Made by a program: the position numbers and the translations under genes. This document shows, in pieces, positions 1 through 64,000 of a DNA stretch of 64,000 bases. The notes beneath the pieces were generated by a model. The model did not search any database, had not been told where the DNA came from, and worked only from the letters and a program-made list of their open reading frames with translations. The stretch covers positions 201,128,001 to 201,192,000 of the forward strand of contig OZ024743.1 in NCBI GenBank assembly GCA_964016885.1. The letters are read 5' to 3'. The stretch is from Eledone cirrhosa (taxonomy: Eukaryota). Every line of letters starts with the position of its first letter. The stretch's first letter is position 1.

Positions 1-412
1 AATTTTTATTAGAATATTGATATTAAATAATCCTTTTTCTTTAAATGCTAGCTATAATATGACTTCTGGACAGGAAAATAATGAAAAGAACTCTGTATGA
101 CTACAGAATGTTTTAGTCTTGCTTAATGTTGTGTTAAGAAAATAAAAAATAAACAAAAAAAAAAGAGGAACCCAGAATAGGTGGAAGTGGGGGTAAATCA
201 TTGTTAAATTAGTTTTCGTAAAGAATTTCCTGAAAAGGAATTTGAAATACACCTGGGATATTTTAGAATTTATTGGAATACAGTTTTCTTCTTCCTGCCA
301 GTATTTTTAGAGTTTGCTCTAAGAAAATTATTGAAAATAGTTTATAATGAAAGTAGGTTTTTTTTAATATGCACACACACACACACACATATATATATAT
401 GTATTTAAACAA

Positions 413-446
<34 letters not shown>

Positions 447-454
447 ATATGTAT

Positions 455-485
<31 letters not shown>

Positions 486-1177
486 CGTAAAAAGTATCTA
501 AATGTGTTACTTAAAGTTATAGTTCCATCCACCATGATTTTATGTAAGTGCCTTTGTTATGTTTTGTTCCAAATAGCACATAAAGAATGAGAAAATTAAT
601 TATATAACTAAATCACCCAAAATTTGTGAATATTTTCAAAATGATTTGAAAATCATTAAAAGTGTTTTTTTTTCAGAAATATGGTTAACACAATACACCA
701 CTTCACACCACCAATAGCAAGCTTGTTCCCTAAAATACCATAAATGCATAATTTCCCTGTATTTTTTATTTTTACACCTAGATGTCATGTTGTAAGTACA
801 TTGCCAAGTTTGGTAGTAAGGATGTGAGGGTAGAGACTTCAACTAAAGAGATGATAGGTTCTCACATATTGCTTGAATTATTGGTATACCAGCCTGGCTG
901 AAACTGCCCATGGTTTTGTATTACAAAACTGCAAATTTTAAACTGTTCCTCCTTATATTAAAACTTTATGTAAGAATTTTTTTGTTATGTAATGTTCCAA
1001 ACATTAATTTAATAAATAAAAAATTATTTTACTAAAGTTTCCCAATTTAGCTTTTAGTATTTTCAAAATTAATTGAAACACGGTTTTTCATTTAAATATG
1101 AGAGTGAAAGAGTTAAAATAATAGAAATACAAATATAGTTAGTTTAAACACACACACGTGCACACACACATACACAC

Positions 1178-1224
<47 letters not shown>

Positions 1225-1720
1225 TACATCTGTAGGCAGGATTCTATCCTAGAGCATTTATTAACACATTGTCTTAAGAACTCCTAACTCTTATGTGACA
1301 GCTCCAGATACAATTAATTGCAAGATTTAGGCATATTTGGTGGTGGTGATGGTGAAGGTGGTTTACAGGATATTTTTTGTAATATTTGTCATAACATTTA
1401 AGAATTACACCACTGAAAATTACAATATCGCTGTTAGCTTCTTAAATGTAAGGAATAGAGACTGATAAAAACAATTATGGGAGAGGGATAATTTTGTGAG
1501 TATAGGAAACATGCTTTACATAGAATTTATTTTGTTTTAATGAAGTTTTGCATGGAATTCTATCACTTGAGACATGACAAACCTATAAATTTTCAAATAT
1601 TTCAAATAGCAATGCTCAAGGTAAACATTCGGTAAATTTTAGATCATTGATTAGTGATAATTTAATTTGAGGTAGAGACACAGTTGGTTATGTCAGTAAA
1701 TAGGGTATTACACTACAAAG

Positions 1721-1957
1721 TTAACTCTTTTGATACTAACCTGACCAAAACTGGCTCTGGTTCAATTATTCAGAACCAGCCATATTAAATGGTTCCAATT
1801 TAAATATAATTTTTTTTAACATAATTTTATATCAGATCCATATGATATGTTACTGATTAATTAATCAAATAATAGTTTTAGTAAACCTCTCAAAATCTTT
1901 CATTAAGTAATTGAAATAGAGAGGTTTTCATAAGAAATATGGTTAAGAAAAGGTTAA
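1721..1957. mobile_element. TTAA-flanked MITE (piggyBac-like); decayed relatives at ~880-1115, ~33215-33466 and 57971-58456
   Basis: Termini ttaactcttt...aaaaggttaa; shared internal motif (actggctctggttc, gaaatatgg) in several dispersed copies. Confidence 0.5.
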
Positions 1958-3289
1958 ATAAATCAACATCAGCATTAGACATCACCCTAAAAAGAAAATG
2001 GACATTTAACTCTCATTTAAATAGAATCTATAAGTGAAGACAACATATAAATATATTGCAATGTTGCAGTCAAACATTCTCATGACTTACAACTAAACTA
2101 GAAGTGCTGGTCACTTATTTTCTGTTTCTAATGGTATTTTACCCACTTTTCTAATGCTTTTATCATTGTAGTGACTCTGGTTTGGATTTCAATGTTTTAA
2201 ATTTCAAATTATCCAAACCCTTTGCTAAATCCTAAGATCATAAATATAGTAGTTATACTATACCTATGTTAATCCAGCTCCAAACGTTTCAATATTTGGA
2301 TTGATTTTGAGGTAATTTTAAAAGTCCATATTCTGTAAGCCAGAAGGCTCATTAGGCTAGTGCTTATCTTGGTTTCATGGCATGAAGCAACTGAGAGTAC
2401 AACTCTCCCCCTTGGACAGGATGCTAGTCCATCGCAGTGTTAAACCCTGGTATTCATTTTCAGTTGAGTATACTGGAGTAACATGAAATAAAGTGTTTTT
2501 CTCAACATGCAATCCAACCCAGGAATTGAACGTACAACATTATGATCGTAAGTCCAACACTCTTACCACTAGGCCATTAAAAAGCATTATGATAATTTTA
2601 GATTTAGAAATTACTTAAAAACTGAGATAATGTATATGATAAAAACATGAAAATATGGTTTTATTAAACATTTTCAGCCATTAGACAATGTTATAATTTC
2701 TCTGGCGAGAAACAGAATCTTAAACGCAGACTTATTGAAAAAGAAACTTTCATGACTGAAAAGATATAATAAAAAACCCTATGTTCATGTTTTCTTCATG
2801 TGCATTATCTAGGCTTTTAAGTAATTTCTAAATTAAAGTTGACTTTGAGAGGACTTGAATTCAGACTGTAAAGGACGGTAACTAGATGTCACACAGCATT
2901 TTTCCAATATTCTAATGATTCTGCCAATCAACCACCCTTATCAATAATAACAATAATAATAATAATAAAGTTTTTGTTTTATTTAAATTTAGGTACAAGG
3001 CCAGTATTTGCAGTGAGCTATAAATGAATTAAATTGACCCCAGTACTTGAAAGGTACTTTATTTTATTGGCCATTGAAGAATGAAAAGAAAATTTGGGAT
3101 TTGAACTCAGAAGGTAGAACCAATTACTATAAAGCATTTTGTCTGGTGCTCTACCAATTCTGCCAACCCACCACCTTCTTTACCCACAATAATCATCATA
3201 ATAATTATATATACAGATTTTCAGCTTCTTTCTTTAAACCAGATATATTATACATTCAATAAGAATTTTCAACTAAAGAATAATACAGC

Positions 3290-3612
3290 AACGAGAATGG
3301 CCCATGTGAATGGGCCTACTCTGAGCATGCTCTTTAAGCTGGTTAATTTGAGGAGGAGAGGGATGCTCTTTTTTGTGTGCCTGCAAAGCCTTGGGTGGTT
3401 CAGGATTGGTGGGGAATCTGAGCCTCCCTCAACTGGTACTCCCCCTATTGGAGAATTAATTTTATTGTAAATTGTTTTTGTTGATTTGTTTTATTCAATA
3501 TTATTGTAAGCCCCCCTGTCCCTATATGTTAGTAGTGACCCCTATATGAAGGCCCTAGTGGCCAATAAAGAAATTATTACTATTATTATTGTTATTATTA
3601 TTATTATCATCA
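3290..3612 (+). mobile_element. 3' end of a non-LTR retrotransposon (clade unassigned) ending in AATAAAGAA(ATT)n
   Basis: GC-richer segment ending gtggccaataaagaaattattactatt; the same terminus occurs in reverse at ~20760-20792. Confidence 0.4.
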
Positions 3613-3619
3613 TTAATAT

Positions 3620-4447
3620 TAATAAAGTACCAGTAATGCACTGGGGTTGATTTAATCGATTTTTCCCCTCCCCCCAAAAAATTGCTAGCCTTGTGCCTAA
3701 ATCAGAAACCATTATTAGGGCAGTGGTTCAGCCGTATCATTAGAGTGTCAAACAACATACTTTGCGGTATAGAGTTACTGCCCTTTACGTTCTGAGATCA
3801 ATTCCCGCCAAGGTTAGCTTTGCCTTTCATCCTTTCAGGGTTGATAAAATAAAGATTTAATCGACTTCCTCCTCCCCTTCAAATTACTGACCTTGTGCCT
3901 AAGGTAGAAACAATTATTGTTATCATTATTATAGGAGGTTAACTTTGCCTTTCATCCTTACGGGGTCGATAAAATAAAGTACCAGTAATACACTGGGTAA
4001 TTGCTGGCCTTGTGCCAAAAGTAGAAACAATTATTATTAGTGATATATGGGCGGTGGATTGGCAGTATCGGTAGAGGGTTAGACGCCATGCTTTCTAGCA
4101 TAGAGTTACGGCCCTTTATGTTCAGAGTTCAAATCCCGCCGAGGTTAACTTTGCCTTTCATCCTTACGGGGTCGATAAAATAAAGTACCAGTAATACACT
4201 GGGTAATTGCTGGCCTTGTGCCAAAAGTAGAAACAATTATTATTAGTGATATATGGGCGGTGGATTGGCAGTATCGGTAGAGGGTTAGACGCCATGCTTT
4301 CTAGCATAGAGTTACGGCCCTTTATGTTCAGAGTTCAAATCCCGCTGAGGTTAACTTTGCCTTTCATCCTTACGGGGTCGATAAAATAAAGTACCAGTAA
4401 TTCACTGGGATAATTGCTGGTCTTGTGCCAAAAGTAGAAACAATTAT
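3620..4447 (+). mobile_element. Cluster of tRNA-derived SINE family B, including a 206-bp tandem duplication (3935-4447)
   Basis: A-box/B-box-like head (gagttcaaatccc) and conserved central gcctttcatccttacggggtcgataaaataaagtaccag; other copies at ~2990-3175(-), 9462-9660(-), 12660-12765(-), 37405-37620(-), 43380-43545(-), 58505-58625(+). Confidence 0.75.
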
Positions 4448-4559
4448 AACTAGTGGTCCACATGAACATAAAGAGAAAAAAAGGGAAAACAACAAAACCC
4501 CAAAAATAGTAAAATGGGAGTGTGAAAAATGTTTTATAATTTTCAATTTTTTATGGCTC

Positions 4560-4628
4560 TCTCACACACACACACGCATATGTATCACCATCATCACCAT
4601 TTAATATATACATATGTATGTATATATG

Positions 4629-4674
<46 letters not shown>

Positions 4675-4676
4675 TA

Positions 4677-4738
<62 letters not shown>

Positions 4739-4852
4739 TATATGTACATATATATATATGCATATATACATGTGTATATATATGCATATATATATATGTG
4801 TGTGTGTGTATGTATGTATATATATATATATATGTGTGTGTGTATGTGTGTA

Positions 4853-4942
<90 letters not shown>

Positions 4943-5205
4943 TGTGTATATATATATATATGTGATAGCTGAGTGAAGCTGAAAGTTGTACAAGATTACT
5001 TTGCACTGATTCAGTAGGTCAGTCTGTAGATGGCATCTATTTACCCTATCTGAAAAATGTTCCGGTCATAATCAGTGGCACCATTTTTAATTTGATAACT
5101 TGAAATATATCAGACATATCGGATAGAGGGTTGGGAGTGGGGGAGGGCAGGCGTGAGAAGTGAGGGTGGGGAGGGCAAGGTAAGGAGAGGAACAACAATG
5201 AATAG

Positions 5206-5269
<64 letters not shown>

Positions 5270-5342
5270 TCCGTCACTACCACCACTACTACTACTACTG
5301 CTGCTGCTGCTGCCAGCACCACCACCGCGACCACTATCCACC

Positions 5343-5428
<86 letters not shown>

Positions 5429-5486
5429 TACTACTACTACTGCTGCTGCTGCTTTCGTTACCACCACCACCACCACCACCACCACC

Positions 5487-5569
<83 letters not shown>

Positions 5570-5975
5570 AACTACTGCTGCTGCTACCAGCACCGCCACC
5601 ACGACCACTATCCACCACCACGACAACTACTACTACTACTACGACGACGACGACCATCACCTCCACCATCATCACCACAACCACTACTACCACTACCACC
5701 AACACAACCACCATCACCACCACTACCACTACAACTACCACCACCACCAACACAGCTACCACCGCCACCAACACAACTACCTCTACCACTACCACTACAA
5801 CTACCACCACCACCACCACAACCACCACTACCACTACAGCTACCACCACCACCAACACAACCACCACCACCACCACAAAACCACCACCACCACCACCACC
5901 ACCACTACCACTACAACTACCACCACCACCAACACAGCTACCACCGCCACCAACACAACTACCACTACCAATACT
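4560..5975. repeat. (TA)n/(CA)n microsatellites followed by (CTA)n/(CCA)n/(CTG)n trinucleotide arrays
   Basis: Direct inspection; explains all poly-YI/T/H/V ORFs here. Confidence 0.95.
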
Positions 5976-6304
5976 AATAAAGTTGAAATACATGATGAAT
6001 TTAACACATTTACCCCACAGTCAATAGATAAATGGAGTGGAAGATTTATCATAGGAACCATAACCATATAACAGCTGCCTTAACAAGTACAACACTATCA
6101 TTTCATCATAGCAAGAACAATAACAACAGCAGCAGCAACGACAGCAGCAGCAACATCAACGACAATAGCAGTAATACCAACATTATCATTTCATCTGATT
6201 TATAACACTGAATATATAAGTGTGCTGGAAACAGTAGAGTTTAAAATAGATCATCACATTAAGATCTTGAGAGGTTAAACTATATATATATATACATATT
6301 TAAT

Positions 6305-6636
6305 TTCATCATTTCATTTTACGTCCGCTTTTTCCCTGCTTGCAAGGGTGGGACGGGAAGTGATTCTGGCTTGATTTCTACAGCTGGATGCCCTTCCTAA
6401 CACCAACCTCATTTACAGTGAGTGCTGGGTGCTTTTTTGCCGTGGCACCTCCACGACCACTTTTGCAGTGGAATGATATGGACCGCAGTCCCTATCATCT
6501 CATTTCTACAGCTGAGTAAACTGGAGCAATGTGAAATAAAGTGTCTTGCTCAAGGAAACAAGACATCACCCGGTCTGAGAATTGAACTCACAACCTTTCG
6601 ATTGCAAGGCCAATGCTCTAACCACTAAGCCATGTA
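6305..6636 (-). mobile_element. tRNA-derived SINE family A with RTE-type 3' tail
   Basis: Minus strand reads tggctttagtggttagagcattgg...gagttcaattctc (A/B boxes), then ccttgagcaagacactttatttcacattgctccag, then a tail shared with the RTE LINE ending in (ATG)n. Confidence 0.8.
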
Positions 6637-6639
6637 CAT

Positions 6640-7020
6640 ATACACTCACTCATTCTCTGCTACTCACCCTCTCTCTCAATTCCTCCATTGTCCCACACCG
6701 TACGAGATTCTTTCCTCGCTCACATTCGCATGGCCAAGATGTGTCTTTTGCCTTCTCGTCAATATTCGCACATTCTTATGTTCAAAATGAATCATTGACT
6801 TGATTTTCTCATTTTTTCCTCTGTTTACGTTGCCTCACCATTTGTGTTTGTTTACCTGTCTCTCTTTCTCCACCCAACTCTTTTTATCCCAATAACTTAA
6901 TTTAGTTATTGTATTGCCCTAGCCGGAGGTATATGGTCTGTAATGCGAAGAAATACCTATGCTGGCTAGGAGACCACTGATGATGGATAGTCCTGGCTTC
7001 TATTTCTAATTCTTTATTAT
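6640..7020 (+). mobile_element. Diverged relative of the 27421-28012 non-coding structured element
   Basis: Same motif order: pyrimidine-rich tract, tcccaataac hairpin, long stem, CTGATGA at 6977-6983. Confidence 0.5.
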
Positions 7021-7025
7021 ATATG

Positions 7026-7409
7026 GAGGCACATGGTTTAGTGGTTAGAGCATTGGCCTTGCAATCGAAAGGTTGTGAGTTCAATTCTCAGACCGGGTGA
7101 TGTGTTGTTTCCTTGAAAAAGACACTTTATTTGACATTGCGCCAGTTTACTCAGCTGTAGAAATGAGATGATAGGGACTGGGGTCCCTATCATTCCACTG
7201 CAAAGTGGTCGTGGAGGTGCCATGGCAAAAAAGCACCCAGCCCACACTGTAAAGTGGACGTGGAGGTGCCACGGCAAAAAAGCACTCACTGTAAATGAGA
7301 TTGGTGTTAGGAAGGGCATCCAGCTGTAGAAATCCAGTCAGAATCAGTTCCCGTCCCACCCTTGCAAGCAGGGAAAAAGTGGACGTAAAATGAAATGATG
7401 ATGATGATG

Positions 7410-7410
<1 letters not shown>
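7026..7410 (+). mobile_element. SINE family A
   Basis: tggtttagtggttagagcattggccttgcaatcgaaaggttgtgagttcaattc head; RTE-like tail; near-identical to 6305-6636 in opposite orientation. Confidence 0.8.
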
Positions 7411-7441
<31 letters not shown>

Positions 7442-7442
<1 letters not shown>

Positions 7443-7572
7443 ACGAAGGAAGTATGGTAAGGAACCAGGTGGACCATAACACACCAAAGTACTCAATACT
7501 TAGGGTAGTAGAGTGGGTAATAGAATAATGTTCAAGACCCCGACGGCAGAGCTGAAGCCGTTTCGGCGGCTT
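7442..7572 (-). mobile_element. (TA)n-inserted element carrying the 3' half of a hammerhead (GAAAC-GGC..GCC-GUC); relatives at 30637-30835, 43958-44007, 51590-51640, 56611-56755
   Basis: Minus strand: gaaacggcttcagctctgccgtc-ggggtc; five homologous copies, each next to (TA)n. Confidence 0.55.
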
Positions 7573-7949
7573 AAGAAACAGCGAGAGGACAAGACAACAA
7601 ATGGAAACAAAACAAAATGAAAAACAATTTTTTAAGAGGAAACCTTAAAAAAATATTTTTAAAAATAAAAATACAAATGAAGGACATAGAACTCTATGGT
7701 CATCGGCTGTTGAGATGGACTTGGGCAGTTTCGACCCCTACCAACAGTACTGCTGGTTTACCCATGGTCACAACATCTGACATAAGCCAAATGCTGTCCA
7801 GTTGATTAAGAGATGAAAGACAAATACATACACATATACAAACATGTACATACATACATACATATGTGGACACATACATATATGCACGCAAGCATATATT
7901 GACACATACATATATGGGCATATACATATATGGACACATAAATGAACTG

Positions 7950-8620
7950 AAAGAGAAGCTGGTCATAAGAGGGATCAGATGCAGAGGAGGAGAATGCATT
8001 GGTATGGACATGTGATGGGTATGAAGGATGACAGCTGTATAAAAAGGTGCAGGCTGCTCAAAGTTGATGGAAGAAATGGAATACGAAGATCTAGGAAAGC
8101 TCGAGATGAGTTGATAAAATCTGACCTCAAAGGTGATGACTCCACTCAAAGGTTATGACACAGGATCGAGATCTTGGGTAGTATGCAGTAATACAAAAGA
8201 CCTGCTTTCCCATGTGCCCGATTTGAAGCATACATCTAGTATGCACCACTTTACCCCTATCATCTCTCCCCTTTCCATACACCTCTCATGTCCTGAAACC
8301 ACACTCCTCAACCATGTCTGTCCCTACATCTACCTCCCCAATCCCCATACAACTCCCTCACCCAACCCCCAGTTCACACTGTAAAGTGGTTGTTTTGGTG
8401 CCATGACAAAACGTGCCCAAGCCACACTGTAAAGTGGTTGTGAAGGTGACAGGACAAAAAGTGCCCAGGCCTCACTGTAAAGTGGTTGTGAAGGTGACAG
8501 GACAAAAAGTGCCCAGGCCACACTGTAAAGTGGTTGTGAAGGTGACAGGACAAAAAGTGCCCAGGCCTCACTGTAAAGTGATCAGGTAAGTGTCACGACA
8601 AAAAGCGCCCAGTACACATA
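7950..8620 (+). mobile_element. Old RTE LINE 3' fragment with an amplified 48-bp tandem repeat in the 3' UTR (8375-8610)
   Basis: Degenerate IRGIRC..HWYGHV..MKDDSCIKRC; repeat unit cactgtaaagtggttgtgaaggtgacaggacaaaaagtgcccaggcc. Confidence 0.7.
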
Positions 8621-9669
8621 GTTAGAAGTGATTGTGGTTGCAGTGGTGGATGGTTAGTAGTAGTGGTTGCAGTGGTTGGTATTATGATGAATGGTGATTG
8701 TGGAAGATGGATGGTTGTGGATATGACAGGAAGGTGGCTGGTTAGTAGTAGTGGTAATGGTAAATGATGGTTCTGCTGAATGGTAATGGTATATGTATGG
8801 TGGTGGATGAGACATGATAATATTTGTGGGTGGATGGTTAGTAATAATGGTTGTAATTATTAGTGGTAGTGATATGTTGTGTTTGTGGTAGTGGTGATTG
8901 TTGGTAGTGGTGAACGGTTTTAGTGTTAGAAGGGAGTTGCAGTAGACGATAGGAGTGGTGGATGGCGGTTATGGTGGATAGTGTTTGAGGATGAATAGAG
9001 GAGGGGGGATGCAAGAAGAACTGATCTTTGAATTTGGCAAATTAATCTTATAGAAGTGTTTGGTGAAAGTTTTTTAACCTTGCAGAATTGATTAATGGTC
9101 AATGCCATAAATTTTGGTAATTGTAATAGTGGTGGTGGTGGGTAAAGTGATAGGAAGGATAAAGGGGGAAAAATGGTAGAAGGGTAGGGTGACATAGATG
9201 TTATGACAAAGTGTGTTTCACCACATTAAAACAATATTTTCAGTTAATGAAATTGGATTCCAATAGAAAAAAAAAAAAAAAAATAAAATGTATTAATTAA
9301 AATTTTTTGGCTTCAATAATTCTGCTGGATGACTGGGATGAAAAAACTACCCAGGATAATAATGATGGTGCTGGTGGTGATAATATTGATAATAATAATC
9401 TACTTCTGCATCTTTTTCTCCACTTCCTCCTCCTCATCATTATAAAAAAATAATAATGATAATGGTTCCTTGTTTAGGCACAAGGCCAGCAATTTTGGGA
9501 GAGGGGAAAGTCGATTAAATCCAGCCCCAGTGCATTACTGGTGCTTTATTTTATTGATCCCATAAGGAAGAAAGGCAAAGCCAACCTCAGCAGGATTTGA
9601 ACTCAGAACGTATAGGGCCATAACTTTATGCCACAAAGCATGTTGTTCAACGCCCAATCGTATTAATAA

Positions 9670-10300
9670 CCCAAAGCACTGGATTAAAGCTGTTACTGAA
9701 GGCTTTCTAATCACAGCACAGAATCCCCCCCCCCCCCCCCCCCCCCCAGAAGAATATAATGAAGTAGAACACAGTAAGTAACTGCTGAATATGATGTGGA
9801 GATGGGAAGAAACAATTAACCACATTACCTCTGGCTGCCAAGTCTTAGCCAAAAAGGAATACATCCACAATATGATAGAGTTAAGATTTATATACACTGG
9901 AAGTTATGCCAACACTATCATATACCAACAGAAAGAAGATGGTAGAGACACACACCAGAAAAGGAGGTGACAGAGAATGAAAAAGCAACCATACTCTGAA
10001 ATATGCCAATACACACAGACAGCGAGATCAAAACCAACCAGCCAGATATAGTCAAATCCCACAAAGAAAACATATGTCTTCTAATAGAGGTATCAATCCT
10101 CCCAGATGACAATATATCTATCAAGGAAATGGAGAAATTATCCAAATATAAAGATCTAGAGATAGAAATAACCCAAATGTGGATGATGAAAATAGAAACA
10201 ATACTTATAATAAAAGGTGCTCTGGAAATGATAGAAAAACACACACCGACAGACGCATAACCCATATCCCAGGACTAACAAATATATACAACATATTAAT
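9670..10300 (+). mobile_element. Fragment of a restriction-like-endonuclease non-LTR retrotransposon (R4/Dong-like), C-terminal CCHC + REL domain
   Basis: Broken frames read TEGFLITAQ...C*ICGDGKETINHITSGC...IHWKLCQHY...NQPDIV...LIEVS...EKLSKYKDL. Confidence 0.8.
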
Positions 10301-10340
10301 AAATTTAAATCATCATTGTTATTACTATTAGCTAACTGAG

Positions 10341-10373
<33 letters not shown>

Positions 10374-11811
10374 GACAGTAACAACAGAAATAGAAACAAG
10401 AAGAAAATAAAGAGACAGAATGGAAGGAGAAAAATAAACACACACACATTCACACATTCGCACACACACATTCACATTCACACATTTACACTCACACAGA
10501 CCCATAGACAAACAGACAGATGGACTGGCGTGATATAGGTTTAAGTTTGTCTATGTCACACAGATCCAGTAGAATAATGATTCAACTTAAAATATCATTT
10601 GCAGATATTTTTGTTTTCTGCAAAAGGTTTATAAAACAAATATTGTTGAAAGGTGTATTAGTTGGATTGAAAGCCCTACTATTTCACTATTTTTCCTGAC
10701 ATACTCACTAGGGCAGCAGTAGGACTGGAACATGGAGAAGAAGAATGTGGAATACACAAAGGAGCATGAATTTAGAAGAAAAAAAATGATATAAGGAAAG
10801 GAAAAATAGAATAAAATAAAATGAGAAAAAATAACAAAAACAGACAGAACAAAATGAAAAGAAACTGTGTCTAATTATATGTAAATATATGTGTGCTTGA
10901 ATTAAAATAATATGAATTTTTAAAAACAATATAAGAAAAAAACTAAAATAAGAAAATAAAATAAAGAAAAATAAAACGAAAGAAAGCACTGTCTACCTTA
11001 ATATTTTTTAGATAAAATGTGCTTTTTTAATTATCAGACCTAATTTTGTTCTTCTTTTTTTGTACTTTTAGTCAATATTTTGTTGTTACAATTTCTGATC
11101 TACTTAGTGTGGCTGTTTTGTTTATGCTGGTATAAGTGGGATGCTAAGTCATTATAGTCCAAGACCAGAATGGTCAGAATATGTGTTTGTGTGTGTTTAG
11201 GTTTGCAGGATGTGACCAGCAAATATCATTTTGTGTCTATGGGTTTATAATAAATGATAAAAAGCACCTGTACTCACTGTAAATGTGGTTGGCTTTAGGA
11301 AGGCTCATTCAGCTGTAGAAACCAAGCCCCAATACCATTCCTATATTAAACATGATGCATATATGTGTGTGTGTGTAAATGTGGTTGGCATTGGGAAGGT
11401 CATCCAGCTCTAGAAACCAAGCCAAAAGCAGTTCTGTATGAGCATGACATGGTCACCTGACCTGGCATTTCTAACAACATTCGTCTAACCCATGCTAGAT
11501 TGGAAGAATAGACATTAAACAGTGATGATGATGTTTTAATCCATCTATCATCTTTACCAAAATATCTAGAAAAGTATATTTTACATACTAAATTCAGTTT
11601 TAAATTAAATATTGGTATTTACATTGTTTATGACATTTTAAAATTCTTTTAGTTTATCAAGAGTTTCATTCAATTAAACAAAGCAGTCACCAAGAAACCA
11701 TTTTAAATTTTCCTTTAGATATGAACAAAAGCATATATTCAAATATCTAAGTGACTTTTCCCAAATTTGTTCTTATTGTAATCCATTACTGTGTTTGTGC
11801 CATTTGTTATT

Positions 11812-12567
11812 AATGGCTGTTTCCATTAAATTTGGTGAAAGTAATATTTACAATTGTGTTCAATCTCATAAAACTAGACCAGAGATGAGAAGAAACACAA
11901 TATATCTTAATCCTCTAGAAATTTCCCCTAATTTAGTGAAAAATGGAATAGAAAGAGTGGAAATAGAAATATACAAGAATTACAGAAAGGAAAGTAAATC
12001 GTAAAAAGTGTATATCACATACAAACCAAGAAATATTGAAATTTATAGTTATATTCATACAAATCAACCTATTTTGATCGAAAATTAAAAAAAGTCTTAG
12101 AGAATTAACAATTTATAAAGAGCTGAAAACTTTGAATACAATATTTACAAACAGATTCTCAATCCATTTTTAATAAAATGTTGAAGACCTAATTAGAGAA
12201 TTCATATATATATATATGCTGGAAGGCTTGGAATTTAAATTTAAAGATATACAAATTTAAAATTAGAGATGCTTTTTACATGTTCATCTTGTAACCCTTT
12301 CTACATTATGCCACAGATGTATAGAAAATCATATTGAAGAAACTGAAAATGAATTATGTAAACAAATGACTGTCCATTGGCAACAATTTTGAGATATAAA
12401 TACTAGAGTGATTTTCTGATTAAACATATAGAGAGATGTTCTGGAACAAATTTACCCAATTTAAAGTATTCTCAGTTTATCAATTTACAGATGACATTAT
12501 GAAACATCGAAGACTAAAAATAAAGAAACTATTAATTAGCAAATATAAACCACATTTGAATGTTTAG
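11812..12567 (+). pseudogene. Decayed Penelope-like element ORF: RT thumb region + GIY-YIG endonuclease
   Basis: Frameshifted translation PLNLVKVIFTIV...LVKNGIER...ITYKPRN...FKIRDAF-TCSSCN-YI-CHRCIENHIEETENELCKQMTVHWQQ...HIERC...ISKYKPHLNV* fits the PLE thumb and GIY-YIG pattern. Confidence 0.7.
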
Positions 12568-12625
12568 ATGTGATAGTGTTTTTTATTAATCTCTCTCTCC
12601 CTCTCTCTCCCTCTCTCTCTCTCTG

Positions 12626-12660
<35 letters not shown>

Positions 12661-12804
12661 ATGATTGTTTCTACTTTAGGCACAAGGCCAGCAATTACCC
12701 AGTTTATTACTGGTACTTTATTTTATCGACCCCGTAAGGATGAAAGGCGTAAGTCAACCTCGTAATAATAAAATCCGAAGAGGACTTGATAAGGATTATT
12801 ATAT

Positions 12805-15800
12805 ATCATCATCATCATCATCATCGTTTAACGTCCATGTTCCACGCTTGCATGGGTTTGGACGGGAGTTGTCCCACTTGAGGCAAGAGTGGTTGTCTTG
12901 CTCGCATAGGACTGTCTGGCGGGTTTTCTACAGCTGGATGCCCTTCCTAACACCAACGACATTTACAGTGTGGAAGTGGGAGGTTTTTACCGTGTTACCT
13001 ACAGGGCCACATTACAGCGTGGACTGTGTGTTTTTTTTGTCGTGACACCTACACGATCTCATTTGTTTCGGCCTGGATGTTGTGGCACCAACATAACTTT
13101 ACATCGAAAGGGGCGGTGTGGATGGGGTAGGGGTGGTGGGACGGGGGTGTATTTTGTTAGAGATGCCTACTGACTGTAGTAGGTTTTACTTTGTATTTAG
13201 GTAAGGCGGGTCTTCTCTATTACTGAGTACCGCCAAAGATCTCGGTCCAGTGACATTGTCTTGGAGAGGTGTAAGTGTGTGAGGTCGGAATTTATCATGT
13301 CGTCCCAGGTTTTTCTGGGTCTGCCTACTCCGTGGCTACCGTCTATCTTTATTGCCCTGCAATTTTTTATACAGCTGTCGTCTTTCATGCACATCACGTG
13401 ACCATACCAATGTAGCCTTCTCTCGAGTAAACAACATCTGATCCCTCTTATTTCTAATTTTTCCCTTAGTTCGTTTATGCTTTGCCGTTCACGTATATTA
13501 CTATTAGACATCCAGCGGAGCATGCAAGCTTCGTTCCTCTCTAGTCTGCGTATATCCTCTGCACACAATGCCCAGGTCTCACTGCCATGCAACATTGCTG
13601 TTCATATGCAGGCATCATACAGCCTCCCTTTCATTTTTAGGGAGAACCCTTTAGCGGCTAATAGTGGTATAAGCTCTCTGAACTTTTTCCATCCAGTTCT
13701 GACTCTAGCTACTTTACTTTCAGAACACCCTCCCCCACTGCTGATTTTGTCACCCAGGTAACGGAAGCTGTCCACTATTTCTATAGAACCCACTGCGCAA
13801 TTGAAAGAGCTAGTATTTGTGGGCACTTGTTGCTACTTATTGCACCAGAGCTCCGGCCACATGTAAAATCTATGTTCTTAGTTAGCTTACCTGTGATCCC
13901 ACTACATCTTTTATGCACCCATACTTTGCATTTGGGACATAAAATGGAGTTTCTACCTACGCCTTTCCTACACACTGAGCATGGCCATTTCCCGGAAGGG
14001 ACCGGCGCCTTATTTTCTTTCCTACAAACTAGAACTTTAGTCTTAGCCAGGTTAATTTTAAGGCCTTTTGATTCTAGGCCGTGCTTCAATGTTTGGAATT
14101 TCTTCTCTAGCTCGGCCATTGATTCAGCTATGAGCGTTAGATCATCTGCGTATAGGAGTTCCCATGGGCAGCCGGTCTTGAACTCCACTGTTATAGCCTG
14201 AAGGGCAATAATAAATAGTAGGGGGCTAAGAACAGAGCCCTGATGAACACCAACTTTTACGCTAAACTCTTCACTATATTCGTTGTTAATTTTAACATTG
14301 CTGACTGTTTCTTTATACATGGCTTGTATAGCTCTCACAAGCCAATCATCAACACCTAGTTTTCTAAGAGCCCACCAGATAATGAAACGGGGGACTCTGT
14401 TGAAGGCTTTCTCCAAGTCGACAAAAGCTAAGTTTAGAGGTTTACTTTTAGCTAGGTACTTCTCCTGTAGTTATCGTACAATGAAAAGAGCATCTGTGGT
14501 ACTTTTGCCTGACACAAACCCGAACTGCATTTCTAGGTCAATTCTCTCTCTGATTAGTTGCGCTATTACTTTTTCCGTGACCTTCATGACCTGGTCGATT
14601 AATTTAATGCCTCTATAGTTACTCCTATCTAGGGCGTCTCCTTTACCCTTGTAGCAGTTAATGATGATGGTGCTACGCCAGTCCTTCGGAACAACCCCAT
14701 TCTGTATGACTTGGTTTACTATCCGGGTGACCATGGTGTGTCCCACCATTCCAGAGGCTTTCAGCATCTCAGCAACTATTTCCGAAGGCCCAGCCGCCTT
14801 ACCTGTCTTCATATCTTTGATTGCCTTACTTATTATATTACCTTCGACTAACACTGCTGGTTCCTCTATTGGGTCGATGTGGGGGAGACTGTCTTTCTCC
14901 CATTTATTCTCCTCATTTAGTAGCCTTTCGTAGTGACACTTCCAAGCTACCTTCTTATCAGCGTCAGTGATGGCAAGTACGCCATCATCATTAAGTACAC
15001 ACTTCTCCCCGACAATATCACGGTTTTCCTTGACACATTGTCTAGCAATCCTGAACACCTTACGTTTTTGGTCCTCGCGTTGTAGAACATGCTTGAACTT
15101 TCTTTCCTCTGCTTCCCTTCTTGCGAAGTACACTTGTCTCCTAGCTTCCCTCCTGGCCACTTGATAGTCTTCTCTACTTCCCCCATCCCGCCATACTTTC
15201 TAAGCCTGCTTTTTGGCCTTAATTGACTCCTCCACCTTACTGTTCCACCACCATGTTACTCTCCTCCTGCCTACAGGCCTGCTCCAGCTACAGACTTTCT
15301 CTGCCGCCATTAGCAGGTTTGCTTTCAGGAATTCCCACTGTTTCCTCTATATTGTACGACTCTAATGCTCTTCCTTACTGTCAAAAGCATCAAGTAATAT
15401 GCTTTTAAATTTATTTCTGGCTGTGGGGTCCTTTAGCTACATATTTTTCTCCTGAGGATAGTCCTCTTCTGCTGTCTAGTACGTCTCGTCCTGACTATGA
15501 GGTCGTTAATTATCAGTCTATGTTGGGAGGTGCATTCTTCATGGGGGAGGGATTTAGTCTTTACAACAGACACTCTGTCACGTCTTCTGGTAAGGATATA
15601 ATCTACCTGGCTGGTATGTTCCCCTGATCTGTAGGTGATCAAGTGATTGTCTCGTTTTTTGAAGTTAGTGTTAAAGATAGTTAGGTTATTTGCATCACAG
15701 AATTCCAGGATTCTGGAGCCTTCCTCGTTTCTAGTACCAAACCCATAGCCTCCGTGGATTCCGTCATAGCCGTCACAATGTTGTCCAACGTGGCCATTTA

Positions 15801-15846
15801 GGTCGCCAACAATAATTATATAGTCACTGTCGGTTATTGTCGGTTA
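12805..15846 (-). mobile_element. RTE-clade LINE, 5'-truncated, with stops and frameshifts (partial AP endonuclease, RT, PHD-like finger, 3' UTR, (ATG)n tail)
   Basis: GDLNGHVG / SQVDYIL (APE), KGKGDALDRSNYRGIKL, QFGF, EKAFNRV, GVHQGSVLSP, LYADDL, FRYLG, HGSETW, GRPRKTW. Confidence 0.95.
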
Positions 15847-16235
15847 TATATATATATAATAAACCCGTAGAACTAATATTTATTTTCAGAAGATCCCATT
15901 AAGGGTGAAACAGCAATTCTTTGCTTAAACTTTAATCTGTTCTTATAATATATATATATATATATATATTAAACTATATTAAACATATAATGTAGGTATA
16001 TATGCATATGTATGTGCAACAATAGATGTAGATAAATAGATATTTATAAACATACAGGGAAAATGGTTGTTATATGATGATGATAGTGATGCTGCTGCTG
16101 ATGATGATGATATACATAAAGCTATATATATATACACCCGGAGAATTACCCATCTGCATTGTTGAGGCTTCCAAAACGACCAAAAGAAAATAAATCTTAT
16201 TATTCCACAATGCTTCAAGCAAACTTCAATACTCT

Positions 16236-16272
<37 letters not shown>

Positions 16273-16810
16273 GTGTCTATGTATACATACACACACACAC
16301 AATCACACATATACACACACACACACACATATATATATATTTGTAGAAAGGTGTTAAGAAAACTAGTATAATGTTATCATTTCAAACTGTTCGACCCCTC
16401 ATTTTTACTCCATGTGGTTATGAAATCACTGTTCCTCCAAATGTTCCAATTGATATCTCTCAGATATAAAGTAAAAGGAAAGGCAGTGCAGAATTTGTTT
16501 TCATTCAATATTTACTCTCATCTCTTTCCATCCCTCCATCCTTCCTCCCCCTACCCATCTTTCTCAACATTCTCAGCCCCTTTTCCCTTCTCTACACTTC
16601 TCTAAACCTTCCAACTATATATTTACACTTACATAAAACTTAATACACATATGTACATACACACATATACAAAAATGTCTCTGTGTATCTGGTCTGTGTA
16701 TGTGAATGTGTGGGCAGGTCTACCGCATTTAGCTATCTTTGCTTGTACCTATTTACCCTGTCTACATAACAACATACCCAAGAAGGCCAGTATACATACA
16801 TAATCATATA

Positions 16811-16862
<52 letters not shown>

Positions 16863-16863
16863 A

Positions 16864-16941
<78 letters not shown>

Positions 16942-18074
16942 AAACCCATGCAAGCGGGGAAAAACGCATATAATGATGATGATGATGATGAGGATATATA
17001 CAGACAATGTATATATATGTATATATACAGTATACAAAGAATATATGTTTAAACCATTGTAGCATTTATAACATTCAAATATTAACTGAATGAGCACTCA
17101 ATACTGGAGTGTGGTTATTTATCTTCAAAGTAGAAAAGCATGTGTGAACGTATTGATGTGTTTGCATATATATATATATATACATACATATATATATATA
17201 TATGCATACATACACACATATATATATGCATACATACACACATATGCGAGTTACATGTTGGCATAGTCACACATCATTCCATCTCTCTTAACTTTTGAAA
17301 ATCACAAAACTAATGAAACTGGTAAAGTTATAAATTATTGTAAATAAACCTTCTTAAAGACTCCAATTGCATTTTCAGCTTCTTTTTCCTATATGAGATA
17401 TATTTTTTTTTAAATCTTACTTTCAAAGACATATAGATATATATATATATGTTTGTGTATGTGTGTGAAAGATATAACATTTTGTTCATATTAATAATTT
17501 ATTTTATTTGTCTGTGCCATTTAGTTTGTTAATAAGGGTATTATATATTGTTAAAGGTTTAGTTTAAGAGGATTAATAAATTGTACTAAACAAGCACGAG
17601 CAATGACTGATGGGTGAAGAAGAATAATTTTGTATAGAAATCATCTTTATATATACATTAGTTCGTTTTTTTAAACATTGAAGAGATTTGATCTCATGTT
17701 TGTATTTTAGAAAGTCACCACTATGCAGTTGAACAATAAAATACGTTGGGTAAATTACTCCTGGTGACAGAAAAAGGAGGGCAAAACTGCCTACAAGTAC
17801 CAAACTGTGCTTCTGTTGTATACCAAACAACAGCATTTTGCTGTTATACTGACATTTATACTGAAATTCTCTGTACATCTATTTCATTTAAAGATATAAA
17901 TAGTTATAGAACCAGATATCTATAAACACAAATAAACCCATACACGCAAATAAACCCATACACACACACATAAACACATACACACACACATAAACACATA
18001 CACACATGCACACAAAGTGCAAGAAATTTCATAACGCAGAAAAAAATGGTTTCATTATTAACAGATTATCATAA

Positions 18075-18118
<44 letters not shown>

Positions 18119-18599
18119 CAAAACCATGAAAAAAGATTAAATATAATACTGAAAACAAATTATAAACAAGAGAAAAAGAAAACAGTGTAACAAATAACAA
18201 CAGGAACAGTTACAGCATGTGGAGCAGTTATAACATCAACAACAACTAAAACAATAGCAAGAGCAACAACAACAACTAATGCAATATCAACCACCACAAC
18301 AACAACAGTAACAACATCAACCAGAACAACAACAACCACAACAGCAGCAACAATGTCAGCAACAACAGGAACAGCCACAACAACAAGAACAACAACAAGA
18401 ACAACAACATCAACAACATCATGAATACCAACAATATGAACAACAACAGTAATAACAACAACAACAGCCACAACACTAATATCAACAGCAACACTATCAA
18501 CAACAGCAACAGCAACAAAAATAGCAGTATCAACAAGAGCAGTAAATAGAAAGACAAAAATGGAGGAAGAAAGAGTAAAATAGCAATGTAATACAGAAG

Positions 18600-19715
18600 A
18601 AGGGAGGTAGGTGTAAAAGCCAAACTCGTTATCTCCAATTCAATATCCATGCCAACCCTTACCTATGGTCATGAATCTTGGGTAATGACTTAAAGAATAT
18701 GATTGCGAATACAAGTGGCCGAAATGAGGCTCCTCCGAAGGGTCTTTGGAGTAACATTATGATCATCATCATCACCGTTTGGCGTCCGTTCTTCCACGCT
18801 AGCATGGGTTAGACGGGTTGTCCTGTTGTGGGCAGTGTCCGGTCAGCTGACCATGTCTTGCTCATACAGGAACTGATTCTGGCTTGATTTCTACAGCTGG
18901 ATGCCCTTCCTGAAACCAACCTCATTTACAGTGAGTGCTAGGTGCTTTTTTTTTCTGTGGCGCCTACACGTCCACTTTACAGTGTGGGCTGGGTTATTTT
19001 TTGGCGTGGCACCTCCACGACCACTTTGCAGTGGAATGATAGAGACCCCAGTCCTATCATCTCATTTCTACAGCTGAGTAAACTGGAGCAATGTGATATA
19101 AAGTGTCTTGCTCAAGGAAACAACACATCACCCGGTCTGAGAATTGAACTCACAATCTTTCGATTGCAAGCCTAATGCTCTAACCACTAAGCTATGCGTC
19201 TTCATTATTCAATAACATTATTCGATAAACTTTAAAGCTTGGAGATCAGAGAGTCACTCCAAGTAGAGCTGCTTAATGACTGAAAGAATATGATTGCGAA
19301 TAGATGCCATCAAAATGGGGTTCCTCCATGTTACTCAATAGATTGTGTAGTTTGTGTAGTTCCTCCATGTTACTCAATAGATTGTGTAGTTTGGAGATCA
19401 GAGAGTCACTCCAGGTAGAGCCACTACTTCTCCGAATTGAGAGATCACAACTCCAATACTATTGGCTTGTGGTTAGAATGTCTCAGGAAAGAATCACAGG
19501 ACAGATTTTACGGGCAAAACCAGTCGGCAGGTGAGCCAGGGGTAGACTCTGAGCAAAATCCTTGGATAACATCCATGACCTTGGCTGATCTCATTTGGGG
19601 ATCTAGCTGGATCAGTTGGAGATGGTTGCTTCTGACAGGACCTGCTGGAAGGGAGTGTTTGAGGACTCTGCCCCCACGACCCTCTCAGGAATAAGTGGTC
19701 AAAGAAGAAGGTTAA
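18600..19715 (+). mobile_element. Second RTE family 3' fragment interrupted by SINE A (18762-19205, minus); relatives at ~34000-34385(+) and ~40980-41225(-)
   Basis: PTLTYGHESWVMT..IQVAEMRLLRR..LEIRESLQVEPLLLRIERSQL; taacattat repeated on both sides of the SINE (likely TSD). Confidence 0.75.
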
Positions 19716-19779
19716 ACCAAATGGGACGAAATAAAAGAAAAATGAAACAATACAGAAACATTTTCTTGTGTCTATGGGG

Positions 19780-20013
19780 GATGATGATGATGAGGAGGAG
19801 GAGGAGGGGGGGGGAGAATTCTGATGAAATTAAGAAAGATGATAATGATAATGATGTTGATGATAATTCTGAGAATGTAATGATGATGATTGACTGCAAT
19901 GATGTGACAATAAATGTGAAGATTATGGTGATTGTGATGACAATATTAAAGATGATGATAGCTATGAGGAGTTGATGATGACAATAATAAAGATGATGAT
20001 AACAATGAGGAAT

Positions 20014-20045
<32 letters not shown>

Positions 20046-20271
20046 ACTGTGAGGAGTTGATGATGATGATGCTGAGGATGATGATGGTGACGATGATGAT
20101 GGTGACGATGATGATGATGATGATGATGATGATTTTGATGATGATGATGATGATGATGGTTGTGATGATGATGAGGATGATGATGATTGTGATGATGATG
20201 ATGATGATGATGGTGTTGATGATGATGATGATGATGATGATGGTGCTGCTGATGATGATGATGATGCTGCT

Positions 20272-20302
<31 letters not shown>

Positions 20303-20635
20303 ATGTGATGATGATAATGATTGTGATGATGATGATGATGATGATGATAATGATGAAAACAATGACGACAGGTAGATGGGCCAGAATGATGCCCCACAAC
20401 AGTTGTAGCCAATACAACATACCAATATTGATTGATCACAATCAATTGTTAGGAAGTTGTATTGCTGTTGCACCTCTGTCATTGAAAATAACCTCATTTA
20501 TTACCACTAACACCACCATCGGCTCCATACTATACTGGGCTGAGTGTAGAGGGTGAGATAAGAGGGAGAGAAGGCAGAGGGCGAGTAGGGAGTGGGACAA
20601 AGACAGGAACAACAGCAATTACTACCATTACTACA

Positions 20636-20694
<59 letters not shown>

Positions 20695-20695
20695 C

Positions 20696-20761
<66 letters not shown>

Positions 20762-20971
20762 AATAATAATAATTTCTTTATTAGCCACAGGGTTCACATC
20801 AAGGAAACAATAAAGACACTACAGGATGATACAGTGTGTATTTTTTTTTGTGTAAAATTAAATTTATAACAGACACTAAGAAAAATAAACATATAATAAT
20901 CATACTGTAGTAGTAGTAGTAGTAGTAGTACCTCCAATACCACTACTACTACAGTCAGTTCCACCACCACA

Positions 20972-21009
<38 letters not shown>

Positions 21010-21080
21010 AACTACAGCCATGACCTCCACTACTATTATTACTACTACCAAAACCACCACCACTCCACCACTACTACTGT
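19780..21080. repeat. (GAT)n, (CTA)n, (CAA)n simple-repeat fields
   Basis: Direct inspection. Confidence 0.9.
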
Positions 21081-22359
21081 TACTATATACACTGTAATGC
21101 TGCTTTGTACTTTTTAAGAATGCTTTGTTAATGTGATTTCGTGTGGAACAGGGTGTTAAGAGTTAAACAACCAGAGTACTGAATCAGTCATTAACTTGTA
21201 GCGTTAATTTTGAATTCCAACATGGATAATTTGAATTCTAATATGTATCTGATATAGAATAGTTACACTATATCCCTGCATGTCATAAGAAATGACTGAA
21301 AGAGTTAGTGTCAAGAAGAGCATCCAACTGTAAAAGAATGCCCCAAAATGTCAAAGCAACTCAAGTTAGCATGAAAAAGTCAATGAAGAAAAGGTGAAGA
21401 TGATGATAATGATGCTTCAAAGAAATTTATTGATTCTGATGTTAATGTAGACATTTGCACCTACTCTCAGGTTCCAAATAATTGTGGGTTGCAGGTTGGG
21501 TGGAATAAGAGAGGGGTGAGGTGGGGTGGAATAAGCGGAGGAGTTGGAATAAGCAGGGGGATTTAAATAAGGGGGGGCATGGAATTAGTAATTTTTCTAG
21601 GCTGTCTCCATTGATATTTTTAAAAACCAGAATTAGTGGTTTAATTTATATATTTGAGACCCCAGACCATTTTATTTATTTTGGGATTTCTAGTAATGTA
21701 CTTTTGGGGTCATGTATAATGTTTTTTAATGTATAAAGAAAAATTTTGCTGGAGATAGAATAGCAATATTTAATAAGTGAGAGGTATAGGGGAAGGGAAA
21801 TCTGAAAAATTGATAAGTGTGTGAGTGTGTGTGTGTGTGTGGGGGGGGGGGGGGCATTATTTGAGACCCATGAGTAGATATGGCTATAGCTGTCACTCAT
21901 TTGTCCTCTCTAACAATTGAATTTGTGTCATACCATTCACAACCACCATTGCTACTACCTTCATCATAACCACTAGCACTGCCACTATAACAATGACCAT
22001 TCCTACCACTAGTTCCATCACAACAGATATTATATTTACTAATGTCATAATCACAAGCACTATGATTGTTACGATCACCATTGCAATTATTATCATCTTT
22101 GGCATCACAACAATGACAACCACCACCAACACCACCAAAACCACCAAAACCACCACCAATAACAATGACACTACTATAAGCCATGTTCTATAGAACAACA
22201 GCTGTGTAGAACGTAATAAGGAAAGTTAATTTAATTTGCCATTTCTTATTCATTTCTTAAAAGTAAGTTTATTGTATGTGTGTGTGTGTGTGTGTGTATG
22301 CATGCATGTGTGTACCTGCATGTGTGTATGCATTACTGATGTGTCTCACATAGAAAATG

Positions 22360-22432
<73 letters not shown>

Positions 22433-22541
22433 AATATATATATATCTTAATTTACAAAAATAAAAGGAGAGGAGATAGCTACAAAATATCTAATAAGTAT
22501 AAAAGGGAATGAAACCCTTAAAACCCTAGACACAATGAAAA

Positions 22542-22590
22542 TGTTAATTATGTCACGTTTCTGTGTAAGATATTCCTCAGGTGATTAACA
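22542..22590 (-). ncRNA. Degenerate type I hammerhead motif
   Basis: tgttaatcac-CTGAGGA-atatcttacaca-GAAAC-gt-GAC-ataattaaca; helix II and cleavage triplet are damaged. Confidence 0.45.
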
Positions 22591-22703
22591 CCTGCCCTAA
22601 AATATCATCAATGTAGTGCAATGTTATAGCTAAAATAATATACGATTCCAGAATGTATTTGTTTTGTAAGGTTTTTTTTATATGGAATCATATGTTAAAA
22701 CAG

Positions 22704-22953
22704 ATATTGTTATATTTGGGGAGGGTCATGTTGTCCTAATATTGCCAAAAATAGTAAAACACAGTGATAGTCACTGTAGATGACACAAATGTGTGTTGAA
22801 AGAACTTTGAGAAATTATATTTACATTTGTATTTTTAACTGTTGGTCAATCAATGATAACAATTATAGTGAAGTGAAAACCAAACCAACCAGTGAGTGCG
22901 TTTTAATATTTTTGGCAATATTAAAAGATGACCCTCCCCCAAAATAACAATAT
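22704..22953. mobile_element. MITE with ~55-bp imperfect terminal inverted repeats
   Basis: atattgttatatttggggagggtcat...atgaccctcccccaaaataacaatat. Confidence 0.6.
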
Positions 22954-23732
22954 ACAATTCTATTAATAGAACGATTATCCTGGGATAAATACAGTCAGCC
23001 CCTCCCCTGTTATTAAATATCTATGGCTATGTGTATCCAGCTTAGAACAGTACACTGTATCCTGTTATTAAATATTTATAACTGTGTCCTCAGGTAGGGA
23101 TTCACTAGATCTTATCTTGCTAAATAGAGAGTGAAAATGTTGTAGAACTTTCTCACCACCATATTGTAAGAGCTCTGCATATATGCCATCTACACCTGGA
23201 AACCATCCACTGTTCAACTTTGAAACATCTTTTCTTGCAACACAGTGGTTCTGTGAGAGGTAATTTTACAGGATTTTCAGAGATTAGATTGAGGAAATCC
23301 TCATCGACAGAGGGCTGGTTGAAATGTTCTTGAAAGTGCTCTCACCACCTTCACAAAATACCCTGTAATTCATTAAGTAGCTCCTAGCCATCCCTGCTAT
23401 GAAGCAGTGTCACCAGTTAAGACATACATACATACATACATGATGGCTGCAAACTCTGCTAAGAGTATTGCAATCGACGTAGATATATATACATTTATAT
23501 ATATATAAACAATTAAGTTAAAAATGTACATCTACATATGCATACTGAAATACTAGTGTGTATATGAATACACACACGTATGCATATGTAGGTGTACCAA
23601 GTCTTTCACTGGTCGCTTTACAGTGAGCGGCCCAGCTATTCTGTATGTAAACACACAGAAAAACCGGTTTTTAGAGTCATACTGGTTTTTGGGGGAACAC
23701 CTTCCCCCTATTCTACAGAAAGCCAGACAAGG

Positions 23733-23777
23733 AATATTGAACTAGTTTCGTTGTTGTTACAACTCATCAGCAATATT
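23733..23777 (-). ncRNA. Type I hammerhead ribozyme (minimal)
   Basis: Exact reverse complement of 24288-24332. Confidence 0.85.
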
Positions 23778-24287
23778 TACCTATCTACCGGCCCTTCTGG
23801 AGAATTGTAAAAGCACATATCGTTATATGCTTTTTCTATGAAAATTAGTAGTGGGCAGACTAATTTGCATAGAGTGTGAGTACGCACCGGTTCAGCGGAG
23901 ACGATAAAAACAAATAACGAAACGAAATTAAATTTCGTTTCGTTTGTAACTCACTTTTGTATGACTGACGCTTACTGTAAAGCGACCAGTGAAAGACTTG
24001 GTACACCTACATATGCATACGTGTGTGTATTCATATACACACTAGTATTTCAGTATGCATATGTAGATGTACATTTTTAACTTAATTGTTTAAGCGTCAG
24101 TCATACAAAAGTGAGTTACAAACGAAACGAAATTTAATTTCGTTTCGTTATTTGTTTTTATCGTCTCCGCTGAACCGGTGCGTACTCACACTCTATGCAA
24201 ATTAGTCTGCCCACTACTAATTTTCATAGAAAAAGCATATAACGATATGTGCTTTTACAATTCTCCAGAAGGGCCGGTAGATAGGTA

Positions 24288-24332
24288 AATATTGCTGATG
24301 AGTTGTAACAACAACGAAACTAGTTCAATATT
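24288..24332 (+). ncRNA. Type I hammerhead ribozyme (minimal)
   Basis: aatattg-CTGATGA-gttgt-aaca-acaac-GAAAC-ta-GTT-caatatt: 7-bp helix I, 5-bp helix II, palindromic ACTAGT helix III. Confidence 0.85.
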
Positions 24333-24619
24333 CCTTGTCTGGCTTTCTGTAGAATAGGGGGAAGGTGTTCCCCCAAAAACCAGTATGACTCTAAAAACCG
24401 GTTTGTCTGTGTGTTTACATACAGAATAGCTGGGCCGCTCACTGTAAAGCGACCAGTGAAAGACTTGGTACACCTACATATGCATACGTGTGTGTATTCA
24501 TATACACACTAGTATTTCAGTATGCATATGTAGATGTACATTTTTAACTTAATTGTTTAAGCGTCAGTCATACAAAAGTGAGTTACAAACGAAACGAAAT
24601 TTAATTTCGTTTCGTTATT

Positions 24620-24685
<66 letters not shown>

Positions 24686-25129
24686 TATAAATATGTATAT
24701 AGGAATATTTAATATAGAAATGGCTTCTATAGGACTAGAACTGTTTCATTCGGGAGAAATCAGGAACCTCGGATAAACTTATATATACACACATATATAT
24801 ATATATTATATATATATATTATATATTATGGAATACTGTTGGCTTCTTGCTCACAATAATTTCTATACTTTTCATTTATATATATATTATGTGTGTGCGA
24901 GAGAGAGTAAACATATATATTTATACACACACACACATATATACATACATAAACATACACATGCCTATATATAAATTTCTAAGACCAAAAATTTACAAAA
25001 TTAAATTGTAATCTAACATACACACACAAATGTATCTCCCATCAAAAATAAAAAAGATAAAACATAAAAAAAAAATGAAATATATAAGACAATTATTTAT
25101 AATTTCTTTATATTTCTTATATTTCCTAA

Positions 25130-25291
25130 CACTGCAAGAGTTCCCTCTCTGCTTCTCACTCTACCTCTCTGCCACTCTCTCACTCGGTCATTCTCTCTTT
25201 GTCTGTCTCTCATGCTATCTTCTCTCACTACGTCTTTCTTACTCTCTCTCTCTAAGACTATAAGAATTCTGATTCTCTCTCCCTCAGTTTG

Positions 25292-25328
<37 letters not shown>

Positions 25329-25484
25329 AGAATGGAAGAATACTCTCTCTAAGACTATAAGAATTCTGATTCTCTCTCCCTCTGTCTGTATTTTTCTCTC
25401 TCTCCCTCTCTTCCTCACTCACTCTCCCTTCTCTCACTCTTTCATTCTCTCTTTGTCTGTCTCTCATGCTGTCTTCTCTCACTA

Positions 25485-25559
<75 letters not shown>

Positions 25560-25770
25560 AAGACTGCAAGAATTCTGATCCTCTCTCTCTCTGTCTTTTT
25601 CACTCCTTCCTTCCCTCTCTCTCACTCTCCCACTCTCTCACATTGTCATTCTCTCTTTGTCTCTTATGCTATCTTTTTCACTGTCTTTCTTTCTTTGTCT
25701 CTTTGTCTCTCTCTCTCTCACTATCTCTTTGTCAGTCTTTTTTTCTGTCTATATCTCTCTCTTTCTCTCT

Positions 25771-25843
<73 letters not shown>

Positions 25844-25845
25844 AT
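25130..25845. repeat. (CT)n-rich region with three copies of aagact(a/g)(t/c)aagaattctgat
   Basis: Copies near 25254, 25350 and 25560. Confidence 0.8.
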
Positions 25846-26348
25846 ATATAGTTTAATTTAATTACTTATTTATTTCCTTATTTATTTATTCATCATTTGT
25901 TTCTTTTTTTTCTTTCTCTCAAACCTGAAAGTTTCTCATGTCTGCTAGAAGAAAGAAAGAATGGTAAGACGGCTACAAAGAAAGGACTAATAAGGAATAA
26001 TAATACTTAATGTAGAAAAAGATGAAATAAAGCAGCAGAAATGGTTGGTAATAGAATTGATCTTAATTAAGTGTCAACAAGACATTAGCTAAGATCTAAA
26101 GGATAAAATACTGAAGAAGGTTTAAACAATTTTGTTTCTTAATTGTCAATTGACAACAGAAAATGGAATAAAAAAATATATAATTTTATTTTTCAAAAGT
26201 ATTTTTCATTCGGGTTTTCTATTGTAATATCTTTTATATTTGTTTTTTTTTTGCTTTAAATTTCCTTTCCTTTGTTGCATATTCTGTTGTTTCTGAATTT
26301 AAAAATGCATGTAATTTCTACTGTATGTGTGCAGAGATTAAGTACAGT

Positions 26349-26662
26349 ATCATCATCATCATTGTGATCATCATCATTGTGATCATAATCATCGGCATCA
26401 TTATATATATCATCATCATCATCATCATCATCATTGTGATCATCATCATCGCGATCATAATCATCGTCATCATTATATATATCATCATCATCGCGATCAT
26501 AATCACCGTCATCATTATATATATCATCATCATCATCATCATCATCATTGTGATCATATCATCGCGATCATAATCATCGTCATCATTATATATATCATCA
26601 TCATCATCATCATCATTGTGATCATCATCATCGCGATCATAATCACCGTCATCATTATATAT

Positions 26663-26700
<38 letters not shown>

Positions 26701-26975
26701 TGTGATCATCATCATCGCGATCATAATCACCGTCATCATTATATATATCATCATCATCATCATCATCATTGTGATCATCATCATCATCATCATCGTCGTC
26801 ATCATTGTGATTATCATCATTGCGATCATAATCACCGTCATCATTATATCATCATCATCATCATCATTGTCGTCATCATTGTCATCATTGTCACCATCAT
26901 CATCATAATCATCATCATCGTGATCATCATCATTGTGATCATAATCATCATCATCGTTATATATATCATCATCAC
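26349..26975. repeat. (ATC)n-derived higher-order repeat
   Basis: Recurrent unit atcgcgatcataatcaccgtcatcattatatatatc(atc)n. Confidence 0.85.
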
Positions 26976-27420
26976 TCTTTAACGACTAATTTTCCATGCT
27001 TGCATGGGTTAGACGGGTTGTCCATATTATGCAGCAAGTCTGGCCAGTTGGCTGCGCCAAACCTTGCTCAAATAGAACTATATGTTATTTTGGCAGAGAT
27101 TTTTACAACTAGATGCGATTTCTAACATCAACCACATTTATTTGTTTATATATCTATATATATATTTATATATGTGTGTGTGAGGGTCTTTGAGTGCAAG
27201 TGTGTGTATGTGTATGAGTGTGTGTAAATATAAATAAATATATATGCCTATGAACACACACACACACAAATATATATATGTGTGTGTGTGTGTAAATATG
27301 TTTGTAAAATGTGTATTTATGTATATTTACATGAATGTATGTGTGTATATATTCCAATATCCAAATTACATAATTATCTAAACTACAACATATTCCTGTA
27401 TATATATATATATATATATA

Positions 27421-28003
27421 ATGTAACCCATGTGCAACCACGCAGTATTCCTCTTTCTTCTCATGTTTTTTATACATATTTACCACGGCTGCGTTTGTCT
27501 GTTTCTCTCTTTCTCTCTTACTGCTCCCCCGTTCTCTCTGTTTCTCTCACCTTCTTTCACCCTTCTGTCAGTTACACTTTCTCTCGACTGACCTCTTCCT
27601 CGCACTTCCACTCACTCACTCTCTGTTTCTCCCCTTCTCACTTCCTCCCATTTCGTTGGTGGTGGGGTTCTTTCTTTCTTTCTCACATCTCACTCACGTC
27701 GGACGGTCTGTATTCTGAACGCTCATGAAATCCACCCAGCTTATGCTGACCAGACAACCATGTTGCTTGTTTTTTTTCCTAACTTCGGTTTGCTTTATCC
27801 TTCTATGTTGTTTACTTGTCTCACTCGCTTTACGCAACTCACTTGTCCCAATACCTTTTTTTAGTTATTGCTCGCACCAACCTGAGGTATATGATTTTTA
27901 ATGCAATGAAATACCAATGATGGTTGGCAAATCACAGACGAGGGACTAATTTTATAATATGTAACCCATGTGCAACCATGCAGTATTCCTCTTTCTTCTC
28001 ATG

Positions 28004-28012
<9 letters not shown>
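27421..28012 (+). mobile_element. Non-coding 538-bp unit with ~52-bp terminal redundancy, between (TA)n tracts
   Basis: atgtaacccatgtgcaacca(c/t)gcagtattcctctttcttctcatgttttttata at 27421 and 27959. Confidence 0.7.
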
Positions 28013-28051
<39 letters not shown>

Positions 28052-28069
28052 GTATATATAGTATATATA

Positions 28070-28118
<49 letters not shown>

Positions 28119-28119
<1 letters not shown>

Positions 28120-29033
28120 GAGGTGTGTCAGAAAAGTTCCAGGACTGATGTCACAAAAGATTTATTTCAAACACAAACTTCACACTAAGAGTTTTCTCCT
28201 TCAAAGTAATCCCCCTGGAGTCTAATGCACTTTTCCATCCTTTTCTGCCATGCTTGCATACACTCCTGGAAGGATTCTTCCGGGATCCTCCGCAGTTCCG
28301 TCGTCACGGCCTTTTTGATGTCATCCATGTCTTCAAAACGGGTCCCCTCTGGGTCATACTCGAAGATCCATGACTCATCACCGGTGATGACTGTCCCTAG
28401 CAAGTCTGGTTCGGTTTCAAGATGCTCAAGGATGTCCTGGCACACTTGCATGCGTCGACCCTTCTGGTCATCGTTTAGTAGTTTTGGCACCATCTTCGTT
28501 CAGACTTTCTGCATGTCCAAATCTTCAGTGAGAATCTTCCAGACGCTGTCCCTAATGATGCCCAGCTCATTTGCCATCAGTCGAACAGTCAGCCGACGAT
28601 CACTACGCACCATCTGCCTGACGTGCTCAACGTTGAGCTCAGTCCTGGTTGTTGAGGGCCTTCCGTTCCTGGGGTCATCTTCCACATCCTTGCATCCTTC
28701 TTTAAACTTCTTGCACCACTCAAAAACATGTGAGCATGACATCGTCTCATCTCCATACACTTGCTACAGCAATCCCAGTGCTTCTGACGGAGTTTTCCCC
28801 AACCGTACCAGAAACTTCAAGTTTGTTCGTTGCTCTGTGCTCATTGCTTGATGACCTGAAACAGAGGACTGTATATAAAATTATGAAGAAAAAAGTTTGA
28901 TTGATGCAGAGAGCTAAGATTACAGTTACATACTCCAGGGGGATTATTTTGAAGGAGAAAACTCTTAGTGTGAAGTTTGGGTTTGAAATAAATCTTTTGT
29001 CACATCAGTCCTGGAACTTTTCTGACACACCTC

Positions 29034-29034
<1 letters not shown>
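28119..29034 (-). mobile_element. Non-autonomous mariner with internal deletion and 103-bp inverted termini, in (TA)n
   Basis: MSTEQRTNLKFLVRLGK..DDPRNGRPST..VPKLL..ITGDESWIFEYDPE|GTRFED..QGDYFEG; inverted repeats 28119-28221 / 28932-29034. Confidence 0.9.
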
Positions 29035-29128
<94 letters not shown>

Positions 29129-29228
29129 TTTGGTCGTCAAGTATGAAATTTGTAGAAATCTCTTTTTTTTCACAAATTTCTACAAATTTCATATCTAACG
29201 ACCTAATATATTTCTATATACGTATATA

Positions 29229-29260
<32 letters not shown>

Positions 29261-30849
29261 CATATATATTTATATGTGTATGGACACACTAGAAGAGGAA
29301 GACCAAGGTTAACGTATGTTGATGCCCTAAGGACAGACACTGGTCTGTTGGAGACGCAGGACATGGCAGTGATAATGAGGGACAGAGACCGCTGGAGAGA
29401 ACTCATCCATGGATCTCGGGAATTTTACTCGCCTTAGAAATATATATATCACTCGACAACTCTCTACATAGATATAAGATCATATTTTTTATGAAAATTC
29501 TACAGATATTGGTATGAATGATTCCAAAGAAATCTGTTGTTATTTTTATTTGTTTATTTATTTGTTTTGTGATTTTAATTTTTTTTATTTCCTGAGGTTG
29601 CCATGAAGTTGTATTAAGGCTTACTGATTCCACCCCACTCATTCACAACCACACATACACTGTTACCTTTATTACCATCAGCACCATGACAATCATCATT
29701 ACTATCACCACATCCCCATCACTACCACTGTAACTACCACCCCCAACCACCACCACAACCATTGATGTCACCACTCTCATGTTCACCACCATCACTACCA
29801 GCACTATTGACACCACCATCATCACTACCACCAATACCATCACCACCAGCATTGTCACTACCACTATTACATTCACCACCACCACTACTATTGTCACCAT
29901 CATAGCAATAATAATCACCAACACCATCACCACCATTACCAATACTTCATCAATTAGTGATGTTTGTATGGACATTTCATAATTCTTTCTCTCTTCCATC
30001 CAACTCTTTATCCCACCTCCAACCAAACCTCACCTCACTTTATCACCAGCCCCACACACTATTCCAAATAAAGCTTTTTTAAATTCTTCACAGAATTGAA
30101 ATTACATAATCCTGTTAATGAGATAGTATACTTACACACATGCATTCATCAACATGAAGCAGCATTTACAAAGATATTCATGAAAAAGTATAAAATAAAA
30201 CTACGACTACATCACATTAAAAATCAATGTTCTTAAATATTACAAATATTCACAACTATTAGGATATTACAAACATTAGAATAAACATAACCGTCTTTAG
30301 ATATTTATAACTAAACTATTACAAGAGTTAATTGATAAATGCTATTAAGACATTTTGAAGAGATACATAGAACATTGGATATACATGTCTTCTCATGAAG
30401 GCTTTCCTTGACTTTCTTAAAATTTGAATATAAGACCTACTATTATTTTTATTTTTATTTTTATTTCTTCTTATTATTTTTTATTCTTTATTTTTTTGTT
30501 TCCTTCCCTAATTTTCCCATACTACTCCTTAGAGTTTCTCTTCTTCCCCTGTCTGAATTTTTCTAAAGAAGGATTTCTGTACCAAACGACGAAACCTCCT
30601 TCACACACCCACACACACACACATATATATATATACCGAAGGAAGTGTGGTAAGGAATGAGGTGGACCATAACGCACCAGAGTACTCGATACTTTGGGTA
30701 GTAGAGTGAGTAATAGGAAAAGAGTCAGGACTCCGACGGCTGAGCTTTGGTCATTTTGACGGCTATTTCTGGACTAAATTAGTCCAGAAATATCCATCGA
30801 AACAGCTTGAGTTCTGCCGTCGGGGTCCTGACTCAAAGAGTCATATATA

Positions 30850-31723
30850 CAGGGTGCGAACTTTATTTGTTCGCAAGATTACTGTCTAGGAAAAAATAAC
30901 ACAGTAGTTTTATTTTTATGATTTATTTATCAAACTTGGGTCAGTTTGTCTTCATGACTTGTTCTTTCCATCTCACTCGATAAACCCGCCATTGGCTTTG
31001 ATGACGGCCTCAAGGTGGCCTTGGAACCGGCTACAGGCCTTCGTCACTGTCCCCCGACTTAGGCCCCTAAAGGCACTTGTGATCCTGGCCTTCAGATCGT
31101 CTTTCGTATTGCAGCTAGATCTGTTGGTGTCTCGTTCCACTGCGCCCCACACAAAGTCGAGGGGGTTGCAGTCAGGCGAGCTGGGAGGCCAGATGTAAGG
31201 TGAAGTGTGGTCGATGAAGTTCTCTGACAGCCAGGCTTGGGTCTTTCGGCTGGTATGGCAGGGCGCTGAGTCTTACTGCCACATGTACGGCCTACCTGCA
31301 GCTACCTGGTCGATCCAGGGCTTTACTACCTCGCTCAGAACGCGGATGTAGCCATCGGTGTTCAGCTTGAGGCCCTCAGGGAAGAAGTGAGGTGGCATGA
31401 CGTCACCTTGACTGCTGACGACACCTAAGACCAATGTTGTTGCTGGGAACTTTGTCTGCATGCCTCTGGGCACGTCTTTGGATGAGACAGCGAGCCACCT
31501 GTTGGTCTGGGAGTTGATCTTCTGGTCTTGGCAGAAGTTTTTCTTGTCGGAGAAAAACCACAGCATGTCTGGCTCCAGTGGGTGTTTCAACTTGTTGATC
31601 AGCTTCTTTGCGTGCTTTAGTCGCTTTTCTTGCATCGCCTTTGACTGAAATTGTCCTTTCCTCATCTTGTATGAAACGTAGCGAATGTCTTCATGTACCA
31701 CCAGGCTAATGAGCTTTTCATCC
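30850..31723 (-). mobile_element. Tc1/mariner superfamily DD37D (maT) transposon, 5'-truncated, with an in-frame stop
   Basis: WFFSD...MWQ*DSAPCH-(37 aa spacing)-SPDCNPLDF; terminus ta|cagggtgcg. Confidence 0.85.
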
Positions 31724-31944
31724 ATATATATCCATGTATATATATACTGTGTATATATATATATACCATGTACGTCAATACTCATCTTTTTCCATTTCTC
31801 TGAGGGTTCTAAACCCCACTATCAGGCTAAAAATTTCTTCAGTCAAAAATACGGTGAAAGCTTCTATTTCTAATTTCAAACTCATTCACTGTTTCAAAAC
31901 ATACTTACATATATATATATTTATATATATATATATATATATAT

Positions 31945-32596
31945 GAGAAATTAGAAATAAGAGATGTTGTTTACTCGAGAGAAGACTACGTTGGTATGGT
32001 CACGTGATGCGCATGAAAGACGACAGCTATATAAAAAAGTGCAGGGCAATAAAAATAGATGGTAGCCACGGAGTAGGCAGACCCAGAAAAACCTGGGACG
32101 ACTTGATAAATTCCGACCTCATACACTTACACCTCTCCAAGACAATGTCACTGGACCGAGAGCTTTGGCGCTACACAGTAATAGAGAAGACCCGCGTTGC
32201 TTAAGTACAAAGTGAAACCTACTACAGTCAGTAGGCACCTCTAACAAAATACACCCCCGTCCCACTACCCACACCCCATCCACACCACCCCTTTCAATGT
32301 AAAGTTATGTTGGTGTCACAACATCCAGCCCCAAACAAATGAGGTCGTGTAGGTGTCACGACAAAAAAACACACAGTCCATGATGTAATGTGGCCCTGTA
32401 GGTAACACGGTAAAAACCTCCCAGTTCCACACTGTAAATGTGGTTGGTGTTAGGAAGGGCATCCAGCCGTAGAAAACCCGCCAGACAGTCCTATGCGAGT
32501 AAGACAACCACTCTTGCCTCAAGTGGGAAAACTCCCGTCCAGACCCATGCAAGTGTGGAATATGGACGTTAAACGATGATGATGATGATGATGATG

Positions 32597-32597
<1 letters not shown>
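31945..32597 (+). mobile_element. RTE LINE 3' fragment
   Basis: MRMKDDSYIKKCRAIKIDGSHGVGRPRKTW + 3' UTR + (GAT)n. Confidence 0.9.
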
Positions 32598-32668
<71 letters not shown>

Positions 32669-33762
32669 GAAAAATGAACAAACAAATCACAAGAGGCAAA
32701 TTTAAATGGATATATTAGGTTCACACTGGTGGAAGTGAAGGAGGTTATGTATATTCAAATTTTAAGAAAGCCAAAGAAAGCCTTCATAAGAAGACATGTA
32801 TATCCAATGTTTTATGTGTCTCTTCAAAATGTCTTAATAGCATTTATCAATTAACTCTTGTAATAGTTTAGTTATAAATATCGAAAGACGGTTATGTTTA
32901 TTCTAATGTTTGTAATATCCTAATAGTTGTGAATATTTGTAATATTTAAGAACTTTGATTTTTAATGTGATGTAGTTGTAGTTTTATTTTATACTTTTTC
33001 ATGAATATCTTTGTAAATGCTGCTTCATGTTGCACAGTTCTTTCAGCAGTGTTTTCACATGGTTACTAAGCTAGCCATGATCACAGCTTAAAATACAAAA
33101 AGCATGACTTACGTATGTTTCTTATACATAAATATATTGTATATGATTTTGTATACATTTCTATTATGAATCAGAGTGTGCTCATGCTACTGCTACTGAT
33201 ACATACACTACTAATACTAAACTATCTCAAACTGACTCTGGTTCTATGTTACAAATCTGTTTATTTTAAAGTATTTATATTTATCTAAAAACCTTCCATT
33301 ATAATTTTATGTAAGAAGCTTTGTTAAGCTATGCTCCAAACACCAACTTAATAATGAGAAAATTACTTATATTACAAAACTCATTCAAATTCTAGATTAT
33401 TATTTAAATGATCTGAAAAATCCTAGACAGTATCTATCATTAGCAATATGGTAATGAAAGGGTTAAACATCTACTATTACTGAGTACTTAATGGATTAAA
33501 GTCCTAGACAAAGGACATGAAACTAAGGTTAATGAAACAATCAATCCAAATATAACTACAAGAGAATTCTACTAACATTAACCAAGTTTTGAAAAACTTA
33601 TTTATATCTCTTCTACTCCATTATCAGTATACAAGAAATGTTTCACTGCCAAAACATAAACATACATAATTGAGCAACATGTAGAAAGGAAGCTGCTAAA
33701 AAAACATACCAGAGATAAGAAATAGGGGTTAAATCAGCATGTAAAAACCAACATATTTATGC

Positions 33763-33799
<37 letters not shown>

Positions 33800-36429
33800 C
33801 ACATATATATATACACATACATGTATACACACACACACGCACACACACACACACATATATATATATGTATATATATATATGTATATGTACATGTATTTAT
33901 ATATATGTATTTGTAGCTAAGTTGGATACAAAGTCCTGTCACATTTAAGACATAATGACTTTGAAAACACAAATCGTATTTAACGAAAGAATACAATCGC
34001 GAATATAAGCAGCCAAAATGGGGTTCCTCCAAAGGGTCTTTAGAATAACATTACTGATTATAGTGCATAACTTGGAGATCAGAGAGTCACTGCAGGTAGA
34101 GCTGCTATTTCTCCGGATTGAGAAATCATAGTTCCAATACCATGGGCATGTGGTTAGAATCTCTCAGGAAAGAATTGCTGGACAGATTTTACAAGCAAAA
34201 TCAACCAGCAGGTGACCCAGAAGTAGACCCTGAGCAACATGGTTTGATAACATCCATGGCTGGTCTTGCTTGGGGATCCAGCTGGATCAGTTGGAGATGG
34301 TTTCTTCTGACAGGACCTACTGGAAGGAGTGTTTAAGAACTCTGCTCCCATGACTACCTCGGGAATAAATGGACAAAGAAGATTCTTTAAAATATATATC
34401 AATGCAAAGTTTATGTAAATTTTCTTTTAAAACATACATCAATATGTTATTTTCATAATTTATGTTGTATAATTGTCCAATCAGTGACCATTTTTATCAG
34501 GGAAAGCAGGCATTAAACATTGATAATGACAATGATGTTGAAGTGTGTTATGAAAAATTGACATAATACTTGTACTGGTTGACATGACATTTCCAGCACA
34601 GCATGTCCCCAATAACCACAGTCTTTTGTCATTTTTGTGATATGGTTCAGTTTCTTGAGGTCAGTCTTTAATATCTTGGCCCATGATTTTCTGGGATTGC
34701 CTTTTCCAAAGGTCCCATCACCTTTGAGCACCCTGTACTTCTTTATACAGCTATCATCTTCAATAAACATCATAATCCTAATGTCAATAACTAAGTACCA
34801 GTCCAGTATTGGGGTTGATTCTTCCTCTGTATCTCTTCATCACACCTTCTATTTCTCTCTCTCTGTTGTCATGAAGAACTTGGATGTGTTCAGAGGGGAG
34901 AGGGATGTGCTCTGTCAGGTTTAAATGCACAAGACATGCTGTATAGGACTATGGTAGCTCCATGACTCCAACAGGAGTTAAAGGCCCATGAATAGATCAT
35001 TAGACATACCACACTATACATTTAAAACTACGTATTACATTCTCCTTCTGAGGCTAATTTAATTCATTTGACTTTTATATATACATTTTATTATGTTTTA
35101 TTGAATCTACGAAGATTTTATACAACATAAATGTGTCAGATACACACACACCGAGCCTGTGTAGCTGTTGTTGCTTAGCTACTGCCATTGTTTCTGCTGT
35201 TACAAATATTTCTGTTGGTTTCCTAAGCCGCCACATCCATCATGGGGTTGGCAGTTGGGGTTGTTTATATCTTCAGCTTTAGCAGTCGGGGGTAACATAA
35301 AATTTCACCTGTTTCTAGTATTTACTTCATCAAAATTTGAGCAAAATATAGAATGAAAACTATCAAAGTTTTTGTTCAAACAGGTGTACTACCTGAGCTT
35401 TTCTTGGTACTTACTTCTGTTCAGGGTGGATCCCGCTGTGTTTTAAAGAGTCAAGTTAATGTATAATGTACCTGAGGTGAGTTGCATGGACAAATAATTG
35501 ATGTGAACATTCAGTTAGATAGGGTAAAGATTATGGGTGTTTGTAATAACGTCTGGTTGATGTAATTTAAGGGTCTGTTAAGAAGTTATATGGTTTGAGG
35601 CTGAAACTATTAATGAGAGTGTATGTGTGTAATTGTTGTATGTGTGTTGACTGAATTTGTGGGATGGATGGAGATATAGTTTTAGGGAGCTGGGCATATA
35701 GGTGAAGAGTAAGGAATGAAGAATGGTTTGAAGAATGGATGTTGTTGTTTAATCTTAGAGGAATCCTGACGGAGTAGATCTATACTCAAGGGATTCCAGG
35801 CATAGCCACCCTGTTTTCTCATACAAGCATTGTCACCCTGATTTCAAGGTGGTAGGACATAATTTAAGATTAATTTGTCTGGTATTCCTTGCAACTCTAG
35901 CAATTTGTTGGAGAATGCTGAATTTAGCATATGAATCTGTATTGGGTAGTGGATATATACAATGGGGTGCTGAGTGTTTAGATTTCAGATAGAAGTATAT
36001 AGACTGCTTTTGGGGTGGTATTGATTGTTGTAATCTGAGAGAGTGACTGATATGTTTTATGGGTGAAGAATACTACAATTTACTATTTCCAAAACTATCA
36101 TTTTTATAGATTAATGCCATTAGGATGGCCCCGAGACAATCTATTTTTTTATCAGTTATTTCCTTAACATAATTAGAAATGTCACTATGGTAAAATAGTA
36201 CCTGTAAAATATTTGTTTTATCAATTAATCAAAGAGAAATTCATTATTATCAACCAATATTTTATCCTTGGTCACAAAGCATTTTATAGTGACCAATGGT
36301 AGAGTTTATCTTTGGCTTAGTCCATCACAATGTGCAAGTTAAATTCTCCTGTAAATCTGCTAATCCTGGTCCTAATCTTGGACATGCAGTTCAGTGATAT
36401 TTATTTTAAATATTTCAAATTCTATTAAT

Positions 36430-36920
36430 AGTTATCCTCTATCAATGCCATATGTATCCCAATTTTTTTAGTATATGTACACCATATCCCTGCATTTTGT
36501 AAATACCATGTGGCGTATTTCAGTTTTTAGATTAGGTACACCATATCACTGCTTGTTGTAGGTAGCGTGTGTCTCCCAGTTTTTAGAATATGCACACCAC
36601 ATGCTTGCATGTTGTAAATGTCATATATATCCTAATTTTTAAAAGTGGTTCACTATATCCCTGCCTGTTGTAAATGTCATATATATTTGTAAATGCTACA
36701 TGTACCAGTTTTTAGAATATTTATGCCATATCTCTGCATATTGTAAATGTTATATCATGGTTTTTAGAATAGGTACACTGTATCCCTGCATGTCATAAGA
36801 GGCAACTAAAAGTGTTGATGTCACAAAGTGCATCTGGTTGTAAAACATTGTCTCAAAACATTCCTCTCAATCCATACAAGCATGGAAGAGTGGACATAAA
36901 CAATGATGATGATAATGATG
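36430..36920 (+). repeat. Degenerate ~58-bp minisatellite leading into a SINE-like tail
   Basis: Recurrent ttttagaata.gtacaccatatccctgcatgttgtaaatg; the last unit runs into tatccctgcatgtcataagaggcaactaaaag and an RTE-like tail; a single-unit relative lies at ~21255-21410. Confidence 0.6.
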
Positions 36921-37243
36921 TTGATGAATGAAGTGACAGTAAGAAAAGCAGATTTCTCCATTGATATACAGGTATCTCATGAACTGAGGAAGACTACTAC
37001 CATGTTAAATAGTACTAATGATGCAACTAATGTGTTCAGCCACATGATAAGTATGTGAAACATGAAGAAACATGCAATGTTTCTATGATATGAATGCTAC
37101 ACCAGACATGTTCAGAAGGTTATGATAATAGCTGTCTGATAAAACTACACACATACAAATACACATACATACACACACATCCATACATACATATATGTAT
37201 GCATACATACATACATACATACATACATACATACATACATACA

Positions 37244-37279
<36 letters not shown>

Positions 37280-38675
37280 TATACATGCATACATACATAC
37301 TGGCACAACAAAGAAACAAGCAACAAAAATATACAATATAAAAACGAAACAAAGCCATATGTAATATTTTGAAGGTGTTGCTTCAGCATGGCCAGAACCT
37401 GCAATGGTTTCTGATTTAGGCACAATGCCAACAATTTGAGGGGAGGGGAAAGTCAATTAAATCGACCCCAGTGCATTACTGGTGCTTTATGTTATCGACC
37501 TCATAAGGCTATAAGGCAAAGCTAACTTTGGAGGGATTTGAACTCAGAATGTAAAGGGCCTAACTCTATGCCACAAAGCATGTTGTCTGATGCTCTACCG
37601 ATACTGCCAATCAACCACCTTACCTACAAAAATAAATTCAAACAAAACACAACTTATTTAAATACATAGATATTTACAGTGAATGGATATCTATCAGTGA
37701 GTGTTCCAGTGTTTAATCAAATTAGCATGCAAGTGGCTAGGCATTTCACAAACACGAGTACATTTAATGTAATTCTCTAGAAGATTCTACATGACATAGA
37801 GTGTGATGAAGCTGGCTCTTTGAATTATAGGCTCAGTCCATCCAATGGGCTTCTGAACAGTTTGTGTCTACCCAATTTCACTCACAAGACTTGGGCCATC
37901 CCAAGGCTTAGTGTAAATGACATTTGTCCCAGATCAAACCCAGGAACTAATGATTGTGAAGCACTGAGGGGGGCTTCTTCTCTGAAGACATTTCTGTTGT
38001 CCAGCTCTCCTGAGAGTATCTTACCACTATTTCATTTCACCCTTTAGCATTTGCATCACTCTATATTTACCATTTTCGCAGTAAAGGCTTTACTTCACAT
38101 AATTGTCTCACATAAAATCGAATCTATGAAATGTTGATATTATTTATTTATTTTGAGAACAATGCCTTAACATCAGTATGAGTGGTCAGTTATGGCTGGT
38201 TTGAACAGAAAAGGTGAGAGAGTTCTGGCCAGATATGGCTGGTTTAAATGACATTTGGCCAAGATTGAACCCAGGACCTAATGATTGTGAAGCATTGAGG
38301 AGAGGGGTTTTTCTCTGATGACCTTCTTCTGTCCAACGACTATTTCATTTAAATGACACTTGCCCAAGATGCTATGATATGGGATCAATCCTGTGACCTT
38401 ATGATTGTGAAGAGAACTTTTTATTCATTGAGCCTTACATACACACAAAAATAGGCATGGAGATTTGGAAGTGAGTAATCTCTCAATATAATACCACTAA
38501 ATGGACAGTTATTACTCTATTCACATTGAACTCCACCCCATCACCCATACCTCTACTGTTCACTCCTCCTTTCCTCTCTCTTCCTTCTCATTATCCCATC
38601 ATCAACCTCATCATTGACATTCACATTATCATCATCACCATAAGTCTCATAATCAGTAGCATCTTATTAGTGTTG

Positions 38676-38718
<43 letters not shown>

Positions 38719-38788
38719 TTTCATCATCATCATCATCAGTAACAACTTATCAGAGTTGTTGTTGTCATCATCATCATCATCACCAGCC

Positions 38789-38824
<36 letters not shown>

Positions 38825-39234
38825 GCCTCATAATCAACATCTTATTAGTGATGTTGTTGTCAACATCATCATCATCACCATCATCATCAACAACAACCAC
38901 AATAACATCATCACCAAGTGTATATTTATAGTTTGAATTATATATTACTTACTTCCCCTAATTTGCTAGGTACTTGAAGCTGAACTTGAAGTCAAATTGT
39001 TATAGATTTTGATTAGTCACCTGACCACCTCCCACCAACCCCATCTACACTATAAACTGACCACACTATAGACTTCAGACTGACCATGACTAGTCCTAGT
39101 TTGTCCTTACATCCCTCCTTCCCACCAACCCTGCATTGCTCCATCAACTTTATGAATATATATATATATATCATATATGTTTATATATATATATACTTAT
39201 ATATATTTATATATATATACATACATCATATATA

Positions 39235-39275
<41 letters not shown>

Positions 39276-39336
39276 GTTATACAATCTAGCCTTAGCTAGG
39301 ATCTCCCAATATATATATATACATACATATATATAC

Positions 39337-39406
<70 letters not shown>

Positions 39407-41566
39407 TGTCTAACCATCAGCTCTATAGCATTTCTTTGTCCATTTTCCCACGTTTGTTTAGCCCAACATTTTCAAAGTCACCACCATTGACTATTAAGTT
39501 TAATTAACTGGAAAATAAGGCAAGATTGATTAAATACAGTAGTACTTGTTGCACGCTTTCATAAATCTTAATCAATATGTGCTATGGCCAATTTGAAACT
39601 AGACTATAACTGTTTTGGTTGTTGTTGTTGTTATTGTTATTGTAGTTGTAGTTGTTTAGCCCCAGGTCTGCTGTGATTGAGCAGGCTTATCATTAAAAGC
39701 TTTCTAGCTATTGACCATTCCACAATAATACATAAACACACACACATCATCATCATCATTATCATCATTTAATGTTTGGTTTTGCTTGCTATAGCAAGGG
39801 TTGGATGGGTCATTACAGACCAAATTAGTACTTAATCAGAGCTACTGACTTCCCAGAAGTGCCACAGAACTGCTTCTTTTTACATATATTCCCACACTTT
39901 ACATAGTGCACAAGGTGCATTTTATTGCGACACAAGCTTTTATTTGACACAGCTGATGAGTCCTTGCTTTATTTAGTAGCCTTTTCACAGCTGGGTGCCT
40001 TTCCTATCACCAACCGTTTTATAAAATGTGCTGCATGTGTTTATTATATAGATCTCCCAGCACTCACTGTAAATGAGGTTGGTGTTAGAAAGGGCATCCA
40101 GCTGTAGAAATCAAGCCAGAATCAGTAACTGTATGAGCAAGACATGGTCAGCCGACCGGATACTGCCCACAAGAAGACAACCCGTCTAACCCATGCTAGC
40201 GTGGAAGAACAGACATAAAAACGGTGACGATGATGATGATGATGATGACCAACACTAGAGAGGTTGGGGTGCTGTTCCTTTGACACAACTGAAGAATTCT
40301 ATCAACCTAATTCTACACACACTAAAACACATACACTCTGCACTGGCTTAGGAAATAGAAGGGACTGTTTGTTATAGGCACTTATGTGTAACTCCTGGTC
40401 TTTCAGTTACTACTATACCTTCACAGCTGTCTCAATACTCCACCCTTCACCAACTATGTACACCACATTTACCTACCTCTGCAATCTCTCCCTTTGGTAA
40501 AGTTATATGTAATGTGAAGAGTTTTTATCATAGAAATATATCTATATCTGGTCACATAATGATATCCCTGGTATAGACCATAAAGCCTACATTTGAAATA
40601 TGTCTAGTCTGCATATATCTTCTGGTGTTAGGGCCTATGCTTTTAACGTATAGGTTGTAACATGAAAAATAATGACTTTGTATAGCCTAACATTGAGTTT
40701 TGGTTGATATCTTACCAATTCTAGAACTTGTCTATTAGTATTCCAAACACAGTAGATGCTAGTACAACTCAGCTTTTACCATCTTTTGATCTATTTCGTT
40801 CTATATTGTCAGAAAAAACAATTGCTGTGATATGTTCTACTTAAGAACCATCCAGTCTAATTAATTTTTTGCTAGGTAACAGGAAAAGATGCAAAAACTG
40901 AAATTAATTATATAAAACATGGCCCTCAACCCATCTGCTAGCATGGAAAATTGGCCAGTAAATAATGATAATGTTAATCTTCTTCTTCTTTGCCCACATA
41001 TTCCTAAGAGGGTCCTGCAAACCCTCCTTCCAGCAGGTCCTGTCAGAAGCAACCATCTCCAAATGATCCAGCTGGATCCCCAAGTGTGACCAACCAAGCT
41101 CCTGGATATTATCCAACCATCTTGCTCGAGGTCTACCCTTGGGTCCCCTGCCGGTTGGTTTTTGCCTATAAAATCTGTCCAGCGAATCTTTCCCGAGACA
41201 TTATAACCACATGCCCATAATAATGTTGTTGTTCAAAATAATCTATCCAACATTAAAGCACCTCAGTTGTGTGTTTTTTTTTCAATATAAGTTATAGCAC
41301 CTATATCTTTTATTGCTCTGTATGTTTTAATGCTTTTTCCAGCCATTTCATTGACTGACTTTTAAGTCTATTATAGATCTTGATGTTAGATTTTAGAAGT
41401 TCTATTTTGTCTTATAGCTTCTTGTTCTTTTGTATATTGACTGCTGTTTTAACTGCTTTGTTCAGGTCTCATGTATCACTTGACTTTGATAATATTGTCA
41501 GAGTTGTTCAACATTTCTTTTATAGATTTTAGCCTTTGTGCAAAGACTGTGAATGAAGGTGGGAAG

Positions 41567-41600
<34 letters not shown>

Positions 41601-41704
41601 ATTCCATCTTAGTGACCTGACAAACTTCATGACACCCAAATATCAATTAGTAGTTGTCGGTGCTAATTAGTTGATTAAATTAATCTCTCTCTCTTTCTCT
41701 GCCC

Positions 41705-42177
<473 letters not shown>

Positions 42178-42296
42178 TCCTATGCGAGCAAGACAATCAC
42201 TCTTGCCTCAAGTGGGAAAACCCCCGTCCAAACCCATGCAAGCGTGGAACACGGACGTTAAACGTTGATGATGATGATGATGATGATATATATATA

Positions 42297-42396
42297 CAGG
42301 ATGTGTCCTCAAAATGTATACACATTTTGATTACCCGTACAGGCAATATTTATTAGAATACTGTTGAAGTGTATATACATTTTTTGGGACACCCTC
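42297..42396. mobile_element. Tc1/mariner-type MITE
   Basis: ta|caggatgtgtcctcaaaatgtatacac...gtatatacatttttgggacaccctc|ta. Confidence 0.6.
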
Positions 42397-42628
42397 TATA
42401 TAACCATCATCACCATCATTATATTTATATTTTTTTCATGCTGGCAAGGTTTGAATAGATTATATATTTTTTAGACACAATTCTATGACTGCACTCCCTC
42501 ATTCCCTTTCTTGGTGCTAATTCTTGTTTTGAAGAATTTCAATCTTTGCACATTAAACCACTGAGCTGAAGGGCATGCTGTTTAAAGAGGACTTTGTCAA
42601 ATGTAAAGCAAAGGAATAAATACACACA

Positions 42629-42844
42629 CAGGGCCAGATTTAAAGGGGCAATTGCCCCAGGACGCCTGTATTGGGGAGGGAGGCACAGCAACAGCCATAG
42701 CTGAATTTAATACCTGTTTGTATAACTTTTTGATTTTAATTACTTGTGCCAAGCTAACTTTTCATATGTAAAATTGATGGGGGCATTTGCTGTGTATTCT
42801 AATTTTTTGTGCAAGAGGAGCCCCCATGTTTAAATCCAACCCTG
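42629..42844. mobile_element. hAT-like MITE
   Basis: cagggccagatttaa...ttaaatccaaccctg; homologous to 59799-60097. Confidence 0.65.
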
Positions 42845-43726
42845 CACACACACACACACACACACACACAAAGTAAGAGTCCAGCTTGAAAATCCAGTAT
42901 AGAACAACTAACGAATTAAGGTATCCATGTAAGCAATGATACATTTCAGTTAAAAACATGAAACCTACAAAAAAAAGAAACAAAAAAAAAAAAAAAAGAA
43001 ATTCCCCACCACCCAACAATACTGATACATAAGTATAATTCTTTTAAGAAGTTAGAAAAGAATCATGTTTTGGACCTTAGTTCTTCATCAGAAGATAGAT
43101 ATAGTGAGAAGGGAGGATATTTTGAGGAAGAAAAAAAAAGAAGGAAGACAGACAAAATAAATAAAAACAAAACAAAAAATATTGTGCAATTATTTGTGTA
43201 ATGTATGTATGGTATTGTAACTCCTGATAGAATCATAGAGGCGCCATATTGAAATACAGCGTTTCTGGGGCATTTTAAGCCTGGTGGACCCCATCGCTCT
43301 CCAGGCCTAAGTACAGCAGATTTTTTCCAGAGAAAGATAGAAAGTGAGAGAGAGGAAATGAGGAAGAGATATAGAGGAAGAATTGACCCCAGTACTAGAC
43401 TGGTTCTTTTTTTTTATCCATCTCGAAAGGATAAAAGGCAAAGTTGACCTCGGCAGGGTTTGACCTCAGGGAGCAGAGAGCCGGAACGAATACCTTAATG
43501 CATTCTATCCGACGTTCTAACGACTCTGCCCATTCACCGCCTTTATTTGTGTAATACACACATTTAATCTGTTTATGGCATATTCAAGATTCCTTAAGTC
43601 ATTACTACTTTATTCACACAGACATTGTTGTCATATCTCAAATTAATATAAATATTTTAAAATTTCTTATCAAATATTTTTAGTGAGAAATAGTTCATCT
43701 TGAGAAAAATTGAGAACTGTAATATG

Positions 43727-43767
<41 letters not shown>

Positions 43768-43848
43768 TGTTATATGTATGTATTTTATTATGTATATAAT
43801 TAAGTACATACACATGATATATATATATTGTATATGCATGTATATATG

Positions 43849-43879
<31 letters not shown>

Positions 43880-44011
43880 CATCATCACCATCATCATTAT
43901 CCTCATCATTTAATAAATCAAATGGATTCAGATTGAAACTGAATACCAGATACTTAGTGTAGTAGCTGTTGAAATGGTAAGAGCTCAGCCATCGGGTCTC
44001 AACTCTTTATA

Positions 44012-44047
<36 letters not shown>

Positions 44048-44049
44048 AG

Positions 44050-44538
44050 ATAAATCTACCAAAATATACGGTAGTGTCCAATCCGTATGAAGAACTCAAT
44101 GTAATCCAAATATCATGAAAAGAAAAGATGTATTCAAAAATTTTTTCGATGAAAATCACAGGAAAACAGAGTTAAGATAAATTAATAAAAACAATGAATA
44201 AAAACAAAGAAACAGTTCCTTATATTAAAAAATTCATCATTTTACGATAGTTTCTAGGATATATATGTGTGTGTTGGTATGTATATCATATAGATCTATG
44301 TAAAAATTTTACAAACTATCAGAGGGAATATACATACCTACATATATATATGCTATCTTCAGAAATAATATATGTAGGTTGTATATTCCCTCTGATAGTT
44401 TGTAAAATGTTTACATAGATCTATATGATATACATACCAACATACACATATATATCCTAGAAACGATCGTAAAATGATGAATTTTTTAATATAAGGAACT
44501 GTTTCTTTGTTTTTATTCATTGTTTTTGTTAATTTATA
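44050..44538. mobile_element. Head-to-head inverted HHR element (arms ~44177-44347 / 44369-44538)
   Basis: ~170-bp near-perfect palindrome between simple repeats. Confidence 0.8.
44236..44369 (-). ncRNA. Type I hammerhead with a ~100-nt extended helix II
   Basis: attattt-CTGAAGA-tagcatatatatgt...acatatatatccta-GAAAC-tatc-GTA-aaatgat; the sister arm has palindromic ACGATCGT. Confidence 0.7.
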
Positions 44539-44694
44539 TATTTAAATATATAGGTATTATGAATGTATGTATATATATGTATGTGTATTTATATATAATC
44601 ATTCAACAGGATGTAGCTATTTAAACTACATGTACACTCTAATTTAGTTCATACATACATGCATGCACGTACACACATACATATATGTATAGAT

Positions 44695-44744
<50 letters not shown>

Positions 44745-46949
44745 GTATATATACATGTGTTTTTGTTGGACTTCTATTGGTTCTGACATTGTTTGATCAA
44801 TGCATCAGCCTGCAGGTAGTTGACCAGACACATGTGTCCCAAATATGGACTGGCATGTGACAAAGCTGTCCCATTTTTTTCAGCTGAATGGACAGTAGTA
44901 ACGTCAAATAAAGTGTCTTGCTGAAGGAGACAAGGCAATAACTTGAACTCACAACCTTACAACTGTTTAGCTGAACACCCTAACCACTCAGCTATATGCC
45001 TTCACATTTTTGTTTACAAAGCAAAGAAAAAGTACTCAAACATGATGTAGAGTTTATATGTATCAGGAATCAGTTGAAGATTCGCTGTATTACTTCAAAG
45101 AATTTTACAAGCAATGATGATATTAAACAATAAATACAGAGTGTGGAGGAATTGAGAAAAAAGAAAAAGAAAGAAAAAGAAAACTGGGTAAAAGAGCAAT
45201 CAGGTGCAGTATGCAACAGAGAAGTCTGTACTGGTATAGACATGTGATCTATATAGACAATGAATGCTGGGTGCCACAAGATGCAGTGGAAGGGAACTGC
45301 AGCAAAGGAAGACTGAAGAAGACTTGGGCAGAAGTAGTGAGAATGGATCTCATAGAGGAGATGACGGAACACAATAGGAGGAAGGAAGCCTGCTGGTAAA
45401 GACCTGTACAATCCATTTAAGCATGGAAACAAGCTGATGTAAAAGGAAAATGATTATAAATCTAAATAAAATAATTTCTTAGCTACAAAAAGGTAAAATA
45501 TGTTCCCTGATAAATGCCATTGACAATAAACATAAAAACTGCCAAATCTCCTACAAATCACACTCAGTCATTTTTAAGAAAAGAAGACACATTGCGTAAT
45601 GCATGTTTGAAAAAGAAAAAAAAGAAAACACAATGGTCAGTACAAGAATGCTATTGATGATAAGTAGAGCTAATGCAACCATTATGGTCAATAAAACAGA
45701 TGCTTTGTGTGTACACCTCACAGAGGTGCATTGCTGAACCATCAAAAATCACATTTTTATACATATTTGTATAATCAAATTAAGTACATGATAATTTCTT
45801 GCAATCGCTAAACATCTTTGCCACAAAGCAGCATTGAGGAAATATCTGAAGTTTCAGAGAGAGTTGTAGGATGTTATGGTCCATTACAGGGTGGATTGGG
45901 TGCTTTTTATCATGATACCAGCACTACCATTTTACATAATGGACTTGGTGTTTATTGTCATGACACCAGCACAACTACTTCATAGGAGAGTGCTATAAAT
46001 TTACAGGAGTGGAGCTACAGATTTATGGGGAGGCTTAAAATGAAAGAGATACTAAGTCACTCAACTTGCTAGAAATAGCAACCATATCTTCCTTGATCAG
46101 ATCTTGGAATCAGATAAGGACAGGACATACTGCAAAATGTAATCTAAGATATTCTCTTAAACGACAGGATAGGCACTCCAGTTATTGACTAGAAATTTTT
46201 TTATTGCATAATCCCTTGAGAGAATAATAGATAAAGCCAAGGATTTGAACTCAACAGAGTGTAAAAAGAAAAAGCTGCAACTAAACAGTGAAGCTGTGCT
46301 TTATCCAGCAGTCTACCTATTCTTCTAGAAAGGAACTGACTAGATAAAATAATAGAAAGGGAATAAAAAGGTAAGACAAAGTGATTGAGAAAGAGAAAGA
46401 GAGAGGTGGAAACAGAGAGAAGAGTGAGAGAAGAGGGAGAGAGAGATAAAGGAAAACAAATAATGAACTCTTCCAACACTGCCTTCACCATCACTTAAAC
46501 ACAACACAGAACTGTGGTAAACATGATGGATTCTCTAAGCTGTTGCTTGATCTGCTAGAAATGTCTACAAAATGCCGCTGAAATGACACCTTACAATTTA
46601 CAGAGGGATATATTGGATGGGTATTCCTGAGTGTACCGTACATAGGAAAACATTGGGATGGTCATGGTTGGAATACCTTTAATCACAGGTCTCCTTGATC
46701 TGGAATGATCTGGAGTTACAATAATAATAACAACAACAACAACAAATAGTATAGCAACAGCAAAGGACACAATATCTTTGTTGTATCTAAGTATGAGACA
46801 ATCCAGATAAAGATTTATGAGAACTTGCTTGTCATTGTCATAATCATTACCATCATCATAACCATCATTATTGTGTTCATAGTCATCATCATCACAATTA
46901 TCAACATCAACTTCATCCTCCCCTCTCTCCCCCTCTCTCGCTCTCTCTC

Positions 46950-48680
<1,731 letters not shown>

Positions 48681-49245
48681 CTCTGCTGCTGCCATCATCT
48701 CTCCTGCACTAAATAGCATGTTTTTTTTCACTGTATTCTCTGTCTATCTGACTACTCTCTCTCTCTCTCTCTTTCTCCCCTTCTCTCCCTCTCTCTCTGT
48801 GTCTATCACTGTTTTTTTTTATCTTTGCATGCTTCACTATTATGTTTACATAAAGCCTTCATTGTAATAAGTATACCCTCACATGTATATATCCTTATAT
48901 GCATACAATCATATACTCCCATATTTTCATTGTCATTATCAGTTTCACATAATTTTCTTACTAGCATGGGCTGGACAGGACCCTTTCAAGTGGCTCGATA
49001 CCCTTCTTCACACCAACAGTTCTAGTCACTTCTTAAGACATTCAAGGATATAGTATATATATATATAGATATGCCAACACTAGAGCCACAATGGCGAGGT
49101 TGTTCTATTCACATGATTTAAGAGGTTGTTTGCATAATTGCAAATGAATTAAATATTATTATTAATATTCGAAATTTACATTTCTTGTATTCAGCCATGT
49201 AGAGCGATAAAACTATTTGTTAGTTTTATATATATATATATATAT

Positions 49246-49365
49246 TGAAAGGATAACAAGGACGATTGGTTACTCAATCCTTACATTTATTGGTAGGTGA
49301 CGCGCGTTTCGCCACTGTTCAGCTCAAGGTTCGATCTGTATCAATCTTACCCGACTCTGTAATCC
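49246..49365 (-). ncRNA. 3' half of a hammerhead related to the 51.1-51.6 kb family
   Basis: ...ccttgagctgaacagtggc-GAAAC-gcgc-GTC-acctacc; the CTGANGA half is missing. Confidence 0.5.
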
Positions 49366-49490
49366 GCAGCACGATGGACCATTTATCTTTTCAATATAAT
49401 ACACTCTGTATAGCTCTACACCTCGACTCAGAAGTGAACCTAAACATCGAGTGCTCACCCGAGTGAACCTACAGTAACTCCAAGTACACT

Positions 49491-49524
<34 letters not shown>

Positions 49525-49528
<4 letters not shown>

Positions 49529-50270
49529 GTTAATATGTCCAGGGATACTAGGTACCCCTAGAAATATATAGGTTGTCTATGATTCAAGGTTGTTCAATGG
49601 TGTTAATTTGATACACCAGAACTTTAATGAGCTTTGGTTTTCCATCATAAATCCATCGGATTTATGAGGTTTTACAAAGCGAAACTGATCAGTAAGGGCC
49701 ACTAGGAGAGGTAAATATTTATATTATATTTTTTAATGTATTTTGAAAAATTGATTGAATTTTACTTGTTCTGCTTATCTTAATATTAAAGTTCTGGTGT
49801 ATCAAATTAACACCATTGAACAACCTTGAATCATAGACAACCTATATATTTCTAGGGGTACCTAGTATCCCTGGACATATTAACTTCTACCTTTTTCTCC
49901 GTCCGTTGAGAACAATCCTGTTGCTCTACTTGGCTGCTATTTTTTTAGTAGTAATTGTAGACAGCAAGTCTTTGATTCTCCCGCTTTTACTTCGGTCCAG
50001 TTTACATACGGGGCAATTTTACGACCTTTCAGACCTTTATTAGCTGGCAGGAGGTTGTATATTTTGTCGTTCCTGGGACGTTTAGCCCTAGGAAGGGAAA
50101 ATGCTTCTCTGATGAGCTTTGGTTTTCCATCATAAATCCATCGGATTTATGAGGTTTTACAAAGCGAAACTGATCAGTAAGGGCCACTTGGAGAGGTAAA
50201 TATTTATATTATATTTTTTAATGTATTTTGAAAAATTGATTGAATTTTACTTGTTCTGCTTATCTTAATA
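49525..50270. mobile_element. Retrozyme-like element: ~100-bp inverted arm + ~1.3 tandem copies of a 485-bp unit, in (TA)n
   Basis: atgagctttgg at 49627 and 50112; 49525-49628 is the reverse complement of ~49785-49889. Confidence 0.85.
50102..50186 (+). ncRNA. Type I hammerhead ribozyme
   Basis: tgcttct-CTGATGA-gctttg..(hairpin)..caaagc-GAAAC-tgatca-GTA-agggcca; helix I is imperfect. Confidence 0.75.
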
Positions 50271-50349
50271 TATATATATATATATATATAACCTGCCAAT
50301 ACTGGAATTGAATAATCAAAACCATAGTGGTATGTCACATATCAAATGA

Positions 50350-50416
50350 TATATTTTGTCTGATGAAAATGTACTTAAACACCATTGTACCTTTGAAATA
50401 TATATAATAAAATATA
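50350..50416 (+). ncRNA. Type I hammerhead ribozyme
   Basis: tatattttgt-CTGATGA-aaatgtac..gtaccttt-GAAA-tatata-TA-ataaaatata. Confidence 0.7.
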
Positions 50417-50457
50417 TATTTTGATTATGAGAATATTTTTCATTTATTAACATTCTG

Positions 50458-50503
<46 letters not shown>

Positions 50504-50564
50504 AAATGTGTGAAATCCTTGGTACAGTAAGGTATATTTGAAAAAAGGAAATGAATGACTTCAC

Positions 50565-50975
50565 ATCATCATCATCATCATCATCATCTTCGTTTAACGT
50601 CCATTTTCCACGCTAGCATGGGTTAGACGGGAGTTGTCCCGCTTGAGGCAAGGCTGGTTGGGTGACCGTGTCTCGCTCATATAGGACTATCTGGCAGGTT
50701 TTCTACAGCTGGATGCCCTTCCTAACCCCAACCACATTTACAGTGTGGAACTGGGAGGTTTTTACCGTGATACCTACACGGCCACATTACAGCGTGGACT
50801 GTGTGTTTTTAACAATCTCGATCTCATTTTCTCATGCTGTTGGTGGGAGTGGGAGGATAGGGTAGGGCTAGTGGATTGGGGTGTATATTTGGTCAAGAGG
50901 TGCCTACTGACTGTAGGTTTCGCTTTGTACATAGGCAAGGCGGGTCTTCTGCATTACTGCGTAGCACCAAAGATG
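50565..50975 (-). mobile_element. RTE LINE 3' end fragment
   Basis: Matches the 3' UTR and last codons of 57037-57797. Confidence 0.85.
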
Positions 50976-51167
50976 TAGTTGAAATATCAACTAAGAGTGA
51001 AATCAATCTTTTCCTTTTTTACAAATATATGTATATATATATAGTTATATGGTGGCATGTGTCCGTAGGCGGTATGCTAGTTGAGCACTCGATGCTCGCG
51101 TAGAGCAGAGTATAACACTATAAGGATAAGGAACAAGGATTCGGTGTTGCATCATAACATATTTAAT

Positions 51168-51261
51168 AACATATTACATATGTTTCACTATCGATCAGCT
51201 CAAGGCAAGACCTATTATAGATGAAACCTGACTCTGTAATCGAAAGATCGTCAGATAGGCT
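51168..51261 (-). ncRNA. Type I hammerhead (left arm of the inverted element 51117-51562)
   Basis: agcctat-CTGACGA-...-GAAAC-atat-GTA-atatgtt. Confidence 0.7.
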
Positions 51262-51419
51262 TAGTATATGAGCTTGTCATATACCAAGCAGACTGATGAT
51301 AGTGATGGAATAATTGAAGAAATGAACGGATGTAGAATAACATGATGTTAAAAATGTGCTGTAGATAGATAATAGCTAGAGATTTACACACACAGAATCG
51401 GAGACGAGACCATATACCA

Positions 51420-51511
51420 AGCATATCTGATGATCTTTCGATTACAGAGACAGATTCGATCTATAATAGGTCTTGCCTCAAGCTGATCGATAATGAAACA
51501 TGTAATATGTT
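51420..51511 (+). ncRNA. Type I hammerhead (right arm)
   Basis: agcatat-CTGATGA-tctttcgatta..tgatcgataat-GAAAC-at-GTA-atatgtt. Confidence 0.75.
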
Positions 51512-51770
51512 ATTAAATATGTTATGATGCAACACTGAATCCTTGTTCCTTATCCTTATAGTATATATATATATTTTTTTTTTTTTTAGAAAGAGACAGG
51601 GCCCAATGGCTGAGCTCTTGCCATTTCAACAGCTAGTTCTACACTCTACAATTCCAGATATCAAATATTCTGTTGAATAACTAATTTAATATTGGTTTCA
51701 TCCTGATATATATATATATATATATATGGAGGAGGTTATAGTTCACTTGAAGCATTGTGTAATGAGGTAC

Positions 51771-52167
51771 AAACGTTTGTATATGTATAATAAAGCCAAA
51801 ACAATGCAGGTATGGACATAGAATAAAGAATGCAAATGCAAAAGATATTGTTGACAATTAGTCTTTTACCTTAGATTTATTTAAATGTCCTTAATTTTCG
51901 AGATAATATCTCTTCTTTCGAGGGAAGTAAAGCGGTTAAACCAGTGTTCTAAATAGCTTGCCAAGTCATGCTGACAGGAAATGGCAAGCTATTTAGAACA
52001 CTAGTTTAACCACTTTACTTCCCTCCGAAGAAGAGATATCTCGAAAATTAAGGACATTTAAATAAATCTAAGGTAAAAGAATAATTGTCAACAATATCTT
52101 TTGCATTTGCATTCTTTATTCTATGTCCATACCTGCATTGTTTTGGCTTTATTATACATATACAAAC

Positions 52168-52171
<4 letters not shown>
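51771..52171. mobile_element. Head-to-head palindrome (arms 51771-51963 / 51982-52171) with a degenerate hammerhead-like core
   Basis: ~190-bp arms; tccct-CCGAAGA-agagatatctc-GAAA-at-TA-agga near 52020-52055. Confidence 0.65.
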
Positions 52172-52207
<36 letters not shown>

Positions 52208-53185
52208 AAGAAGTGTAAGTCAACAGGTTAAAATTAACTTTGTTTATTCATATTTGTTGTAATATATATTTCAGTGATAACCATTATTCAACAGCTATGA
52301 CCTCACCAGACTAGTTCTAGAACAGAAAAAACGAAAAACATAATGATGGAACAAAGTTTACCTCTGTTATTTGTCCTTTGCTATGCCCTGTCCTGATGTA
52401 TGGTGTTGTTTTCTCAAAGAACTGGTGGCATATATTCATATATATATTCAGAGAGAGAGAGATGAATATGAACTAACAGTAAGACATGTTACATAGAAAT
52501 ATATATGATGGCTGCAACTTGATTTTGAGTAATGCCATCACTTAATACTTAAGCATGACGTTCATTTTCTTACTAGCATGGGCTGGACAGGACACTATCA
52601 AGTAGTGTTTTATGGCTAGATACCCTTCCTGACATCAACAGTTTTAGTCACATCTCAAGTACTGCCTGAGCTTGAAGCTTTTTTTTAAGTGAGGAAAGGC
52701 TTTGCACGGGGCCAATTCCATTCTTTGAACATTGAATGCATTTGCCCCAAAAGAAGAACTGGTCTATATTATTGGATGCAAACGAAGTTGCAGGTTTTAT
52801 ATCAGAGTGACCTTCTAGAGAGATGTCTTAATGAAGACTAGGAGTCTAACGCTAAACAAGAAAAACAAATTTTAATTTATTGGATGGCCATTGACTCTCC
52901 TGAGTTCCTCTGCACTTTGATGGGTTTTGTTTTTCATCTCACAGGGAAAAAAGTAAAGATGCTCTTCAGGATTTGTACCTAGAAGGCACAAGTCCGGGCA
53001 AGGTTGTTTGTGGAAGACCTGCAGTTACTCATATATACCAGTCTCCCCTTCTTCATGTCACTGATGTTGTCCAAGGGAAATGCAATGGCTGATACAACTT
53101 GGCATCGGTGACGTCACATGTGTCACTCAAATACATATAATACAATAAATACAATTATGTAAAATTGGTCTTACTGTTATTTCAT

Positions 53186-53296
<111 letters not shown>

Positions 53297-54159
53297 TATA
53301 TATATATAATTCAGGGAAACAATGATGAATAAAATGCAAATAGATACTAAGGGAAGGAAAGTGGTTGGGGAGAGGATAGGTGTACTTTCATACAACGATG
53401 GATGTGACAGGGTGTGAGAAATGTGGGTTGGATTGAGTTCTGTGTGTATTTAGGATTTCAGTAGAGTAGCTGTAGGAAGGATTGTTAATATGAAATGGAG
53501 AGGATGTGAGTGGGTGTTGAGTCAATGAACAAACGTCGATGAAATTTATTCATATGTTGTAATCATTAAGAAATGAGGAATGCATTCTTTAAGAATAGTT
53601 TCATAGTAAGCTAAAATTCTTAGCTCAGCAATCATTTATTAATCCTGTCCTACATCCCTGGCTCAGTCAATCTATCCCCACCCATAAACCACTGCCACCG
53701 CCACTGCCACCACCACCACTACCACAACTAATGCCATCTCCGTCTTTCCTACTGCAGTCATCCATATCATCATTGTTTTCGTCTCTTCCCTTCTCTTACA
53801 CCACCACAACTGCCATCATTCACCAACTCCACCCTCCTACAAACACTACTGCTATCACTGTCTCTACCACTAACACCACTACCACCACCTCTATTTATTA
53901 TCAATTACCATCCCTTTCCTTCTTTCACTTGTTCATCAGTGTTGTACTTTCATTTTCACTTTCATTTTAGTACAATAACAATTCTCTTTCATTATTCTTC
54001 TATCTCCGTCTCTCCTTCCCTTTCCTTTTCTTATTACCCCCTCCTCTTTCAAATTCCTTTAGTCATAAACTCTGTTGCTGATTCCTTCTCACAAGTGGAG
54101 GGAAAATATAGAAAAGTGGCCATAAATCAGTAATGATATATATATCTACTGTCATATTA

Positions 54160-54290
54160 ACCACACTATAGCCATGTTGGCCATACCATGGAATTGTTGA
54201 CCCTACTACAGCTTTGTTGGCCATACTACAGCCTTGTTGGCCATACTACAGCCATGTTGACCATACCACTGCTATCTTGACTATACCATT
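54160..54290. repeat. 20-bp tandem repeat
   Basis: Unit ccatactacagccatgttgg. Confidence 0.75.
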
Positions 54291-54564
54291 GCCGTTCTAT
54301 ATGGAATCTTATTTCTCTTACAGAAACAATACCCTGTTGTCACTGGAGTTGAGAAGCGCTTCTTAAATTCTGGAGGTATACACACACACTCATCACTCAC
54401 TCACTCACACACACACACACGCACACACACATATACATATATACTTATGTTATAGGGAGGCTCCTAATTGTATGTATGTAAAAGGTAAACAGAAATAACA
54501 ACACAATCGGTACAGTATATGGAAGGGATATGTTAGGTTAAGACTTGTTATAACAGGAAGAGGG

Positions 54565-54600
54565 TCTTAACGTTTCGGATGCTAGTCCTTCATCAGAAGA
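54565..54600 (-). ncRNA. Penelope-type minimal hammerhead; decayed relatives at 43061-43095(-) and ~30558-30595(+)
   Basis: tctt-CTGATGA-agga-ctagca-tcc-GAAAC-GTT-aaga. Confidence 0.75.
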
Positions 54601-55085
54601 AAGAATGAAAAATAAGATAGAATGAGGGGACGGGCGGGTTGGAATTGGAAAAAATGTCTTTAGATATATATATATATATATAATAGTAGTAGTATGCACC
54701 ACCCCACACCCACCCTTCCATACATATCCCATGTGGTCAGTCTGAAGCATACATCTAGTGAAGCCTCCAGTCCACACAGTGAAGTGTTTGTAATGACAAA
54801 ACAACAAAAAGCACCCAGCCCACACTGCGAAGTAGTCATGTAGGTAGCCCCCCCCCCCCCCCCCCCAAAAAAAAAAATGACCACCCAGTCCACACTGTAA
54901 ATGTGGTTGGCATTAGGAAGACCATCCTGCTGAAGAAACCAACCAAAAATCAATTCTGTTTGAGCAAGACATGGTCACCTGACCTCGCATTGCCCACAGC
55001 AGGACAACTCATCTAACACATGCTAGCAATAGAAAAATGGACATTAAATTGTGATGATATATATATATATATACATGCGTGTGTG

Positions 55086-55169
<84 letters not shown>

Positions 55170-55871
55170 TAATGTTTATTGATGTGGCCAATGCTTTGAG
55201 AAAACAACACCAAACTTCAGCACTGAGTATATAAGAAAATCGAAATAACATAAGTAAGCTTCATTCCATCGTCATGTTTATTTGTTTTTTCTGTTCAAAT
55301 TCTAGCTGTCTCAGAAGATCATAGCTGTTGCATAATGGTTATCACCGAAATATATATTAAGTGAATATGATTAAACAAAGCTAATTTTAACCTGTTGACT
55401 TCTTGCTTTTATATATTTACTAGACCACCTGTGATCCGTTGGTTCAAGTTCACTTTAAAATATTTTAAAAAAAATCATGTTCCCTTAAAAATAATTTTTA
55501 TAGCTCTCTTTCATTTTCCTTCTCTATCTCCTTTCTCTTTCTATGTCTCTCTTTCAATCTGCTGTCTCATGACCAATATCTCTTACTCTCAATCTTTCTT
55601 TCTCTATCTAGGGAACCTGTGCTCCAACTTTCGCAAAATTTGTTTTATTCTATTTGTATTCTCATTTCAGAGGCAACTTCCTTTGAAAGTATTTTCCCAT
55701 TATGTGCAGTTTTGGCTGTATTACAGACAAGACAGAATCACAGAGTTTTTGTAGTATATATATATATACAGTGTATCTGTACAGTGTATATCTCTCTCTA
55801 TATATATATATATACACTGTATAGATATACAGTGTATATATATATACAGTGTATATATATATATATATACA

Positions 55872-55921
<50 letters not shown>

Positions 55922-56777
55922 TGTATAGATAAATTAAGATGTGTCTTCCAATAAATGGCTGAATTGGTGTTTTTCCACAATACCCACAATTTAAATTTCT
56001 AGGCGAGAACAGATAACTGAGATAATAGCAAAAGATATTCATTGAGGAATCCAACTGAAATTCACGACTTGTGCAAAACATTAAAACCAATATCGACTGC
56101 AATTTGAATTTCAAATTTAAAAAACAGAAACAAAGAAGAAATGGTGATAATACTAACAATGTTGTGATGTCAAAAAAAAAAAAATTTAAAAATGAATTAG
56201 AGACAAATCTTTTTGGAAAATTCTTCAACATTTTGAGATTAATTCATTGTATAATGTAGCACACCCTTTTAAGAAATGAATAGAAAAAATATCACAAAAC
56301 CTAAATAGCATGTATTCTAGACAGAGTATTAAAATGAAGGAGACCAGGTTATAAATGTGTACATTACATGTTAAGGTCATTGAAATATTTTTAACAACCA
56401 CTTCATTATGCATTGTTCTAAGAAAAGTGATGGAAATTCTGCTGAAACAAAGCCGCATGGTCTGATCTGGCTTGCATGCAACATGTTGCCTCAGATACCA
56501 ATATTAACAGCATGACTAATTTTTACAAGCCCAACCCACACGAAAAAAAAATTTTAAGGAAATGAAGGCCAAGCCACTACTATGGGGTCTAACCTTATAT
56601 ATATATATATAACAAAGAGGGTGTGGTAAGATACCAGGTGAACCATAATGAACCAGAGTACTCAATATTTAAGGAAGTAGAGTGGATAATATGAAAGGAC
56701 TCAGATCTAGCTGTCGAAACGACCGGAGCTCAGCCGTCGGCGTCCTGACTCTGTTCATATATATATATATATGAGTC

Positions 56778-57036
56778 CCGGGTTCAATCATGGGTAACCA
56801 CAGCAAGCAAGTAAGGTACTCAATACATTAGTAGAGTGTAAACATCAAATTTAATATAGAAATAGTTTCTACAGAGCTAGAACTGTTTCATTAGAAAGAA
56901 ATCATCAGGGCTTTCCTGATGATTTCTTTCGAATGAAACTGTTTTAGTCCTGTAGAAGCCATTTCTATATTAAATATTTATACTCTGCTATATATTGAGT
57001 ACCTCACTTACTGTGATTACCCCCAATTGAATCCGG
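56778..57036. mobile_element. Head-to-head palindromic HHR element; relative at ~24700-24770
   Basis: Arms 56778-56910 / 56914-57036 meet immediately 5' of two divergent CTGATGA cores. Confidence 0.75.
56909..56960 (+). ncRNA. Type I hammerhead ribozyme
   Basis: ggctttc-CTGATGA-tttctttcgaat-GAAAC-tg-ttttagtc-ct-GTA-gaagcc; the opposite arm has an intact ACAG/CTGT helix III. Confidence 0.6.
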
Positions 57037-57766
57037 CATGCTCCGCTGGATGTGTAATAGTAATATACGTGAACGGCAAAGCATAAATGAACTAAGTGAG
57101 AAATTAGGAATAAGGAGGATCAGATGCTGTTTACTCGAGAGAAGATTATGTTGGTATGGTCATGTGATGCGCATGAAAGACGACAGCTGTATAAAAAAGT
57201 GCAGGGCGATCAAAATTGATGGTAGTTACAGAGTAGGCAGACCCAGAAAAACCTGGGACGATCTGATAAATTCCGACCTTACACACTTGCACCTCTCTAA
57301 GACAATGTCACCGGATGGAGATCTTTGGTGCTACGCAGTAATACAGAAGACTCGCCTTGCCTATGTACAAAGCGAAACCTACAGTCAGTAGGCACCTCTT
57401 AACCAAATATACACCCCAATCCACTACCCCGTCCCTATCCTCCCACTCCCACCAACACCACCCTCTCTCTATAAAGTTGATACCACAACATCCAGTCCAA
57501 TTAAATGAGATAATGAGATCGAGATTGTGTAGGTGTCACAACAAAAAAACACACAGTCCACGCTGTCATGTGGCCGTGTAGGTAACACAGTAAAAATTTC
57601 CCAGTTCCACACTGTAAATGTGGTTGGTGTTAGGAAGGGCATCCAGCCGTAGAAAACCTGCCAGATAGTCCTATATGAGCAAGACACGGTCACCCAACCA
57701 ACCTTACCTCAAGTGGGACAACTCCCGTCTAACCCATGCTAGTGTGGAAAATGGACATTAAACGAA

Positions 57767-57797
<31 letters not shown>
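57037..57797 (+). mobile_element. RTE LINE 3' fragment
   Basis: MLRWMCNSNIRERQSINEL..GRPRKTW + 3' UTR + (GAT)n. Confidence 0.9.
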
Positions 57798-57799
<2 letters not shown>

Positions 57800-57970
57800 G
57801 ATATATATTTTCTTTCTCATCCTTTTTAAACCATTGACTTGGGCAGTTCTCTGTATTTCATTAGTTTTTTGCCTCTTATCTTTATTTGTTTCAAGGCCAT
57901 TTTTCGAACTAACTTGTTTTAATTTCTCTATTCCTCCTATAATTATTATACTAATCATTATCCTGTGGTT

Positions 57971-58456
57971 TTAACCCTTTTTCCTCCATATTTCTAATGA
58001 AATACGCTGCCTATAATTTTCAAATAATTTTGAAAATAAAGAATTTAAAGTGATTTGCCAATATATTTAACTTTCTCATTATAAAGCTATGTTTGGAAAA
58101 TAACTTGAACCAAGTTCATACATTAACCCTGTAGCATTTAAACCAGCAGTATCCGGCCAGAATTCTCTGAACTCTTTCTGTTCAAAATTGGCTGTAATCT
58201 GCCACTCATACTGATGTTAAGGTACAGTTCTCAAAATAAATAATATCAAAATCTCATAGATTAGATATTATGTGAGATATTTATGTGAGGTAAAGCCTTT
58301 ATCATGAAAATATAATAGTATATATAGAGTAATGTAACTGTTAAAGGGTTAAACTATTATGGAAGGTTTTATGATAAATATAACCACTGTACAACAAATA
58401 GCTTTATATTGAAGTACCAGGAGTGGTTTTAGGCAGTTTAGTATAAGAAGAGTTAA
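57971..58456. mobile_element. TTAA MITE containing a nested second TTAA MITE (58123-58352)
   Basis: Outer ttaaccctttt...aagagttaa; inner ttaaccctgtagc...gttaaagggttaa; an inner-family relative lies at ~38038-38250. Confidence 0.6.
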
Positions 58457-58819
58457 ATAAAGGACCATATGCCTATATAAGAACTCAGAACCATTGTTAT
58501 TATCATTCTGTGTTCAAATCCCACCGAGGTTAACTTTGCCTTTCATCCTTACGGGGTCGATAAAATAAAGTACCAGTAATGCACTGGGTAATTGTTGGCC
58601 TTGTGCCAAAAGTAGAAACAATTATTAATCATAATAATTTCTATGTTAATGCTCCTTAGAAATAATTATCATGATGAATGAGGTTCATAATGTTTTCTAA
58701 ATTGATATAAAATAATAACGGAAGAAAATAATTATCATCCTCATTAATCATAAAAGCGATTTCTAACAAGCAATAACAATCTGTCTTAGATTTAGCTCAT
58801 CTCATCATCATCAACTTCC

Positions 58820-59465
58820 TCTAAGGATCACAGTCAAACATTCTGTCCAGTCCTTGATGTTGAACTAGGTTTTTTCTATCTGTGTCATCTTCATCCATCT
58901 TCAACCGAATTTCAGACAAGAAGTCATGGCATGGCAGTATACATATGTCCATACTAAGTGAGTTTTCATCATTTTACTCCTGCAAATGATGGTTCCTGCT
59001 TGCCAGCATAACTGTTGACTTTCTGCCTGAATATTGCATGTGTTTTTTCTCCCTTTTCTTTTTCATTTTCTCCCATTCCTTGCTCTTCTCACTCATTATC
59101 TTTCTATTTTATCTTTTATTTCTAACTCTTCTAATGAAAGACTTGCCTTACAAGTCATGTGCTCAGTATATGCAATGTGTAGCAGCCTTCTGAAGCATTT
59201 GTCTATGAATGCTTGGATTCTTCATTCTATATCAGCTGTAAGAGTCCAGCTCTCACATCCATACATTAAGATGAAAATCACCAGGGGACATGTATTGTTT
59301 AAGCTTTGTTGGAAAACTGATGGATTGCTTTCCCAAATGATGTTCAACTTCACAATGAAGGATGAAACAAGGCCAATGCTTATTTTATTCCCTTTAGTGA
59401 GATGCTGTCCTTGGTCAAAGATGATCCTAGTTACTAATAGCTGTATCTTACCAAGGTACATTTAA
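58820..59465 (-). mobile_element. Old RTE (BovB-like) RT 3' fragment
   Basis: YLG...ILMYGCESWTLTADIE-RIQAF. Confidence 0.7.
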
Positions 59466-59504
59466 CAAACTATATTTTACCACTAGTATATTATTATCGA
59501 ACTG

Positions 59505-59750
59505 TACCTTAGATGTGTCATATCAAGGTACAATTAACTAACTATAACTTAGATTTACCTCACCTGGGTACATTTAATTAACTATTCCTTAAATTGACCT
59601 CACTTGGGTATAATTAACTAACTATACCTCAAATTTACCTCACCTAGGTACAATTAACTAACTATACCTCAAATTTACATGCCCTGGGTACAATTAACTA
59701 ACTGTACTTTAAATTAATCTCACCTAATAGGATACAATTAATTACATGTA
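59505..59750. repeat. ~40-bp minisatellite, about 6 copies
   Basis: Unit ggtacaattaactaactatacctcaaatttacctcacct. Confidence 0.85.
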
Positions 59751-59798
59751 TCTTGTATTTTTCTCATTGGAGTACAGTTACTAACTGTATATTATATT

Positions 59799-60097
59799 GA
59801 GGGTTAGATTTAGACCTTGGGGTGCCCAGGGCACTTCAGGTTTCAAGGGGCCCCTCATACATAACAAATTAGAATGCACAGCAAATTCCCCAATTTTACA
59901 TATCAAAGTTAGCTTGGCACCAGTAATTGGAATTGAAAAGTTATACATACACGTATTAAATTCAAAAATTCTAACCATCCTAAAGTTAAAAAAGCTCAGC
60001 TAAGGGCACAAATAAATTACTACGGCCGTTACTGGTCCCTCCCCCTATCACTGCAGTGGGCAATTGCCCCCTTTGCTCCTCATTAAATCTGGCCCTG
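59799..60097. mobile_element. hAT-like MITE with an 8-bp TSD
   Basis: attatatt|gagggttagattta...taaatctggccctg|attatatt. Confidence 0.75.
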
Positions 60098-60261
60098 ATT
60101 ATATTTACCTAATCTACCAAGGTACAAATGACTAAATATATTGTAGTTTTAGTTCAGCCTTCATTAAAATGTCATACAATCAAAGACATTCCAGCCAGGA
60201 TCATCCCATCTATTTGTATATCTAGGAATGCTACATTGTCCAATGGATGTTTTGTTTTGAT

Positions 60262-60583
60262 TTGATGATGATGATGATGATGGTGATGGTGATGATGATG
60301 ATGATAATGATGATGGTGATGGTGATGATGATGATGATGATGATGGTGATGGTGATGATGATGATGATAATGATGATGATGATGATGATGGTGGTGATGA
60401 TGATGATAATGATGATGATGATGATGATGGTGATGGTGATGATGATGATGATAATGATGATGATGATGATGATGGTGATGGTGATGGTGATGATGATAAT
60501 GATGATGATGATGATGATGGTGATGGTGATGATGATGATAATGGTGATGGTGATGATGATGATGATAATGATGATGGTGATGG

Positions 60584-60618
<35 letters not shown>

Positions 60619-61078
60619 GTGATGGTGATGATGATGATGATAATGATGATGGTGATGATGATGATGATGATGATGATGGTGATGGTGATGATGATGATGA
60701 TAATGATGATGATGATGATGATGATGGTGAAGGTGATGATGATGGTGACAATAATGACTCTAATAACAATGACAATAAGGCTAATGATAGCAATGATTAT
60801 GACAATGAAGTAATGATCCTAGTAATAACTCTCCTTATGGTCATAATGTTGATGTTGATCTTGTTGTTGTTACTCTTCTTCCACTAGTGTTTATTGTATT
60901 GATGGCAATGTAGATGATCTTGGTCATATATACATTATGTTGATGATGATGATGATGATGATGATAGTGATGATAGTGATGATACTGGTGATACTGATGG
61001 CGATGATGGTGATGATGATGGTGATGGCGATGCTGATGGTGATGGTGATGGTGATGGTGATGATGGTGATGGTGATGG

Positions 61079-61112
<34 letters not shown>

Positions 61113-61221
61113 AGTGTTGGTGGTGATGATGATGGTGATGATGATGATGATGATGGTGATGGTGATGATGATGGTGATGATGATGGTGATGATGATGATC
61201 ATGATGATGATCATGATGATA

Positions 61222-61254
<33 letters not shown>

Positions 61255-61314
61255 GTGGTGATGATGATGATGATGGTGATGATGATGGTGATGATGGTGA
61301 TAATGATGATGATA

Positions 61315-61367
<53 letters not shown>

Positions 61368-61383
61368 AATGATAATGATGATG

Positions 61384-61415
<32 letters not shown>

Positions 61416-61690
61416 GATGGTAATGATGATGATGATGAAGACAATGATGATGATAATGATGATGATAATGATGATGATGATAATGTTGATGGTAATGATA
61501 ATGATGATGATGATGATGGTAATGAGGATAATGAAGATGATGATGATGATGATGATGCCGATGATGATGATAATGATGATGATAATGATGATGATGATAA
61601 TGATGGTAATGATAATGATGAAGACAATGATGATGATGATGATGATGGTGATGATAATGATCATTCCAATATCAATACTACTGATGACAA
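60262..61690. repeat. Long (GAT)n/(GGT) trinucleotide fields
   Basis: Direct inspection; source of the poly-M/I/S ORFs. Confidence 0.95.
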
Positions 61691-61872
61691 TAAGGACCAA
61701 TGATAAACATCATAACAATAGAAGACAGAGACAATATGAGTGAAAAATTAAAAGAATAATACAAAAAAAAAGAATATATATATATATATAACCCTTGTTA
61801 GCAGGAAGAGTGGACGTTAAAATGATGATGATATATATATATATGTATGTATGTATGTGTGTATATATATAA

Positions 61873-61908
<36 letters not shown>

Positions 61909-61916
61909 ATATACAT

Positions 61917-61959
<43 letters not shown>

Positions 61960-62139
61960 GAAGTTGTATTTAATTTGTTGGAATTCCGACAAACATAAAT
62001 ATTTATAACTGATTTAAAGCACCCAACAAGTTACTGGAGTAAATATTCCATGATATTAAATAAATGGAAACTATATTTATAAAACCATATTTATTATATA
62101 TATTTCATGGGTACGTCTTTATTTATACAACAAACTTTG

Positions 62140-62204
62140 TATTTTATCTGATGAAAGCGCACCAAGGTTTGCTTGGTTGCCCTTGAAATATATATAATAA
62201 AATA
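62140..62204 (+). ncRNA. Type I hammerhead within the inverted element 62049-62248
   Basis: tattttat-CTGATGA-aagcgcaccaag-gtttg-cttggttgccctt-GAAA-tatata-TA-ataaaata. Confidence 0.8.
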
Positions 62205-62263
62205 AATATGGTTTTATAAATATAGTTTCCATTTATTTAATATCATGGTGTATATATATATAT

Positions 62264-64000
62264 ATCATCATCATCATTTAACGTCCATTTTCCAGGCTAG
62301 CATGGGTCTGGACAGGAATTGTCCCACTTGAGGCAAGATTTGGTTGTCTTGCTCAGGACTGTCTGGCGGGTTTTCTACGGCTGGATGCCCTTCCTAACAC
62401 CAACCACGTTTACAGTGTGGACTGGGAGGTTTTTTACCATGTTACCTACACGGCCACATTACAGCGTGGATTGTATGTTTTTTTCTCATGACACCTACAC
62501 GACCTCATTTATTTAGGACTGGATGTTGTGGTACCAACATAGCTTTACATCGAAAGGGGTGGTGTAGATGGCGGTGGGGGGTAGGGTTGGGACGGGGGTG
62601 TATTTTGGTTAAGAGGTGCTTACTGACTGTAGGTTTCGCTTTGTACATAGGCAAGGCGGGTCTTCTGTATTACTAGGTAGCGCCAAAGATCTCGGTCCAG
62701 TGACATTGTCTTGGAGAGGTGTAAGTGTGTGAGGTCGGATTTTATCAAGTCGACCCAGGTTTTTCTGGGTCTGCCTACTCCATAGCTACCATCTATTTTG
62801 ATCGCCCAGCACTTTTTTATACAGCTGTCATCTTTCATGCGCATCACGTGACCGTACCAACGTAGTCTTCTCTCGAGTAAACAACATCTGATCCCTCTTA
62901 TTCCTAATTTCTCCCTTAGTTCGTTTATGCTTTGCCGTTCACGTATATTACTATTACACATCCAATGGAGCATGCAAGCTTCGTTCCTCTCCACTCTGCA
63001 TATGTCCTCTGCACACAGTGCCCATGTCTCACTGCCATGTAACATCTATGTTCGTATGCAAGCATCATACAGCCTGCCTTTTATTTTTAGAGAGAAACCT
63101 TTAGCGGCCAATAGTGGTATAAGCTCTCTGAACTTTTTCCATCCCGTTCGGACTCTAGCTACTGTACTTTCAGAGCACCCTCCACCACTGCTGATTTTGT
63201 CACCCAGGTAACGGAAGGTGTCCAGTATTTCTATAGAACCATCTGGGCAATGGAATGAGCTAGTATTCTGTGGGCATTTGCTGCTACTTATTGCACCAGA
63301 GCACCGGCCACATATAAAATCTATATTCTTAGTTATCTTACCTGTGATCCCACTACATCTTTTATGCACCTATACTTTGCATTTGGGACATAAAATGGAG
63401 TTTCTGCCTACTCCTTTCCTACACACTGAGTATGGCCATTTCCCAGATGGGACCAGTGCCCTATTCTCCTTCCTACAGATTAGGGCTTTAGTCTTAGACA
63501 AGTTAACTTTAAGGCCTTTTGATTCTAGGCCATGTTTCCATGTTTGGAATTTCTTCTCTAGTTCAGCCATCGATTCAGCTATGAGCATTAGGTAATCTGC
63601 GTATAGAAGTTCCCATGGGCAGCTGGTCTTGAACTCCTCCGTTATAGCTTGGAGGGTGATAATAAATAGGAGGGGGCTAAGGACGAGCCCTGATGAACAC
63701 CAACTTTTACGCTAAACTCTTCACTATATTTGTTGTTAATTCTAACCTTGCTGACTGTTTCTTTGTACATGGCTTGTATAGCTCTCACAAGCCATTCATC
63801 TATACCTAATTTTCTAAGAGCGCACCAGATAATGGAGCGGGGGACTCTGTCAAAGGCTTTCTCCAAGTCTACAAAAGCTAAGTAGAGGGGTTTACTTTTA
63901 GCTAGGTACTTCTCCTGTAGTTGTCGTACAATGAAAAGAGTGTCTGTGGTACTTTTACCTGACAGAAACCCAAACTACATTTCATCTAGATTAATTCGCT
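62264..64000 (-). mobile_element. RTE LINE (same family as 12805-15846), runs off the window end, disrupted
   Basis: EKAFDRV, GVHQGS, PHD-like Cys/His cluster, FRYLG, HGSETW, 3' UTR. Confidence 0.95.

Follow-up and report, generated by a model that had tools for sequence, protein, structure and literature searches.

Anatomy of the locus and its hammerhead

Positions 23506-24625 of the window, by which we mean the whole 64,000-nt stretch of DNA analysed, are made up entirely of a 467-nt unit, present as two head-to-head arms in a (TA)n-rich setting. The features of the locus are as follows, with positions in the unit numbered u1-u467.

23482..23505, no strand: left target flank, (TA)n-rich
23506..23974, minus strand: left arm, 469 nt = 1.004 units, from u466 through u467 of the next turn
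23717..23788, minus strand: second hammerhead, belonging to the left arm; on this strand the cut is predicted after 23740
23969..23974, no strand: head-to-head junction of two 5'-truncated ends, with imperfect microhomology CGCTTA/CGCTCA
23974..24625, plus strand: right arm, 652 nt = 1.40 units, from u349 through one full turn to u66
24093..24559, plus strand: single 467-nt unit (u1-u467), 38% GC, no long ORF, many hairpins
24277..24348, plus strand: type I hammerhead (Rfam RF02275), predicted cut after 24325 (GUU)
24560..24625, plus strand: "tail", the sequence between start sites A and B, at the outer end of one arm only
24626..24690, no strand: right target flank, (TA)n

An earlier sequence-only reading of this DNA described the left arm as one monomer and the right arm as about 1.4 monomers, with no arm end at the ribozyme cut site, and these measurements are borne out. 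The right arm is 657 nt long when the imperfect 6-nt overlap at 23969-23974 is included. The one-monomer length of the left arm is a property of its free inner end and not a rule, because the lengths of arms that end at site A run from 17 to 14,350 nt. Both outer ends are 3' ends, that of the left arm (23506) lying at u467, which is site A, and that of the right arm (24625) at u66, which is site B. The inverted arms at 23506-23974 and 24091-24559, 469 nt each, differ by a single mismatch (23660/24405), and the locus also contains a 190-nt direct repeat at a spacing of 467. A AACGAAACGAAAT/ATTTCGTTTCGTT hairpin lies within the tail.

The unit is as dense in hairpins as had been claimed, all five of the hairpins named earlier being present in the circular minimum-free-energy structure. 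Folding of the circular monomer, which had been suggested as a check, gives -157.7 kcal/mol compared to -99.3 +/- 6.4 kcal/mol for 60 dinucleotide shuffles (z -9.1), and the structure is branched, not rod-like. The longest stop-free stretch of the circular unit is 72 codons, and the window yields no tblastn match to three Penelope-like element (PLE) proteins. The element is non-coding: the unit carries no RT/GIY-YIG ORF and hence is not an autonomous PLE.

The hammerhead, with its CUGAUGA core at 24295-24301 and GAAA at 24316-24319, matches RF02275 with 38.6 bits (E 3e-6), which is under the gathering score of 52. Stem I is AAUAUUG/CAAUAUU, stem II is GUUGU/ACAAC, and helix III consists of 1 bp (A-U) closed by a palindromic CUAG loop. 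The claim of one intact hammerhead holds for each unit but not for the locus, which has two, one per arm and on opposite strands; the Rfam search places the hammerhead on the plus strand of the unit only and finds none in the other polarity. Across 67 loci the core columns are nearly invariant. Older subfamilies have GAUGU/ACAUC as stem II and GUC as the cut site, which is GUU in the youngest subfamily, and the hammerhead of a sister family has AACGGUG/CAUCGUU, UAGCU/AGCUU and GUA. Both sides have changed in 6/16 stem pairs between subfamilies, a covariation counted on 4 sequences from 2 families and lost when the partners are slid. On this comparative evidence, the hammerhead stems are under compensatory selection. 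By itself, the hammerhead region folds no better than shuffles (z -1.47), and in a fold of two copies the palindrome pairs between the copies without forming a clean double hammerhead.

Hammerheads with a weak palindromic helix III are described in the open texts of PMC4209133 and PMC7229834 as cleaving well only as dimers in tandem RNA, and the 1-bp helix III and palindromic tetraloop seen here resemble those of axolotl HHR_Amex1, which works as a dimer (PMC7229834). Only 1/9 predicted dimers cleaved according to the accessible text of Li, Clavereau and Pollet (bioRxiv 10.64898/2026.07.22.740005). We are nonetheless confident in classifying the unit as a retrozyme with a hammerhead that is predicted to be functional. 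The window locus falls outside what Li et al., in that text, call an "active" retrozyme; other loci of the family fall within it, so this limits the window copy and not the family. With one hammerhead per strand, the window copy probably cannot release a monomer or make a circle, and it is probably a dead-end product.

The retrozyme family and its outer ends

We searched the host genome (3.0 Gb, 1,796 contigs) with exact patterns, for which counts are lower bounds and reversed-pattern controls gave 0. The 19-nt hammerhead core has 5,334 exact matches genome-wide, a 19-mer 3' of the cut has 7,371, and the B end together with its TA junction has 1,954. The genome therefore holds at least 1,954 retrozyme insertions, which are dispersed, flanked by (TA)n and without LTRs. 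The ratio of the two 19-mer counts across the cut (7,371 vs 5,334) was dropped as evidence on the template, being confounded because subfamilies vary in stem II. Copies group at about 99, 94 and 87% identity to the window unit, and contigs from two other organisms contain pieces of the unit at ~95% identity. Tandem arrays with a period of 467 nt reach about 30 units. The unit represents a new family of metazoan non-LTR retrozyme.

Some members of this and a related family are of separate interest. The single arm at C1:5.738-5.753 Mb (L177-L178) is 14.3 kb long and has ~31 units; its shared variants are patterned as in a satellite, and it may be passing from retrozyme to satellite. In the 23-unit insertion at C1:56.39 Mb (L094-L095), a variant recurs with period 3 across units 1-8 of a single arm, and the units are otherwise nearly identical. 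The sister retrozyme family, of about 490-510 nt (L137 7600-9901, L138 2400-2950, L011, L029, L031 and L121), has an internal TA tract of variable length, the GUA cut site and the shared TATGCAAATTAG motif; its architecture is short/long and head-to-head in 2/2 cases.

Three sets of loci were dissected: the 39 best matches, 28 found via the hammerhead core in the first 57 Mb of contig 1, and 90 found via the B end. The last set comprises 88 loci after L176 (same architecture as L175) and L243 (mis-chained by the script, and by eye also A+B) were dropped, and 12 B-selected loci that overlapped the earlier sets were removed. In the 67 loci that were not selected by their ends, 61/116 3' ends lie at B (u58-72), 48/116 at A (u450-467) and 7 elsewhere, sites A and B being about 70 nt apart, and 88/116 of these ends adjoin TA-rich sequence. 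Moreover, every insertion in these loci for which both ends could be classified pairs one A end with one B end (43/43), an outcome with a probability of about 1e-13 (hand arithmetic) if the sites were chosen independently. Among the 88 B-selected loci, the other end is an inverted arm at A in 51, a tiny A remnant in 6 and a different end in 3; the script found no inverted arm in 14, the end is out of view in 14, and a second B occurs in none. Pooling gives 83 AB, 0 AA and 0 BB in 143 loci, although AA insertions could not occur in the set chosen by its B ends.

The inner 5' ends are distributed over the whole unit, and flanks and inner junctions are unique across the 143 loci, with junction offsets in the other loci mostly between -9 and +10 nt. 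There is a weak, post hoc excess of 5' stops near the A-B zone in B-selected arms of >150 nt (35 vs 22.7 expected, p 0.01; 65 vs 56.7 and p 0.15 for all arms), to which we give no weight. The arbitrary permutation put forward in the sequence-only reading thus applies to the inner 5' ends but not to the outer 3' ends, of which 109/116 are fixed at A or B, so the inner junction is the only place where permutation is free. That reading also counted it against itself if other copies were all to share fixed ends attached to an ORF. The ends of other copies are indeed fixed, but they adjoin (TA)n and not an ORF, so the element stays non-coding. The most informative feature of these insertions, which the earlier reading lacked, is a Penelope-type two-site, two-strand insertion signature.

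Template and priming

The ribozyme cut site is crossed by 106/136 arms, and 77/136 are longer than one unit, in agreement with the earlier proposal of reverse transcription past unit length on a circular or multimeric self-cleaving RNA. In these 136 arms the cut site is read through 217 times, and 5 stops fall no more than 5 nt from it, where 3.05 are expected; in 222 arms there are 6 stops at the cut vs 4.9 expected. Because arms cross the cut without an excess of stops, the cleaved linear monomer is ruled out as the usual template. Nine locus-private variants, found in 8/58 informative loci, are fixed in all units of both arms, and at the window locus it is u391 that is private and fixed throughout both arms. 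The arms at C1:30.83 Mb measure 6.9 and 12.9 units; their full units are all identical across both arms (17/17), and this unit is 0.6% from the nearest sampled locus. Given the private variants fixed in every unit and the 17 identical units at one locus, a circle would be favoured over an uncleaved tandem transcript. These indirect genomic signs make a monomer circle the probable main template; multimeric templates and subsequent tandem growth would contribute less.

Some arrays are more complex. Periodic variants are seen in L090, L007 and M094 (period-2 or period-3), and the M177 arm has 19 distinct sequences among its 29 units, so not every array is a simple monomer product. In 24 columns the matching units of both arms differ from the others; the allele concerned is the common one in 21, and these 21/24 columns reflect changes in the other units. 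At L225 (one rare allele) and L187 (two sites), alleles common to the first unit of both arms are absent from later units, which would fit a multimeric template. Assembly polishing could be a source of array homogeneity.

Double priming at A and B might instead take place on an uncleaved linear tandem transcript of a homogeneous source array, with no circle involved. We consider this unlikely, yet it has to be taken seriously. Unprocessed, uncleaved linear RNA is the main substrate of PAc in vitro, and hammerhead mutants are without effect on insertion, in the accessible text of PMC11167929; the weak helix III and the GUU site of the youngest subfamily point the same way, as do the in-register alleles at L225 and L187. 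Within-locus divergence, moreover, is overall no lower than the distance to the nearest other locus (median 0.56% vs 0.46%, within lower in 25/57 loci), a comparison that we regard as uninformative as a test for a circle. An uncleaved template would, however, require multi-kb transcripts that stay uncut across >12 hammerheads and derive from arrays without unit-to-unit variation, as at C1:30.83 Mb. Arm length would also be bounded by the parent array, and arrays would therefore shrink without another amplifier. Locus-wide private variants outnumber in-register ones by 9 to 1-3, and compensatory selection on the hammerhead stems likewise argues against a template that is never cut.

Whatever the template, both the number of priming events and the origin of the inverted arm can be read from the arms. 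Self-priming has been proposed for PLEs from palindromic junctions (PMC3846280, open text), and near-palindromic junctions or templated fillers at L004, L037 and L082 would suit a single priming event followed by fold-back (self-primed copy-back) of the first cDNA. The two arms nevertheless have no sequence in common at L147 (u451-467 vs u28-69), at L152 and in the copy in L137, and the length of one arm does not correlate with that of the other (rho 0.19, p 0.17, n=51). Copy-back is therefore excluded and two priming events are required; fold-back, which also gives no reason for the strict A+B pairing, is in our estimate very improbable as an account of the family. We have little doubt that the insertions arise by two-site double priming of the PLE kind.

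DNA-level rearrangement of a satellite (unequal crossover plus inversion) or an assembly artefact could be held responsible for the periodic, satellite-like variation in the long arrays M177 and M094, and local tandem amplification of pLTRs has been modelled in the available text of bioRxiv 10.64898/2026.07.22.740005. In addition, none of the contigs from four sequencing runs spans the junction of the window locus. Such an origin is hardly credible for at least 1,954 dispersed B/TA junctions, for 143 loci with fixed ends and unique inner junctions and flanks, or for an end rule that is the same in autonomous PLEs. The faintest prospect of all is that an infectious, viroid-like replicon became endogenised and was captured at arbitrary permutations. 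It would match the size, the dense secondary structure (z -9.1) and the hammerhead, but the fold is branched, only one polarity has a hammerhead, the 3' ends are fixed as in PLEs, and the germ line holds thousands of copies that belong to several age classes. Small size, high structure, a hammerhead and a presumed circle are common to the unit and to hammerhead viroids and viroid-like satellite RNAs; unlike these, the unit has no second-polarity ribozyme, is genome-encoded and spreads by retrotransposition. The label "viroid-like" used in the sequence-only reading was thus an overstatement, as nothing points to an infectious or RNA-replicating agent.

We therefore return to double priming on a circle, for which we propose the following steps. 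As in known retrozymes, tandem copies would be transcribed, paired hammerheads would cut out monomers and a host ligase would circularise them. A dimeric PLE RT-endonuclease would then, as PLE biochemistry suggests, bind the A-B region of the RNA and nick both strands of (TA)n, so that one free 3' end would prime at A and the other at B, 70 nt downstream; this step is strongly constrained because of the insertion structures. Both RTs would copy without halting at the ribozyme site, over 0.04 to many turns of the putative circle, stopping nearly at random, and the two cDNA ends would be joined head to head, presumably by an end-joining process that uses short microhomology or adds filler. Unequal crossover may later lengthen long arrays. 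All in all, we judge it quite likely that the element is a non-LTR retrozyme, non-autonomous and moved in trans by a GIY-YIG PLE that primes at both target strands.

Penelope-like elements and known systems

The genome contains 10,595 GIY-YIG candidates, of which 150 were scored. The PLE copies examined encode an RT, a CX4CX2C linker and, at the C terminus, a GIY-YIG domain, and we call them Neptune-type because the linker appears to fit the Neptune/Nematis description in the open text of PMC8557442. In five Neptune-type families the element ends in (TA)n, either at a short site or at a long one. By eye, all 8/8 two-armed copies have one short and one long arm, and the tails of the Neptune families are about 27-65 nt; the L144 tail has an intervening TA run. 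Of the 10,595 candidates, 60 GIY-YIG loci were compared with the unit, and none is similar to it in sequence. Matches between PLEs and the unit in L137, L138 and L121 proved to be retrozyme insertions beside PLEs and not homology.

PLE insertions are marked by a one-sided 30-40-bp tail and an inverted truncated copy (open texts of PMC8557442 and PMC3846280). In the accessible text of PMC11167929, PAc is predicted to be a dimer, and the purified protein nicks and extends both strands, with RT starting at two adjacent internal sites that delimit the tail. The mobiliser acting in trans is most likely a GIY-YIG PLE of a Neptune-type family. A locus at about 41,489,650-41,493,400 of C1 bears on which one: it begins with (TA)n, a retrozyme B arm of 2.7 units, a junction and a 41-nt inverted retrozyme piece, and continues with a 5'-truncated copy of Neptune F139 (94.7% to L139), its short site and (AT)15. 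This is a candidate helper-passenger chimera, a single case, in which two elements together keep the short+long rule. The TA run next to a Neptune end is, however, a frequent site of retrozymes, and for that reason a later deletion between neighbouring insertions is an equally plausible origin. A second candidate, L053, was rejected: its Neptune piece is at 82%, has a stop and lacks a (TA)n end, and we read it as an insertion into an old fragment. Identification of the helper as an F139-like Neptune family is tentative.

Equally tentative is a more specific model in which a dimeric Neptune RT-endonuclease would use both nicked strands and two fixed sites for rolling-circle synthesis on a 467-nt circular RNA. 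The RNA would parasitise the enzyme by its structure and not by pLTR sequence, and might be co-integrated with the helper mRNA in one event, of which the chimera at C1:41.49 Mb would be an example. If this is true, the obligatory short+long rule would be the reason why all endonuclease-containing PLEs have an inverted pLTR and a tail on one side.

Two observations concern the Neptune-type PLEs themselves. L129 2275-5562 is an element with a 1,096-codon open frame and an inverted arm at its 5' end, and is a candidate intact autonomous copy. The 3' regions of L127, L139, L144 and L146 contain hammerhead-like motifs with altered cores, UUGAAAA or UUGAUAA standing for CUGANGA and, in one, GCAA for GAAA, with the palindromic CCGG loop kept.

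Like the metazoan non-LTR retrozymes of coral, mussel and axolotl (PMC7229834), the family consists of a non-coding, low-GC tandem unit with one type I hammerhead, its GC content being below the 45% bound used for this class, and occurs as thousands of dispersed copies in a genome that also has PLEs. Its 467-nt monomer compares with 170-400 nt in PMC7229834 and with 51-972 bp in the accessible text of bioRxiv 10.64898/2026.07.22.740005. Circular RNA has been shown for the retrozymes of PMC7229834 and is putative in the present family. PMC7229834 names PLEs only as a candidate mobiliser, and the words "inverted", "target site" and "microsatellite" do not occur in its main text. With endonuclease-containing PLEs of the Neptune/Naiad type and with PAc, as presented in the open texts of PMC8557442, PMC3846280 and PMC11167929, the insertions share the (TA)n target, 5' truncation, a head-to-head inverted copy, a one-sided tail equal to the distance between start sites, and read-through of the hammerhead. 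The unit differs from these PLEs in having no ORF, in arms that are concatemers of one short unit, in a tail of about 70 nt where the published one is 30-40 bp (PMC8557442), and in being without sequence homology to any PLE examined. Li et al. likewise argue for a PLE-dependent origin or mobilisation of hammerhead tandem repeats. Their evidence is vertebrate co-occurrence and pLTR homology, whereas ours is insertion geometry, and their arrays arise by local pLTR amplification, whereas those described here mostly date from the insertion itself; the accessible text of that preprint uses neither "tail" nor "head-to-head".

Circular templates and mobilisation of retrozymes by PLEs were both proposed earlier (PMC7229834; open text of PMC4209133), and how PLEs make inverted, tailed insertions is called undefined in the open text of PMC8557442. 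Our literature search, which covered open main texts without supplements, found neither PLE tails or head-to-head arms in retrozymes nor this family. Neither the class of element nor the PLE signature is new by itself; the novelty is that both occur together and have been counted, and that a route previously proposed is read from insertion structure. The mobilising enzyme and the circle as template are hypotheses in PMC7229834 and the accessible text of bioRxiv 10.64898/2026.07.22.740005. To these the family brings about 2,000 young insertions, an exception-free A+B rule, sequence-unrelated arms and a candidate helper-passenger chimera, and both questions can be put to a defined experiment, in which the RNA is a 467-nt circle, the two start sites are predicted, the target is (TA)n and the Neptune ORFs are named. 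Of technical interest, too, would be an RT able to write small-circle concatemers into a microsatellite.

Other repeats lie in the window. A small head-to-head palindromic insertion at 56760-57040, beside a TA run, has a minimal hammerhead (CUGAUGA...GAAA) in each arm and probably represents what is left of the terminus of a further PLE family; at 24686-24770, just right of the TA flank of the retrozyme, there is a degraded fragment of this repeat. At 22704-22953 there is a MITE-like element with inverted arms of 29 nt and 27 nt, related pieces of which occur in 31 of the sequences examined and which is very deep in the contigs compared. Finally, tRNA-like Rfam matches above the gathering score at 19137-19194 (minus strand, 33 bits) and 41803-41860 (plus strand, 31 bits) are possibly SINE heads.

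Follow-up and report, generated by a model that had tools for sequence, protein, structure and literature searches.

A probable 485-nt hammerhead retrozyme family in Eledone cirrhosa with a PLE-type insertion footprint

The 485-bp hammerhead element described here, located at 49494-50290 of the window (the whole 64-kb stretch of Eledone cirrhosa DNA that was analysed), represents a new family of a known class, the non-LTR retrozymes. We consider the copy in the window to be a young insertion of a non-autonomous hammerhead retroelement (non-LTR retrozyme or mini-PLE) that was moved in trans by an endonuclease-bearing Penelope-like element (PLE), and give this reading a probability of roughly three in four. 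The PLE-type features found at the locus are partial tandem pseudo-LTRs (pLTRs), an adjacent head-to-head inverted 5' piece, a one-sided tail, and a (TA)n target. The inverted arm runs from one putative start site to another both in this element and in an unrelated one at 23.5 kb, which suggests that both target strands served as primers, with two internal sites as the points of initiation.

The formation of PLE tandem and inverted ends, and the PLE-driven movement of retrozymes via circles, are stated to be open questions in passages of the recent literature (Craig 2021, PMC8557442; Cervera 2020, PMC7229834; Li 2026, 10.64898/2026.07.22.740005). Being small, young, and present in many copies, a retrozyme that shows the complete PLE footprint makes a handy test object, and its tail-only inverted arm may be a clue to how such elements are copied. 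An inverted arm that runs from start site to start site leads to a sharp prediction that can be counted across one genome. Apart from this junction rule, the element adds one more family to a widespread and already described class.

Structure of the 485-bp element

Read from left to right, the locus opens with a (TA)n tract and an inverted arm of 105 bp; these are followed by 1.33 copies, joined head to tail, of a unit of 485 bp (GC content 36%) and by a second (TA)n tract. The sense arm (49627-50271) is 645 nt long and begins at the AUGA of the CUGAUGA hammerhead core. Comparison of its two ends revealed a direct, pLTR-like repeat of 160 nt on the plus strand (49627-49786 and 50112-50271) with a period of 485 and an identity of 159/160, the sole mismatch being A49704/T50189. 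The upstream repeat is 5'-truncated within the hammerhead core, and the downstream repeat ends at a site that we call X (unit positions 49782-49786), 92 nt past the predicted ribozyme cut. Between the repeats lies a non-coding body of 325 nt (49787-50111, plus strand). This body includes the "tail" (49787-49889, plus strand), which is bounded by two putative start sites, X and Y (49887-49889), and is predicted to form two hairpins between unpaired AU-rich linkers.

The inverted arm (49524-49628, minus strand) is the reverse complement of 49785-49889, with an identity of 105/105, and spans only the 103 nt from X+1 to Y. Its inner end (unit 49785-49787) abuts the end of the sense arm (50271, equivalent to unit 49786). 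Its outer end coincides with site Y (unit 49887-49889) and shares a TA microhomology with the target. At the head-to-head junction, the AT at 49627-49628 is common to both arms, and this inner junction shows no palindrome, only the 2-nt microhomology. Alternating TA tracts flank the element on the left (49494-49525, 32 nt) and on the right (50268-50290, 23 nt, the first 4 nt of which are common with the unit). Since the target is itself a TA run, a target-site duplication is unreadable.

The longest stop-to-stop frames of the circular unit are 83 aa (plus strand) and 69 aa (minus strand), and neither of these two frames matched a Pfam family. An ORF encoding a reverse transcriptase (RT) and a GIY-YIG domain is absent between the pLTRs, no Pol III A or B box was found in the element with a simple consensus, and no PLE reading frame was recognised by eye among the 57 frames of at least 130 aa in the window.

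An earlier note on this DNA had described a right arm that starts in the ribozyme core (ATGA) and runs for one unit plus about 160 bp, an inverted arm that starts where the right arm ends, and the lack of an ORF; our analysis agrees on all three points. The note had also called the unit circularly permuted. The 485-nt period is borne out, whereas free permutation points are not, because other copies, too, have TA-tailed ends at 49786-49788 and 49886-49887. An arm longer than one unit falls short of proving an RNA circle, given that partial tandems are the normal form of PLE insertions.

A predicted type I hammerhead ribozyme

We searched for hammerheads using a motif rule (CUGANGA ... GAAA ... 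UH with three helices, helix I being open) and found a complete type I motif at 50102-50186 (plus strand). Its parts are the core CUGAUGA at 50109-50115, GAAA at 50166-50169, and GUA at 50177-50179, with a predicted cut after A50179. Stem II is very long, with 6 bp at its base opened by G10.1-C11.1, stem I is weak (4 contiguous bp, or 6/7 with one C-C mismatch), and stem III is a 10-nt palindrome (50169-50178). The same rule was satisfied by just one of 3000 dinucleotide shuffles of the unit. The proposal that the unit carries a hammerhead with GUA at 50177-50179 is thus upheld at the level of a complete motif and a predicted cleavage site. Rfam gave no hammerhead match at 50100-50190 at E<=10, for which the very long stem II may account; it does match the hammerhead of the 23.5-kb element (38.6 bits, below the gathering score).

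The active hammerhead fold (-19.8 kcal/mol) lies about 17 kcal/mol above the local minimum (-37.1 kcal/mol), and the computed energy of the stem III palindrome duplex is -13.6 kcal/mol. On these grounds, the predicted ribozyme probably cleaves poorly alone and better as a dimer. Weak, dimer-dependent cleavage has been described for PLE and amphibian hammerheads (PMC7229834; Cervera 2014), and eight of nine Xenopus retrozymes tested did not cleave, according to the sections of Li 2026 (10.64898/2026.07.22.740005) used here.

The upstream repeat carries a truncated hammerhead (49627-49701, plus strand) that retains stem II, the stem III palindrome, and GUA (49692-49694) and is without C3-U4-G5, three core letters in which it differs from the second copy, and without the 5' strand of stem I. 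Because these parts are lost, the upstream copy should be unable to act as an enzyme; in a dimer, it could serve as a substrate for the downstream copy. A or U is common at the cleavage position in the family, and the change 49694 A>T gives GUU in some copies.

The family in public sequencing runs

One unit (49627-50111) was compared with four of 15 public runs, namely X1, X4, X13, and X14, with X6-X11 left out. Runs X1 and X4 are contigs from two studies with two organism labels, and X13 and X14 are RAD-seq reads from one study. We found 306, 17, 353, and 296 records on the unit in the four runs, respectively, in identity bands from <90 to 99+ and with several different flanks. The 485-nt unit family is multi-copy and dispersed. 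Coverage of the unit extended to all 29 bins in three of the four runs and to 25/29 bins in the fourth.

The tandem joint 50111->49627 is present in 4/4 runs, which means that there are copies that continue past 49627, the position at which the window copy is truncated. Given this read-through, the family probably includes copies with an intact upstream core. Another joint, 50111->49669, occurs in X13 only. Among the 24 loose ends listed of 85, TA-rich ones occur at 49786 (X4, one contig), 49788 (X13, 60 reads), and 49886 (X1, one contig), and a 9-nt AT-rich one at 49887 (X1). Termini X and Y therefore recur in other copies, with offsets of 3 nt at most. The joints listed for the four runs include no change of strand, and the tail-only inverted arm is known from this copy alone. 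The breakpoint mapping suggested in the earlier note thus succeeds for the TA-tailed ends near X and Y and finds no counterpart of the inverted junction in these four runs.

At several sites (for example, 49706 and 49846), the copy in the window departs from almost every read, on the basis of which the runs may stem from a related population or species. At 49704, T segregates in the family (8/33 reads in X13, 15/43 reads in X14, and also in X1 contigs). The summed contig depth in X1, which is no measure of copy number, climbs towards X and Y and drops after each. Read-end pile-ups in the RAD-seq data at 49737, 49758, 49805, 49808, and 49956 were attributed to restriction cuts rather than to biology, as four of them coincide with or adjoin an AATT word and the fifth a TTAA word. 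Pattern scans of public metagenome, genome, and viral contigs returned 0 matches, with a first pattern that excluded the common C49702T variant.

RNA fold and structure-preserving variation

The predicted 485-nt monomer, from GUA to GUA (49695-50179, plus strand), has a circular fold of -142.8 kcal/mol. The z-score is -6.8 for the plus strand versus -1.7 for the minus strand (40 shuffles each), which points to constraint on the hammerhead-sense RNA. In the predicted fold, X and Y are unpaired AU-rich linkers, with an unpaired probability of 0.84-1.0 at both sites.

Variation within the family keeps the plus-strand RNA fold. When the 40 variants listed of 93 were placed on the circular fold, 16 were unpaired, 16 kept a pair, and 8 broke a pair; random placement of these 40 of 93 gives 15.4 +/- 2.4 pair-breakers (P 0.0026). 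Three of the eight pair-breaking variants lie in the region of stem III, whose minimum fold differs from the fold of the ribozyme. Among the same 40 of 93 variants, T49648G and A49664C are compensatory in stem II, where two further changes keep a wobble pair. In one tail hairpin, G49799A and C49811T are likewise compensatory, and AT>TA at 49688-49689 preserves the stem III palindrome.

A second element at 23.5 kb

The window contains a second hammerhead unit, of 467 nt, in an element located between TA tracts at 23496-24678. It has a predicted GUU triplet and a circular fold with a z-score of -10.4. Its sense arm (23974-24625; 652 nt, 1.40 units) carries a 66-nt tail. Its inverted arm (23506-23974) is the reverse complement of 24091-24559 with one mismatch and a period of 467. 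This arm is exactly one unit long, with the same unit position at both ends, one turn apart. The two units show no significant similarity (best match 13/14 nt, E 0.54), in line with their description as unrelated in the earlier note.

That note had also stated that the 485-bp element replicates the 23.5-kb architecture. This is so for the general footprint, which equals the published PLE footprint and is seen in at least four further head-to-head fold-backs in the window. It is not so for the specific junction: an inverted arm that starts at the end of the right arm is what we find at the 485-bp element, whereas at 23.5 kb the inner end of the inverted arm lies 66 nt before that end. What the two elements have in common is that both ends of the inverted arm fall at a putative start site (2/2 elements with a known unit). 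The chance of this is about 0.1% if stops are uniform, or 0.35% given the microhomology, both figures being post hoc with n=2. In both elements, the inverted arm lies wholly inside the span of the right arm.

Two further resemblances may be due to chance. A word identical at 13 of 14 nt (24280-24293 and 50191-50204, E 0.54) sits next to the ribozyme in both unrelated units, upstream in one and downstream in the other, and contains GGTAAAT, which we take to be splice-donor-like. The sense arms of the two elements are also nearly equal in length (652 nt at 23974-24625 and 645 nt at 49627-50271).

Comparison with known retrozymes and PLEs

The 485-nt family resembles metazoan non-LTR retrozymes (PMC7229834; 10.64898/2026.07.22.740005) in its non-coding tandem unit, single type I hammerhead, GC content below 50%, multiple copies, structured plus strand, and palindromic helix III. 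PLEs are proposed in the same sources to mobilise such retrozymes, and Li 2026 (10.64898/2026.07.22.740005) argues for their PLE origin. The unit length of 485 nt compares with 150-450 nt in Cervera 2020 (PMC7229834) and 51-972 nt in Li 2026, and the window copy, with 1.33 units and one complete hammerhead, is not "active" by the rule of Li 2026. Retrozyme circles were shown in Cervera 2020, whereas the 485-nt unit is known here from DNA sequence alone. Inverted arms are a further point of difference, as the word "inverted" occurs 0 times in the passages of PMC7229834 considered here.

PLE insertions are described as combining a partial tandem with a 5'-truncated copy that lies inverted next to it, a tail on one side only, and a bias towards (TA)n (Craig 2021, PMC8557442; Arkhipova 2013, PMC3846280). 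The 485-bp element is like those of endonuclease-bearing PLEs (PMC3846280, PMC8557442) in its two direct pseudo-LTRs, its head-to-head inverted 5' piece, its tail at one end, and its (TA)n target. It is unlike them in having no ORF between the repeats and a tail of 103 nt instead of the published 30-40 nt. In addition, its inverted piece consists of the tail alone, with at most 2 nt in common with the pLTR, whereas a truncated pLTR copy is inverted in published PLEs.

In Frangieh 2024 (PMC11167929), a purified PLE protein, for which a dimer is predicted, cleaves and extends the two strands of an AT-rich target, with initiation at two internal sites of the RNA between which the tail lies. The 485-bp element parallels this system, Poseidon_Ac, in having two putative start sites that bound the tail, an AT-rich target of which both strands would be cut and extended, and a hammerhead upstream of the starts. 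Here, however, X and Y are deduced from genomic ends and are unpaired linkers 103 nt apart with 2-4 nt in common with the target, whereas the passages of PMC11167929 that we used report no start-site homology. Nor do these passages derive the inverted arm.

Proposed mechanism and alternatives

Under the reading that we prefer, that of a retrozyme mobilised by a PLE, the plus strand would be transcribed from a tandem source. A PLE enzyme would cut both strands of a (TA)n tract, and each 3' end would prime reverse transcription at an internal start site. The recurrence of TA-tailed ends at 49786-49788 and 49886-49887 is what would be expected if X and Y were the two fixed start sites on either side of a PLE tail. 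The right target end would prime at X, copy 645 nt over two uncut or religated hammerhead sites, and stop within the core of the upstream ribozyme. At the left target end, priming would take place at Y, 103 nt further 3', and the resulting cDNA would stop at X. The simplest account of this stop would have both primers on one RNA, with the downstream one meeting the upstream one. The two cDNA ends would then join at the 2-nt AT microhomology. In L1 twin priming, too, a single RNA is primed by both target ends and an inverted 5' piece results; there, the second primer lies upstream of the first cDNA, and the 5' part is what it copies. At the 485-bp element, by contrast, the place of the second primer would be downstream of the first start, and only the 3' tail would be copied.

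As the template, we lean modestly towards a linear multimer over a circle. A self-cleaved and ligated 485-nt monomer circle, copied by rolling reverse transcription, would replace the linear-multimer step only, and we hold it to be somewhat the less probable of the two. It would suit a right arm that crosses two predicted cleavage sites intact, a plus strand that folds far better than its shuffles, and a 23.5-kb inverted arm that makes exactly one turn and ends at its own start. Retrozyme circles were moreover shown in coral, mussel, and axolotl (Cervera 2020, PMC7229834), and a circle has been proposed as the template of PLE copies longer than one unit (Cervera 2014). However, no more than 0.4 kcal/mol separates the circular fold from the linear one, and the anole PLE had uncleaved RNA as its main in vitro substrate in the experiments of Frangieh 2024 (PMC11167929). 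The mismatch A49704/T50189, a segregating family variant, would also arise more easily from a heterogeneous tandem than by gain after one circle was copied twice; this argument is weak, as 19 of the 40 variants listed (of 93) fall within the 160-nt repeat.

Another possibility, to which we give clearly lower odds, differs from the proposed mechanism in one step, the inverted arm being made at the DNA level. The endonuclease would nick the tandem cDNA at X and Y, or a cDNA end would switch to its own strand, and an X-Y or Y-Y piece would be laid down inverted. In published work on PLEs, the tail has been ascribed to endonuclease resolution of an intermediate (Craig 2021, PMC8557442), and self-priming on an antisense template was favoured by Arkhipova 2013 (PMC3846280). 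The location of the inverted arm inside the right-arm span in both elements, and the AT-richness of X and Y, fit such a step. The inner junction, with its 2-nt microhomology and no palindrome, does not, and both-strand extension from the same start sites has been shown in vitro (PMC11167929).

It is unlikely that the 485-nt unit is instead the degenerate end of an autonomous PLE of greater length, or was derived from such a PLE by internal deletion. In Xenopus, 24/57 retrozyme families are homologous to known TEs, and 21 of those 22 TEs are PLEs, with the homology at their termini (Li 2026, 10.64898/2026.07.22.740005). The hammerhead of the unit also matches the description of PLE motifs in that helix II is long, helix I short, and helix III palindromic (Cervera 2014). 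Against this, the unit closes upon itself after 485 nt, both in the window copy and in all four runs, shows no coding remnant, and is covered over most or all of its bins in every run. An origin of the unit from a PLE end is compatible with our preferred explanation.

An artefact of assembly is very improbable, as is a DNA event unrelated to retrotransposition (fold-back or satellite slippage). The near-identical arms do lie between simple repeats, where assemblies fail, and the exact inverted junction is absent from the joints listed for the four runs. Nevertheless, the tandem joint and the TA-tailed ends are found in independent runs, the repeats differ at one site, and the structure-preserving variation is strand-specific. 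A MITE or DNA transposon is ruled out by an inverted arm that pairs with the interior and not with the right end, and a viroid- or Obelisk-like nature by the branched fold, the lack of an ORF, and the genomic TA-tailed copies.

The two elements can be brought under one rule, which we offer as a speculative generalisation with the odds against it. The inverted arm of PLE-type insertions would be a second cDNA, primed from the other strand at one of two fixed sites and halted by a primer on the same RNA. In the 485-bp element, this arm would then be confined to the tail (Y to X, 103 nt), and in the 23.5-kb element it would make the full turn (Y to Y, 467 nt). If true, the two would give one rule linking tail, inverted arm, and circle, and the 467-nt Y-to-Y arm would be a genomic fingerprint of reverse transcription around a retrozyme RNA circle. 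A literature search by title and start of abstract found no tail-only inverted arm, start-to-start rule, or cephalopod retrozyme; the early D. virilis Penelope papers and supplements lay outside its scope and may hold such cases.

Other repeats in the window

The window is AT-rich and contains many TA, CA, and trinucleotide microsatellites together with mobile-element debris. Fold-backs near TA runs are located at 51728-52174, 51045-51562, 44177-44537, 56778-57036, and about 29120-29215. The first two have one-sided tails of 40 and 72 nt, respectively, and the fold-back at 56778-57036 shares about 59 nt with 24704-24762.

Directly left of the 485-bp element lies a TA-flanked repeat (49245-49494). 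Its minus-strand part is homologous to an arm of the element at 51117-51278 (0/500 shuffles), and its plus-strand part has 13 nt in common with the tail of that element in the opposite orientation (7/500 shuffles). It is possibly a mirror-image insertion with a long arm and a tail arm. We did not count it as a third junction case, as the body homology is firm, the tail homology is 13 nt, and the junction is not mappable. A hammerhead-like 3' half with an incomplete core occurs at 49293-49328 (minus strand; Rfam 15.6 bits, E 2.3). Loose matches to the hammerhead rule at 50360-50406 and 62148-62196 have a 3-bp stem II and AT-rich text resembling assembly or PCR-style TE depletion footprints (CTGATGAAA...TTTGAAATATAT), and are probably not ribozymes. 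Rfam matches to miRNAs and snoRNAs were set aside as simple-repeat noise.

Other mobile elements include a broken LINE at 13197-15843 (minus strand) with endonuclease- and RT-like frames and 3' repeats, which from its motifs we take to be RTE-like; related copies lie at 31.9-32.7, 57.0-57.8, and 62.2-64.0 kb. Long terminal inverted repeats bound 28022-29129 (200 nt) and 30150-33032 (283 nt), and a frame inside the latter (31273-31818) has what is presumably a Tc1/mariner-like motif. Finally, tRNA-like heads at 19137-19194 (minus strand) and 41803-41860 (plus strand), with Rfam scores of 33.1 and 31.2 bits, belong to one repeat family, whose members are probably tRNA-derived SINEs.
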